A stretch of DNA of 64,000 bases from Takakia lepidozioides. Lineage: Eukaryota > Plantae > Bryophyta. The position numbers and the translations under genes were made by a program. The DNA is taken from NCBI GenBank assembly GCA_030704615.1, contig CM060732.1, forward strand, positions 68,138,001 through 68,202,000, in the 5' to 3' direction. The first letter of the stretch is position 1. Each line of letters opens with the position of its first letter. Shown here in pieces: positions 1 to 64,000 of the stretch. A model generated the notes under the pieces. It was not told the origin of the DNA and did no database searches. It was given only the letters and a program-made list of their open reading frames with translations.

Positions 1-36
1 CACCAGGCCATCTAAAGTCTACTAGTTGTTATTCAG

Positions 37-3000
37 GTTCGAGGGAGCGAGGCGATTATAGGGTCAGAGAGCCATATTCATGTGTACGAGCAGGGTGGAA
101 TCTCAACCCTTGGTGGCGTGCATCCAAAGACGGTTCCTAACCGAGCCGATGGGACCATGGACTTGCGGAAAGTGGAGGCTGCTATCAGACCCCCAAATGA
201 TGACCACTACCCAAACACCCGCCTCATTTGCATCGAGAACACCCACGCAAGGTAGCCCTAGGTGGTTCAGGGTCTGGAGTTGCTCATGTTTTGTCACTGA
301 CTTAGTGGTAAGTGCTTGTGTAAGCTCCACCTGATCACCTTGTCACTGGGTGTTGGATTAGTCAAGTAAAGACTTTTATGTGAGGTGTGAATGTAAAGGA
401 TATGTGATGAAGTTGAAAGAATGTGTGCAGATGTGGAGGAAGATGTGTAACAGCTGAGTACACAGACAAAATTGGAGAGCTAGCCAAATGGTATGGGTTG
501 AAGGTGCATGTTGATGGCGCCCGCATATTTAACGCCTCCATTGTGAGTCCCGCACAGACTGGAGTATTTGCCAACTATTGATAAGTTGTTGCATGCCTTT
601 GAGAAGTGGAAAGGTGTCAACTATTTTTTTGTCAAGCTTGGTACAGAGGGAGCGCAGCTGCATTTAAAGGGATTGGTAGCCACTTTTTAATTATTTCTCA
701 GTGGTTCTCCAGTGAGTTTCTTAAACTGTGTACGCAGGCCATGGGTGTTGCGCCTGAAAGGTTGGTGCGCGCTGCTGATACTGTCTCGGTAAGCTTTCTT
801 TACTCAAACGAATATGATGTAAGGGAAATAGGTGCATGTCATAGGGTTGAAGTGATGGCAGTGACAATCACATTTGTCTGCCACAATGAATATGCAAAAG
901 GACAAAAATATTTGTGTGTCTAAAATAATAAGGTATCTTGCCCCAAATTCAGATTGTGGGTTTAAGACGGTTCCCTTAAATCTAGAACCAATGGAGGTCA
1001 TAGTCCCTGTAACAAGCGGTGTCCTAACCCCTATGTAGAGGAGCTCACCATTACAGGGAAATAAGCACCTTTGAGGCACTCGTGGTCAGATGGAATCTGC
1101 ACTGAAATAGGAACCATGGCTTTCCCCAAAAGATTGGGTGATTTCCGCAGTACCGACTAGTACACATCCCTGTGACCAGAAAAGCTCTCTTCAAAAGTTT
1201 CCTTTTACCTTGTAGACCCATCCTGTTTGTGGTGCAGTATGGGGTTGAGGAAAACATTGTCTGAGGGCTGGAATTGAAGTTTCACAGCTTTGATGACAGT
1301 GCAATGTGGTTGTTGTTGGGGTCCTTGGGAAATCAATTTGAGCCGTACTGAGTTCGATACAGTTCCGTACAGTTTTCAAACAATGAGCTTTTTGTGGTCT
1401 AACTCTGGATGAGTTCAGGTGCATTCAGTGACCACACCTGGCTCCATGATACTCTAGTGCACTCATTAGAATTGTCCCATCTTCTATATGTAACCTGCAT
1501 GTTTCCTCAGTAGGCAACAAAATAAATATACGAGATAAATTGAACCAAACACAAGGACCAAGGTTGATATACTTTTGTGTATTTTCAGGTGTGTCTCTCA
1601 AAGGGGTTGGCAGCTCCAGCAGGCACGGTGCTTGTCGGCCCTAATGAGTTCATCACCAAGGTCTGAACTAATTCTTTTGAGTACAAGACGTGGAAGCCGT
1701 TCTAAGTTCTTTTTATTACGACCATTTCAAATGCCTTGTGTTATTGAAAATTTCTTTTCAGCTTATTGGTGTCATGCCATCCACCTTATAATTTTGTCTT
1801 TAGCCCAGTGAAACATTCTGTGACCCTTCTGTCATGGTCCATCCTCACCAGAGGATGAGGAAATTCTTCCAGCCATCATAATGGAATGTGGGGTCTGAAA
1901 TGTGGGGTTTGTATGGCAGGCAAGGAGATTGAGAAAAGCACTAGGTGGAGGGATGCGGCAGGTAGGCGTATTGGCAGCCCCAGGGTTGATTGCCTTGCAT
2001 GATATGGTTGGCCGACTCAAAGAGGACCATGTGAACGCACGTCTGCTTGCTGGTAAGAAATGGCTTTTCACGCGATTTTGAAATTTACCTGGTAGCTTGC
2101 TCTCAAAGGACAATTGTTCCCAATGATGTGAATGTTCACGGTGTGCCTCACATGCAATCGAATGTAAAATGCTTTGAGCCTGGTGTAGCGAAGCATGCCA
2201 GAGAATGAAGAAAGAAGAAAGAAGAAACTTCACATATTCACAGAAACTTAGAGCATCTGGGACAAAGGAAGGGAAAAAAAGTCAGAGATTTTATTATGTC
2301 CAGGAAAGTCAGAGAGCGTACAGGACAATCAATACAGAAGACATGACTGAATAGTTTTAGAATTGCATGAGATGGGGTTTTACTGCCTTGTTGTATTATG
2401 TGGATGTGAGATGGGTGTCTACTGCCTTGTTGTGTATGTATGTGTTCCATGTGCCCATGCTCTTCTTAAGATTCAGCTCGTCTTGAATCATATATGGTGG
2501 GTGCAGAGGGGCTGAATGTGATAGAGGGACTGCGAGTGGATGTCGCCAGCATAGAAACCAACATTGTAAGCTTCCTCATTGTCTACAGCCTCCAGGTATC
2601 CAGGGTAATGTGGAGATGTAAACTAATTGCAGAGCATGCAGGAGGCAAGGTCAACATGATTACTTTCTTTGTTGTCAGAAGTTAGCTTTAGACAATGTAA
2701 GCCTGTTGAGCAGGTCTGACTGTTGTGGCAGGTAAATGTGGAAGTTACAGCTGACTCGGCACTTGGGGCTGAGGAACTTTGTGAAGCTTTGAAGGAACAC
2801 GGGGTCCTTGCAATGCCGGTTGGCCGGACCAAGTTTGTACTGCTATCCTAAGCTTCTAAATCTCCAACATTTTCACTTCCATGCCGTATTTGAGGCAAAA
2901 TTGGTGTTGCAAGTCAATGGAAAAGATTGTACTCATAAGACGTTGTTTGCCGTAGCCTTGTGGCCATTGACCCCGCGCCCAGTTTGAGCGGGAACAAAAG

Positions 3001-4816
3001 GGACAGAACCTACCTCTGTCAGGGGCTGACGTTGGTAGTAAGACTTACCTCCATATAAAGAATTAATCCGGGTTTTCCAGATATCCTCTAGAAATCCCTT
3101 CACACAAGCATCAATCTGCTGTGTGTGATTTGCCCAAAAACTAGGCCTCAGGAGGGCCTGGGCTTTTGGCTCAGCCTCGAGACTTTCAAAGTTGGTAAAC
3201 AGGGGTACAGGCACAATTCCCTTAATAGATTTGAAGAGAGCGTCTCTTTGGTGAGAGAACCCCGGACAGTGTATCAGAAAATGAATACTGTCTTCAGATT
3301 GCCCACACAACGGGCAATTGCACTCTCCCTTTCCTCTCTGCTTCTGTTTGCTGTTCAAAGGTAGGCTTCCTGCCCTGAGTTTAAATTTCAGTCTAGTGCC
3401 GAGAGTGGGTAGACCCTTGAGGTCATAGTCAATGGAAAAGAAACTTACTCTATGAGTTGGATGTAGGACTTTTCTGGGGTGAAGCAGGGGAGACTCTTTT
3501 GCAGGGTTAGTGGGTCTTCTAAATAGATAGGAGGTTTCTCATACCTTTCTTTCAGCATTTGTGCCAGTGTAACACACATTATTTCATTCAAGGCACTCCC
3601 AACTTTTACAGGAAGTCTCAGCTAGTATCACTAGGCTTATTTGATTAATGGAATCCAGGGGCATATGTTTCTCTTTCAGGCTAGACAATAATATTATTGA
3701 TTCTTGCTTTACCCTGGCTGATTTAGGGGTTTGTGATTTGCATGGTAATACCTGGTGCTTATGCATTTGTCTTGAAAATTCCAGGATCCGGGTTGTGACT
3801 CACTATCAAATAACGGATGATGATATCCGCTATGCCCTCGCTTGCTTCCAGGTCAGATCTCTTCCTTACCTTCTTGAGTCCAAGTGGGGTTCTAAGGATG
3901 AGTGAAGTCAGATCATTTCCTTATGCCACATGTCCAAGTCAATATAGTTGCAGGTGAGTGCATATCAAGTGGCACAGTAGACCAGCAAGGTACTTGTATA
4001 AAAGGCCTCAAAGAACTGGATGAGCTTTTCAGTCCATAAACGACAATGACACCTCCATGCCAGCCAGCAGCAATAGCTGTGACATGTGCAAAGAGTAAAT
4101 CTGGTACCGGCACTTCCATACCTTGACCTTGTCAATCAATCTGGTCATCTTCAGTCTGCAGTTGTAGGTGGTATTGATAACTCCTGTGTCCGGTATTGGT
4201 CAGTGAAGCCGCACTGTCACAACTGAGGTTGTGACTTGGTCAGTATATCTCGGCCTCAAATCACCCACCGTCCCTTTCCGGATATGTCGATGTGAGTGTG
4301 CATGAGATGAAAGGATAAATGTGTATTTGTTTGGAAGGCGTCAAATATATATATTATATTATTTGTTTGTGCCCTTCAAACTCTGGACAGAGAGTGATAA
4401 CAAAACTGTTGACATTAAATTCTTTCTATTCCATTTATTGACATTCATTTGAAACATTTGCAAGTCTGGTGCAGACAATAGGATGGGAAAAGCAACTTTG
4501 ACCACAGATGCACCTTTCATACATCTGTGATATCTAATGGAGAGCACCATATGTCAAGCTCCCGCTATCGAGCTTTGCACCACACGGTTTCATACATTTT
4601 TTTTGAGGTAACAAGAGAGGCCCGAGATCCCATCAGTAAAATTACCCCTGACACAGGTCAAGGGCAAGCCGAGGCCCAACTATTTCCAGTAGGGTGGGAA
4701 ATCGTATGTGCATGCAGGACATTGTTGAGGTCATCTGTGGAGGATGAAGAGCTGCATTATTTTTTTATTCTCTCTTGCAGGAAGTCCCTGTGATGGCTAT
4801 GGCTGCCTGCTGGTAG
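37..4816 (+). CDS. THA1: Low-specificity L-threonine aldolase (PLP-dependent), 5' exons outside window. Exons ~37-251, 431-542, 738-788, 1589-1660, 1920-2051, 2507-2565, 2732-2831, 3785-3851; last exon probably 4781-4816 (uncertain)
   Basis: Spliced translation gives [40 protein letters not shown] (PLP lysine), [12 protein letters not shown] and RVVTHYQI; all introns GT-AG. Confidence 0.93.
2927..3426 (-). mobile_element. 5'-truncated RTE/RTEX-like LINE copy in a THA intron
   Basis: Near-identical to 42686-43185; CPLCGQ..HFLIHC zinc knuckle; 15-bp TSD AGTCAATGGAAAAGA at 2912-2926 and 3427-3441. Confidence 0.92.
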
Positions 4817-5149
4817 GAGAATGAGGAGCTCACTATGAACTCTTGCTTGGTCCTACTGAACGGTTTCAGGACCACACTCAATGTACAGATTGAATTTGTT
4901 TTTGGAAAAAGGTAGCCAGGGCCATTAATCAAATTGAAGAGTGAAGTTTCTGGGGTCTTTCAAAAAAAGTTAAAGTCCAAGTTACAACTCACAAAATAGT
5001 TGTGATCTTGAAAGCCATATGTCCAAACTCTGTGAAAGGGTATGTACAGATAGCAGATGCAGTTAATAACATAATTCAATAGTTCATTGCCACAGATGAA
5101 ATAATCTGAATAATATGGCCAGAAACTTAGATGGCCTTGAGTCATGAAT

Positions 5150-5710
5150 TAGGTGGAATCTGTATCAGACGTTCAGGGGTTAAGGAGGATAGTGTCTGCA
5201 TCAACATTGGCAAGCAGTGAAAAGTGTTTTTCGATATGGGCTGAATGGAATAGAAATCTATGGGATTGAACATAATGCAAAAGAAGAAAAGAGCCTCAAG
5301 CTTGTGGGTTTCACTGATGCTGTGACACAATGGAAGACCGAGATCAACCACTGCATATGTCTGTCTGCTTTGTGTTGCATCTATAAGTTGGTGCTGCAAG
5401 AAGCAACCACCTGTAGCACTGTCAACCACAGAGGCAGAGTATATGGCAGCGTCTATGATTGTGTAGGACTTTTGACAGATCTTAGGTATGCTCAAAGGTC
5501 GGAAACAAGATTTTTCAAAGATACTAACCAAGGCTGCATTACAAAGAATCCAGAAAATCATTCCAGGACGCACCATATAGATATGAAGCACCACAGAGAA
5601 TAGCAAGGAGCTGGTAGTTGGGATGTGTTGTCTTGCTAATGACATGGTAGCAGATATCCTCACCAAATCAACTCGTAAGACTCGATTTGAGCATTGGAGG
5701 GCTCAAATGA
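5150..5710 (+). mobile_element. Degenerate Ty1/copia RT-RNaseH remnant
   Basis: Frameshifted motifs [51 protein letters not shown]. Confidence 0.85.
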
Positions 5711-6574
5711 GTACAAGATTCACACGGGCATGGCAGCTTGTGTAGGAAAAAAGGTTCAACACCTCCTTCAGGAAGCTGCACCTGCAACTTCCTAGGTCAT
5801 ATAAGGGACTATTGACGGTCGTTGTAAAAATTACGTTTACGAGACCTTATAAAGGTGCACTCCTTTCCTTCCATAGTCACTATCTCCTCGAGTTAGAAAG
5901 ATGATTTCAACACTTTTTCTCTGTCTTGTGCTAGCTTTCTACAGATTAGCCACTTTCAGCTTGCCTTGTGTTCTTTTGTATTTGAATGCGCTTTCTCTCG
6001 GGCGTTAGATTTTGCTAAAGGTGTGTCACGCTTTCCGCGTGTGTGTCATCGTGGCTCTTGTCATCACACTTTCTTCAAGGTCAGTGATTGCGTGAGGTTT
6101 TGCAAATTATCGTTGATTTGCGTTGTCAGTGATGTGATTGCTGACAACTCATCACGCACAAGTGATCCTCCGACTGTGTTTCTGCTGTTCATGAGGGATG
6201 CCTGTAACGCATGACTTCCATGTACCTAAGTTTTGCTCTAGAACTGCTATTTCATCACCAACGAATCACCTGTTTCTTTTCTGAGCAATTATCAGTCTTT
6301 TTCAGAACTTGATATCTTCCGTTGCCATTCACAAGACTAGGAGCTTGCATTTATTACCCGCATAAATAGACAAGACTTTGACATTGACACTAGGTCAGTT
6401 CTAAGGTGATATATTTGGGATTCTCATGGACATTATACACTTACTTTCTCTCAGTACTATTTCATTTCATTGAGCTTTCATGCTTTCTCTTGTACCATAA
6501 AATCTTTGAACTTTCCACGTACGTTATGAAGTATCATTCATTTCCTTCCTAGCGTTCTCACTCTGTCTTTCGTA

Positions 6575-7041
6575 CTCACTCTCGGCACTAGACTGAAATT
6601 TATACTCAGGGCGGGAAGGCTACCTTTGAACATCAAACAGAAGCAGAGTGGAAAGGGAGAGTGCAATTGCCCGTTGTGTGGGCAACCTGAAGACAATATT
6701 CCATTATCCATTGTCCGGGGTTCACTCACCAGACAGACGCTCTCTTCAAATCTATCAAGGGAATTGTGCATGTACCTCTGTTTACCAACTTTGAAAGTCT
6801 CGAGGCTGAGCCAAAAACCCAGGCCCTTTTGGGGCCTAGTTATTGCGCAAACCACACAAGCAGGTTGATGCTTGTGTAAAGGGATTTCTAGAGGATATCT
6901 GGAAAACCCGGATCAATTTTTCATTCCAAGATAAGTCTTACTACCGGCATCAGCCCCTGACAAAGGTAGGTTCTGTCCCTTTGTGTTCCTGCGCGGGGTC
7001 AATGGCCACAAGGCTATGGCGAACAACTTCTTATGAGTACA
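6575..7041 (+). mobile_element. 5'-truncated copy of the RTE/RTEX-like LINE
   Basis: [12 protein letters not shown] motif and terminal GGCCACAAGGCTA...TTATGAGTACA; imperfect TSD TCTGTC(T/C)TTCGT. Confidence 0.88.
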
Positions 7042-7109
7042 TTCTGTCCTTCGTTCGTTCCCTCCATCTATGCTTAGATAAGACATGTGACTTACCCAGT
7101 GATCTTCAA

Positions 7110-7941
7110 TCACACCACAATAGTTTGACACACCTTAGTTATTTCTCCTATCACCAGAGAGCTTACCAACCCAAACCTGATCCTTATTGAGTGCAGGGCA
7201 AAAAGACTGGCACAATTCACCTCATCAGTGGGCTGCTCGCCTCCAGCTGGCAAAACGGCTTCTTCGACTTTCATCACAGCAGCTGTTGTTCCTTCCCCAA
7301 GCACCGATTACTCCACCTCTGCATCTGGTTCTATGGCTGTCACCTCATCTACTTCATCGTCCTTTACAACGGTGGCCATGTCACCCAGCTCAGTGCCTTC
7401 CACCTCATTCTCCTTGCTCATCATTGCTGTTAACAGGAAAGCAGTAACATGAGCTTAGTATTACCAGAAGCTGCTGTTTCACAAGAATACAGACACAGAT
7501 ACAACCTACAGCCTTGGTTGACATGTTCGGACGTCTATAGAGAGCAATTGGGTGTGAAAGAATTCACTGCATACACAACTAGTTGTCATCCCTATCTGTT
7601 GATCATGCTACCTACAGCTTAAACTGCATTAGAAACAAGTTGTCAGAGTTGCACCCACCTTCCTCTGCAACAGTGCCAACAACCACAGGAACCTCCTCAC
7701 TGAATTCCGCAGCAACCTGCTCTCCTGAATCCACACCAACTTCCTTGCCCAATTCCTTCTCAGCTGCATCCACATCCTCCTTCACATCTTCCTTTTGTCT
7801 CTGTGCTAGAAAGATCCCTAGACCTAAGATGGAATCTTTACCCTCGCATAAGGAATATTCTAAGAATCTACCCCCGGGTCTGCCCATCCGAGATCTAGGG
7901 GCTCTCAGGGCCCCAGAATCTAAGCATATTTTGTGGTGCAA
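7110..7941 (-). pseudogene. Acidic (E/V/D-rich) low-complexity coding-like fragments divergent from RUS1
   Basis: KEDVKEDVDAAEKELGKEVGVDSGEQVAAEFSEE and ENEVEGTELGDMATVVKDDEVDEV frames with an internal stop; no family recognised. Confidence 0.3.
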
Positions 7942-8128
7942 GGCCTGGAAGGATTATTACTGTGTTTGTAAAGCTTCTTCCTCGAGAGATACAAATCTCG
8001 TGAGAAGAGGTCCAGCACTTTGATCTGCCTGCATGCCTGTACCTATCTGTATGTGTTCTCTGTGGCATCAGAAAGCTTGTAGGATGTAGTCACTTTGGGG
8101 ATTTCGTCGCTCGCTCTGCTAGGGGACC

Positions 8129-11100
8129 ATGGGTATTGCAGCCGAACTGCAGCTGGGAGCTCTCCCGGCAGTGTTTTCGAAAGAATCTGCTCCTATTTTG
8201 ACTGAGAGGGGGGATCGGGTACTTGGTTTCTACGAGAGCACAGTGCGGCGGGGAGTTGTAGGTGGCCTTCAACATTGTGGAAGATGGAGGGGGAAAGGGA
8301 GATGCAACCCAGCTGGAAATTCCAGTACATTGAGTAGCTATTTTCAAGATACCGCCGATGCAGGCCCGAGAGAAGCGTCGAGGCTGCGAAGAAATGCAGG
8401 AGGCCCTCGGTCATCTGGAACAATATGTGGAGGCCGCTCAACAAGGTTTGGCGACTCTAGGTGCGGTGGAGAAGGATTTTATGTGTACAGTAATATTGAA
8501 TTTGGAAGGAGGCACCGGCCTGGAGATTCGAATGGTGGAGTCTGCTTAGGGACGGAAATTTATGCAAGGAAGTCTCGGATATTCTTTAAAGGGGAAAGTA
8601 ATGGTGGGATTGTTGAAGATAGTTGGGCTGGGGATTGCAACTCTCTTCAATTTGAGGGGGGGAGTGGGAGTGGAGGATCCAGAGGAGGTAGTGGGGGCGG
8701 AGGTGGGGACGATGGAGGGATGTTTTCAGTTCCAGATGAAGGCCCTGGCCACAGAATCACGGCAGCTCTTGTAGGAATATGGAGTGTTTTATTCAGAAGA
8801 AGAGGAAGCTTGGGTTGCTTTTTGGCACTGTCCGTTGCAGTTGCTGGGTGGTACCTCTCTCGTAAAGGAGAAGATGCTGCTCTAGCCCTTGGCTCCCCCA
8901 AGCCGGGAAAATTGGTGGATGACAAGCCCAAAGTAGCAGAGCCTGAAGCCAATGGGGAGACAGAGAGACAGGAAAGGTTGATGGGGGCAGTTTGGGAAGT
9001 ACAGGGCAGCCGCTGGAGACTGTTTCTGCCGGATACTGAAAGGGACGTGTATGTGTTAGACACGGTTAAGCAGAGTGAGGAAGAAGCCCGGGCATATGAA
9101 CGTAGTTTTGTAAACGAACAGGGGGGACCCGTGAAAGAGGGCGAGGAGAGAGAACGAGGAAGAGGCGTGAATATTGAAGGAAGGTTGAAAAGGGTTGTAG
9201 TGCGGTGTGTAGAGCTGGGGAAGCAGATAATGCTACCCCAGGGCTACCCGGGAAGTGTAACAGAAGATTATATGGAGTACACTCTTTGGCGGATGGGCCA
9301 GATTATTGCCAGCCAGATTAATGGGGTTCTTACCACGCAGGTCATTATCTCTTCCTGTCTCTCAAAGGCAATGCTGTCTAGTATGATGACAAATCAAGTT
9401 TCAGGCAATGTTTGGGTTTGATTGTTCTGTGGTTTTGGTGGTTCTAATGTGTTGTGCTACTAGGTCCCTTGGGCCTTCTAGACTTCCAGTGAAATTTATA
9501 TTTTTCTTTCCTTCTCTTCTCTCTCTCTCACTGTGTACATGACGAACACTCTTATGTAGATGGTCTTTGTACTGACAGAGTTTGGCAGCTTTTCACCAAA
9601 CCCCTAAGCCCTTATTTCCCACCTCTCTTGGCTTAAGTGGAATCACAGTCTTGGACCTTCGAGGTTTAATTTTTCAATAATTGCTTTGGCAGGCATTACT
9701 GTATGCTGTGGGGTTAGGAAAAGGTGCGATTCCAACTGCAGCAGCAGTAAACTGGGTGCTCAGAGATGGCATTGGTTATTTGAGTAAAATAATGCTGTCG
9801 AAGTATGGACGTCACTTTGACGTGCATCCCAAAGCATGGAGATTAATGTCAGATGTATTGGAGAATGCTTCATACGGCTTGGAGCTTCTCACACCCACTT
9901 TTCCCCATCTCTTCGTTTATTTGGCAGCTGCAGCCGGGGCAGGGCGCTCTGCTGCAGGTCTCATTCAGGTATGCATGCTGTGGAAGTAAGCTTTCAAATG
10001 ATATCTGGGTCTATTTGCTATCTGCTCTGGTGCACCCTTTATATTGCATTGGAAGTTTGGGATGATGTTCCTTGAACGCAAAGATATTTGTGTGTGCAGG
10101 CTGCTACTAAGAGCTGCTTCACTGCAGGGATGGCAGCACAACGTAACTTTGCTGAGGTAACAACCTGGGTCCACTCTTTCACTTCAGAATCAATATTGTC
10201 ACATTTTGGTTAGTGACTAGAGGATCGTGGCTCCCTGCAACTCAAAGGTTGTCAGTTCTGTCAGGAAGTTTTCCAGCTGTGCCTACCCCTTGTGCCCATG
10301 TAGGGACACAAGGCCATTGCCAGCACTGTCCACTTTAGTTTCGCTTGTCCTCTTTTTTCAAGCCGATTTTCAAAGTCCTCCAGTGCAACTTTTCCACTGT
10401 TTACCTTGTGGCCTCTGTTAAATGGGGACTGACATGTTTGAATGATGTGTAGTTGATAGCCAAAGGGGAGGCACAAGGTATGGCCAGCAAGTCAGTTGGC
10501 ATTGCACTGGGCATTGCAGTGTCCTCCTATGTGGGCAGCTCTGGTCCGCTGCTGGTGTTCACATTCGGGGTGGTGACAGCATTCCATATCTTCTGTAATC
10601 TCAAGTCATACCAGGCAGTGCAATTGCGTACCTTGAACCCGTACCGTGCAAGTGAGTCCTCTCTCTCTCTCACTCTCTGTGGCCACAAGGCTACGGTAAA
10701 CAAAGTCTTATGAGTACATCTCACCCTCTGTGTTCCCTTTTGTTCCACGCAAACTGGGCACGGGGTCCATGGCCACAAGGCTACGGCAGAGTACATTCTG
10801 TATTGAAGTTAGGCAAATAATATCCCTGAGCTTGTTGCCAGTTTGTGACATGGGTTAGGACCGCCTACCTACCCTCGGCACTAGACTATTTTAAAGTCAA
10901 GGAAGGGAGTCTACCTTTGAACAATAGACATATGCAGAGAGGAAAGGGAGATTGTCAATGCCTGATGTGCAGGCGCCCTGAAGGCAATATCCATTTTCTG
11001 ATACTTTGTCCAGAGTATACTCGGCAGAGAGCGACCCTCTTGAGGGCCATCACAAGCATAGTCCTTGAACCTCTGTTCACCAACTTTCAAATCTCGAGGC

Positions 11101-13327
11101 TGAGCCTAAAGCCCTGGCCTTCCTGGGCAGCTCACACAGGGAAGATTGATGCTTGTGTGAAGGGCTTTCTAGGGGAAATCTTGAAAGCCCAAACCGAATG
11201 TTTATACCAAGGTAAGTCCCACAACTGGAGTGAGCCCCTCACAATGTTTGTTGCCTCTTGTTCCGCCCAAACTGGACGGCGGGTCAATGGTCACAAGGCT
11301 ACGTTAAACAACGTCTTATGAGTACATCCGCTCTCTCTGGCTCAGGTTTTTCCCTGGTCTAACTCCTGGGGGTGAAGGGGTTTCTAGAGGAAATCTGGAA
11401 AGCCCGAACGAATTGTTTGTATCAAGGTAAGTCCCACTACTGGGGTGAGCCCCTCACAAAATAGTGTCTGTTCCCTCTTGTTTGCGGGGTCTATGTCCAC
11501 AAGGCTACAGCAATAACATCTTATGAGTACATTCGTGGGTCAGGTTCAATGGCACAGGTTGGAACACAACATCCAATGATTGCGCTATCACCTTATCCAA
11601 ACTGGGCTTAGTGCCTTGGCCACGTGGTGATCCTTATGATAAGCTTACCACCGTCCCATTCCCCAGGGCTCCTCTTCGCACCCACACACACCCCGCACAA
11701 TGCAGGGGGGTTAAGCACAATCCAACATCCTTCTCTCGTCTTACCTACAACTTGCCTGGGCTGCCTGATGTACTTCACAATTCAGGCAACAGGCATGGGA
11801 GTGAAGCATGACAAAAGCTGCTTCAGCAGTTTTCATGAGTTTTCCAGGAGCACAGCCCTTAAAGTCAGCATGGACACAATCCACAACCCTTTGGCTTAGA
11901 GAGGAGATATACCATGTCTGAACTATGCAATAAGTTGTGCCACAAGAAGTTTTAAGCTGTCTTTCTCACCATTGTTGAGCTCTAGCTTCTGTTTGTATAT
12001 TCTGTCAAAGTCCATTTGCAGTATGGAAATGTGGATCTCCTTAGAACACATAATTTAAGGAATGGATGTCTACTTTAGCCAGTACTTAGTTGGCGGTGAT
12101 GGACCAGGTCTGGTTCTGTCTGAACTTTTTCGAAGCGGGAATGTGCCATCTGTGAGGGAGGTCAATGGGGAGGAGCCCCTCTTTCCTAAAATATCATTTT
12201 TCAACTTCAGATTAAGAGGCTCCCAGGTGCACACCCCTTCCTATCTTCTTCTCTCTGCCTCTTTTATCTCTTAACCAAACTCTGCCACTTCTTCATGGCT
12301 GCTCTCCTATTTTTTGCTTGCAGGGAGAACGAAAGTCACTTTCAGAGGAGTCTAAGGGGGCAGCAGCAAGCATAGAGAGCAATCTGGAGTTGGGGGCTAT
12401 GTTTGGGGAAGTTGTGCATACCCGTGAAGAAGCCTATGCCCTTCTGGATGTGTATCAGAGGGAGCATTACCTGCTGGCTCTGCATGGGGACCGTCTCTTG
12501 GTATGTTGTGATAAGATCATTCTCTCTCTCTCCCCTTCAATTGTCTGTTCCAAGGTAAGTCATATTACCGGCATCAGCCCCTGACGAAGGTAGTTCTGTC
12601 CCTTTGTGTTCCGCTCAAACTGGGCACGGGGTCAATGTCCACAAGGCTATGGCAAACAACGTCTTATGAGTACATTCTCTCTCTCCCCTTCTCTATGAAT
12701 GTTTGTTTTCTGGGGGTTCTACTGCGATATTCTACTTCTGTCCCTTGGGCCCTTTGGGCTCCTGGAGAGGGAATAGATTTCTGTCTGGTTGCTCCTCCCT
12801 CCCTCTGAAGAATGGAGTGTTTTTGAGAAGATCTGGAAGGTCAGGACTCAGTTCATTTCTTCAGGTGAGCCCCACACTGCATGCGATACTTCAAGAATGT
12901 TAGTGTCCCCTTGTGTCCTCTTGTCCCCCTTCTCCATCCAATGGGGTGGGATTATGGCCACACGCCAATTGAAGCCTGACAGTACATCATCATGACTGTG
13001 GTTGATTGTCCTTCCAATTCGATTGGAAACTGCTGGATGCAGGTGCTCTTGAAGGAGGGTGCCACACCACGGGATATGCTGAGAGCCATGGTACAAGCTC
13101 TCTATGTGCATCATCTCCGTAGCCAATCAAATGTGGCCTTGGGGGGTATTGTGGGTGACTGCAGCAAAGGAGGGCTGTTACACGTATCACACCAGTACAT
13201 GGATAAACAGTTTGATAGTATCAGACACAATTTGGGGGCTGCGGGTTGGATCAGTGAAGGTTTAATTGCCCGGCCAGCACCCAACAGGCTTCTTGAAAGC
13301 GTCTCAGAACAGCCAGTTGCTGCTTAG
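8129..13327 (+). CDS. RUS1: Root UVB sensitive 1 (DUF647). Exons ~8129-9340, 9693-9968, 10100-10156, 10453-10651, 12108-12226, 12324-12500, 13043-13327
   Basis: [91 protein letters not shown]; long N-terminal transit-like region. Confidence 0.93.
10679..11532 (+). mobile_element. Cluster of four truncated LINE 3' ends in RUS1 intron 4 (~10679-10718, 10730-10796, 10858-11327, 11375-11532)
   Basis: Each ends CACAAGGCTAC...GAGTACAT; the first follows a (CT)n tract; a diverged zinc knuckle lies in ORF 10845-11321. Confidence 0.85.
12540..12675 (+). mobile_element. Short LINE 3' end in the last RUS1 intron
   Basis: Terminal motif GTCAATGTCCACAAGGCTATGGCAAACAACGTCTTATGAGTACAT; TSD TCTCTCTCTCCCCTTC at ~12523-12538 and ~12676-12691. 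Confidence 0.9.
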
Positions 13328-14100
13328 CATAGCTAGAACTAGTGACAAAGGAAACACATTTGTTCTCTTCACACTGACAAAAAATTGGGTATCAAACACA
13401 GATGAGAGCCTGGCTCAGGTATCACGGCATGTAGGACGTTTGCAGTAAGACATTTGCAGGTGATGAAACCTAAACCCATCAGGTTTTTCAGTGCATCTGC
13501 AACGTGTTGGTTTATGATGCTGGATGGAAATTTACAGCTACCCACTGGTTTATGCAAGGATTCTATGACATAATCTCCAGCATGCACATCTACCAAAAGA
13601 CTCACCAAAGCATGACCAGACTTCGATGTTTCTGTCGTTGTTTGCCTGTTAGTCAATTTGATTGGCCTGCCCAGCTACGTGATCACATAATTGACCCATT
13701 GGTGACTGAGTAGTCGATCATGTTACCAGTGTCGTGGATTGTCACCGATAGCAACCTTGTAATCCTGACACAAAACCCACAACTCGCAGTTTTGACTGTC
13801 TCAAAGCCCTCCATCTCTCCCTCTCTTTTGATGTATTCCCAAGCCTGAAATGGCTGGGGAAAAAAGCTTCCAGAACGAATTCTAGTGACCACTGCAAAGT
13901 CTGGAGACTTCGTGTAGCATGGTGCACTAGTGTCATGTCATTGTCGTCTTCAACTTTTGACGCTGCCCAAATTGCCCAAAACTGACTTTGACAAAACATT
14001 GTTTCGTTTGATCTTCGGAGTCCGGATGGGATGTGAAATAACTTATTGCGCAAAAGAACGGGGAGGGGGGTAATTTGTGGGCACCTCCAGGTTGGCTGGA

Positions 14101-14119
14101 GGGTTTAGGGTTTAGGGTT
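14101..14119 (+). repeat. Short interstitial plant telomeric repeat / telo-box
   Basis: GGGTTTAGGGTTTAGGGTT. Confidence 0.6.
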
Positions 14120-14671
14120 GTGAGGAGCTTGCTTGGGACTTAGTGCTGAGGGTGAGGGAGGCGGGACAACATGATGGGTTCCTGAATTGTACGGCGGACT
14201 GAGAGAAATACTTTGGTAAGGTTCCAGTGGACGGCGGGGTTTGCAATAAGCGTATGTGCGTGGATTGCTTCCATCCCTTTCCCCGCAAATTTCTTGCATT
14301 GATTTCTTCTTGAGTGGGTTCTACTGCCATCACATGGTTAATCCAGCTTCGGGTTTCTAATGAGAAGAGTATGAAAATTGGAGTCTTTTCTTCAACCATT
14401 AGTGGAAACTCTTCGTGAGAGCGGGTTCATTACATGATGTGCATTTCTAGTCTTCAATTGCAATTTTCTTATTTTGAATTCAGTCAATTCAATGAATGAT
14501 ACTCCCTTCTCAACGATGTGTGGGATGCGATGTCTTTCTGATCATGGAGTGTTGCAAAATCACCAAATCCTTTTAACTGCTCATGCAGTCTTTCACTGCC
14601 GTGCTCAATGTCAATTAGATGAATAGCTCCCAATTTCAGTTGCCAGTTAAACTCTAATGCCTTGGTCAAGG

Positions 14672-15030
14672 ATAACAGACAACACCTACGACCTTGGATG
14701 TCACCGCAGGTCGTGTGATTCTAAGGGTCACGGAGGTGTTGCCTTCAGGAGTGTTGATTCTGGAGGGTCAAGATGGCATGGTATGGAAGGACCATGTGCG
14801 CAATTGTGCGCCATGTCACCTTCCACATGTGGATGGGAGGATAGATCCTAACCTTGTAGTGGTACCTGCAGGGTTGTGTTGCATGCTATGTGGGCATGCT
14901 AGTGCCGCCACAACCATGTTGGTGTGTGACAAATGCTCAAAGGGGTAGCACATGGGATGCTTGACACCGCCACTTGATGAGGTTCCTATCGGAGAATGGT
15001 TGTGTCCACGATGCCTTGGACAGAGGTAGT
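14672..15030 (+). mobile_element. Inverted C-terminal piece of the gypsy integrase carrying a PHD finger
   Basis: QTTPTTLDVTAGRVILRV...[44 protein letters not shown] (C4HC3 pattern, one stop). Confidence 0.85.
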
Positions 15031-15119
15031 GGGCATGACAATGGTGAGGCGGACAAGTGACCCAAGGTCTAGCTAGTGGGGCTTCAATGTCATGGATACT
15101 CAACTGAAGATCATGGATT

Positions 15120-16390
15120 GTATGAAGGGTAGAAACGTCGAACACTTGGCCTATATCCCCCTCCACGTATAGTGACGTACCTCAATGTGTCTCGGTGTTG
15201 GGCAATAGCAAGGTTTTCAAAAGCCATAGGCATGACTCTCTTGAACAACTCTGCCCATTGGGCACATGCTTGTGTCCACACATCCGGATCATCAAGGTTG
15301 AAAACTATTGCAGCCTCCCTGCGAATAGATGCAGGCAAATCCGGCTCTCGGCCGAAGAGAAGAAAGTAAGGTGAGAATGAGGCAAGTGAAGCTTGTTTGC
15401 TGAACCTATAGCCCATAGCTAGCCAAGGCAGTTGAAGGTCCCAATCTCCTAGGTGTCCCTTCTGCAAACCGTACTTGCGCAAACTTCTCTTGACTGTCTG
15501 AACAACTCTCTCCGCCAAGCCAACAACCTCGGGATGATCCCGAGAAGTAGTGCGGTGATCTATCAAGGCTTGCTCACACAAAGCTTGAAACTTCCCCAAA
15601 AACTCTCTCCCTTGGTCCGTGAGTACCTCGGCTGGAGTACCAAAATGGCTAAGCACTCGATCTAAGAATGCATACGCAGCCCCCTCACTTGCCTTGTCAG
15701 GCAATGCCACCAGTTCAATCCATTTAGAGAAGTGTTCCACCATCACCAGCACATACTTGTTGTGGCGAATCGTCAATGACAATGGGTCTGCGAAGTCAAG
15801 ACTCCAACGATAGCCCAAACCCATAATGGGTAAAGGATGCAATTGTGGAGTAGGGGCGTTGAAAGAAGCCCACACTCTATCACACACCATGCACATTGCC
15901 ACTAACTGTTGCACATCCGTGTGCATGCCCTGCCACCAATATTGCCATTGCAGCAAACTATGAGTGCGCCGCATCCCAAAATGTCCCAACTCCTCATGGG
16001 CATGGCGTACCAATCGCGCTCGTTGTGTTGGATGAGGCACAATCCTCACTCGTTCATCCTCCCATACCCGGAGTAGGTGAGTCCCCTCCCACTTGAACCT
16101 CTTGGCTCGTTGTAGGACCCGATCCCTCTCCTTAGCAGTCGCACTCGCTGTTGTCTCTCCGGTACGAAGGTATGCCAACACTGCTGCATCTTCATGCACA
16201 TCCTTAGCACCACCAAACTCCTCACTAGTCTCTGGATCATCATGCACGCTATCTACATGACCAATCGCATGGGATGGACCAGCTTGAGCTCCCACTGCTA
16301 GAATGCACAAAAAGGCCGATGCATGCCATCCTGGCACCATCTCCTCATCCGTCTCACCATGTCACCGAGCTCCAGTATCATCAGCTCCAG
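15120..16390 (-). mobile_element. Ty3/gypsy integrase fragment (no LTRs seen)
   Basis: HHCC zinc motif (HEELGHF...CMVC), WSLDF, LTDQGREF, GLAERVVQTVK, SPYFLLFGR. Confidence 0.93.
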
Positions 16391-17652
16391 TAACTTCTTC
16401 TTATACTTAATCCGACAGTCTATCTCTAGTACCATCAGCTCTAGCAAGAATGAACAGCTTTCAGGTGTGGGATTCCTCAGTTTCGGTGCAGAGATATCAG
16501 TCATGACAACCAGTGCATCTTCCATAGAGGAATATGATTCCATAACAGACGGATCAAAGCTGAATCCAATGAGCGTTTTTTTCACCTCAATTCTTGTCAC
16601 ACTTACCTGCCCTGCACGCATTAATAACTCTAATACACGGAACCTTGCACTCATCTCGTCGATGGCAACCATCATTGCAAAGCTAACATGCACCATTTAT
16701 TCTGGATACTCACTGGCCTGTCTCAGCTCATTGAAAGCTGAAGCCATGAAGTGAAAGTCATGAATGGGGCCTCTACTAAGCTTAGCAATAATCAGGTGCA
16801 CGTCATGTCCTGCTTCAAGTGCATCCACATCCCATGGATAGAAAGGGAATTCATTGCGCTGGTATGCAACATGCTGATGTTTTCGTAATTCATTCAGAAC
16901 ATATTGAGCATGCCGTAATGACCAGAATACATGGCCGACCCACTGCAGAAGTTCGGCTTTCGCCTTCTCTGTGAGCACCACATGATCATCTGCCTCCTCG
17001 TCATAACCCTCAAGCAGGCGAATATAGGCCTCTGTTGTCAACTCCATGTTCGCCAGAAGGTCCGTTGAGTATTAAGCTCCAAGAGCAACCCAAATGTGCT
17101 CAAGAGACTTGCTCTTGCCTTCTTTTTTCTCTCAGAAGCCATACCGCGAGCAGTTATCTCAATTGCACACATTTCCACCAACCAGCTGATCTTCCGTTCC
17201 AGGTTATCATGGAGGTTTTCTTCATACAAGAGTATCGACTGCTCGAATGTCTCAAAGTCCTCTATCATGATCCTCGGCTGATTTGCAAAAAAGTATCGTT
17301 GTGTTGTGCACATGGGAAGCAATTGGTGAAACACCGCAAGCAGAGTCTCTTGTACACCTCGGGCAGATTTTTTAAGGCGATCTGACGCTTTCAATTTCGG
17401 CAGCTGTACTTGAGAACTCTTCAGAGTCCTAGCAGTGGCAAAATAAGTTTCCCTTTGCATGTCCAGCCATCGTTTGGCCAGGAGGGTGCTCTCAGGATCT
17501 TCATGATCGACAAGAACTGGGTACTCTGGTTGACCATTTTCTGGAATCTCAAAGTCAAATTGATAAAAAGCGTGATCTAAACGGCAATCATGGCAGACGT
17601 CTCGCCCATGCCCCTCACAGTAAGAGAGGTTGTTGCAGGTAATTGTTGCCAT
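16390..17652 (-). pseudogene. Decayed orphan ORF (~420 aa) with an N-terminal CxxH-x4-CxxC motif, truncated by the gypsy fragment
   Basis: Three consecutive ORFs joined by one frameshift (~17040) and one in-frame TAA (16697-16699); YCEGHGRDVCHDCRLDH; helical composition. Confidence 0.6.
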
Positions 17653-18354
17653 ACCAGGTAAAACCTACTTCCCTCGAGCAATCAGGAGGGGGATAAGATA
17701 GTTGCATACACTTCTTTTCTACACCTTTTCATGCACCTCTTTTCTACAATGTAGAGGTCTTCTCCCTGCCTGGTTAAGTGGAGTCCAACTGCCTCACCCA
17801 CAATGCAAGGTGACCTGGCACATAGCGACGTGCCACTTGTTGTTCACTTCAGCTTCCGGAAGTATCCACAAGTCAACACATCTTACGAATTAACTGAGAA
17901 ATGCTCTCTGCATCATACGGGCTTTGAGCCTGTCACACCAAATTTGCATTACAAGTCAGAGAGGAATATTCACCTTAGAATTCACAGAAGAAATCTCCAG
18001 CATTAATAAGTGAACCCGACACAAACATTGCTTTTCAACTGAATGCTAAAAAGCAACCATCATGAGTGGGTGCGATGCATTTCAGTGGAAAAGTCCTCCG
18101 AAGCTCATTACCTCTCAAAACAAATATGCACACTGCAGAAAGTTGACTGCAATGCTGAAACCAACACAAAGATCGTTAGTGGAGGAGGAATGACCTAAAG
18201 AGGTAAATATGTTCTAAAAGAATGGCCCCTTCAATACTCCTCACTACAATGCTTTGCAAATCACAGTAGTTCCGGTTGTACTCATAATTCAAGGTTTCCA
18301 TTTGTCTCGGGCGAGCCAGGACGCGTTGAGGGGCACAAACTGTTTTTCTTCGAG

Positions 18355-18450
18355 CAACAACACATTGAAAGCCTGAACATATCCCCGAATATCATCTGTT
18401 TGCTTCAAATTCCTCATCCTCCCAAGACCTCTCTCTCGCCGCCATAGCTC
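18355..18450 (-). mobile_element. Small retrotransposon gag-like fragment
   Basis: MRNLKQTDDIRGYVQAFNVLL resembles the Retrotrans_gag LxxLKQ..V..Y...F motif. Confidence 0.45.
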
Positions 18451-18647
18451 TAGTACTTGGGATGGAGAGTGGGTGAGATCTATATGGTGGAGTCATTTAG
18501 CAAAGGTGCCATTGGCTTGACTTATATAACGTGGTAGAGTGGTTTCTCATCTTTTCACCATTTTCGTATCATTGTGGCATGGCTTTCTAGGACTATATGC
18601 TAGGAAGTGTGGTTGGACAGCGATGTATGTTGTGGCACGATGCTTAG

Positions 18648-19412
18648 GTGCACGACACTTGTATCAATCATAAATATATTTTCAAGCCTACTCTGCTTTG
18701 GAAGGGCCGCGAACGATCTTTGCTCTCCTCTGAAGTTGCCCGCAGAATTGAACAGAGGCTTGCAGTTCAAAAGAAGAAACGCAAGAAAAAAGCATCCGTC
18801 TCTGGGCCTTCAGGTTGGGAGATTGGAGACTTAGCCGAAGCTCGAAGGGTGCCAGAAGAGTATTTTGTTGACCCACGGTTGTTTTGGGCTATCGGGGATG
18901 GATCCGTAGAGCGATATGAGCTGCCAACTTTTCACGAAAAGATCAAGACACGAAAGAGCATTGCTACAGGTATTGAAGCAAGTCCAACCTCTGTCCACAG
19001 TCCACCATCTACTGTTGTTGAAGAAATGCCATCTCTTGTGCCTCGCTCTTTAAATCAACTAAAGGAAAGTGATTTGACCACACGAGACATATTGTGGCGG
19101 AAGGTGAAGGGTCTAGTGAGGTGGAGCAGCCTGGAACAGTTTTTGACTCGGCTTGGTTGTAGTATACTCAGTCTGGACGGGTCTAGGAAGAAAGTGGTGG
19201 ACAGCCACACTGGTCGCTGCACTGTTCTCCACAAGCCACACCCTAGTGAGGAATGTCGACGGGATCAACTAGACAATTATCGAATACATTTGGAGGATTG
19301 GTTGCATATTAACTATGAGGATCTGATTACTACTGATGAGGTGACCCCAGAGAGCAGAAGTACAGACGGGGCCTTTGACTCTTCCAAAGATGTGGAGAGG
19401 GACCCGATTTAG
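18648..19412 (+). CDS. ORF or terminal exon with a C-terminal HicA-like (mRNA interferase fold) domain
   Basis: VRWSSLEQFLTRLGCSILSLDGSRKKV...TVLHKPHPSEECRRDQLDNYRIHL matches the HicA pattern W-x2-hE-x-hh-xxLG...GSR...hHxPHP; starts at GTG after TAG, so the 5' end is missing or spliced. Confidence 0.6.
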   Translation: MHDTCINHKYIFKPTLLWKGRERSLLSSEVARRIEQRLAVQKKKRKKKASVSGPSGWEIGDLAEARRVPEEYFVDPRLFWAIGDGSVERYELPTFHEKIKTRKSIATGIEASPTSVHSPPSTVVEEMPSLVPRSLNQLKESDLTTRDILWRKVKGLVRWSSLEQFLTRLGCSILSLDGSRKKVVDSHTGRCTVLHKPHPSEECRRDQLDNYRIHLEDWLHINYEDLITTDEVTPESRSTDGAFDSSKDVERDPI

Positions 19413-19739
19413 ATACCAGCATGACTATACTCTTCATCAAGTGTAGCTTGTTTGAGTGCAATTTATCTGACTCTACAATTTGAACATCAGACATGTAACT
19501 GAGTATAGATGCATGTCTGCATAGCAAGCATCAAAGCTTCTTGGACATTTTGTGATTCCTTGAAGGGGCCGATACCTTCCTTGTTTCCAGGCAGTGGTCT
19601 CTGAGGAACTAAGGAGCAACCTTTTAGGCCGTTGAGAACTTGATAGGCTTTCAAGAATGAGATGCTGTCAAGTGTTGATGGTTTTAGACAGACAGCCTGA
19701 AGAAACACTATAGAATGCCATACACCGTCACTAATTTCT

Positions 19740-20650
19740 TATACCTGTCTCCTCCATCATTCACCTTCTCCATATCGTCCCACCTGCCAGCAGCAGCATA
19801 GCTATTCGATAGAAGCACATAAGAGCCTCCATACCACACCCATGCTGTGTATATCCTGTGATCATTGCATTCCATAAGACCACATTTCATTGACCCATAT
19901 TATCAAACACTTGATGTGCATCTCTTATGCCCCCACATTCGGCATATATGGCTCAAAGGGTAGTGGGCAGAATGATATCTGGCAATATTCCAGCTTTTGT
20001 GATGTCTGCATTGACCTCTTTGCCCTTGCCCAAGGCTCCTAGGCTGCCACACCACCTTGGGAATGCAAATGAAGTAACTTTGTCAGGCGTCACCCCTTCC
20101 AGTATCATTTTCTCAGAGCTCGAAGGCCTCCATAACACACCATCCTGAGCATATTCTGCCATCATTGTCCATGTAAACACACATCTTTTAGGAATTCGCC
20201 AAACACTAGGCGTGCATCAACCATGCTACCACATTTGGCATACATGTCGGCAAGGGTGTTCAGCAGAAAGGTGCTTGGCTTGAGTCCACTCCGTAGATGG
20301 TGGGAGTGCACCTGCTCTCCATTTGAAGGTTATCAATTTCGATGCACTGCTGCAAGAGCGAGATGTAAGTATTTGTGTTCCTTAAAAATGTTCAGCACCT
20401 CTTTGAGTTAACCGGCCTTAAATAGTGCCATCACATCCCCACAAGAGTTTTTTGACTTCTTAACCAGACTGCTCGACCATGTATCATGGCAGCTAGTGCT
20501 GCGTTCACCCACGGCAGGCTCAACCAACCCTCAATCCAAAGGGCCTCGTTAGAATGCTTATGTCTGAAATTCTGGTGACCTTGGAGTTCTCTGAAAACCA
20601 CCAGTGATCAGTTGAGCACTCGTAGCTTCAACCAAGGCCTCGGACAGACA
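19740..20650 (-). pseudogene. PLS/E-class pentatricopeptide repeat (PPR) pseudogene
   Basis: Frameshifted NTLADMYAKCGSM-DA-VF, WTMMAEYAQDG, GVTPDKVT, E-domain SYVLLSNSYAAAGRWDD. Confidence 0.8.
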
Positions 20651-22329
20651 AGGCTCCAAGCATCTTTCACAGATCAGCAACAATATATATTTCACATATG
20701 AATAGAACAGCGAATCCACTCTTAGGAACTGGAAGAGAAAATTCTGCACACACAGACTAAAATCAATCCTGTGAACTCTGCGTCAACCTCTATGAAATGA
20801 AATCTAGATACATGTACTTGATATAAACTTATGTGGAATTGTGCAAAGAACCTAGAACTGAGATTTCCATATATCCAAGAGGCAGAGCTGTGGAATTTGG
20901 ACCAGAGAGACATGGGGACGAATAATCTGACTTGCAATAATTAGGTGTACAATCAGGACTGCCAGGGCTTTGTAACTTCAAAACATGCAAGTGACCTGCA
21001 AGAAAATTTCATTCGCATAAGCTGTATGAATAGGAGTAGATGTCCAAGGATCACAGTCTGGAAGAATTGAGGTATTTTTGCAAACCTAGATCTCTGAGAA
21101 TTTCAGCCACTACCTAATAAAGGGTGAAGTCCTGGGGACTCTGCCATTATCCATTTTGGTGATTCAACTGACATCTGGTTCAAGGTGGACAATACCATTG
21201 AGATGACGATATTGAGCGGCCACTCTCAGCATTTGCCTGATTGTAGCTGCATCCCTGCAGCATCAAACTCCGGCTTTGCCTCTCACAGGGCTGTTGTGAA
21301 CTCCCAACCGCCACAACCCCCTTTTCTTGTAAGTTCTTGCCTAATGTCTTTTGTTCATGTCCTGCATACTATATTTGACATCAAAGGCAGATACTCTCAT
21401 CTTTTTTAGAGATTACCAGTCTTTGCCAGAAAGAAACAGACTGCATCAGGTTACAACCCAAAGAGAAAGAGACAGCGCAGGCTAGCCTGTGGTTACGTTC
21501 CCAAGTCCCAGCCATTGGAAAAGTTACAGACCCAGGAAATTTCTTCTTTTCCGTTTCTCACTCTCTCTCTCTCTTTGAGTCTTTTGGCAACACTCCAGAT
21601 TTTGGGTTTCATGCTTTCTCTTGTCCCATAACTTAGATCTTTGAGCTTTCCACGGACATTAGAAAGCATCATTTCATTTCATAATACTGGAGCAAGCCTG
21701 AACACGGTAGTCGCTCCCTGTGGAGCCCGGACTTCCCTGTGAAGACGATACTTGCATCTTTTTCTTCTGCTCCCTGGTTTCTGCCTAGTTCAAACCCACG
21801 AAGGGGACTACGGCCACAAGCCAGCAAATATTGTATCTCTTTCCAAAGCATGAATGGCTTGCACATACCTCTCCACAAGCTAGCTGTAGGTGGATCCCAA
21901 CGTGCAGGGCCATGATAATGCTGCAGGGCGTGAAAGCAAATGATCTGAGAGCAGCCCTTCTTCCCCAATGCTCGTCGACACCAGCACCTGCACCTACACA
22001 TTCCATGTGACAGTAAGAAAGACCCAAAGGAAAAGGAACTGCTCCTTCACATGCTTAACCGTGATTTCTTTCAAGTTCTTTATGCTCTTCAAGATGTTCT
22101 CTATGTTCTTTATGTTCTTCAAGATGTTCTCTTTCTTTATGTTTTTATTTTATTTTTTATTTTATTTTTAGAACAGGGGGGAGTGGCCCTGTTTTTCCTT
22201 TATTTGGAATTATTTAGAGGGAAAAAATTAAACCCTCAGGAACACCATAAGGCACGCGCACCGATGTCAGTGAAATACGAACTTTCCTACTCTTGGTCGA
22301 GTATAAGCGAACCATACTACTCTGATTGA

Positions 22330-25300
22330 GTAAATAAAACCTTGCTAGTAATTGCTTTGTAATTATCAAAGCATAAAACGCCTGGGGATTTATTATTGAG
22401 TAGTTGCGTCACAGAACGTGGGTGCATCCTGGAGGCGATTGAGTGATTACAGCTCGGCCATACTTCAGAGCTACCAAACATCAACGAAAGTGGAGCCTCG
22501 ATTGTTTGGCGCCCTCTTTGACGTGCTTTCAGTTTATGTCCCTGTCAAACTCTGGCGATGCGGTGGATGGTGGTATTGATGTTGCTCCAGCTGGGCGGTG
22601 GCAGCTTGTTCCATTCGCAGTGATCGCTGGAGACGCTTCTGCAGATAATGCCTTGATGTGCCCAGGTAGAGATGAAGGCAGAGTGCAGTTGCCCTGCAAT
22701 CCGTGGTTTCTTTTTCATGTCAGCTGCTAGTTTGATCGAGGCTCTCCTGGATTCAATTTGTAAGTCATAGTATATTGTTGAAAGAAGTGTTGATACTGAG
22801 CAAGTGGTTCCAGAGAAGGTTCGTTTACATCTCGCTTTCCACAGGTGCCAGAGGGTGGCACATCTAAGAGTGTCGAAGACTGGACAATCACTGGCTCTCC
22901 TTTTTGAGGATTTGTCATAATTTAGCATAATTCCAAGCGAGGTTAGGGGTATGCCGTTCCAGCGGCCATAGAGGGAGTGGATGTGCGGCCATATCGATGC
23001 TGGGGCATGGCAGTAAAGAAGACAGTGTTCTTGCGATTCCATGATAGCTGCTGAACAACATTTATAGAAAAGGGCATCGTTAAACCCCAACCATTCACCA
23101 ACCTTCAGAACTCTGTTTGCTATTTGTCACAAGAATGCCGCCATCTTGGCCGGTTTGGCTTTGGTCCAGATGATCCTCCAAATCGATTCCCAGCTTTCAT
23201 TGTGAAAGTCGAAGTGACTCCACTTTTCGTTCCATTTCGCCAGAAGGGGAGGGGCTTGCGATATTGTTGTATATCCTTTTTTAGTTGTGTATGTGAAGAA
23301 TGGGGTAGTGGTGCGGGTGAGTTTCCAAAACCATTCCTGCGGATCGAAGTCTAGCTCTGGAAGAGGCCTGCCAAGGATCCATACAAACCTTTGGGAGGCT
23401 AGCCATGCTAGAGGAGGTTGGTTCAGGGGGGGTTGCGGGTTGGTGTCTTTGGTTGGGGATATCCAGCAGCAGATGCTGACAGGGGTGTATGGACTGCGAG
23501 GGAAGGATCAGATGTTGTTGTCTTAGATTGAAAGTGTGAGGGTATTAGTGTCAATGTGAAAGGAGTAACCTTCCATGGAATGCTCTGTAGTGGAAACCAC
23601 AAAGAGGATAGTAAGTGTGTTGGAAAGGATAACTAGAGTCCAGTAATTGGAGGAGGGGCTTGAGGGTCCCGCCATGAGATTGTCAATCCAAGGGGGTGGG
23701 ATGCTTTGGATAATGGAATCGTAACTGTGGTTCGCTCTGATTTTTCCGACTATGGTAGTAGCTGTGTCCTTGGAGAGCAGGCTACACTGTTTCCAAATGT
23801 CTCCTACTTTACTGATCCCCTTGGAGTCCCAGCCTACCCACTTTTTGGCCTACTACCTTTGGATTGGGGTGGTAATGTTAGAGTTCAGGAATAGTGATTG
23901 TCTGAGGGTTTGGAAGTAAGACGTGGGCTCCGCTTTTGCTAGAAATGGTCTCAGTTGTGACCAAGCTTGCCAGATGGCCGTCCATAAAGGGGATCCAGTT
24001 GTCTTATGTTTAAACCCGTTGACTATCCATCTGTAGGATGGCTGCCATGAGACAGATTTGAGGGGGGATGCCATGACTATGCTGTCTGCAACTAAGAATT
24101 TCCACCAGCCTCCCTCAGGGCCTAAGAATCTTGGGATCCATTTGCCCAAAAAGGCCGTGATCTGTTTGTCCAAGTCAATGATACCAAGACCCCCTTTCTT
24201 TTTGGGGAGACATATCTGTTTCCACGAGACCTGCGGGCGTTTTTTTCATTATGGTTGGCTGCCCCCCATATGTAGTTCCTCAATAGTTTTTTTGCTTCTT
24301 TGATGTTGGACGAGGCAGGTCGCCAGGATGCAGCGAAGAACCACAGACCTGATGACAGGATCTGGTTGGTTGACAAGGCCTTGCCTGTAATGGATAGGAA
24401 GTAAGAGCCCCAGTATGTCAACTTTGTCTTAAGCTTCACTATTGTGGGCTGGAAACGTTGCTGGTATGTGAGATCAATGTCATATGTGTACCCTAGGAGT
24501 GTGGTAGTTTCACCTGGCTTAAGCCATTGCAATCCTTTGTCCAGTCCCCATGTTGGCTGGTTCCCAATCTAGGATTTTGAGGTGTCCCCCACCAGTAAGG
24601 CACATGTCTTTCCCCAGTTGACTTTAAATCTAGATGCCTGGCAAAAAGCTTCCAGGGTTTGCGTTGTGTTGTCTAGGTTGATGGGGGAGGCTGAGGTTGG
24701 GGCCCAGTGAGCCAAGGCTTTTGGCCAGAGGTGGTTTGACAGGTTATCTATTTTTTGTTGGTCTTGTTTGTGCTCTTGAAGAAAAATTATCGCTTAAATT
24801 TTCAAAAGTGGTGCGAGCCAGGTGAAAGTTGGACTCTTTTTAAGGAGCTGGGATCAGATCCCAGACCCCTTACGTTCCAGGATTTGATATTAATCAACAT
24901 GAGGGTGCCATAAGGGGCTGAGACCAGGGGTTTCCATTGATGGCCCGTTGACAAAGAATTTTACCCTTTTGTCGAAGGGAATGAGAGATTTTGTCCATGT
25001 CAGATTCGGGGGAAGGGTTAAAGAGTGTTTACTGATTTGAGCCATGACTACCAATGGAGGGGTTTTCCATTGAGCTAGATTGTGGTTGCAGGTGAAGGTG
25101 AATTGGGATTGGTCTGGGGTGAGTCTGGTTATGGAATGCATGGTAACCTTTTCTAGAGATAACATCTGCGCTATTGTGTGGTTCAATATTCTATCTATTT
25201 CTCGTACTGGATGCCACACATCGGTTTGTTGTTGGGTATAAGGGAGGGAAACCCAGGGGATAGCTTGCCTTTTTGTCTTTGAACTAGGTCTCTTTTGGTC

Positions 25301-28190
25301 ATTCCTGCAAAGCAACCAACATCTTTTGTTATCTCGAAGAATAGGCTGGAAAATGAAACATGGGGTGGGTTTTAATCGTTCCTGGAGTGAATGGATGACT
25401 GGGGGGGGAGGGTGGTACATTTGCTTCAGGGACTGCCGGGGGTAGAACTTCAACTGCTGTCAGCTCTTCTTCCACCGTTGGAGGTTGTTCTTGAGTGATC
25501 ACTTCCCTTGGTGCCGAGACACTTGATGATGAAGAGGCTGAAGCCATCGGTGGAGGGCGTTCACCATTGATGTAGTCCCTGGTCTGCTGAAGTTCCATTT
25601 GGTGATTTTCCTCTTCCCTGTCTTGTTCCAGGCGTCTCTCCAAGAGCATGAAGGCAATCCTGAGGGAGTCCCTGGTTCTGATTTGCAGCCCACCAGTGCC
25701 CCAGGCTCGAGACATAATAGCCTCATTGACCCAAAATTGCTCCTCTGGTGCGGGTGCTTGATAGATGTCTGCCTCTTCCATGAGGGCCAAGACTTGTGTT
25801 GATGGTTTGGAGGTTAAACCCGGGTGATCTTCCCTATATGCTTCCCATGTGATGTTGGTTGCGGCCGAGAGGTGGTAGTGTTGAAAGTGGTTGGTGAAAA
25901 AATCGTATATTTTTCTTTTTATGATAAGGTCTGGGTGGCTGCCTTTTGGGCAGGTTTGCATGAAGGATCTGATGTCCGAGGATGTTACCCACAGGGATTC
26001 CGGACATTCTGGGTTTCCGGAGGTCATTAGGAAGGATGGATGAACTCTGTTTCTGAATATTAAAGGTGTCACACAGGAGGCCTTGGGCTCATTGTCGGAG
26101 ATCAGTTTTGAGTAGCTTGCGAGAGCTAGCTTGGGGAAAGTTTGTAGTTGGAGACATATCCTTGCCAATACAGGGTTACTGGCAATCCCAACCGTTCCCA
26201 GTTTACTGGCAAAAACTGGCCTGTTTCTCCTTGCACCAAATGTGGTTTGAGTACCCTGTTGCAGTTTCCAAAGGGAGAGTCCTTTTCCTTTGTACGTTGT
26301 TGTTTAGTGTGTCCCTGCCTTGATCGTGGGATTCCAGCTTCCAGCTGCATTGGGTCTAACCCCCTCTTGGCGTGATTTGGTGGTGGATTCAGCTTAAATG
26401 GGTCCTCCATGTTTGTGTTAATCTGGATCCCAGTTTTGGCCCTTTGGATGGGCCTACCTGTACTCGGTGATAACTGTACCGGCGATTGGCCTTCTTCCTG
26501 CGGACGGGAAGGAGTTGAGTTCCCCTGCTTGTATGATCTTTTCTTTTTCCCCTGTGGACAGTTAGCTTTAATATGGCCTTGCATGCCACAGTTAAAGCAT
26601 GCTGATGAAGTAGCGTCTTCAACCAGTCTTGTAGTAAAATAGTTGCCTTCCTCGTCAATGGGAAGGCGCACAAAGTTCGGGAGAGTGTCCTCGTCAGGCA
26701 TTAACAAGACCATCTTAGGGAAACCACAATCATTGAGCCTTGAGGCAATGGTAGCTGACTTCCATGCTGGATTTTGCCTTATAAGTTCTGTATTCATGTG
26801 TGGATCAAATACTCCAATGCATCCCAGATATTTGCCAAAGTGGTTGGCGATATCCGGCAAATTCATAAAATACTGATCAGGAATAAATGGAAGTGAAACT
26901 ATCCGTGGCCCCCATAGCTTATCATTCTTGTGTCCCATTTTTGAGGACCAAGGAAATATGTTTACATTGAATCCATGGACATGGGGGTTGAAGTTGAGGG
27001 CTTTGGCTGCAGCTTCTTGAGTTTCAAATTGAATAGAAAAGAAGCCCCTGCCCCTTGCATGGCAGGATTGCTGCTTTAAGTCACCTGAACCCCCATGTAT
27101 CTGACTGCCCAGTCTCTCACAAAGGATCTACTAACCTTTTTTTCCGGGGAAGTGTACCAAAATTCCGAGATCTTCCATATCCATGGGGATGAGAGGGTAG
27201 TCTCCCTGGAGCGCCTCCTGCGTGGATAGAAGGTCTGAAAGGTCAATTGTGATGTCTGGGTCCTGTGAATGTCCTTCTAGCAGCTCTGGGTTTGGTACTG
27301 GGCTTCAATTTTGTAGGTAGGTTGACGCGTTTGTTGTCGCATTGGGAAGGAGGTTCGGATGCTGCCTCTGCTGACCTTCGAGACCTTCCCCGCTGTTGTC
27401 CATCTAGGCTGTAAGTCGATTCCTGGGTTGCCAAATGGCTGTGCCTTCATGAACATTACGACCCCTCGATTGTGCCTGGTGGGCTTGGAAGTATCCTATA
27501 CCCGAGGATGGAAGAGGGCGCTGTTGATGTCGTGGTTGTATCTGTGGCTGACCTCTCCCTCTGCCAGAGCTCTGACCGCGAGAGTGGAAAAAAGAGTTGG
27601 GAGTCATTGTACCGGCTGAGGAAAGCAAGTGCTAGAGACACTTGGAGCTGGAATGGTTTGCGGAGCGAAACGGGTCTGTAGTCTAACCGATCACTATGCT
27701 TTCAAGACTAAGCAAACCTTCACATTGAGACTTTACCAGGGGTGCTGGACGTTGGCTGTGGCAATGATAAGGCAGTTGCGTGGGAGAGCTAAGCTTAGCT
27801 GTTGGGGGGGGGACATGAATCGTAATGAGATGACAGTGAACTTTGATCGAGATCATAAATGGTGACGGCCATCAGCCAAAGGCCTAATCTTCCCAAGATG
27901 AAAATAGAATGAAAATAGCCAGTTAGTACTTACTCAGGATGAAGGAGTGATGAAGCTCCGAGGGGTTTTTGGGGTAAGTTTGGTCAGGGAATAAAGATTT
28001 GCTTGGGTTCAAAACCCGTTGCCTGTATTTCTGAAGCCCTTAAGCATCTGATGTCTTCTTCGAAAACTTGAAAAACCCTGTTTAGGCCTCGCTGTGGGTG
28101 GAGGAGAGAGACGAAGATACCGTTGCGGTTTGCTCTCCTCTCACCGCAGATCGCGGAGCTCCCTGGGCGCTCCATCAATTCCCTTTATGT
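22330..28190 (-). mobile_element. Degenerate L1-clade LINE with an internal deletion of most of EN and the RT core
   Basis: ORF1 GRGFFSIQF (DUF4283-like) and CFNCGMQGHIKANC knuckle; EN start SWNVR/IIFLQEHK (~24890-24770) fused to post-catalytic RT FCQASRFKVNWGKT; SWKQICLPKKKGGLG; ESQEHCLLYC; LWHLWKARCKRTF. Confidence 0.88.
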
Positions 28191-28949
28191 TCATTTCTAC
28201 AGTTTTCCAAAGCTTGACACAGTTTAAGTCAACCTATATATATTTTTTGGACCCTTGATCTCATTCCTTAATACACGTGGCCTTACTACATAAGCCCCCC
28301 GCTCTGATTCCTGGGCCACAGTAATTCCTGGACTACTCTAGAACAAGGCCCAAATGAAACTACTCTACATATTGAGGCCCTGGAGCTTTTGAGGTTCAAC
28401 CTTTCTTTTTTCTTCCGTCAAAGAGGGGACTTGGCTCTCAAAAACTTTATGGGCTCTCTTGTAGAGATAGACTTTGCAACATGTTGAAGTCAATGGAGAA
28501 AATGTGGTCAAAGGACCTTACACCGTGTCAAGGCATCGATTGGTGTGTTGTGTTGAGTCATGCCCCTCACTCTTATTTTTTTCTTATGTTTTGAAAAAGC
28601 AAGAGAGCCCATCGCCGTTTTAGGCTTGTTGTTAACTGCAGTACTATATGCCCAGAGTGGAGGTTGGGTAACTTAGCATGTGAACAGGCTCACGCCAGCG
28701 GGCGTGAGCACAAAGGCATATTCCAAAAGATTCTAAAGAATATGCGAACGCGAAACCAAAATGCGCTCACGCGGTAAGAAATACGAAACTATCTGAAAAC
28801 CGTGCTCATGCGAAAAAAATCATGAAATTAATCGTCCAAAGCTTAACTCGCGTGAGCACAAAGACCCACTGAAGATAATCTGTTTCAAAGTAACCTCTGC
28901 CAAAACTCAAAGATCAGCGCACATAAACAATGTGGCAAGAACCACCCAA

Positions 28950-31200
28950 AAAAGGGTTTCGCCGGTGAAATGCACACAGGCAAAGGCCAAAGAATTAAAG
29001 CAAAGTGTTTGACAAATCGTCGAAAATAACTAGAGGAACCATTAAATCTCTGCACCTCTCTAACCGTAGTAGGTGGAGGTATACTTAGAATTATCAGAAT
29101 CTTCTCCGGATCCACCTCAAGCCCCTTAGAACTAATAACGTCCTAATAGGATTCCATAAGCAACTCCAAATTGGCACTTTACAGGATTTAATGATATGCT
29201 ATATAATCTGCATTTCTTAAAATATTTCCGAAGTGCTAATAAATGGTCTAACTTATTTGTACAACAACAGAAATCATCAATTATTTTTTCACAAAATCAT
29301 TTAGATATTCTTTGAAAGCATTATTCATCATGCGTTGGTAAGTGGTTGGGGCACTACATAACCCAAAAGGCATTACATGGTACGCAATTTTTTCCCAACT
29401 TGATGTAAAGGTGGTTTCTAATTTATCATCCTCAGCCAGTGTTTTTCTTTTCACTTTTCTAAATTGCAGGCAGGCGACATGTAGATTCTACCAAGTGCCC
29501 ATATGGCCAGACTAACGAGGTGACCTAGTTAGAAAAGTGGCTATATTACAGGTGTCATATTTTAACAGGTCCACGTAGGACAAATCTGGCTCCTGATATT
29601 TGACCATTGGCGCTTTCTGGCGATTTTTTTAATTTTTACTCCCGTAATTCCTTAGTAAAAGTAGCTGACCCATTTTCCAGGTCGAAATCTGGCGATTTTT
29701 CGCCAGATTAAAAAACACTGTCCTCAGATATTGCTATTTGATTATACCCAGAAAAACAATCCATTAAACTGTAACACTCTTTCCCTGCTACGGCATCTAA
29801 GATTTGGTCGATATAGGGCAATGAATAATAATCCTTTTTAGTCACATCGTTCAATTCTTTGAAATCAACACAGACTCATAGTCCACTTGTCTCTTCGGAA
29901 CAGCCACTATAGGTGAGACCCATTCAGAATTTCCCACCTCAGAAATCATACAATTTTTCAGTAGTTTTTCTACCTCCAGTTGTTGTACTTGATTGCCCTA
30001 TCTAGACTAGTCAAACGTCTTTAATTGTTTTTGTCTTACTGGTGTATAGACTGGTTTCATAGGAATGGTATGTACAGCTATCTGCTGAGGAATTCCCTTC
30101 AAATCCTCATACGACCATGCGAAGATATCTTTAAATTCTGCGCATAAGGTCACATACTCATTGATCTCATCCGTAGTCAAATTTTTGTCTAGTTTTATGA
30201 TTCTGATTTCATCCTTTCTTCCGATATTCACTTCTATCAGTTCCGGTTTAGATTGTCTATTTTCTTCCTCCGTATCAAATTATGAAGGTTGGTCTTTATT
30301 AAAATCATAGCCTCTACATCATTGAGCGTTTCTAACTCCTCAGAATATAAAACATCCAACACTCCTTTAAATTCCTCTGTCATGGGTGTGATTGTTAATA
30401 CTTCTGTATCACAGTCACTTTCATAATATTCTTCAGAGTCACTAGCAAAATAATCAGAAATCATTATCTTGAACATGATTAAAATTTTCTTTTGGGGATA
30501 ATTGTGGATAAGCATCAATAATGACTCTTTTGGATCCTTTCCCAATAGCCAATATTCCTCGGGGAATATAGACCACGACATACGCTTCCCTTAGCCAGGG
30601 TCTTCGAAAGCATAACCACATTGCGGGCTCGCTATCCTCAACACATGAAAGTTAGTTTTAATTGTTTGACCAGCTACAATAATGGCTCGGTAATGGCCAA
30701 ATCCATAATCATCCCTTCTGGTTTAACAACTGAGTGATCAGCCATCCGCAATGAATAGGATGAAGGTAGGTTTACTTTTAATCCCAATTCCTTCATTGCA
30801 ACCAGTCATGACATTAACTCCAGACCACGGATCCACAAAAGCTCCAGGTACAACAATTCATTAATGATACAATTTACTTTAGGACGATCTTTGTCAATGG
30901 CATCAGGATCTACCATCCTCAGTCGCATAGGCTTCCTGCGTCGTACTAAGCCAAACTTGAGTTCTCTTTGAACTGGTACTGGACTTAATGTTGTTAATTG
31001 AGAAAGTGTTATGTTAGCCTTGCTCCCCACTAAATCTTGGAGGACACTATATGGGGGCGCATAAGACATGAGGGGTAACTCTTTAAATGGTTTCCCAGTT
31101 GACTTTTGTCCCGCAAATGTAACTTTCTTTGGCCACTGTTTCTGTGGCAATAGCTCGAGTGCTTAATTACCTCCCATACATTGCTGTTGGGATGTTTGTC
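28950..31200 (-). mobile_element. Degenerate Ty3/gypsy (non-chromovirus type) gag-PR-RT remnant
   Basis: YSVLQDL..KANITLSQL, EFKDIFAWSYEDLKGI, VMPFGLCSAPTTYQR, DPEKI...PPTTVREVQRF..YFRRFVKHFA. Confidence 0.85.
29437..29720. mobile_element. hAT-type MITE inserted in the gypsy RT
   Basis: TIRs CAGTGTTTTT / AAAAACACTG; 8-bp TSD TCCTCAGC / TCCTCAGA. Confidence 0.85.
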
Positions 31201-31269
31201 CTTACATGACTAGATAGCCCTTAACGAGTAAACAAAACTGGGATCTCTTAGTCTACGTGTGTATCTATC

Positions 31270-32856
31270 CTAAGCATTAGGACTTCTGCTTCGTTGGCTT
31301 CCCAAATCTCCATGGAGCACTTGCTTTATGACAATGTTAATTTCATCTTGGTAGCGCTTGATGAAAAACCATATCTCGCTGACACGTTCACGGTTTCGTT
31401 GAATCATGTAGCCAATGCCCTCATCGTAAGTTCTTTTCCGTAATGCTTCCTCATTCTTGACCCTGATATCTTCTGCTTGATCCATTGACAGTCCATGACA
31501 GTCTTTTGATGCCTGAATGGAATTCATAAACACGTCTTTGTCCTTCACCAACTTGCGGGCCTCTTCATTCTCGACTTCGTCATCTGCATCATTTATCGCA
31601 AAGTGATCCATAATGACTGACGATGTTACAGAGATGACTTCAGAATATCTGTTCTCAGCCATTCTTATGGCCCCATAAAAGTTAGCAAAGTGCTGCTTGT
31701 CAGCATCAATTGTGGTGAAAAAAGCTTCCTCATATTCATTCCACAAGGCATTGACTTCTCCATAAGTCTCAACTTCTATTTCAAAAAGCTTCTCTTGCAA
31801 CTTGTCAAGCTCATCTAGCATGGCCTTCAATTTTGGTTCTGCTGTTGTGCGGTCTTGCTGACATTCTTGAAACACCTTCTTCTTCCGTTTGTGGAAGGCT
31901 GTGCAAAGTGTACGACCTTCACTATCTCTTTTCGCAAGTACCTCTCTCCGGGCAGCTGCATGGAGCCTTGTCTCTTCCTCCCGTATATTGTGGAGTTCCA
32001 CTATGGCATTCTTACAATCCTCCGCCACAATCAGGAACCTTTCTTTATATTCGTTAAAGGCTTCGTTGATCAGATTGGGTACAGTAGATAGGGCTTTATG
32101 CTCAGGATCCGCAGCAAGCATGGTATCAAAGAATTCATCGATTCCTAGAAGATTTGCTTTTGCAAAGAGCCTATTCTCAGCCTCCTTGGCTACGCGCTCC
32201 TTCCAAGCAATCTTCTCTTTGTTCTCTTTGTCCCGCATCTCTTGAATCGCATCTTGGTATTGCTCCCTTGCCTGCTTTATCAAGTTTGTGAAACAAAGGT
32301 GATGATCAAGATACAAAAGGGCCCTCATAAATGCGATTGTATAGAGCTTATACTCCGGGTCCTTGCAACATGGGTTGCCTTCTAAACACAGCAACCGAAG
32401 GTTTCGGAATTGTCGGAGATACATGACTTTATCCAGGTCTTTGATTGAGTTGTTTCCAAGGGAAAGGGACTTGATCTCTTCAAGCTTGTCAAGGCCCTCA
32501 ATAGTTGTGAGCTTATTGTTGTACAAAGACAGGTCCAGCAACCTTGTTAACTTCTCCAGGCCTTCAATCTTTTCAATGTTGTTGAATGATAAATCCAATT
32601 CTGTTAGAGTAGTGAGATGGTCTAGTTTCTCTATTTTGGAAAGGTTATTGTTGTCAAACTGCAACCTTGTCAGATGCTCGAAGCCAAGTAAATAGTCAAC
32701 TTGCTTGATTCCTCTGAAAGAAAACTGGAGCCAGGTGACAACTTTAAGAGGCAACGCTTTCCTCCGTTCCTCAAGCCCCTCCCCTGATGTCGCTTCAATC
32801 TGGATAGACGATCGAAGGACATCAGAGGTGATAGCTTTGCCTTCCATCATCATCAT
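31270..32856 (-). CDS. DRC3: Dynein regulatory complex subunit 3 (LRRC48), intronless, 528 aa
   Basis: N-terminal SDS22-type LRRs (LDLSFNNIEKIEGLEKLTRLLDLSLYNN, LSLGNN, YLRQFRNL..L.LEGNP), then coiled coil ending ASKDCH...RNRERVSEI typical of DRC3. Confidence 0.85.
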   Translation of the reverse strand: MMMMEGKAITSDVLRSSIQIEATSGEGLEERRKALPLKVVTWLQFSFRGIKQVDYLLGFEHLTRLQFDNNNLSKIEKLDHLTTLTELDLSFNNIEKIEGLEKLTRLLDLSLYNNKLTTIEGLDKLEEIKSLSLGNNSIKDLDKVMYLRQFRNLRLLCLEGNPCCKDPEYKLYTIAFMRALLYLDHHLCFTNLIKQAREQYQDAIQEMRDKENKEKIAWKERVAKEAENRLFAKANLLGIDEFFDTMLAADPEHKALSTVPNLINEAFNEYKERFLIVAEDCKNAIVELHNIREEETRLHAAARREVLAKRDSEGRTLCTAFHKRKKKVFQECQQDRTTAEPKLKAMLDELDKLQEKLFEIEVETYGEVNALWNEYEEAFFTTIDADKQHFANFYGAIRMAENRYSEVISVTSSVIMDHFAINDADDEVENEEARKLVKDKDVFMNSIQASKDCHGLSMDQAEDIRVKNEEALRKRTYDEGIGYMIQRNRERVSEIWFFIKRYQDEINIVIKQVLHGDLGSQRSRSPNA

Positions 32857-33959
32857 TATTTGTCCTCAACCTCAACAGGGCTATGCCGTGTCTTACACTT
32901 ACGTTATTTGGGTACAATTTGTCAACTCTGTGACCACCAGGAATTGAACAGCCAACAAATTCTTCACTCTCAAGGCTCCCTTGAGGTGACGCTGATTAGA
33001 ACAGAAGAGTCTCCCAAATTCTACCCCGAATTGCCTCATTTGCACGGAATCCCACCACCGGGCTGATCTTGCTTGAAGACCCACCCGAAAACAAGATCTT
33101 TGCACTTATCAAAGTGAAAGAGGAGGGGGAGAGCTAATGCTGAGCCCTAATGCGCCATTGACACTAATTTTGAGACCTAATGCATCCTTAGTCGAAATCC
33201 TTATTTTTCGGCCTGTGCCATCTATGTCCCATCAGTCTTAATCTCTATGCAGAGAATCCATTTCAACTTGGACGAGCAACTACCCCTTCTCATCACAGCA
33301 CTGTGACACCAGACGCACCAAAAAGAGTATGTTAGATATTTTTACCGTACTCCCCATTCCAAATAATTCATATTTATTATTTCAATGGTTCTGGCACAAG
33401 GGAATAAAAGTAAGATAATTTAGATTATTAACTATATCCTGAGAATTATAATAACTTCTCATTTCTGTTTAGTCTACTCCCTATTTATTACCGCGTGCTC
33501 AAATACCTCAACCATGAGGCAGATACCTTGAAAAAAAGGGTCTAATTATTCGACCAAGTAGAGAATCCTCATTACTTCATAAGTATTGGCTTCCACTCAA
33601 TTAATTTTCCCATGTTTTTATCTCCCTTTCTCACTTTATCATCATTCATTTTTTTCTTCTTCTATCCCAACTTTCCTCTCTATCTTTTTTTTTTCTTCTT
33701 CTTGAGCAGCTCTCTTCTTCTCCATTTTCCAGACGGTTCACTCTCATCCATCATTTCAGATTCCTTCAGGTGGTTCAATATCCATCCTTGTGCACCATTC
33801 AATTCCATCCGTTATAATCAACCATATAACATTGGTCAAATAAATATAAATATAAATATGTTAAGTATGTTAATTGTGTTAATGGTTTCGAAATACGAAT
33901 ATATGATCTATAGAAGAACTGACTACTATATTTTTTAGCATAAATTAATCTAATTAGTA

Positions 33960-35200
33960 ATAGAAGCGTCAATTAATCATCTAACAAAATTTGACATATT
34001 CTCGAGCATCCATTGTAGGGACTCAATCTATATTGTGATTGAGTAAGAGCTCTGCAAAACGTTCTAACAATCCGTCAACCTCTTCAGTAACAATTTCAGG
34101 AGTCTGTCTGATAAAATTTTGCCCTCATTCTCATCTAAATTGGGCAAATCATGGCTCATTCAAATCGAATTTAGCTTCAAACTTGACATACTCTCGAGCA
34201 TCCATTGTAGGACAATCTCTACTGTGATGTTTCCACAAAACGTTCTAACAATTTGTCAACCTCTTCAGTAACAATTTCAGGAGTTTGTCTGATAGAATTC
34301 TTGCCCTCATTCTCATCTAAATTGGGCAAACAAAACAAACCACTGTGCTGCCAACAATGTCTAACCATATCAGAATCCACCGAAATACGCCATGTTTTCT
34401 CAAACATAACCAGAGCTTGGTACACATCAAGAGAATGATTTCTATTATCAATCAAAGCATTAATCATATGATTAATGAAAAGCCTCCAGTAATGAGCCTT
34501 GAAACACTTGATGATTCCAGCGTCCATTGGTTGCCACTTACTAGTGGTATTAGGAGGCAACATGACAATGGTGGTAATGCCTAATTGCTCACCAATATTC
34601 ACCAATTTATGCCCAGTGAAGTTGTGATCCAGCAGGAGCATAACTTTTTCTTTGCCAACAAGTCGCTTTCAAAGTAGAGTAAAAAATTCTCAAATAAAAG
34701 AACGGTCATCCATGTCTTTTTGTTTGCTAGACCACATGATACCTTAAATATTTGCACGTGTAATGTGCCTACGTGTAAATGCATGAGGCTTATCTAACTT
34801 GTTAATGACAAATGAAGGTAGTTTCATACTCTCGTCTGCATTTGATGTCAAAAAAACAATAATACGTTCTTTGAATTGTTTCTTTCCACTCGAAGTTTAG
34901 TAGCAAGAGTTTTGTTGGGTTCGAGTTTGTAGAAAAAAATCTGGTTTCATCTATGTTACGCACATGAGTTGGAGAGTATTGATAAATATGTTTACGTATC
35001 GCACGCATTTGTGCCGTTGCCTCGTTTTACTGGCCAGCTGAAGCAACCTCTCCATGTCTTGTATAACCTCAAATGTCAAAATGCTTCTTAAAACCTTGTA
35101 CCCATCCATGTGAGAACAACAGACCTCGCTCACCTTCGTTTGGAGGCTCTTTGTTGTAAAAGTGTTTGGTAGCCTCACATATCGATGCATCAGTGAGGGT
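33960..35200 (-). mobile_element. pogo/Tigger-like DDE_1 transposase remnant with a ~180-bp internal duplication
   Basis: NIDETR, ANKKTWMT..LF, LLLDHNFTGH, LPPNTTSKWQPMDAGIIKCFKAHY; duplicated block at ~34000 and ~34190. Confidence 0.85.
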
Positions 35201-35488
35201 TGTACCTCTTTCCTACAATATAAGAGAAAACCAAGAGAAAGTAGCTTATTTAACTCTTGGAAATAAAGTTTTCATTCATTTCTTAATAAAATATAATAAA
35301 ATACAATGTCAACTAGTGTAAAAGAATTAGTTGAAGATGGTGAAGCATTGGATGAGATTTTGATAATTTCATCCCAAAGCTAAATTAATCGTCATTTAGT
35401 ATGTTACGGGTAGTATTTATATATATATAATCATATATTGAGAAAACCAATTTATTTTTTTCCATGAATTTATTGAGAAGTAATATAT

Positions 35489-36380
35489 CCAATCATTGTT
35501 CCAGGAAAGCTCGCTTTGCTATTTTGCACAAATTTCCAGCGACCAAAAGTACTTGAAATTCCATATCTTCCACACCGTAGGTCCAAAAATTATGAGACCA
35601 AGTTGGTGCACCCTTCATCATCAAGGGCTTTCCAACGGGACTAAGCACTAGGCTGGGGCTCGCAGTTTGAGAGATCTCAACTCTACAAACAAAACAAAAC
35701 ATCAAAACAAACAAACAAACAACCTTGCTTCATGTTATATTCATGACTAGGGTAGTCTCTGCCATTGGCCCAAGTGTTCAATGTCATCTAAGTCCAAGTG
35801 CAATCCCCTCCACGTCATTGTTCTAGGAAAGCCCACTTTGCTATTCTCACGAATTTTCAGCGACCAAAAGTACTTGAAATTCATTCTCCCACACCAATCT
35901 AAAAATTATGAGACCAAGCCGCACCACCCCAACTCATCGAGGGCTTTCCAGTGGCACAAAGCACCAGGGCTGGGGCCCCACGATTTGGGAGATCTCAACG
36001 ATGCTACAAAACAAAACAAACAAGCTGTCCCGCTTCGTACTAAAATCGTGGCTAGAGGCCCTGCGGTTTGGGAGATAACGACAAACAAATTGTAAATGCC
36101 AATATTTTTAAAAAAAAAACCCAATTTATATTTACATCCACGTGCACAAAAGACAAATGAATGGCCAATCATTGCTCCAAGAAAGCCCACTTTGCTATTT
36201 GTCACGAATTTCCAATCAGCGACCAAAAGTACATGAAGCTCGACATCTCCCACATTGTAGGTCCAAAAATCTTGAGACCAAGCCGCTACATCCCGCTTCA
36301 TATGGGGCCCCGCAGTTTGGGACATCTCAACAAAACAAAACAAACAAATAAACAAACAAACAAACTACCTCGCTTCAGAT
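35489..36380 (-). repeat. Non-autonomous Helitron-like repeat with internal tandem subunits
   Basis: Repeated CATTG.TCCAGGAAAGCCCACTTTGCTATT...GACCAAAAGTAC (35489, ~35815, ~36165, also ~39081); minus-strand hairpin + CTAG|T end at ~35747. Confidence 0.5.
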
Positions 36381-36677
36381 ATATATTGATATCAAATAAC
36401 GCTCTTATGTTCAAGTGTAAATCTTTACATAGCAAAGATTTCACAACATACATGAAGGGTGACATAACAAAAAGGAGGTATCACTTATCCAAGGTCAACT
36501 GTATGGTCTCTCTATACATTCATAAACATTAAATACACTCCAAATAGTTGCAAACCAAAACATATCAAATACTTTAAATAATCATTCTAATCTTAAACTA
36601 TTACTCTAATATAGAAAAATGAAAGTTTTACCAACGACAATACAAAAGGGTGTGACATTCAACTTCACACGCACCAA

Positions 36678-36850
36678 CAGTTAGTAGCTTAGTTGAATAG
36701 TGCACTGATTGCGACCCTGATGATTCTGGGCTCAAATCCTGCCCCCTTGATTGGTGGGGTATGTTCTTCTCCCCTTTCCCTTGGGCGGTGACCCATATGA
36801 AGCCTTCACGACGTTACTGTGAAAGAGGTTATTTTCTCCTCTCACTATAA
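36678..36850 (+). mobile_element. tRNA-derived SINE-like element
   Basis: A-box-like TAGCTTAGTTG and B-box-like GGCTCAAATCC at tRNA-like spacing; no complete cloverleaf. Confidence 0.4.
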
Positions 36851-37158
36851 TGAAGGGGTCTAATTTGTGAGCTGTCACTCCCAGGCATTTCCCTTAAGAA
36901 AAAGAAGAGGAAAACACCATCTAATTCAACCAAGGGTTTCTCAAGGCGAAACCCTAAACAGTATAGTCAAAAACCCTAAACTAATAGCAGCGGCATATGC
37001 CACAAACCTATGGAGTGGCGGATTTCACGATGAGAAACCCTTGGTGATATAGCTTGAATCAATTTTTTTTTATCCCAACTACCTTACATCCCATTATTTT
37101 TTCAAATTAAAAAAAAACCCAATTTTATTGTCATATAAGCTTAATTCTAGGTATATAC

Positions 37159-38344
37159 CAGTGTTGGGAGGATACCCTTTTTCTGCCATTATACCCTGAG
37201 GGTAAAACCCAATAAGGGTATATGGATATACCCTACCCTGGAAATTCCAAAATACCCTTACCCTACCCTTGTCAGGGGTAATTATTTTTGTTATACCCTT
37301 AATGGATTATACCCTGGGGTTTGAAATTTCGAAGGATACCCTTACCCTGAGGGTAAATATGTTCAATGGCCGGGTAATAGGGAAGGGTATAATAATTTGA
37401 TTACTAGGGGTTTAGGTTTAGGTGTGGTATTTGCTAGTAGAGAGGGCAAACACTAGCATTTTTTTTTTTTTTTTTTCCCCCTTCGTTGGTCTTCCTCTTC
37501 GCAGCTTGTGCTCCAAGACCGGTCCTTGCCACTCTCTCCTTGGAAAAAGCGTGTACTAGTGGCGGGGACCGCTCTCTCTTTCCTCGATACCCCGCCATTC
37601 TCTTATCTATGGTGCAAAACGACCTCATTATGATCAAATGTGTTGTTTTGTTATTATATTTTAGGGCCATTAGAGGAGCATAAATGAGGGCTAAAATTTT
37701 GCTATTCGTAAGCCACATAAAAAATAAACCAAAAAAGAAAAGAAAAGGCATATCCCGTTAATTTCCATATAACGGGGATGTTATATAGTTGAAATGCTTA
37801 GTCTTGGTTAGGCCCTCTTAGGCCCTCTGGCAATCCACCGAGGTTTTGGTTCTTAGTTAACTCTTGCTTCCCCCCCCAACTCCCTACCAGTGCTGGGTGT
37901 TCCCCATGTGATACGCCTTTATGGTCCCTTAGGAGGTTATTTTTTCCTCCCCTCTGTTCTCATTTTGCCACTCCAATAAAGTTTTTGTAGGGCCTCTGTC
38001 CCTTTTATCAAAAAAAAAAGAGAGCTTTATTTTAAGTATTTAATAAAATTCACAAATAAAATTTAAAAAATTTATTTACCCTTTATAATTACCCTGGGAT
38101 ATCCTGAGGATATAAAAATGGTACCATTATCCTGCAATTACCCTTACCCTCATGGTATATGTGGCACCCAATACCCTTACCCTGAAGGTAAATGTTTACC
38201 AAAAATTTATATATACCCTTACCCGGAGGGTAAATGTTTTCAAAAAATAGATTATACCCTTACCCTGAGGATAAGTTTGACCCCCAAAATCATGTATACC
38301 CTTACCCTGAGGGTAGAAAAAATCAATATACCCTCCCAACACTG
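37159..38344. mobile_element. Non-autonomous hAT DNA transposon (1186 bp)
   Basis: 13-bp TIRs CAGTGTTGGGAGG / CCTCCCAACACTG; perfect 8-bp TSD GTATATAC; many subterminal TACCCTTACCCTGAGGGTA motifs. Confidence 0.92.
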
Positions 38345-38438
38345 GTATATACTAGGGTAGCCTATGCCGTTGGCCAAGTGTCCAGTGTCAACTAATCCCA
38401 AGTGTAAGATTTTCTATGTATCCCATTGCGTCTCCTAT

Positions 38439-38871
38439 GTCGAGGCCCAAGTGCGACCTCCAGGGTAGCATGTGCCTTTGGCCTTGCATGCGTGAAGAAT
38501 TGAAATCTAAGACCAAGTGCAATTGCCTATGTATCCAAGTCCTATGTCGAGGCCCAAATGCGATCTCTAGGGTAGCCTGTGCCTTTGGCCTTGCATGCGT
38601 GAAGAATTGAAATCTAAGACCAAGTGCAATTGCCTATGTATCCAAGTCCTATGTCGAGGCCCAAGTGCGACCTCCAGGGTAGCATGTGCCTTTGGCCTTG
38701 CATGCGTGAAGAATTGAAATCTAAGACCAAGTGCAATTGCCTATGTATCCAAGTCCTATGTCGAGGCCCAAATGCGATCTCTAGGGTAGCCTGTGCCTTT
38801 GGCCTTGCATGTGTGAAGAATTGAAAGCTAAGACAAGTGTAATTGCCTATGTATCCAAGTGCGTCTCCTAT
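38439..38871. repeat. Tandem array of four ~107-bp units in ABAB arrangement
   Basis: Unit starts at 38439, 38546, 38653, 38760; A has CGACCTCCAGGGTAGCATG, B has CGATCTCTAGGGTAGCCTG. Confidence 0.92.
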
Positions 38872-39789
38872 GTCGAGGCCCATCTAAGCCTAAGTGCAAT
38901 CTCCAATTCATGTACCCAAGTGCATCTCCCATGTATTGGCCCAAGTGTCCAATGTCATCGAAGCCCAAATACAATCTCCTATGTATCCAAGTACGTCTCC
39001 CATGTCAAGGCCCAAAATTTTTTTTTCCATGATTTTGTTGAGTAGTAACATTATCTATTGATATATCTCTTGTCGACACTCCAATCATTGTCCCAGGAAA
39101 GCCCACTTTGTTATTTTTCGTGAATTTCCAGTGACCGAAAGTATTTGAAATTCGACATCTCCCACACCGCAGGTCCAATGTCATCCAAGTCCAAGTGCAA
39201 TCCCCTATGCATCCACAGACCCTGCAATTTGGGAGATCTCCACGTCATTGTTCCAACAAAGCCCACTATGCTATTTTTGCAACATTTTTCCTTTGAGGCT
39301 TCATATATTGATATTTATCCATTTTGCTATTTCCATTATCTTCCTTACTCAGGTCCTCGTTCCATGTACAACCCCACCTCTCCAATGACAATGGGTTTGA
39401 CGGAGGCCCCATAGTTGACCCGACACCGCGCCGCCCCAAATAACCACCCGATCTCCCAAGAGGAACCCCTTGCCATCACTTTGGGGTTGCTTTGATGAAG
39501 AGCAAAGCCATTTGCAAGGAAGTAGATTGATACAAGGGTCATCAAAAAAACAGTGGTGGGTGAAAGTCAAAAGATCGGCCTGTCTCTTGACTTCACACTT
39601 TTCATGCGGAGACCGAGATAGGGTTTGGGGATTTTCAGCTTTTAAGTTAGAAGAGCTTCAAAACCCGATCTTGACATCATCTTTTGGAAGTAGTGGCTCT
39701 CAAATGTGGTGTGCAGATTTTCTTATAATACACGTGGCTAGTTTGGGTTGGATCCGTACATTTTCTGGATGATTTCTGGATACATGTAG

Positions 39790-39913
39790 GATGAAATCGG
39801 AATATAGAAGAGGATCAAATTGATACCATGAGGATGGTAAGAGAATAATGGGATAGAATCGGAATGTTGGAAGAGGATCAAGTTGATAATAGGAGGATGG
39901 TAAGAGAAGAATG
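39790..39913. repeat. Imperfect ~61-bp tandem duplication upstream of the WD40 gene
   Basis: AATCGGAAT...GAAGAGGATCAA.TTGATA...GAGGATGGTAAGAGAA twice. Confidence 0.7.
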
Positions 39914-40244
39914 TGGTGGAGGTTTAGGTTGCGCTGCCCCTAACTTTGCTTCTCTGCACAATCCTGTTGCGGATTGTGGGGCATTGGAGATGATCCGGAG
40001 ATTGTGCTACTGTTGATGAAGCCTGATCTAGTCTGCAGCTTGCAGTTTGAAATCTTGCAGCTCTGTGCTTGCGATGCATATTGTTGCAGATTCCACATAG
40101 GGTTTCTCACACAGTACCTCTGTAGCAGGTGACGCTGAAGATACCAGGGTGAAGGAGATGACAAGCGATTGACTGGCAACAGGGTAGGGCGACTATAAGC
40201 GAACCCACCTGTGTGTTTTGGAGGAAGCGTTTGGAAAGCGCAGG

Positions 40245-43200
40245 ATGTCAAACGAGAAAAAGATGGATTTGTATGCGCAGGAGCCACCAAAGCGCGCGGA
40301 AATTTACACTTACGAGGCACCCTGGCTCATCTATGGCATGAATTGGAGCGTCAGAAGGGACAGTAAATTTCGCCTTGGAATTGGCAGCTTCATCGAAGAT
40401 TTCAAAAATAAGGTGAAGCCCATCTCTGTACGTGTAGTGTCCTAGGGTTTAATTACAGCACAGAAACTTTTCCATCCGAACGTTGGCTACTTTGCTTGTA
40501 CGATCACGATGCAGGGCCAGCCGTAGGGTCTTAACATTGGAGTTATGAAGCTTGGCCATATATTCACAGAGATGTGGGTGACGATGTGGTTACATGTGGT
40601 TCAGCCCCATAAATCTCGCACTGAACAACGATGAGTTTGTTCCGAGTGCTGATACTGTATGCTTCTACCCTGATTTTGGAGGTAATTATACAGTCCTGAG
40701 GTGTAATACAGCTCTTAATTGAGATTGTGCATGCAGGTGGAGATTGTTCAACTGGATGATGAGACAGGCAAGTTCATGGCCGATCCCAAGCTTTCGTTCG
40801 AGCACCCATATCCGACAACCAAACTCATGTTCATCCCCGACAAGGAGGGGCAAAAGCCTGACCTTATGGCAACCACAGGAGACTTCCTGCGCATCTGGCA
40901 AATTCATGAAGACAAAGTGGAGCTTAAAAGCTTACTCAACAACAATAAAAACAGTGAATTTTGTGCTCCCTTGACTTCATTTGACTGGAACGAGTTGGAA
41001 CCCAAAAGGTTGGGAACAAGCAGTATCGACACCACCTGTACCATATGGGACATAGAGAGGGAGGTTGTCGACACACAATTGATCGCTCATGACAAAGAGG
41101 TGTATGACATTGCATGGGGAGGGGTGGGGGTTTTTGCATCAGTATCAGCTGATGGTTCTGTTCGAGTATTTGATCTACGGGATAAGGAGCACTCAACCAT
41201 TATCTATGAGAGTCCACAGCCGGACACCCCTCTTCTCCGCCTGGGCTGGAACAAGCAAGATCCACGTTACATGGCTACAATTTTGATGGATTCAACGAAG
41301 GTGGTGGTTCTGGATATTCGATACCCCACTCTGCCAGTTGCTGAACTCCAGCGACACCAAGCATGTGTCAATTCGGTGGCATGGGCCCCACACAGCTCTT
41401 GTCATATTTGCACGGCTGGGGATGATTCACAGGTATGTGGTGGCACCCTCCCACATTGTGGAGGGAGAACAAGATGTGTGCAAATTAGAAAAGTAACAAA
41501 AAGAGAGCGACATAGGGGAGGGGCTGCGGTAGCCTTTTTGTGATGAACTTGAATGTATAAATTGGACAGCAAGAATGTTGTCAGCAGACTGTGCTTGTGA
41601 TAGATAGCCTCTCCCTCTCGGGTTCTCTCCTTTGTGTTTTACTGTGTACTGTTCTAGTTGGTTGTACTCATAGGTTTGGCTGTAGCCTGTTGTTGGATGG
41701 ATTGTTCTTCAACTTGAAGGAGTTCATGAACTTTTCCTTTCGCTAGAGGGGGTTGCTGTAAGTGTATGTGGCTGTGAGGAAATCTAAGGCCGATCAGATT
41801 GTTGCCCGGGCTTTTTCGAGCTGTCAAGAGGTGGCATAGTGATGAAGCCATTACTTGAAGGTAGTCTGAGCCAGCCAGGATTCTCTAAATCCTGGTCCAT
41901 ATCTTAAATTGTATAGGTTTTTAGTTGCAGTCTTGAGTGAGCAGGTTATGCCTTCTCCAAGTTGCAATGTAGTCTTTGACATAATGCCTAGGAATACTTG
42001 TCCATATTTACTGTCTGGAGGAAATCCACAAGTCTAGACGAGGTAAGCCCGTGGGAGGGTAAGGGGCCGATGATTAAAACCAATATTTGCTACTCTTGAT
42101 GGCTATTTGCCAACTGATTACAAATATTACCACTAAGATCAATGAGGCCTTGTAATGTAACGGAATTGCTTAGTTGGAACTCCTACGAACAGTGGATGAC
42201 ACACGAATGAGGGTGAGAAATTGTGTCAATCGTACAATGAGGGACTGTGAAGAAGAGGTTAATGTGTAGCAGGGTCTAGCTGACTTGCTATCACCATGAG
42301 TACCAGCGTATACTCCTGTGTGGGTAGAGAGAGATTGTACTCATAAGACGTTGTTTGCCGTAGCCTTGTGGCCATTGACCATGTGGGTAGAGAGAGAGGG
42401 AGAGAGATAGAGTGTGTGTCTGTGTGTGTACTCATAAGATGTCGTTTGCCGGAGCCTTGTGGCCATAGACCCTGCGCCCAGTTTGAAAGAGAGACAGTAC
42501 TCTTGAGATGTTGTTTGCCATAGCCTTGTGCCATAGACCTGTGTGAGAGAGAGATAATGTACTCTCAAGACGGTATTTATCGTAGCCTTGTGGCCATAGA
42601 CCCTGCGCTTAGTTTGAGAGAGAGAATGTACGCCTAAGATGTTTGCCGTAGCCTTGTGGCCATAGAGAGAGAGAGAGAGAGAGATTGTACTCATAAGACG
42701 TTGTTTGCCGTAGCCTTGTGGCCATTGACCCCGCGCCCAGTTTGAGCGGGAACAAAAGGGACAGAACCTACCTCTGTCAGGGGCTGACGTTGGTAGTGTG
42801 ACTTACCATCATATATAGAATTAATCCGGGTTTTCCAGATATCCTCTAGAAATCCCTTCACACAAGCATCAATCTGCTGTGTGTGATTTGCCCAAAAACT
42901 AGGCCTCAGGAGGGCCTGGGCTTTTGGCTCAGCCTCGAGACTTTCAAAGTTGTTGAACAGGGGTACAGGCACAATTCCCTTGATAGAGTTGAAGAGAGCG
43001 GTCTCTTTGGTGAGAGAACCCCGGACAGTGTATCAGAAAGTGAATACTGCCTTCAGATTGCCCACAAAGCGGGCAATTGCACTCTCCCTTTCCTCTCTGC
43101 TTCTGTTTGCTGTTCGAAGGTAGGCTTCCTGCCCTGAGTTTAAATTTCAGTCTAGTGCCGAGAGTGGGTAGACCCTTGAGGTCATCCAAGATGTCCTCCC

Positions 43201-46200
43201 CCATGTCACTGACTGGAAACAAGTTCAGGGAAGTTTTCTGCCTAACTTCATTTTCATCAGACAATCTCATGGCAACAGACATGGCTGAGGACACTACAGA
43301 CTCTAAGTCAGATTTATCCAGCAGGGTCAAGGCTTGCGGATCCAGGTCCAGGTCCTTGAGAATCTCTTCTACTCTCTTCTGCCCGGACTTAGCCTGTTTG
43401 ACAGGGCGGTCCTGTTTCCAAGATATAGAGTCGATTAACTTAGGATATCTGGTGTTGGGCATATGTTGCAGCTGACCCCACCATCTGACCTTGAATTCAT
43501 CTCGTCAGGAGCTTAAGGACGGAATGCCAAACTCACCCCGAACAGCCACATTGGCTGTTTTGGAGCATGCTGACATACACTCCTTAAGCACCCCCACTTG
43601 AATGGATTCTAGAGACTTAGCCTGGTTGGAGTTATCAACCCATATAGCAGATCCGTACTCCAAGGCAGGTCTAATAACGCGACAAAGCATGGTTTTCTTA
43701 ACCTCAGAGTTGACCCCTCTGCAGTGGAAAATTTAGTGAGCCCCAGAGCTTTGCCCTTGCCAGTTTGAACAACTTTCCGGATATGTGCATCCCAATTACA
43801 ATTGGAGGAAAACTCAACGCCCAGGTAAGTGTAGGAAAGGAGGACCGGGATCTCTTGGCTACCCCACTGCCACTTAAGATCACTTCCTCCCTCTCCTCTG
43901 TCGTTGAATGCTACCACTGCACATTTGCTGACATTAGCCTCTAGCCCCCAAAGATCAAAGTATCTCTTCGTGTAATCAATCAACTCCTGGAGATTGGTTG
44001 GAGTCTCCCCTATGCCTGCGAAGTCATCCGCAAACATAAGGGCTGGTATGGTGGTATCACCCACCCTTAACCCAAATCCCTCACTTTCCACATCCTCGAG
44101 GAGTTGATTGAAAACATTGAAGAGCAGAGGGGAGAGAGTACATCCTTGAGCTACACCTTGGTCTATGTCAAAGAAGTTGGACTTCTGTCCGTTAACAGTG
44201 ACACAGCTTTTGGTGTGAGCATACAAGTTGTGGACAACTCTCCACATCTTTCCCTTGATCCCACAAGACCAGAGGTGGAACCATAGGCCATCTCTCCACA
44301 CTGTGTCATAACCCTTTTTGACATCCAGGAAAAAAACATAAGTGGGTTTCCCTTCTTTTTTCCTTCCCTGGATAATCTGGCTTAGAGTGAAGATATGATC
44401 CACACAGCCCCTGTTTCGCCGAAAGCCAGTTTGGCCTTCGTGGAAACAACCTCTAGACTCCAGATCAACCTCGAGACGAGTACTTATAACTCTGCAGAAT
44501 GTCTTGCCAACAGCATTGAGGAGCATGATGCCACGATAGTTCCCCGGTTCTTCTCTGTCACCCTTCTTGTATAGATTGACAATGACCCCCTGTCGCCAGC
44601 GAAAGGGGATCATTTCAGTCTTCCAGATAAGGTTAAAGAGGAGAACTAGGGCCTCTATCATGGGATCGCCACCGTGCTTGATAAGCTCGTTGACAATACC
44701 ATCAGGTCCACCAGCTTTATATCCATTTAAATGTTCAATTGCTTCCACAATCTCAGAAGAACTAATGGGAGCATTATAAGCCATTGAAATATACTCTAGT
44801 TCATCAGGGCTGTTTTGAATCATAGGAACAGTTTTTCCAACTGTGTCCCTCCATTCAGCAGAAGACCCCTCACTGTTAGACCTAGAAGTTCTGCCAAGGA
44901 TACTGTAGTGAGTTTCAATGTCAACCGATGAAGTCACCACTGCACCTTTAGTAGTCTTCAGCGCTTGTACTTGCTGACCGTTTTTCGGCTTGTACAAACG
45001 TTGAAGGGCCAACCAGAATTTCTTGTCATTACCACCATGGTGGTTTGAGTTTATTTCACTGTATAACTTGTCCCAGTATAATTTCTTCTGAGACCTAACA
45101 AGCTGATTGATATCCTTACGGAGCTGGTAGTACCTCGCCCACAATTCTCTGTTGGTTTCCAAATTGCAGCACTCTTTATAGAGGGCTCGTCTCTCAGCTA
45201 TCTTGAGTTTAATCTCATTGGTCCACCAATTAACTGCTCTACCGCAGACAATTAGTTTCCTCCCAATGATCTTGTCAGCCACGGAGGAAACGAAACTCTC
45301 CCAAGAGTCCACTGCTCTTTCGACTTCATTTCTTGCGTTAACAGAGCGTGACTGAAGTTCTTGGAGCGATTGGACAAAATGAGGGAGAGCCTCTTGCAAG
45401 GCCTGGACGTACTCAGCCTTGACCTCCTCATTGCATCCAGAGCATCAAACCGATTAGAAACTCTCAAGTTGAAGTCGTTGCCCTTGGTTGTCTTCCTAGA
45501 GCGCCCCATTGAATCACCAATGTCTAAGACCGCTCTCCAGCCAGTCAAGGGACGAACTTCTTTGAGATTGAATTGATGTGGGACTCTATTAGAAGCACTT
45601 TTGGTCATTGCAACCTTCAATGTACCCCTGTTATCAAGTCTCGAGATGGTACCATTAGCCATGAAATCCAAGCCTAAGCTAGAGCATGTAGTTTTAAACG
45701 ACACATCGTCCATCCTGGGATTCACCCCAAAAACTACACATGAAGCCCTAGATTTGGCATAAGTAACCAATTCCCAGGGATCACCCTGAGGAGTGTTGAT
45801 GTTGATAGGAGCTAAACTTTTGATTGTTCTCGCAGGCTATAAGTTTAAGCACAGGAACCAACCCGAGCCCGAGTATGCTAGACAGAGCATACGACTGCCC
45901 AATTTGGGCGGAGGGGCTGCCCCCAAGCGGTAGGAGTCCGCTTGTTACCATTCAGAGATCACACTCCAGGGAGTTGCAGGGAATGGCCCGTGTAGGCATA
46001 TTCTAAAGAGGGAAAGGCCCCAAGCTTTCCAACTAAATCCAATGCACTACCTTACCTGAAGCAAAGCGCTTCAGGTCGAAACAAACAAGGACACGAGGTC
46101 ACAAGGCCGGCATTTAGTCACAGAGACATTAATGTACTCCCGTATCAAGTCCACCCAATGTCAATAGGCTTCCTAGAGGACAGGGAGAGAGAGAGAGAGA

Positions 46201-46465
46201 GGGAGAGAGAGGAAGAAGGAGAGAGAGAGTGGGTGTGTGTGTGTGTTTGTATTTCAAGACCGTGCCTAATTTTCTTGCATGAAATGTTTCCTGACAGGCT
46301 TTGATATGGGATTTGTCAACAATGAGTACACCTGCAGATGGGGGACTTGATCCTATTCTGGCATACACAGCAGGAGCCGAGATCAACCAGCTACAGTGGT
46401 CGTCAACACAGCCTGACTGGGTTGCCATTGCATTCGCCAAGAAACTCCAAATTCTTCGTGTATGA
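40245..46465 (+). CDS. WD40 protein of the LWD1/2-AN11-TTG1 (DCAF7) family. Exons 40245-40412, 40737-41432, 46298-46465
   Basis: [70 protein letters not shown]|ALIWDL, LQILRV*; GT-AG junctions in frame. Confidence 0.95.
42335..42684 (-). repeat. Head-to-tail array of five ~45-60 nt LINE 3'-end mini-copies separated by (GA)n/(GT)n tracts
   Basis: Units at ~42336, 42427, 42497, 42558, 42627, each TGTACTCATAAGACGTTGTTTGCCGTAGCCTTGTGGCCAT-like; unit 1 has its own 16-bp TSD TGTGGGTAGAGAGAGA. Confidence 0.9.
42685..46184 (-). mobile_element. Long RTE/RTEX-like non-LTR retrotransposon in WD40 intron 2; frameshifted, endonuclease missing
   Basis: RT motifs [49 protein letters not shown]; RPALEYG; C-terminal CxxC..HxxxxC; flanked on both sides by (GA)n. 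Confidence 0.93.
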
Positions 46466-46542
46466 GTAGCCTAATGCAAAAAAACTCTTTATGGGTTCTT
46501 CCCTTGTACTGATGTATCTCTTTACCTTTTCTTGCACTTGAG

Positions 46543-46705
46543 CAGGCAGCCCAGTGGTTGGGAGTTTGTGCCTTGCCTGTGCATAACCAGGGTGATCCTG
46601 GGTTCAATCGTTCAACATATTCCTTGAACCGTCCATTGGGCCCTCGAAGGCCTGTGCATTGAGCCATAGGCTCTGTATATTCGCCGGACGTTAAACACAC
46701 TTTAA
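46543..46705 (+). mobile_element. tRNA-derived SINE-like element in the WD40 3' region
   Basis: A-box-like GGCAGCCCAGTGGTT and B-box-like GGGTTCAATC; ends GGACGTTAAACACAC. Confidence 0.35.
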
Positions 46706-48196
46706 CATTTATTTTTGCCTCGAGTTAATCTGGAATGGATGGTTATTTTTCCCAATCAGTCTTGCACGGCATACTGAAGTTTGAAGGACCATGTCTGAAC
46801 GTAGGGAAACAAAGCTTTGAGGGTTATATAAATCTACTTGTTACAGCTGGGGTGTGCTTTCTTGCCTTTGTCCTCAAATGGAGTTGCCCTCATGGCAAGG
46901 ATCGCAGGTGTACCAATTACAGTACCCAAGATCTTCTATGGTGTGTCCCTTTGAGTATACCTGCTACAGCTAGAAGTGAAAATTTCAAAGGAATCTTCCA
47001 TTACTTGGGATCTTCGGTGCATTGTAAAGAAACCTCAACAGATGAATCATGTGGTGGCATGAAGGTGGAGAGAGGTCCTGTCAACTCACATTAGCAAGAG
47101 AATGGTTGGCCTTCTTGGCCATTATTTCAGCCTTCCATTTGTTTTGGAAGAACAGTACAAGGTTGAATTTGGTGCTTACACTTTCCGGGGCGGAATTTAC
47201 AATACTGGCCACCTTGGATGTACTGCTACCCTCATCAGGTGAGGGTATTCATCCAACTATGCAGTCATAATGGCTGTATTCCTGTCTGAAAGATAACTCT
47301 GGGTGGGTTGTCTCTTTTCAGATCGGGCTCATGTAATGAGGTCTGTGCAACAGTGGAGTGGACTATACAAAGCCTGTGCATGCGAAGACTCACATCCGAA
47401 CATGAGTAACATCATGTGCTAGAGACTTGCAAAATGCACAGAAGTCTAACACTTTCACACATTGTGCCACACATCTCACATGATCGCATTCATATCAAGT
47501 CATGAACAGACATTGCAGCATTATTCATACCAGATGCAGTACCTACAAATTTGAAGATGTTGAGTAGTCATGCCCAATGTTATCACAACATTGTTAATGT
47601 TCGAAAAACCAAAAACCAAAAACAAGATCAACACTGGTTCTCACATCCAGTGACAAACACTAATAGAACAACTCAGAAAAACCGAGAGAAGGCTACTAAG
47701 CTTCAATCACCACTGAAAGTTAGATTAGGCTAAAGCCATGGTAGTTCCCAAGCATCCTTCAAATCCCATAGCAACCTGGAAGAACCTGCCTTCACTCACT
47801 TCCAAAAAGCAACAGCTGACTACAAGACTTCTGCTACTGTTTATTGCCGTTGACTACTACACCTTCGTGTCTAACCTCTCAAACTCAACAGGTTTTCATC
47901 TTAGATTATATGACAAGCATAGGCACCAGGGCAAGAGAATGTGGTGCAAGTAATGGAATGCAAATTCTCATATGATGAAAGGGAGACGAGGAGCTGGCTT
48001 TCATGTTCTCCTTTACCCTTTGCTGGCATCAGCTGCTAATATCATATCATGAGTGGGACAATTACTGTAATAATGAGATCCCACCGCTTGAATCCTCACA
48101 TGAGTAGTTCTTACTTTATAGCACACAATTCACTTATGAACAAATAGACAACTGAGGGCAGGGACTGAAGTCGAATAACTGTCTCACTCTAGTATG

Positions 48197-51100
48197 CTAG
48201 ACTGCAAGAGTTGGCCATGTGGCTTGTGCTGACATGATAATCCCCACAATGACACCGAAAAGACCAAGGGCACTACCAAAGATTTCAATCACCAAAATCT
48301 TCACAAATAGAGAGGAGTTCTGAGCATCAGAAAGTGCACAGCTGCTGCCGATAATGCCAACACACAGCCTGCCAATTAAAACAACTTGGAATTAGGGAGC
48401 AGATGGAGATTGCTTAGATGTAAGTAACGGGGCTAAAGGAAGAGACGAAGTTAGCAGTCACCCCACCAGATGATTCCATCAAGTGACTGTTGCATAGTCT
48501 CTCCAATGAAATACTTCTCGAAGTGAAGGGACCTTTTTACCTCTATCACAGAGTTCATTACACCCACTATCTTTCTGCTTGAACGTGTGTGGACACAAGG
48601 ATATTCTCTGGCACTCTTGAACTTAGGATTGAATTGTCAAAGGTTGTACAGAAAGTGACTAATCTAGTCAATGAACAAAGCCCAACCACCCCCTACATGA
48701 AGTTCATTCTATTGCCGTACGTCGATAAAATCTCCAGCTCAGCGAGATGGAGCTTCTGCACAGAAGGACACAAAAAGAGGAAACACACTACACCAGAACA
48801 AAAAAGTGAACAGATGAATAACAGAAATATGAGACGTACCCACAAACCAGATTTGCGAAGCCAACAATGATCCCTGAGGCAAAGAGGGAATAGCCAGCCC
48901 GCATGGCATCGGGATGGTGAGGATCTGCTGTACTCTCCAACTTTGTCTGTAGTATGATGGCAACAATCACACCATAGATAGCCACAGCCTCACAAAAAAT
49001 CACACTGCATAAACCCACCAAATGAGAAAATTTCATCAGAGGCTTCTGCAGCCAGAGCAAGATAATTTAGTTGCTCAATTTTATTTGTGTGCAGACTGCC
49101 CCGGGGAGAGAGAGAATGTACTCATAAGACGTTGTTTGTTGTTTGCCTGAGCCTTGTGAGCATAGACCCGCACCCAATTTGGGTGGAACAAGAGGGAACA
49201 GACACTACCTTTGTGAGAGGCTCACTCCAACAGTGGGACTTACCTTGATATAACCTATTAGTTCGGGCTTTCCAGATTTCCTCTGGAAGCCCTTCACACC
49301 AGCATCAATCTGCTGTGTGTGAGCTGCCCAGCAATTAGACCCCAACATAGCCATGGCTTTAGGCTCTGCTAGGTCAGCTTTTGAAAGTTGGTGCATAGAG
49401 GTGCAGGGGCATATTCTTGTTGTTCCTCAGAGGGCCGCACTCTGATGAGAATACCCCGGCCATTGGATCAGAAACTGGATATTGTCTTCAGGCCACCCCC
49501 ACATCGGGCATTGACGATCTCCCTTTCCATTCTGCATCCGTTTATTGTTCAAAGGTAGACTTGCATTTCAGTCTAGTGCTGAGGGTAGGTAGGCCCTTTG
49601 ATCAACCTTTCCAGAGAGAAAAAATGTACTCATTAAGACAAGTTTAGGGTTGACGGAGACAGAGAGAGAGAGATGGATCATAGGGTGATTCAGGGTCATG
49701 TCAAACCTAGAAAGAATCTGATAACAACCCCCAAGTCAATACCCCAGATCCACATTCACATAAGCCATCTTCATCAAAATCCCGACCAAAGGTGTTGGCC
49801 CAATAATGTCCATACAAGAGATGAATTGGACAAGCTGATAAGGTAAAATTCAGACAGAGAGTATCCTGAGAAAGTATTATGAATCCAGTAAAGTACTTGC
49901 ACAACAAAAGCCATACAGGTCAATATTGATCCAGGATTCAAAGTGGGGAAAACAAACGTACCTGATCAGGTTCTTCGAAGTTATCCTGGGAGCCTTGATA
50001 GCTGCTCCTATGAGACTACTCCCTGTTATATAAATGCCCCTGTATTGCCCAAAGCAAGCCATCTAGTAGTTAGCTGCCCAGACCCATAAAGATGTTGTAG
50101 ACTTGTGGAGTCCAGTGATAAAGCCAACCCGATAGGGTGCACCCAATCTCGGTATGGAACTGCCATTCTTCTCTCGCATACCATGTGTTAAAACCCCCAA
50201 AGAACAGGGGAAGAAAGGGTGTAAGGCCGGGGGAGATCAATCAGCCACTACTATTGCAAAAAGCTCACTCCACTTGTCAGTCTTGTTTTTAGAATGAAGT
50301 CGATTGTGCTCTTCACAGATATCTGGTGTAACTTTCCAATTTATTATCAATTTGGAGCGAGTGCACCTTAATTCACCTTCTTCCCAGCTGTGTTAAATGA
50401 CTGTCCAGAGATAGGATACCACTAATGTTGAGGACCCTGAGGGTCCAGAAAACATCTATACCTCCAATAGAGCCTGCCTGTTATCCCTCGGAGCTAACCC
50501 GAATGCAGACCTGAGTTGGCCGGTTGAATTGACTACAATCCTGACATGCTTGATCAGCTCGACGTGAAGGCCACCCTAAAACCTTTATCGTTTATGAATT
50601 CAGGTAGTGAATGCACTTGCTAGAAGCAGAAGCGGCATGTTAGTGGTCTCGATGGCCACAGAGAAATCTGAGGAAGAAGAGAGCCCTTGCGCAATGAGCC
50701 CACGCCATTCTCAAGCCCGTTTGGGTCCATTGAGAAGGAGGACCTTAAAGGCCCGCAGTAATAAGTAAAGTAGCTTTCACCCGGACCAATGCCAAGAGTA
50801 TCAACAAACACCCTTGGCCATGGCAACACATTAGTACCAATTGTGACCAGAAGGCATCGATTACATCAACCATCCAAAGGAGCTGGTTTGGACTAGTAAG
50901 ATAAAGATCTTTAAACCCCTGTTCCTAGGTGTAGTGATTTGGATTACAACCAAAAAACCCGCCACCAGATGGAAGACACAACCAAAAACGTGGTTCAGTC
51001 ATTCTTCCAGTAGCTAAGGCCGCGTTCTCATTTCCTATGTGGGTTTGTCCGTACTGATCAGTGCGAGAGAGCGAGCGAGAGAGAGTGAGTGAGTGTGTGT

Positions 51101-51232
51101 GTGAGGAAGGGAGAGTTACCAGGAGGCTCCCAGAACAGAAACACCGATTGACAGGGCAATTCCCATAGCCGAGAAATAATAGGGTGAAAGGTATAGCAAT
51201 GCATGCGTCCATTCATGCCACCAGGTCCCCAT
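48197..51232 (-). CDS. VHA-c'': V-type H+-ATPase proteolipid subunit c'' (175 aa). Exons 51232-51120, 50039-49962, 49004-48840, 48368-48197
   Basis: [60 protein letters not shown]...[27 protein letters not shown]; exon lengths sum to 528 nt. Confidence 0.95.
49115..49640 (-). mobile_element. Diverged truncated LINE copy plus a mini 3' end in VHA-c'' intron 2
   Basis: GAGAGAGAATGTACTCATAAGACGTTG terminus; [13 protein letters not shown]; second AATGTACTCATTAAGAC at ~49623. Confidence 0.85.
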
Positions 51233-52426
51233 CACTCACACGCAGAGCTGAGAAAAAGCGAAGTCCTGCCCCGCTCAAAACTGCAAGAAAGGCTCCCCAA
51301 ATTCGAGGATCTACGAGACCCCGATCAAAACTTGCTCAACTAGATCCGAGCAACACTCCGACCGATGCAATCCAACACAAAACAGATTCAAGCACAGCGA
51401 TGGCGGGGGGGGGGTAGGAAGGAGGGTTTCTTCAGTGAGAACCACCAAACAGCAGGGCTCCTTGGAATGGACAAGCGCCACGTGGTTGGGACGTTGGGAC
51501 CCACAAGAGCCAAGCCCCTTAAGTTTTTTTTGGGCTCACAATCATTATCCCATATCGTTTGCACATATCTGATCTAGACCTAATTCTTTCATGCTGGCGG
51601 TGTTCATGCAGAGCATGAACTGTCATCCTTGTTGGGAAAAAAGCCAACAAGAAATGCCTGGACCATAGCTTTTAGTCTTGGTCTTCGTCCAGTTGCCACA
51701 CATAAGAAGATTCATCTTCTTTTGCACTTGGGCTTGTTCAGATGAGGAGATGCTTCCATACACTGGCTGTTGATGAAGGCTGCGTACATTCTTTTTACAG
51801 GGTCTTGAAGAGAGATCAAGGCGATGTAGTCAAGATGTTGTCCTGCAGCAGGACTCAAATCACATAGTTTACATTTGAAGTCTCAGAGCTGCCAAAGCAT
51901 CATCAAATTGACGTGAATACATCACAATATATGTGGTATCTCGGTATCATGTTGCTATAATCAACCCAACTTCTCAGAACAATGCTGACACAAACTTCAA
52001 GATCAAGTAATCTAGAGCATTCCTCTTCTACCTCCGGCACATGCCCACCTCACACATTTGACAGGACGATACTTGATGTGATGTATAGGGAAGAATCGGG
52101 GAAAAACGTCCAGTAATGCTAGGACTTCTATCACAAATTTTCACATTTTCAAGCTCAAAAACCTCTCTATTACGTCTGTACAAAAATGATGACATTTACA
52201 ATGGATCGCCCATTTGAGCAGACCAATTTTAGCAGAGATGTTTCAGCACAAAAAATTAAGCCTAAACCTTAGACTTAAGGATGCATGTGCATATTACTGA
52301 AACAAATGAGCCTCTATCTCGAACATGTGACTCAGAAGCCTAACTTATGTGGACCATATTAACACAAAAAGGACCCAAATGGCTGCCCATGGTAATATGT
52401 CACTTTCCAAAGTGGGCAACCCAGGC

Positions 52427-55400
52427 TCATAAGATGCCTTTCAGCAGGTTGCGCCACTTGTCCTTGAGATCAACTGTTGTGCGGCTTGCATCAAACTTGC
52501 CAGAGCCAAATTCCCGAATGGATTTCCATGAAAATCCCCAGTTCCCGTCACGAGAGTAGCGGCGCACCCCCTCCTGCATCCCAAACAAGCAAAACTTATC
52601 GAGTACAACTTGCAAAAGGGTCCAGAGCTAAGATTACTTTCAGTGGAGTCACCAGAGTTGGGACAAATTGGCTTCCACAATGTTCACTACTTCCAACATG
52701 ACAAAGAAAGCCAAGGGAAATGGGGCAACGGACCGGAACCCTCCACGAAGTCTCCAGGGGAGTTATAATCTGAAATCTCCTCACCACAGACAGGAAGGTG
52801 AGGAGTCTTTCCTGGGAACCACTTCTGTTTCCACTATGACTGTCTAGTCAAAGTGCTTTAGGCACTTTCGGAGCAGTGATCCAGTACTGTTGGTGACAGG
52901 ATCTTCTTGCCCGAGATGGCTTCTGCATCCCAAAGTTTGAGTGTTCGGGTTCCGAAGCTTTTGCCTTCGCTTTTCCTTCTCGGCCCTCTTTTATTACCCT
53001 CTTTTGGCATTTCCTGCCTTTCTGGATTCTTTGCGTTTATGGCTCTCTCTGCTTTCCTGAGAGGTTTCCTAGTCAAAATTGAGACGGAGGTGGCAAAATG
53101 GGACAGCAAAGTTCACCAGTTCCTATTCTCTTATGGCCGTAATCCATTGCGTCTTCGAGCTCCACAGCAAATTGGGCAGGCTTCCATAGAAATTTTTGCC
53201 ACCCACGGATATCAACAACTTGGCACTTTCCTCTTAAAACTATGAAATAAAATAAGAAACAAGAAGTACGTCTGTGGGTTGGTCAACAAACCTTCAAAAC
53301 ATCCTCTTCCTCTTTGGTCCACGGAAGGATTTTCCGACGTAAACCTGGAATTTTACGACGGCCACTGCAGACAACCCAACATCAAAGTCACTCGCAAAAG
53401 ATGAACATACTGAGTTAAAATGAACAGAGGTGGTTTGTTGTCCAAACTTGGCAACTCGCGTTGAAAGCAGCTCTATCTGTCTTTAAGAAACATAACTTAT
53501 CCCTCCCTCTCTCTTGCACATGCACCCAGGAGAAGTGAGTGATAAATTTGACAAAAATCTATATGACTGGCAATGTGCCACCAGGCACATGGCATATCTG
53601 TAATAAGGTCGGGCATTAACATCAGCAGTGCCCTGTTCTCTAGTATATGTCACCACCAGCCCCCATGATGGCATACAGCCTATCCTTACGATACTTCCCG
53701 TTCTGACAACTGCAGGGCCGATTAGATGGCCCAGTGGGGAAACCCTACGACCTGCTCCATGAAGGTTAAATTTCTTGGGTACCCTTCCTTCCAGTGCCTC
53801 ACTTCGGAGGGAGTGGATGCTTCTTTCTCCCTTGGCTGAAAAATTGCATCATGGGACCCGTTCTTAAACCCGTAAATGGACAGCACTAACAGTTTTTAGG
53901 AAATTCCAAATTTTTTCTAGAATTTTCACCTGTAAACTGGCATGCGACGGCTCCCCTCTGCTTTGTCACCGAAGTCCTCCTCCAGGTCACCATCATGCTT
54001 GTCCCCATCAACCTCCCCGTAGACTGCATTCATTCGATCCCCACCCCTAGGTCCCATGGGAGGAGGGTCGCCACTCTCCAATCCAGAAGCTCGCCTTCTT
54101 TCCGTTGCAGCCTCAGAAGTCCTCAGCCTCACCTTCCCTCCCTCTCTGTGCTCTCCAGCATTGTTGCTTACTGGCTGTTCTCTAGACCTAAATTCTTGCT
54201 CATTGGCACTTGACCTTTGCTCTCTGCCACTACTGGATTTTTCATTGTCAGCAGCACTCTGTGCACGAGGATGCTCAACCTGTCTGTTGTCTCTCTGTGC
54301 ATCACTGTCTGAATCTTCGGAAACTGTTAAATGGAGCGACACCCTCTGATGTTCTGGCATGGGAGACAAGTTGCCTTCTGTGCAATCCCTTCTCAAACCA
54401 CTCTTTCTGGTGTTTGGACTTTCTTTGCTTTGCCTCTTGGTAACCAAAACCCTCCCTTCACCATCATTAGGTTGTCCACTCACTTTGTCTTCTTTACCTG
54501 TTTTGTTACCTTGTTTCAAAGAGTTGAGCTGTCGACGGCGGTGTTTTATTAGGCTCTCTCTCATGAATGACTCTCGCTTCTCCCGGGCCATAGCTGCCAT
54601 CTGCAAGATGACAGTTTGCAAACATGCAGGTCATTCGAATTAGAGGTTTAGCAGATACTCATCTTTATTTGGACTTGGTTGATGCGTACAGAGACCCCTT
54701 CCACACCCAGCTCTGGCAAAGAGAGTATGGTTACTCATAAAACTAAAGAACGTCAAGAACCGCCACAGAGAGACTTGCAACTAGCTCACCTGCTTCGCTG
54801 CAGCAACACGCTCCATAGCCCTTTTCTCCATGCAGACAGGGCAAAACCACTCTTCATGAAGACCAGGGACGTTTAAATCAAGAAGCTTCAAACAACTTTG
54901 GTGCATGGCTATGGGACATCCATCACAGCACAGCAGGTTCCCAAACTTCTTGCACTTGTGGCATCTCTCCTCGTGCCCATCACTGCCAATTTCAAGAAAT
55001 TGCAGTGGACCCATGTTTTCTCTCTCTTCAACTATGCCACGTTTTCTCTTCCCCTCTTTCTCGTATTCCGTCTCCTGCTCTCTATTTTCCTCATTCGCAT
55101 CTTCCATCTCTGATCTATTTTGTTGCTGCGGATCAGTTTCCACATTCCCCTGATAAACAGCCACAGACACCATATTGATGTGAGTCCTGTCACCAAAATG
55201 GTAAGTCATTTCATCGACCCATTGTTCCCAAATTCAATAGGTCCAAGGTTCTGACACTACCCAGCAAACTTTCAAAAGTCATTTTGGTTGTAGCTACAGG
55301 AGAACAAATGAAAAGGAATAGACTCTGCAAGTTTACCTCCACATGTAGTGATCTGATGGGCTCCTCCATTCTGTCTAAGGCCTTGCTTTTCTCCTCATTC

Positions 55401-58299
55401 GATTGCCCTTTTGAGTCATCACTGCCACTTGGTATATGTATCACCTGCATCCACCAGAACATCATTCTTGGATTGTTTTTCCTCACCTTAAATAAAGATG
55501 GGCTACTAGTTGTCTATCAACGTCCCCATTAGAGTTAGCAAGATAGATGGTCTCCAACACTGTCATGAGTTTCCATAGTATCTGCTTCTGAACTGGAAAC
55601 AAAATGGTTAATTCATTGATCACCAACACTTTCAAAGAGGGAGAGACCAAGGCAAGGTGAACAGACAATCCTAAACTCCTTTCTAAGGGGATTGTTGATT
55701 AGGTTCTCAGCAAGTAAGATGCTGATTCCTGACTACAAGCATTGAGACTGCCACTGCACTGTGAACAAGCCTCTGACCCCTTCCCCTTCACCACCCAAAT
55801 CTAATGATAGGACCATCAAAAATCCATCTCAGATCATGACCAAAACCATCTTGAACACAAGACTATATTGAGTTCTATGACTACCATCACCCACCCCTAG
55901 GCTCTGGTACAATACCTGTGTATCACAGTCCGAGTCCACATTTTGAGGAGTAATATATTTGCTGCATTCCCCCATGCGCGAGGCCACCATTGGTGGGGTA
56001 GCTTGCTCTGTCTGCTCAGCTGCAACTTTGCGAAGAAAACCTCCTTTCAAAGGACTAGATTCCGTTATGGCTCTCCCCAAACTGTCCCTTTTCCTCAGAG
56101 ATTTAGCAGGGCTTGCATCAAGATTTCCAGCATACAGACTAGTCCTGTTACTTCTCTGATTGTCTACATCGAGCACCCTCACATCTTCATCACTTCTGCT
56201 CACCTCCTCCACATTCAAACACATCTGCCTCCCTCTTTTCCTTGAAGCCATTCCTTTCTGTCTTCCTCCCTCTATACCTTCCTCTGACCCTTTCCCTTGA
56301 TTGCTGTCATCCTCTGCTTCCTTCGCACCTTCTACTTCAGTTCCCATCTCTCCCTCTCTCAGAGCACTCGCACGCTTGTCATGTGGAGAACGTTGCTTGA
56401 GCCCTGCTCTCCTCACACCTGAGGCCCATCCTTCTCTCTCTTGCTCTTCATTCAATTCAATGTTCCTATTAATACCACACTCCTTTCTCATATCAACAGC
56501 ATTTGTAGCATCTGTATACTGATTTGCTTGTGCTGCTGCCCGATGTTGCCTCTCAGGAGAGTTTGTTGCGGGAAAGGGTACATTGCCTTCCAGGAAATCC
56601 TTTGCAAGCTGAGATAAAGCAACTGTCATCCAATTAGCAAGCCTTTGGAGACAAAACAACTCAAGCTTCCCAACACAAGGGCACAAATGCACAACATCAT
56701 CTCACATTGTGATCAGCAATAAGAAAATAAGAGCGCATTCTCACCTGGTGTAAGAAAATGCTCGGGAAGGAATCCTTCTTCTGCTTCACAAAGTAGAGCA
56801 CATCAAGTTGCAGTTTGTCCAGGGGGTATCTGGCAAGCACTTTTGCAAGACCTGACTCTGTTTGGTTCTCAGGCTGGTACAACAAACACAAAGAATCATG
56901 CCAATACCAAAATTGACTTACTGAAAAAGTGGCACAGCACAGATGACAATCACATCCCCCCTCTTACCTGTCAAACACCACCCTGGGTGAACATTTCTTG
57001 TTGCAGTCACTTGAATGAGTTCCCATCATGGGTTGTTAACTGATAATTGATGTTAATAATTGTGATAGACAAATGCTGCAAAGCACAACATGACATCAAC
57101 TGTTGGATAAGCAGCACAATCTGACAATAAGGGAGTACTCATGTCAATAAAAGGGAGCCCTATTTCAAGAATAAGAGTTGAGGCTCACCAGCAGCAGTGC
57201 AGCGAGTTCTCTCCGGTGATCCACATGAGCTGAGTCTTTATCATCCCTGGGGAACACATGTTCCAATGCACTGACAAAGCCTGTCCAGTCTCTTCCACTA
57301 CCACTGCCCCCTCTCACCAATGAAAGAACAGCCTGAGACAAGGAGAAACGTGCTCAGTGTATACAGTGGCAATTGATCATTAAAATGGTCTGGTCCATGC
57401 CAACTACATTAACTGTCCGCCGCTCCCGCAACATCCACCCTACCAGTTTGACCAAGCCCGCATGCCTGGTTGGTTCAATTTGTCCAGCACTTCTTTCAGT
57501 CGTCCCTCCTTACAGGTTGTCCTCATATCCCCATTGCTAAGTAAGAAGCTCACCAAATCAAAAACCGCCTGAGATGGGATAGTCCTTATTGTCACGGACA
57601 TTAAACAACATCCCATTCCACTTTCCCTCCTGTATACAATGTGGGTGTCTAGATTTGATTACTAAGTTTTCAGTAGATTGAATCCTAAGTAAAATTCAGT
57701 GTGTATCTTTGAAATTTTGTCTAAACAAACCACAGAGCAAGAATCGTTGAATGTGGAAGACCTATCCTCCTATCATAGCTGACGCCCCACCTCTATTTCA
57801 ACCCGAAGGACAAGCTCTCCATCTAGCCTCTGCTTTACACTCGAAGTTTTCTGGACTGGCGCTCCTGGATCCTGCCCAGTTAGTGTCTTGATCAGAGGAA
57901 TTGCAGCTGCATCCAATTTATTTGACGCCATCATTTCTTCTAGGTACCGCACGGCGACCCTTTCCAGTAACAGGCGGCAATGGGGCTCCTCTATGTCAGG
58001 GACAAGGGTAATTATCTCTGCAGTTGCAACACACAGCCATGGATTTTGACCTAATAAGGATACCGAAATGAACCATAAGCTCAGCATCAAAGCAAAATAA
58101 CACAGGATTGAGCCGCAAAATCCTCATGTTTGGACAGTTTACAACCCTAATATACTAACAGCACGGGATTCGCGAGCGGACCTTTGAGAAATCCCGTTCC
58201 GAAATCCGGGAGGCCTAGCAGCTTCTCTAGTATCCATTTCCAGGCAACGCCTGGCGTATAACCTGGTGCACCGAGTCCCCCAGCAAGAGCAGAGGCCAT
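52427..58299 (-). CDS. TRF-like (TRFL) protein with a PHD finger and C-terminal telobox Myb domain; multi-exon, internal boundaries approximate
   Basis: N-terminal WKWILEKL helical region; PHD CHKCKKFGNLLCCDGCPIAMHQSC...WFCPVC (~54830-54965); Myb RRKILPWTKEEEDVLK|EGVRRY...W..I...RTTVDLKDKWRNL. Confidence 0.82.
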
Positions 58300-58950
58300 C
58301 GCTGCAGCAGCGGTAGCCTGTAAGTCCTTCACAAAGGACCTGTAAACAAACTTCACTAGCTTCCTCCTCAGGATGTCCCGAATTCAAAAGCTTAGACGAA
58401 TCTCAGAGTGCCCCTAATCACAACCTGTGCGTGCGACTGCTACACCCAATCAGGGGAAGACGACGAGGAAGAGAGAGGAGGGATTCCTTCGCACCTCTCA
58501 TAACCGGAAAACGAAAAAATGAGACGAAATGGGAACTGCTGCGAGAAAAGAACCACTGGATTAATTCAACACTTGCATATCTCCCCCTCCATGTCACGAA
58601 TCCAAGATGTAAACCTGCTCCAAATGGATCCATCTGCGCCCCGCTTGCCGAGGAAGACGATGGCCCGCTCGATCGAGCAACGAGTACCCGAATGAGATCC
58701 CGAAATGTCGTCGCGTCGTCCGGGACCTTATATGGGACATATGGGACATATCTGGAACATTCTTGTCCCGCTCTTCTATCTCTCTCAGATTTGGCAGACT
58801 GTGGGTCTGTTTCGCGCGGGGGAGGAAAAGAACCAACACCCAGATTGTTCTTCAGAGCAGGAGTTGCATGTGGAGTTTGTGAGAGAAGGAACAAGATCTT
58901 GTTGAATTGATTCTGTTTTGCCTTTACAGTCTTTGCAAGGATTCAAGGCG

Positions 58951-59310
58951 ATGGTGGATTGGTGGTGGGGGGTGGTGGGGGCGGTGGTACCGGCGCTGGT
59001 GGTGCGCCAGGTGGTGAAGACGAATCGGGGGCGGGAGGAAGAGCAACTGCGCGGGCGAGACAGCAAGAGCTCGACTGACACTTTTGTGTGTGAGCGCGTC
59101 TGTACCTCCAAGCGGATGCTGAACAAGGTGGGGGCATTCTCCAAGGACCCGACCCCAGACACCTGTGTCACAGTGTGCGGGGTAAGCGAGGTGGACGCCT
59201 GCGCAGAGGCTTGTGCTCGCTCCGTGTGCGCAAATGCGCACCATGTTCCTAATTGGAATGACATTTGCATGCGCCGTTGCCAGACCCAGTGTTTGAAGGC
59301 ACGCACTTGA
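58951..59310 (+). CDS. Conserved uncharacterised small Cys-rich plant protein (At5g64816-like), 119 aa
   Basis: MVDWWWGVVGAVVPA hydrophobic N-terminus; FVCERVCTSKRML.KVGAFSKDP.PDTCVTVCGVSE.DAC..ACAR.VC...VPNWNDIC.RRCQ..CLK recalled from the Arabidopsis protein. Confidence 0.85.
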   Translation: MVDWWWGVVGAVVPALVVRQVVKTNRGREEEQLRGRDSKSSTDTFVCERVCTSKRMLNKVGAFSKDPTPDTCVTVCGVSEVDACAEACARSVCANAHHVPNWNDICMRRCQTQCLKART

Positions 59311-61592
59311 TCACTGTTATCCCTCTCTACAAGTAAGTTTCAGATTTTGGGTTCTCTGGTTGCCGCCCCCTTCCTCTCCCTCTCCTGCAAGTAGGTTGAA
59401 AGCCTGCTTCCATAACCTTCACAGAGGAGGGGGGAGGGGCCATAGGACCGGGCAATTTATTCCATCTCTGGCATGCCGCCGTGTTTTCCATTTTTTTTTG
59501 CACCAAGTTTCTTGTCAGCAATTTGGTGACAGGAAGGTTCCTTGTCAACACAAGCGCTGAAAACTATGTCTTATGCGGGTGCTTGACTTCCATCTGGCAA
59601 ATATTGAGGCAATGATTGCTGCAGTTCTTCACAGGTGCACATGCCAATGTAACTCTCTGGTTAGTTGTCGGTCTCAATCGGTCCTTCATGTCGAAGCTGA
59701 CTGTATGTAGTCAGTGGCCCTCAGAGGTGATCTTTCAGAGTTTCACCATCAGTGTTGGGGAATTGTGGCAGTAACCTGCCTTCCATGTGGCCCAATTTGT
59801 CTTGCAATGTAGTGACAAGTTGCGGAAACGAGATACACTCCAAGTTTACCAAGAAGGAGCTAGAGGTTGTAAGAGTGATCTTTGCCTATCCAGTAGTGAG
59901 TACAAGCACCTCTTTGGGGCATTTTATCTGTCTGTCTCCGTCCCTGTTGCATGTACGCTTTTTGCAGCATTAGTTTTTTTTTACAAGGTCTGAAAAGCTA
60001 AGGTCTTACAAGCTGAGTGTGCATTGTGCGATGCAGGACAGTGACCAACGGGACTCAATCAACAGGTGAGAGGAAAAGGAGTCCATGGATGTGAATCCAT
60101 ACCACGGTTCATGCCGGATGCACGGGCAAGGCCCTCAGGATAGTGGGGTAAAATGCTGATGACCTAAAAGCTGCCAATTAGCACGAAAGAAAGAGGTCAG
60201 CTGAGATAAATTGACCAGCCCTGTTTTTGGTTCTTTGGCCTAAAGTTATGACAGCTTTAGTCCAGCTCATGCCCCCCCTCTAGGGGTTGAATTTTTGTAC
60301 ATCTTCCAATTTTTTAGAAATAAAATGTAGGGTTCTGCTGAATCTTATGGTCAGAGAAGATCCAGAGGCAAATGAAGCATTGGACAAGGCTCCAGGGGTG
60401 CCACTCTTCAAATAGCTATTTCAGCATCAAATGACACACCCGTGCTAACCTTGGGAAGGTGCCAGTAAATTAGCCCCAGGAGGCTGAGGAGGGCCTGAGG
60501 TTGCATGCTCTTGCATTCTTCTGCAGCCAACCTGTAGGTTTTCTGCTTCTACTGCCATCTTGCTCATGACTGTTGAGGATTGTCATGGTGGGATGTTGGA
60601 GGTGGTAAACAAAGAAAAGTCTCCAAGCTATTATGAATCAGCCCTTGCCAACATAGGGCTCTGAAAATCGATATTGGCCCACACAGCTCAGAAGGAGGCT
60701 GACTTAGAAGTGGAGTTCTTTTCGAAGACCGAGGAAGACACAACGGACCCAACTTTAGCACACAGCATGCCATGGCTGGCAGTTACTCTCCAAGAAACTG
60801 AATCAAGTCAGTTGTTCAATGTGTGTAGACAATGAGATTCTTGCTGCGAAGCTCAAGAAAATTTTGCCACCAAGTACAATAGGAATGTGGAATTATGTCT
60901 AGTTTGATGGAATTTTCCCCAAGCGTGAAGTAACTTGATGTCTAATCTGAGCCAGTTCTTCACACCACCTATAACTTTAGTGCATGTGGAAGTTTGTCTT
61001 CAATCACAGGCACCCCGCAATTCAGGTCTCTGGAGAGTCATATATACATTCCAATTTTGATACTCACCAATCTATCATGATTACTCTCCAAGTCAATTAT
61101 GGCCATGACTTCTTGCATTCTCAATATTTTCCCTGTCTTTGCCTTTTCCCAGCTCGTCGGTGGTGTTATTTCTGGAGATGGGTTCGGCCTCACCTTTGGG
61201 TGTTTTGTGTTTTATGGCATCACGAGGGTTTAAAATTTTCCCTCCTATCACTAAAATTTTGGATATAATTCCACATCATGAATGGTCTATGAATACTTTT
61301 TATAATGCTTAAAGGCAACAGACAACTTGAGCACTTATCCTGGGTTACAGTACAACCGGACTCTCTGCAAGCTTTATCCATCAGTCAACCAAGCTTCAAG
61401 AGGCCATGGCTCATAAATACCCCACCTACTGTGTATGCAAACACTAGTCAAGGGCCCAGAAGTACGCCCATTCTGGCACAGTAACAGCAATGGCACCAAA
61501 CCTGTAAATAACAAACCATGCATGTGTACCCCAAGTAGGGGGGCTGGGCTATCCAGGGGTGGCCAAATAGACAGAAACTTCTCTTCTGGGGA

Positions 61593-63478
61593 CTAATGTT
61601 TGGGCACATCCCGTGCCTTGACATCAAAAGACATCTCAACCAATCCAGTAATGCCGGCTCTGATTCGCTGACCTGCTTTGACAGGCCCAACGCCAGATGG
61701 AGTTCCTGCATTATTCAGGATAAGAATTGATGATGGCTATCTAAGAGATACTCCCATAGTACATAAAGGCCATACCTGTAGTAGAGTGCCCTGCACTGTA
61801 GCACCCTTAGTCCCCAGAAAAGTCATTCTTTCAGAGGGTGGAAGATATTAATTACATTCTCAAGTCCAACTTCATACATTTGTAAATTTGCAATAAGTAC
61901 AAAATTATCCGAAAACCTTTCACGCGGGCCGGCGGAGGCACTGTGGTGCAACTGATGATGATATCAGGCCCAAATAGGCTAGATTGTGCCGTAAAATTGA
62001 ACAAAATATAGTAATGTGAGGAGGGAGGATAGAAAGGTCATTGGAGGGAGCGTTCACCTGTAAGTATGACGTCGCCCTCATTAAGGGTCATGATGGTGCT
62101 AATATGACTGACAAGGAAAGGAATGCTGAAAATCATGTCCTTTGTACTGCCTTTCTGCTTCAGCTGTCCATCCACCTGCCCACCCACCCATTTTAGTTGC
62201 AGCTGTTAGATTTGGCATAAAAGAGCATGCCACATAGGGGACCAAAAAGTCATATGTTACCATTGCTAACTGACTGTCCAACCATAGCTTTTTGTATTAT
62301 TGCAATCAACTGTCACAGGCAAGTGGTCAGGCTAAATTAGTAGAAATCCTAAGCTTTGTTGTGAACAAGCACATGTTTGTAATCATTATTATCAACTGCA
62401 GATGCCTCCTACTAGGAACAACTGGGGATCTGGTACCTCTACATAAAGGGGCTGAGAGGAAGCTCCAGTGACCTTGGTACTGTAAATTGGTTACAAAACT
62501 GATTCTGAACAGTGGGCACCAGGTAGATATACCTCAAGCCATAGCTCCAAGTCATCATAGGCAGCCACCTTCTTCTTGGGTATCTGCATACATCAGTGAT
62601 ATACAGCCAGTTCACTCCATCAACAATTTCTTGTGTGTATTTGTCACAGAGAGAGAGAGAGAGAGAGAGAGAGACATGTATTTTGATTAAACCATAGCTC
62701 AGTTAAACATTATGACATAACCTTGCAGTCAAAGCCCTCTGGAACAACAACCCTGACAGGGCCCATTGTAGAATTTCCACCACAGGTGTGAAACGCAGCC
62801 TTGCTTATGCAATACCAATCTGGTTACAGGCGGACTGGGTCAAACAGTCGACTTTCACATTGTAGTGGCAAACATGATGTTGACGTACTACTGAGGTCCT
62901 CTCATAACACACGGAAGAACAGAGAAACACACAAACAGCAGGCACCAAAGAGAAGGCTGAATCTAATGCATAAAGGCTTAGAAGAAGGAAAATGGAAGGA
63001 GAAAAGTGGCAAAAGGGCATACATACAAAGTCGCCAATGGGTGTGAAAGTATCATATCCCTTGGCCAGCGTCCATGGTAGGCCTTTTGACTGCAGCAACA
63101 ACAGATAAGAACCATGTCATACGAATGTACAGTAACTACTTATCAAATCTAACCATGCACCCCAATCAAGAAAAACATTGGAATGATGGAAATGCCAGCC
63201 TTTATATCAATCTTCAATTTCCCATGTACAGATGCGAAGGATGGTGTACAAGCACTATGATAAATCAGCCCAGTTTCTATACACTAGTTGAAACCCACTA
63301 GTTGAAACCCCACCTACGGTTCAAGGAGGGTCTCTACACCAGCAACTATCCCCTGTAGGTGTAGCCAACATTCGTCAACGCAACTACATGTTCTCTCAAG
63401 GACATTAGCCCGGATCAACCTTTACCTTGGCAGCAGCTTGAAGCTCCCTTGCGGTCATGTCCAGGGCCAATGCATATC
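61593..63478 (-). CDS. FAHD1: Fumarylacetoacetate hydrolase domain protein (acylpyruvase FAHD1-like), 5' exons outside window. Exons ~63478-63426, 63089-63027, 62583-62533, 62175-62058, 61705-61593
   Basis: GYALALDMTARELQ, KGLPWTLAKGYDTFTPI, LELWL, QKGSTKDMIF..LVSHIS..MTLNEGDVILTGTPSGVGPV. Confidence 0.9.
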
Positions 63479-64000
63479 CTGCCAAATCTCACAAACCACA
63501 AGGTCTCAAACCTAAGTTTTCAACTGACCCCTTCTGGAAAGTTCCAATATTTGAGTAATACCCCGGAAAGCAGCAGAGCAATGCTCAAATAGAACTTTCC
63601 CAAACCAAGGGAGAGATCCTGATCAACATTCACCCAACCCCAACCCCTAACCCAATGACAATCCTGATGTTTCATAAAGACAAACTATGTGTTGGAGGTG
63701 TTTCACTTGTATTTCTATTTCTTGTCTTACTCTTGGAAAAAGATGGTGACATGCAACAAAAGCTCACAAGAGAAATCTCAGAGTACTGGCTTCTTCAATC
63801 CCAACCATTCGGGCAAAATGTTTCCACTCCGATTCCATTGGAAGTCTAGCATATTCTGTACCAAAACCATATGCTGAACAATTCTGGGACTGACTATTAT
63901 ACACACAGTGATTCAAATAAATCTAAAAAGCATTGTCAACTACCTCGCTGATCCTGAGTCTGCAAGACTGGTAGTGGCCCTCTACTTCTCTCTTCTCCTG

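Follow-up and report, generated by a model that had tools for sequence, protein, structure and literature searches.

The open reading frame (ORF) at 18648-19412 (+) of the window, i.e. the whole 64,000-nt stretch of the Takakia lepidozioides genome that was analysed, is with a probability of about 0.85 the C-terminal third of a pseudogene, a copy of a conserved eukaryotic gene with a single exon, and this copy most likely makes no protein. The domain at the C-terminal end of the ORF is a true homologue of the HicA family, by profile and by fold. The interest resides in the gene family that is indicated by this locus; the object in the window would be a dead, split copy, neither a terminal exon nor a working effector.

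The ORF has 254 codons. Its GTG start is mechanical and an ATG is absent, and the first 10 nt fall inside a high-copy repeat that ends at 18657. The preliminary description of this DNA had already noted the missing ATG and considered a broken gene, and both points were borne out, the start of the ORF overlapping the repeat. The residues quoted there, including KKKRKKK and EKIKTR, are indeed read from the ORF; the domain as quoted starts at 19110. The following features were found in the ORF:

18696-19412 (+), C-terminal third of the gene copy, stop codon included, equivalent to residues 456-689 of the Ceratodon protein P0005 (BLASTP, tblastn)
18771-18791 (+), K-rich tract KKKRKKK, a poly-K run that is kept across the family (alignment)
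18936-18953 (+), EKIKTR motif, which precedes the HicA domain and is kept in members from liverworts to chytrids (alignment)
19044-19325 (+), HicA-fold domain of 94 aa (Pfam, AlphaFold2, structural alignment, hhalign)

The C-terminal third thus comprises the K-rich tract, EKIKTR, a Ser/Pro-rich linker between EKIKTR and the conserved block that starts near 19044, and the HicA-fold domain. The KKKRKKK tract is possibly a nuclear localisation signal. Residues 17-247 of the ORF are 63 % identical to residues 456-689 of P0005 over 235 aa (BLASTP), and because it aligns with this region, the ORF represents the last third of a protein of about 700 aa.

A HicA-type domain had been proposed from the letters alone, and this was substantiated by Pfam, by hhalign and by AlphaFold with structural matches. 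Pfam HicA_toxin (PF07927) matches residues 159-208 of the whole ORF with an E-value of 2.5e-4 and the domain alone with 4.2e-5. With 21.5-24.0 bits the ORF is below the gathering cut-off of 27 bits, but all four close homologues from public data that were scanned match the same family (best E-value 6.5e-7), and one of the Marchantia paleacea proteins (P0043) clears the cut-off with 31 bits. A precomputed PF07927 match is on record for P0003; an NCBIfam scan of the ORF gave no match. A profile search of 1.84 billion representatives returned 35 proteins at E <= 0.001, which fall into two sets: long proteins of 473-800 aa, in which the match is C-terminal, and short proteins of 75-137 aa. All ten of the short proteins that were scanned pass Pfam HicA_toxin, with 33-48 bits. 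Alignment of the eukaryotic domain profile with the bacterial HicA set by hhalign gave 99.4 % (E-value 2.3e-21, 77 columns), a figure that is somewhat circular since the bacterial set was chosen by similarity to the plant profile; the Pfam membership is independent of this choice. The joint alignment of eukaryotic and bacterial sequences shows little or no variation in a Trp, a Gly, Gly-Ser and His-x-Pro-His. The preliminary description named a HicA subfamily with GSR and FHRPHP, and according to the alignments the domain belongs to this subgroup, with GS-R/K and H-R-P-H-P. Sequence searches of the PDB yielded only noise with a 4-sequence profile and a marginal HicA match with a 32-sequence profile (E-value 0.03).

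AlphaFold2 models the 94 residues with a pLDDT of 96.2 and the element order H-H-E-E-E-H, that is an extra N-terminal helix followed by alpha-beta-beta-beta-alpha. Gly-Ser-Arg opens beta2 and His-Lys-Pro-His-Pro closes beta3. The dsRBD-like fold, a three-stranded sheet with two flanking helices, is evident from the model and from its PDB matches. In a Foldseek search of the PDB a Thermus HicA homologue came first and E. coli HicA third; the E-values, 0.13 or worse, are weak, as expected because the domain is so small. Structural re-alignment with VIA put five HicA chains at the top, with Z-scores of 7.1-4.2: Thermus TTHA1913 (1whz; Z 7.1, rmsd 2.5, 67 aligned), E. coli HicA (6hpb_A; Z 6.5, rmsd 1.9, 57/57), Burkholderia pseudomallei HicA (6g26_E; Z 6.1), Yersinia pestis HicA3 (4p78_C; Z 5.0) and again B. 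pseudomallei HicA (4c26; Z 4.2). The first unrelated chain (4jpd) ties with the fifth HicA at Z 4.2 and the other unrelated chains have 4.0 or less. Thus, a HicA-like fold and homologues with GS and HxPHP, as anticipated, are both present, the one in the AlphaFold2 model and the other in the joint alignment.

The remainder of the gene copy is also in the window, but on the opposite strand, where it is flanked by repeat sequence:

17047-17652 (-), first N-terminal piece, which corresponds to residues 6-201 of P0005 and comprises the Cys/His-rich N-terminus, with the ATG at 17652, and the first part of the helical domain (tblastn, frame -2)
16383-17050 (-), second N-terminal piece in another frame, equivalent to P0005 residues 201-425 (tblastn, frame -1)
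17653-18285 (-), low-copy 5' flank of the N-terminal half, between this half and the repeat, with a read depth of about 43 compared to 1e5 in the repeats
18286-18657 (strand not assigned), high-copy repeat fragment adjoining the C-terminal half, with a depth of 3.6e4-2e5 and many contigs that diverge at 18657
15111-16382 (-), truncated piece of an LTR retroelement with an integrase ORF (Pfam Integrase_H2C2 and rve) and a depth of up to 2.5e5

With tblastn, residues 6-201 of P0005 were placed on 17646-17047 in frame -2, residues 201-425 on 17050-16382 in frame -1 and residues 456-689 on 18696-19388 (+). Taken together, the searches with P0005, P0041, P0042, P0043, P0044, P0007 and P0008 cover 17661-16346 (-) and 18648-19400 (+); the gene pieces were searched one by one and never merged into a single sequence. 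These pieces share a single strand and are collinear in two loci (L004, and L005 from Ceratodon) and in a third from Diphasiastrum (L007), whereas in the window they are on opposite strands. The N-terminal half carries lesions of its own: its reading frame shifts at about 17047-17050 and is interrupted by a TAA at 16697-16699. At the break, about 25-30 codons of family sequence are absent, and about 50 nt are missing in comparison with L004 and L007. A functional member would have one uninterrupted ORF on a single strand; the window copy does not have it.

Both breakpoints adjoin repeat sequence, which is why a repeat-associated rearrangement is indicated. Such a rearrangement would have turned round the N-terminal two thirds together with the 5' flank, which now face the C-terminal third head-to-head; some 25-30 codons would have been lost at the break, and the N-terminal half would have gained the frame change and the stop codon afterwards or would have had them already. 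Neither a simple inversion between two copies of an element nor capture by an element fits all orientations, and no single clean path was derived. Inverted or direct repeats that would explain the inversion were not found within 10-24 kb, and the window has no other copies of the two flanking repeats.

Public sequencing runs of the same species were compared over 16000-19800; X1 and X2 are DNA, X5 and X6 are possibly RNA. The read depth is 1e4-2.5e5 over 16000-16400 and 18286-18666 but only about 43-130 over the gene pieces. The position 18657 is regarded as the end of an element because many contigs diverge there. Copies of the repeat 18286-18657 differ by a unit of about 117 nt, as seen from joints in many contigs that go back from 18418 to 18302. 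A gag fragment had been guessed for this repeat from a short motif; its one short ORF gave no Pfam match and the guess was dropped. The LTR-retroelement piece on the other side is cut internally at 16382, where it adjoins the end of the N-terminal half, and other copies of it run on past this position (loose ends at 16382/16383).

X1 and X2 hold two variants of equal depth, one identical to the window and one divergent, and three paired contigs of the divergent variant differ from the window at 19/266, 13/227 and 17/224 positions. In X5, a contig joins 16392 to 18692 on opposite strands, which corresponds to the collinear form of the gene. This contig differs from the window at 22/237 positions and therefore belongs to the second copy. 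The species thus has a second copy that is about 5-9 % divergent and whose halves are collinear. Among the listed short-read contigs none bridges 16382-16392 or 18657-18692, both junctions lying beside high-copy repeats, and the inversion itself rests on the assembly.

In the preliminary description the AG acceptors at 18590 and 18647 were taken to suggest that the ORF is a terminal exon or belongs to a broken gene. A functional terminal exon of an expressed gene that is spliced at one of these sites and encodes an active HicA effector would be in line with the 254 open codons, with the AG dinucleotides at the named positions and with exact low-depth contigs of X6 over 19367-19519. We consider this very improbable. 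The coding sequences of the orthologues are single-exon in Ceratodon (2073 nt) as well as in Marchantia paleacea (2403 nt), so no splice acceptor is expected ahead of the ORF. The residues that precede its homology start are found inverted 1 kb away, the sequence at 18286-18657 is a high-copy repeat and the N-terminal half is itself broken. The suggestion of a terminal exon has to be replaced by that of a copy split by an inversion beside a repeat and damaged further; its tail may be transcribed to some extent, in view of these contigs from a run guessed to be RNA. It is unlikely that the head-to-head arrangement is an assembly error at the repeats and that the real locus is collinear, with the point lesions kept. 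Both junctions are beside sequence of 1e4-1e5 depth and no listed contig crosses them, in favour of such an error, but an exact contig in X1 and X2 covers 17664-18331 and supports the junction of 5' flank and repeat as assembled, the sole collinear joint that was seen is that of the divergent second copy, and the window lacks about 50 nt of gene sequence that L004 and L007 have.

The gene pieces could also be cargo of an LTR retroelement, the N-terminal half with its 5' flank having been caught between the integrase piece and the other repeat and then spread by the element. This half and the integrase ORF are both on the minus strand, the half is bracketed by high-copy sequence, and decayed copies exist in other samples (L003, L004). 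However, the gene pieces do not share the copy number of the element but are low copy (about 43 per variant), and the codon at which the N-terminal half ends is nearly the one at which the C-terminal half begins, which speaks for one broken gene more than for independent captures. Moreover, intact orthologues are on chromosome-scale contigs, where the called neighbours at the Ceratodon locus have no family match on record and the Marchantia gene has no called neighbours. Cargo is likewise unlikely. As for the domain, it is hardly conceivable that it matches HicA by chance, or as a generic alpha/beta module of dsRBD-like type, without being a homologue. The ORF score below the Pfam cut-off, the weak Foldseek E-values and the marginal sequence match in the PDB would agree with this, but each of the proteins in the hhalign comparison passes Pfam HicA_toxin, P0043 is above the cut-off, and the near-invariant Trp, Gly, Gly-Ser and His-x-Pro-His are in common with bacterial HicA. 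In addition, the top five structural matches are all HicA, the best four with Z 5.0-7.1 compared to 4.2 or less for unrelated chains. A pseudogenised copy of a eukaryotic gene with a C-terminal HicA domain is the reading that we prefer.

In other respects the window is usual for plant nuclear DNA, with many retroelements. Pieces of a PLS-type PPR-like ORF follow the HicA ORF closely, in several frames at 19708-20311 (-), and the read depth rises over 19683-19800; they are either a decayed PPR gene or frames of one gene. Other ORFs with Pfam matches are at 8129-9421 (+), 31270-32856 (-), 40719-41543 (+), 43609-45399 (-) and 26126-26938 (-), and the matches are to UVB_sens/RUS-type, LRR, WD40, reverse transcriptase (RVT_1) and zinc-knuckle gag sequences.

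Members of the family were found in seed-free plants and in a chytrid:

Ceratodon purpureus (moss), KAG0628316, hypothetical protein of 690 aa (profile search)
Ceratodon, chromosome 10 paralogue of 739 aa (word search)
Marchantia paleacea (liverwort), Mapa_006348 and Mapa_010793, two proteins of 800 aa and 715 aa (profile search; word search)
Riccia sorocarpa (liverwort), R1sor_014864, hypothetical protein (profile search)
Diphasiastrum complanatum (lycophyte), O6H91_04G015700 (word search)
Pteridium aquilinum (fern), transcript for 688 aa (profile search)
Nowakowskiella (chytrid), KAJ3128943, 473 aa (profile search)

Intact family proteins have a size of 690-800 aa. An alignment of 12 sequences revealed a short Cys/His-rich start, a long conserved region, the poly-K run, E-K-I-K-T-R-K, which is also present in the chytrid, and the HicA block. 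The model of the full-length Ceratodon protein of 690 aa (pLDDT 71) is all-helical from 58 to 486, disordered from 487 to 573 and has the HicA fold at about 574-667. The helical domain thus has roughly 430 aa, and the poly-K run and EKIKTR are placed in the disordered linker. A Foldseek search of the PDB with this model matched the helical domain to generic helical bundles only and to nothing meaningful. Most family members have Cys-x2-His ... Cys-x2-Cys at the very N-terminus (about 17600-17640 (-) in the window). This could be a small zinc knuckle, and the model, which is of low confidence here, has two short hairpins. The pieces in the window are collinear in similarity to the hypothetical proteins of seed-free plants and the chytrid over the helical domain, the poly-K run, EKIKTR and the HicA domain, with 45-68 % identity to the plant members. 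In contrast to the window copy, which is split, inverted and damaged by a frame change and a stop codon, most of these proteins are encoded by intact single ORFs.

Copies in various states of decay were seen elsewhere. The family gene in Diphasiastrum complanatum (L007, CM055095.1, 4818-6820) changes frame at about 6290, in the A-run of the poly-K tract. The annotated protein has only 436 aa and no HicA domain because of this change; the domain is encoded just downstream in the other frame. Either a homopolymer error or a real frameshift would account for it. L004 (Logan SRR33208215, 403-2283) is a decayed copy with four frame changes and L003 (JGI 3300013314, 2118-2456) is another, with deletions inside conserved motifs. 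An ORF of only 93 aa on a 17-kb contig from ENA (P0012) groups in the tree with the plant domains and not with bacterial HicA; it is probably another plant-derived fragment.

A small tree of 93 columns separates the eukaryotic domains as one group from bacterial HicA with 93/95 support, its inner order being unreliable. Among the named matches there is no seed-plant member; many matches are nameless. A word-based protein search with the family alignment returned only close plant members and was probably swamped by poly-K words. The preliminary description had also mentioned a similar module at the end of large fungal proteins. This was confirmed at the sequence level by the chytrid protein and, for Ascomycota, at the level of structure only. 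Three Ascomycota clusters of the ESM Atlas (468, 851 and 916 aa) superpose with the domain model on 93/94 residues (TM 0.83), residues 520-671 of P0005 have their match at the C-terminus of large Ascomycota proteins, and in the 468-aa cluster PF07927 is found in 26 % of the members. These clusters resemble the family in predicted structure and language-model features only. The N-terminal part of the family matches clusters named 'Ipa protein' in the same resource (score 0.84). Homology of the Ascomycota and 'Ipa protein' N-terminal parts to the family would be a lead only. The single exon and the range over fungi and early plants are compatible equally with horizontal transfer and with an old ancestry followed by loss.

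The RNase activity of the HicA toxins studied so far depends on a histidine in beta2 that immediately follows Gly-Ser (PMC7180214). By profile alignment, residue 24 of B. pseudomallei HicA is the counterpart of the residue after Gly-Ser. The window has Arg here, most family members have Lys or Arg, and the others have another residue. The end of beta3 carries a near-invariant His, which precedes the universal Pro-His by two residues. The domain thus lacks one defining feature of the characterised HicA enzymes, yet is a clear homologue, and the term 'RNase' may be wrong for the whole family, the classical catalytic His being absent. The defence or cell-death role and the horizontal origin that were considered in the preliminary description would be hypothetical, and so would RNase activity. 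A HicB-like partner was not found at the window by Pfam-level screening, where the neighbours are repeat pieces and PPR-like ORFs. The same holds for the orthologue loci: at the Ceratodon locus no family match is on record for any other called gene, and at the Marchantia locus no other gene is called. In intact members the HicA domain would bind RNA through its basic face; cleavage, if any, would proceed via the invariant His pair (H-x-P-H) and not via the classical beta2 histidine; and the helical domain may target or restrain the HicA domain. Of these, RNA binding is the safer assumption and cleavage by a relocated His pair is possible. A complex prediction with the helical domain of P0005 and its own HicA domain scored 0.00, which is evidence neither way. 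One could imagine that the intact members are HicB-less eukaryotic RNases derived from bacterial long-form HicA, that they use the relocated His pair and are restrained by the helical domain until infection or stress triggers them, and that the gene, having passed between fungi and early land plants, disappeared before the origin of seed plants. Such a scenario is doubtful.

A HicA domain 'not described in plants', as stated in the preliminary description, is correct as far as the literature goes: searches for HicA in eukaryotes, plants or fungi, for the orthologue accessions and for 'Ipa protein' found nothing relevant. It is not correct for the protein databases, which already hold intact orthologues as hypothetical proteins, some with a Pfam HicA match. 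A survey of HicA genetic contexts from 2024 covers prokaryotes only, and the literature treats HicA as a prokaryotic toxin-antitoxin and anti-phage module. Here, a large protein that is kept in plants from liverworts to ferns and also present in fungi ends in a conserved HicA unit, with no antitoxin partner and with the catalytic residue changed. This eukaryotic use of the unit is apparently undescribed. Should the intact proteins be able to bind or cut RNA, they would offer a testable case of a bacterial toxin domain that was recruited to RNA metabolism or immunity in eukaryotes; genetic work is feasible in mosses and liverworts. The locus in the window makes a smaller point: copies of the gene are duplicated and decay, and an ORF that resembles a stand-alone toxin-like gene can be left behind by a rearrangement associated with repeats.

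The closest known relatives are the bacterial long-form HicA proteins (PF07927, about 75-137 aa, P0013-P0035). The whole unit of about 85 aa aligns with them, including the extra N-terminal helix, and those with Gly-Ser-Arg and Phe-His-Arg-Pro-His-Pro have the Trp, Leu-Gly-Cys, Gly-Ser plus a basic residue and His-x-Pro-His-Pro in common with the eukaryotic domain. The replacement of the beta2 His and the His at the end of beta3 are also common to this subgroup and the eukaryotic domain. In the ESM Atlas, a cluster of bacterial HicA-HicB proteins matches the domain model with a TM of 0.79. Bacterial HicA is paired with the antitoxin HicB. The long-form proteins are small and stand alone, whereas the eukaryotic unit is the C-terminal end of a protein of about 700 aa. 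The HicA toxins of solved structure (6hpb, 6g26, 4c26, 4p78, 1whz) have the same fold, with Gly-Ser and Pro-His in register, but they carry the catalytic His of beta2 after Gly-Ser where the window has Arg and the family Lys or Arg.
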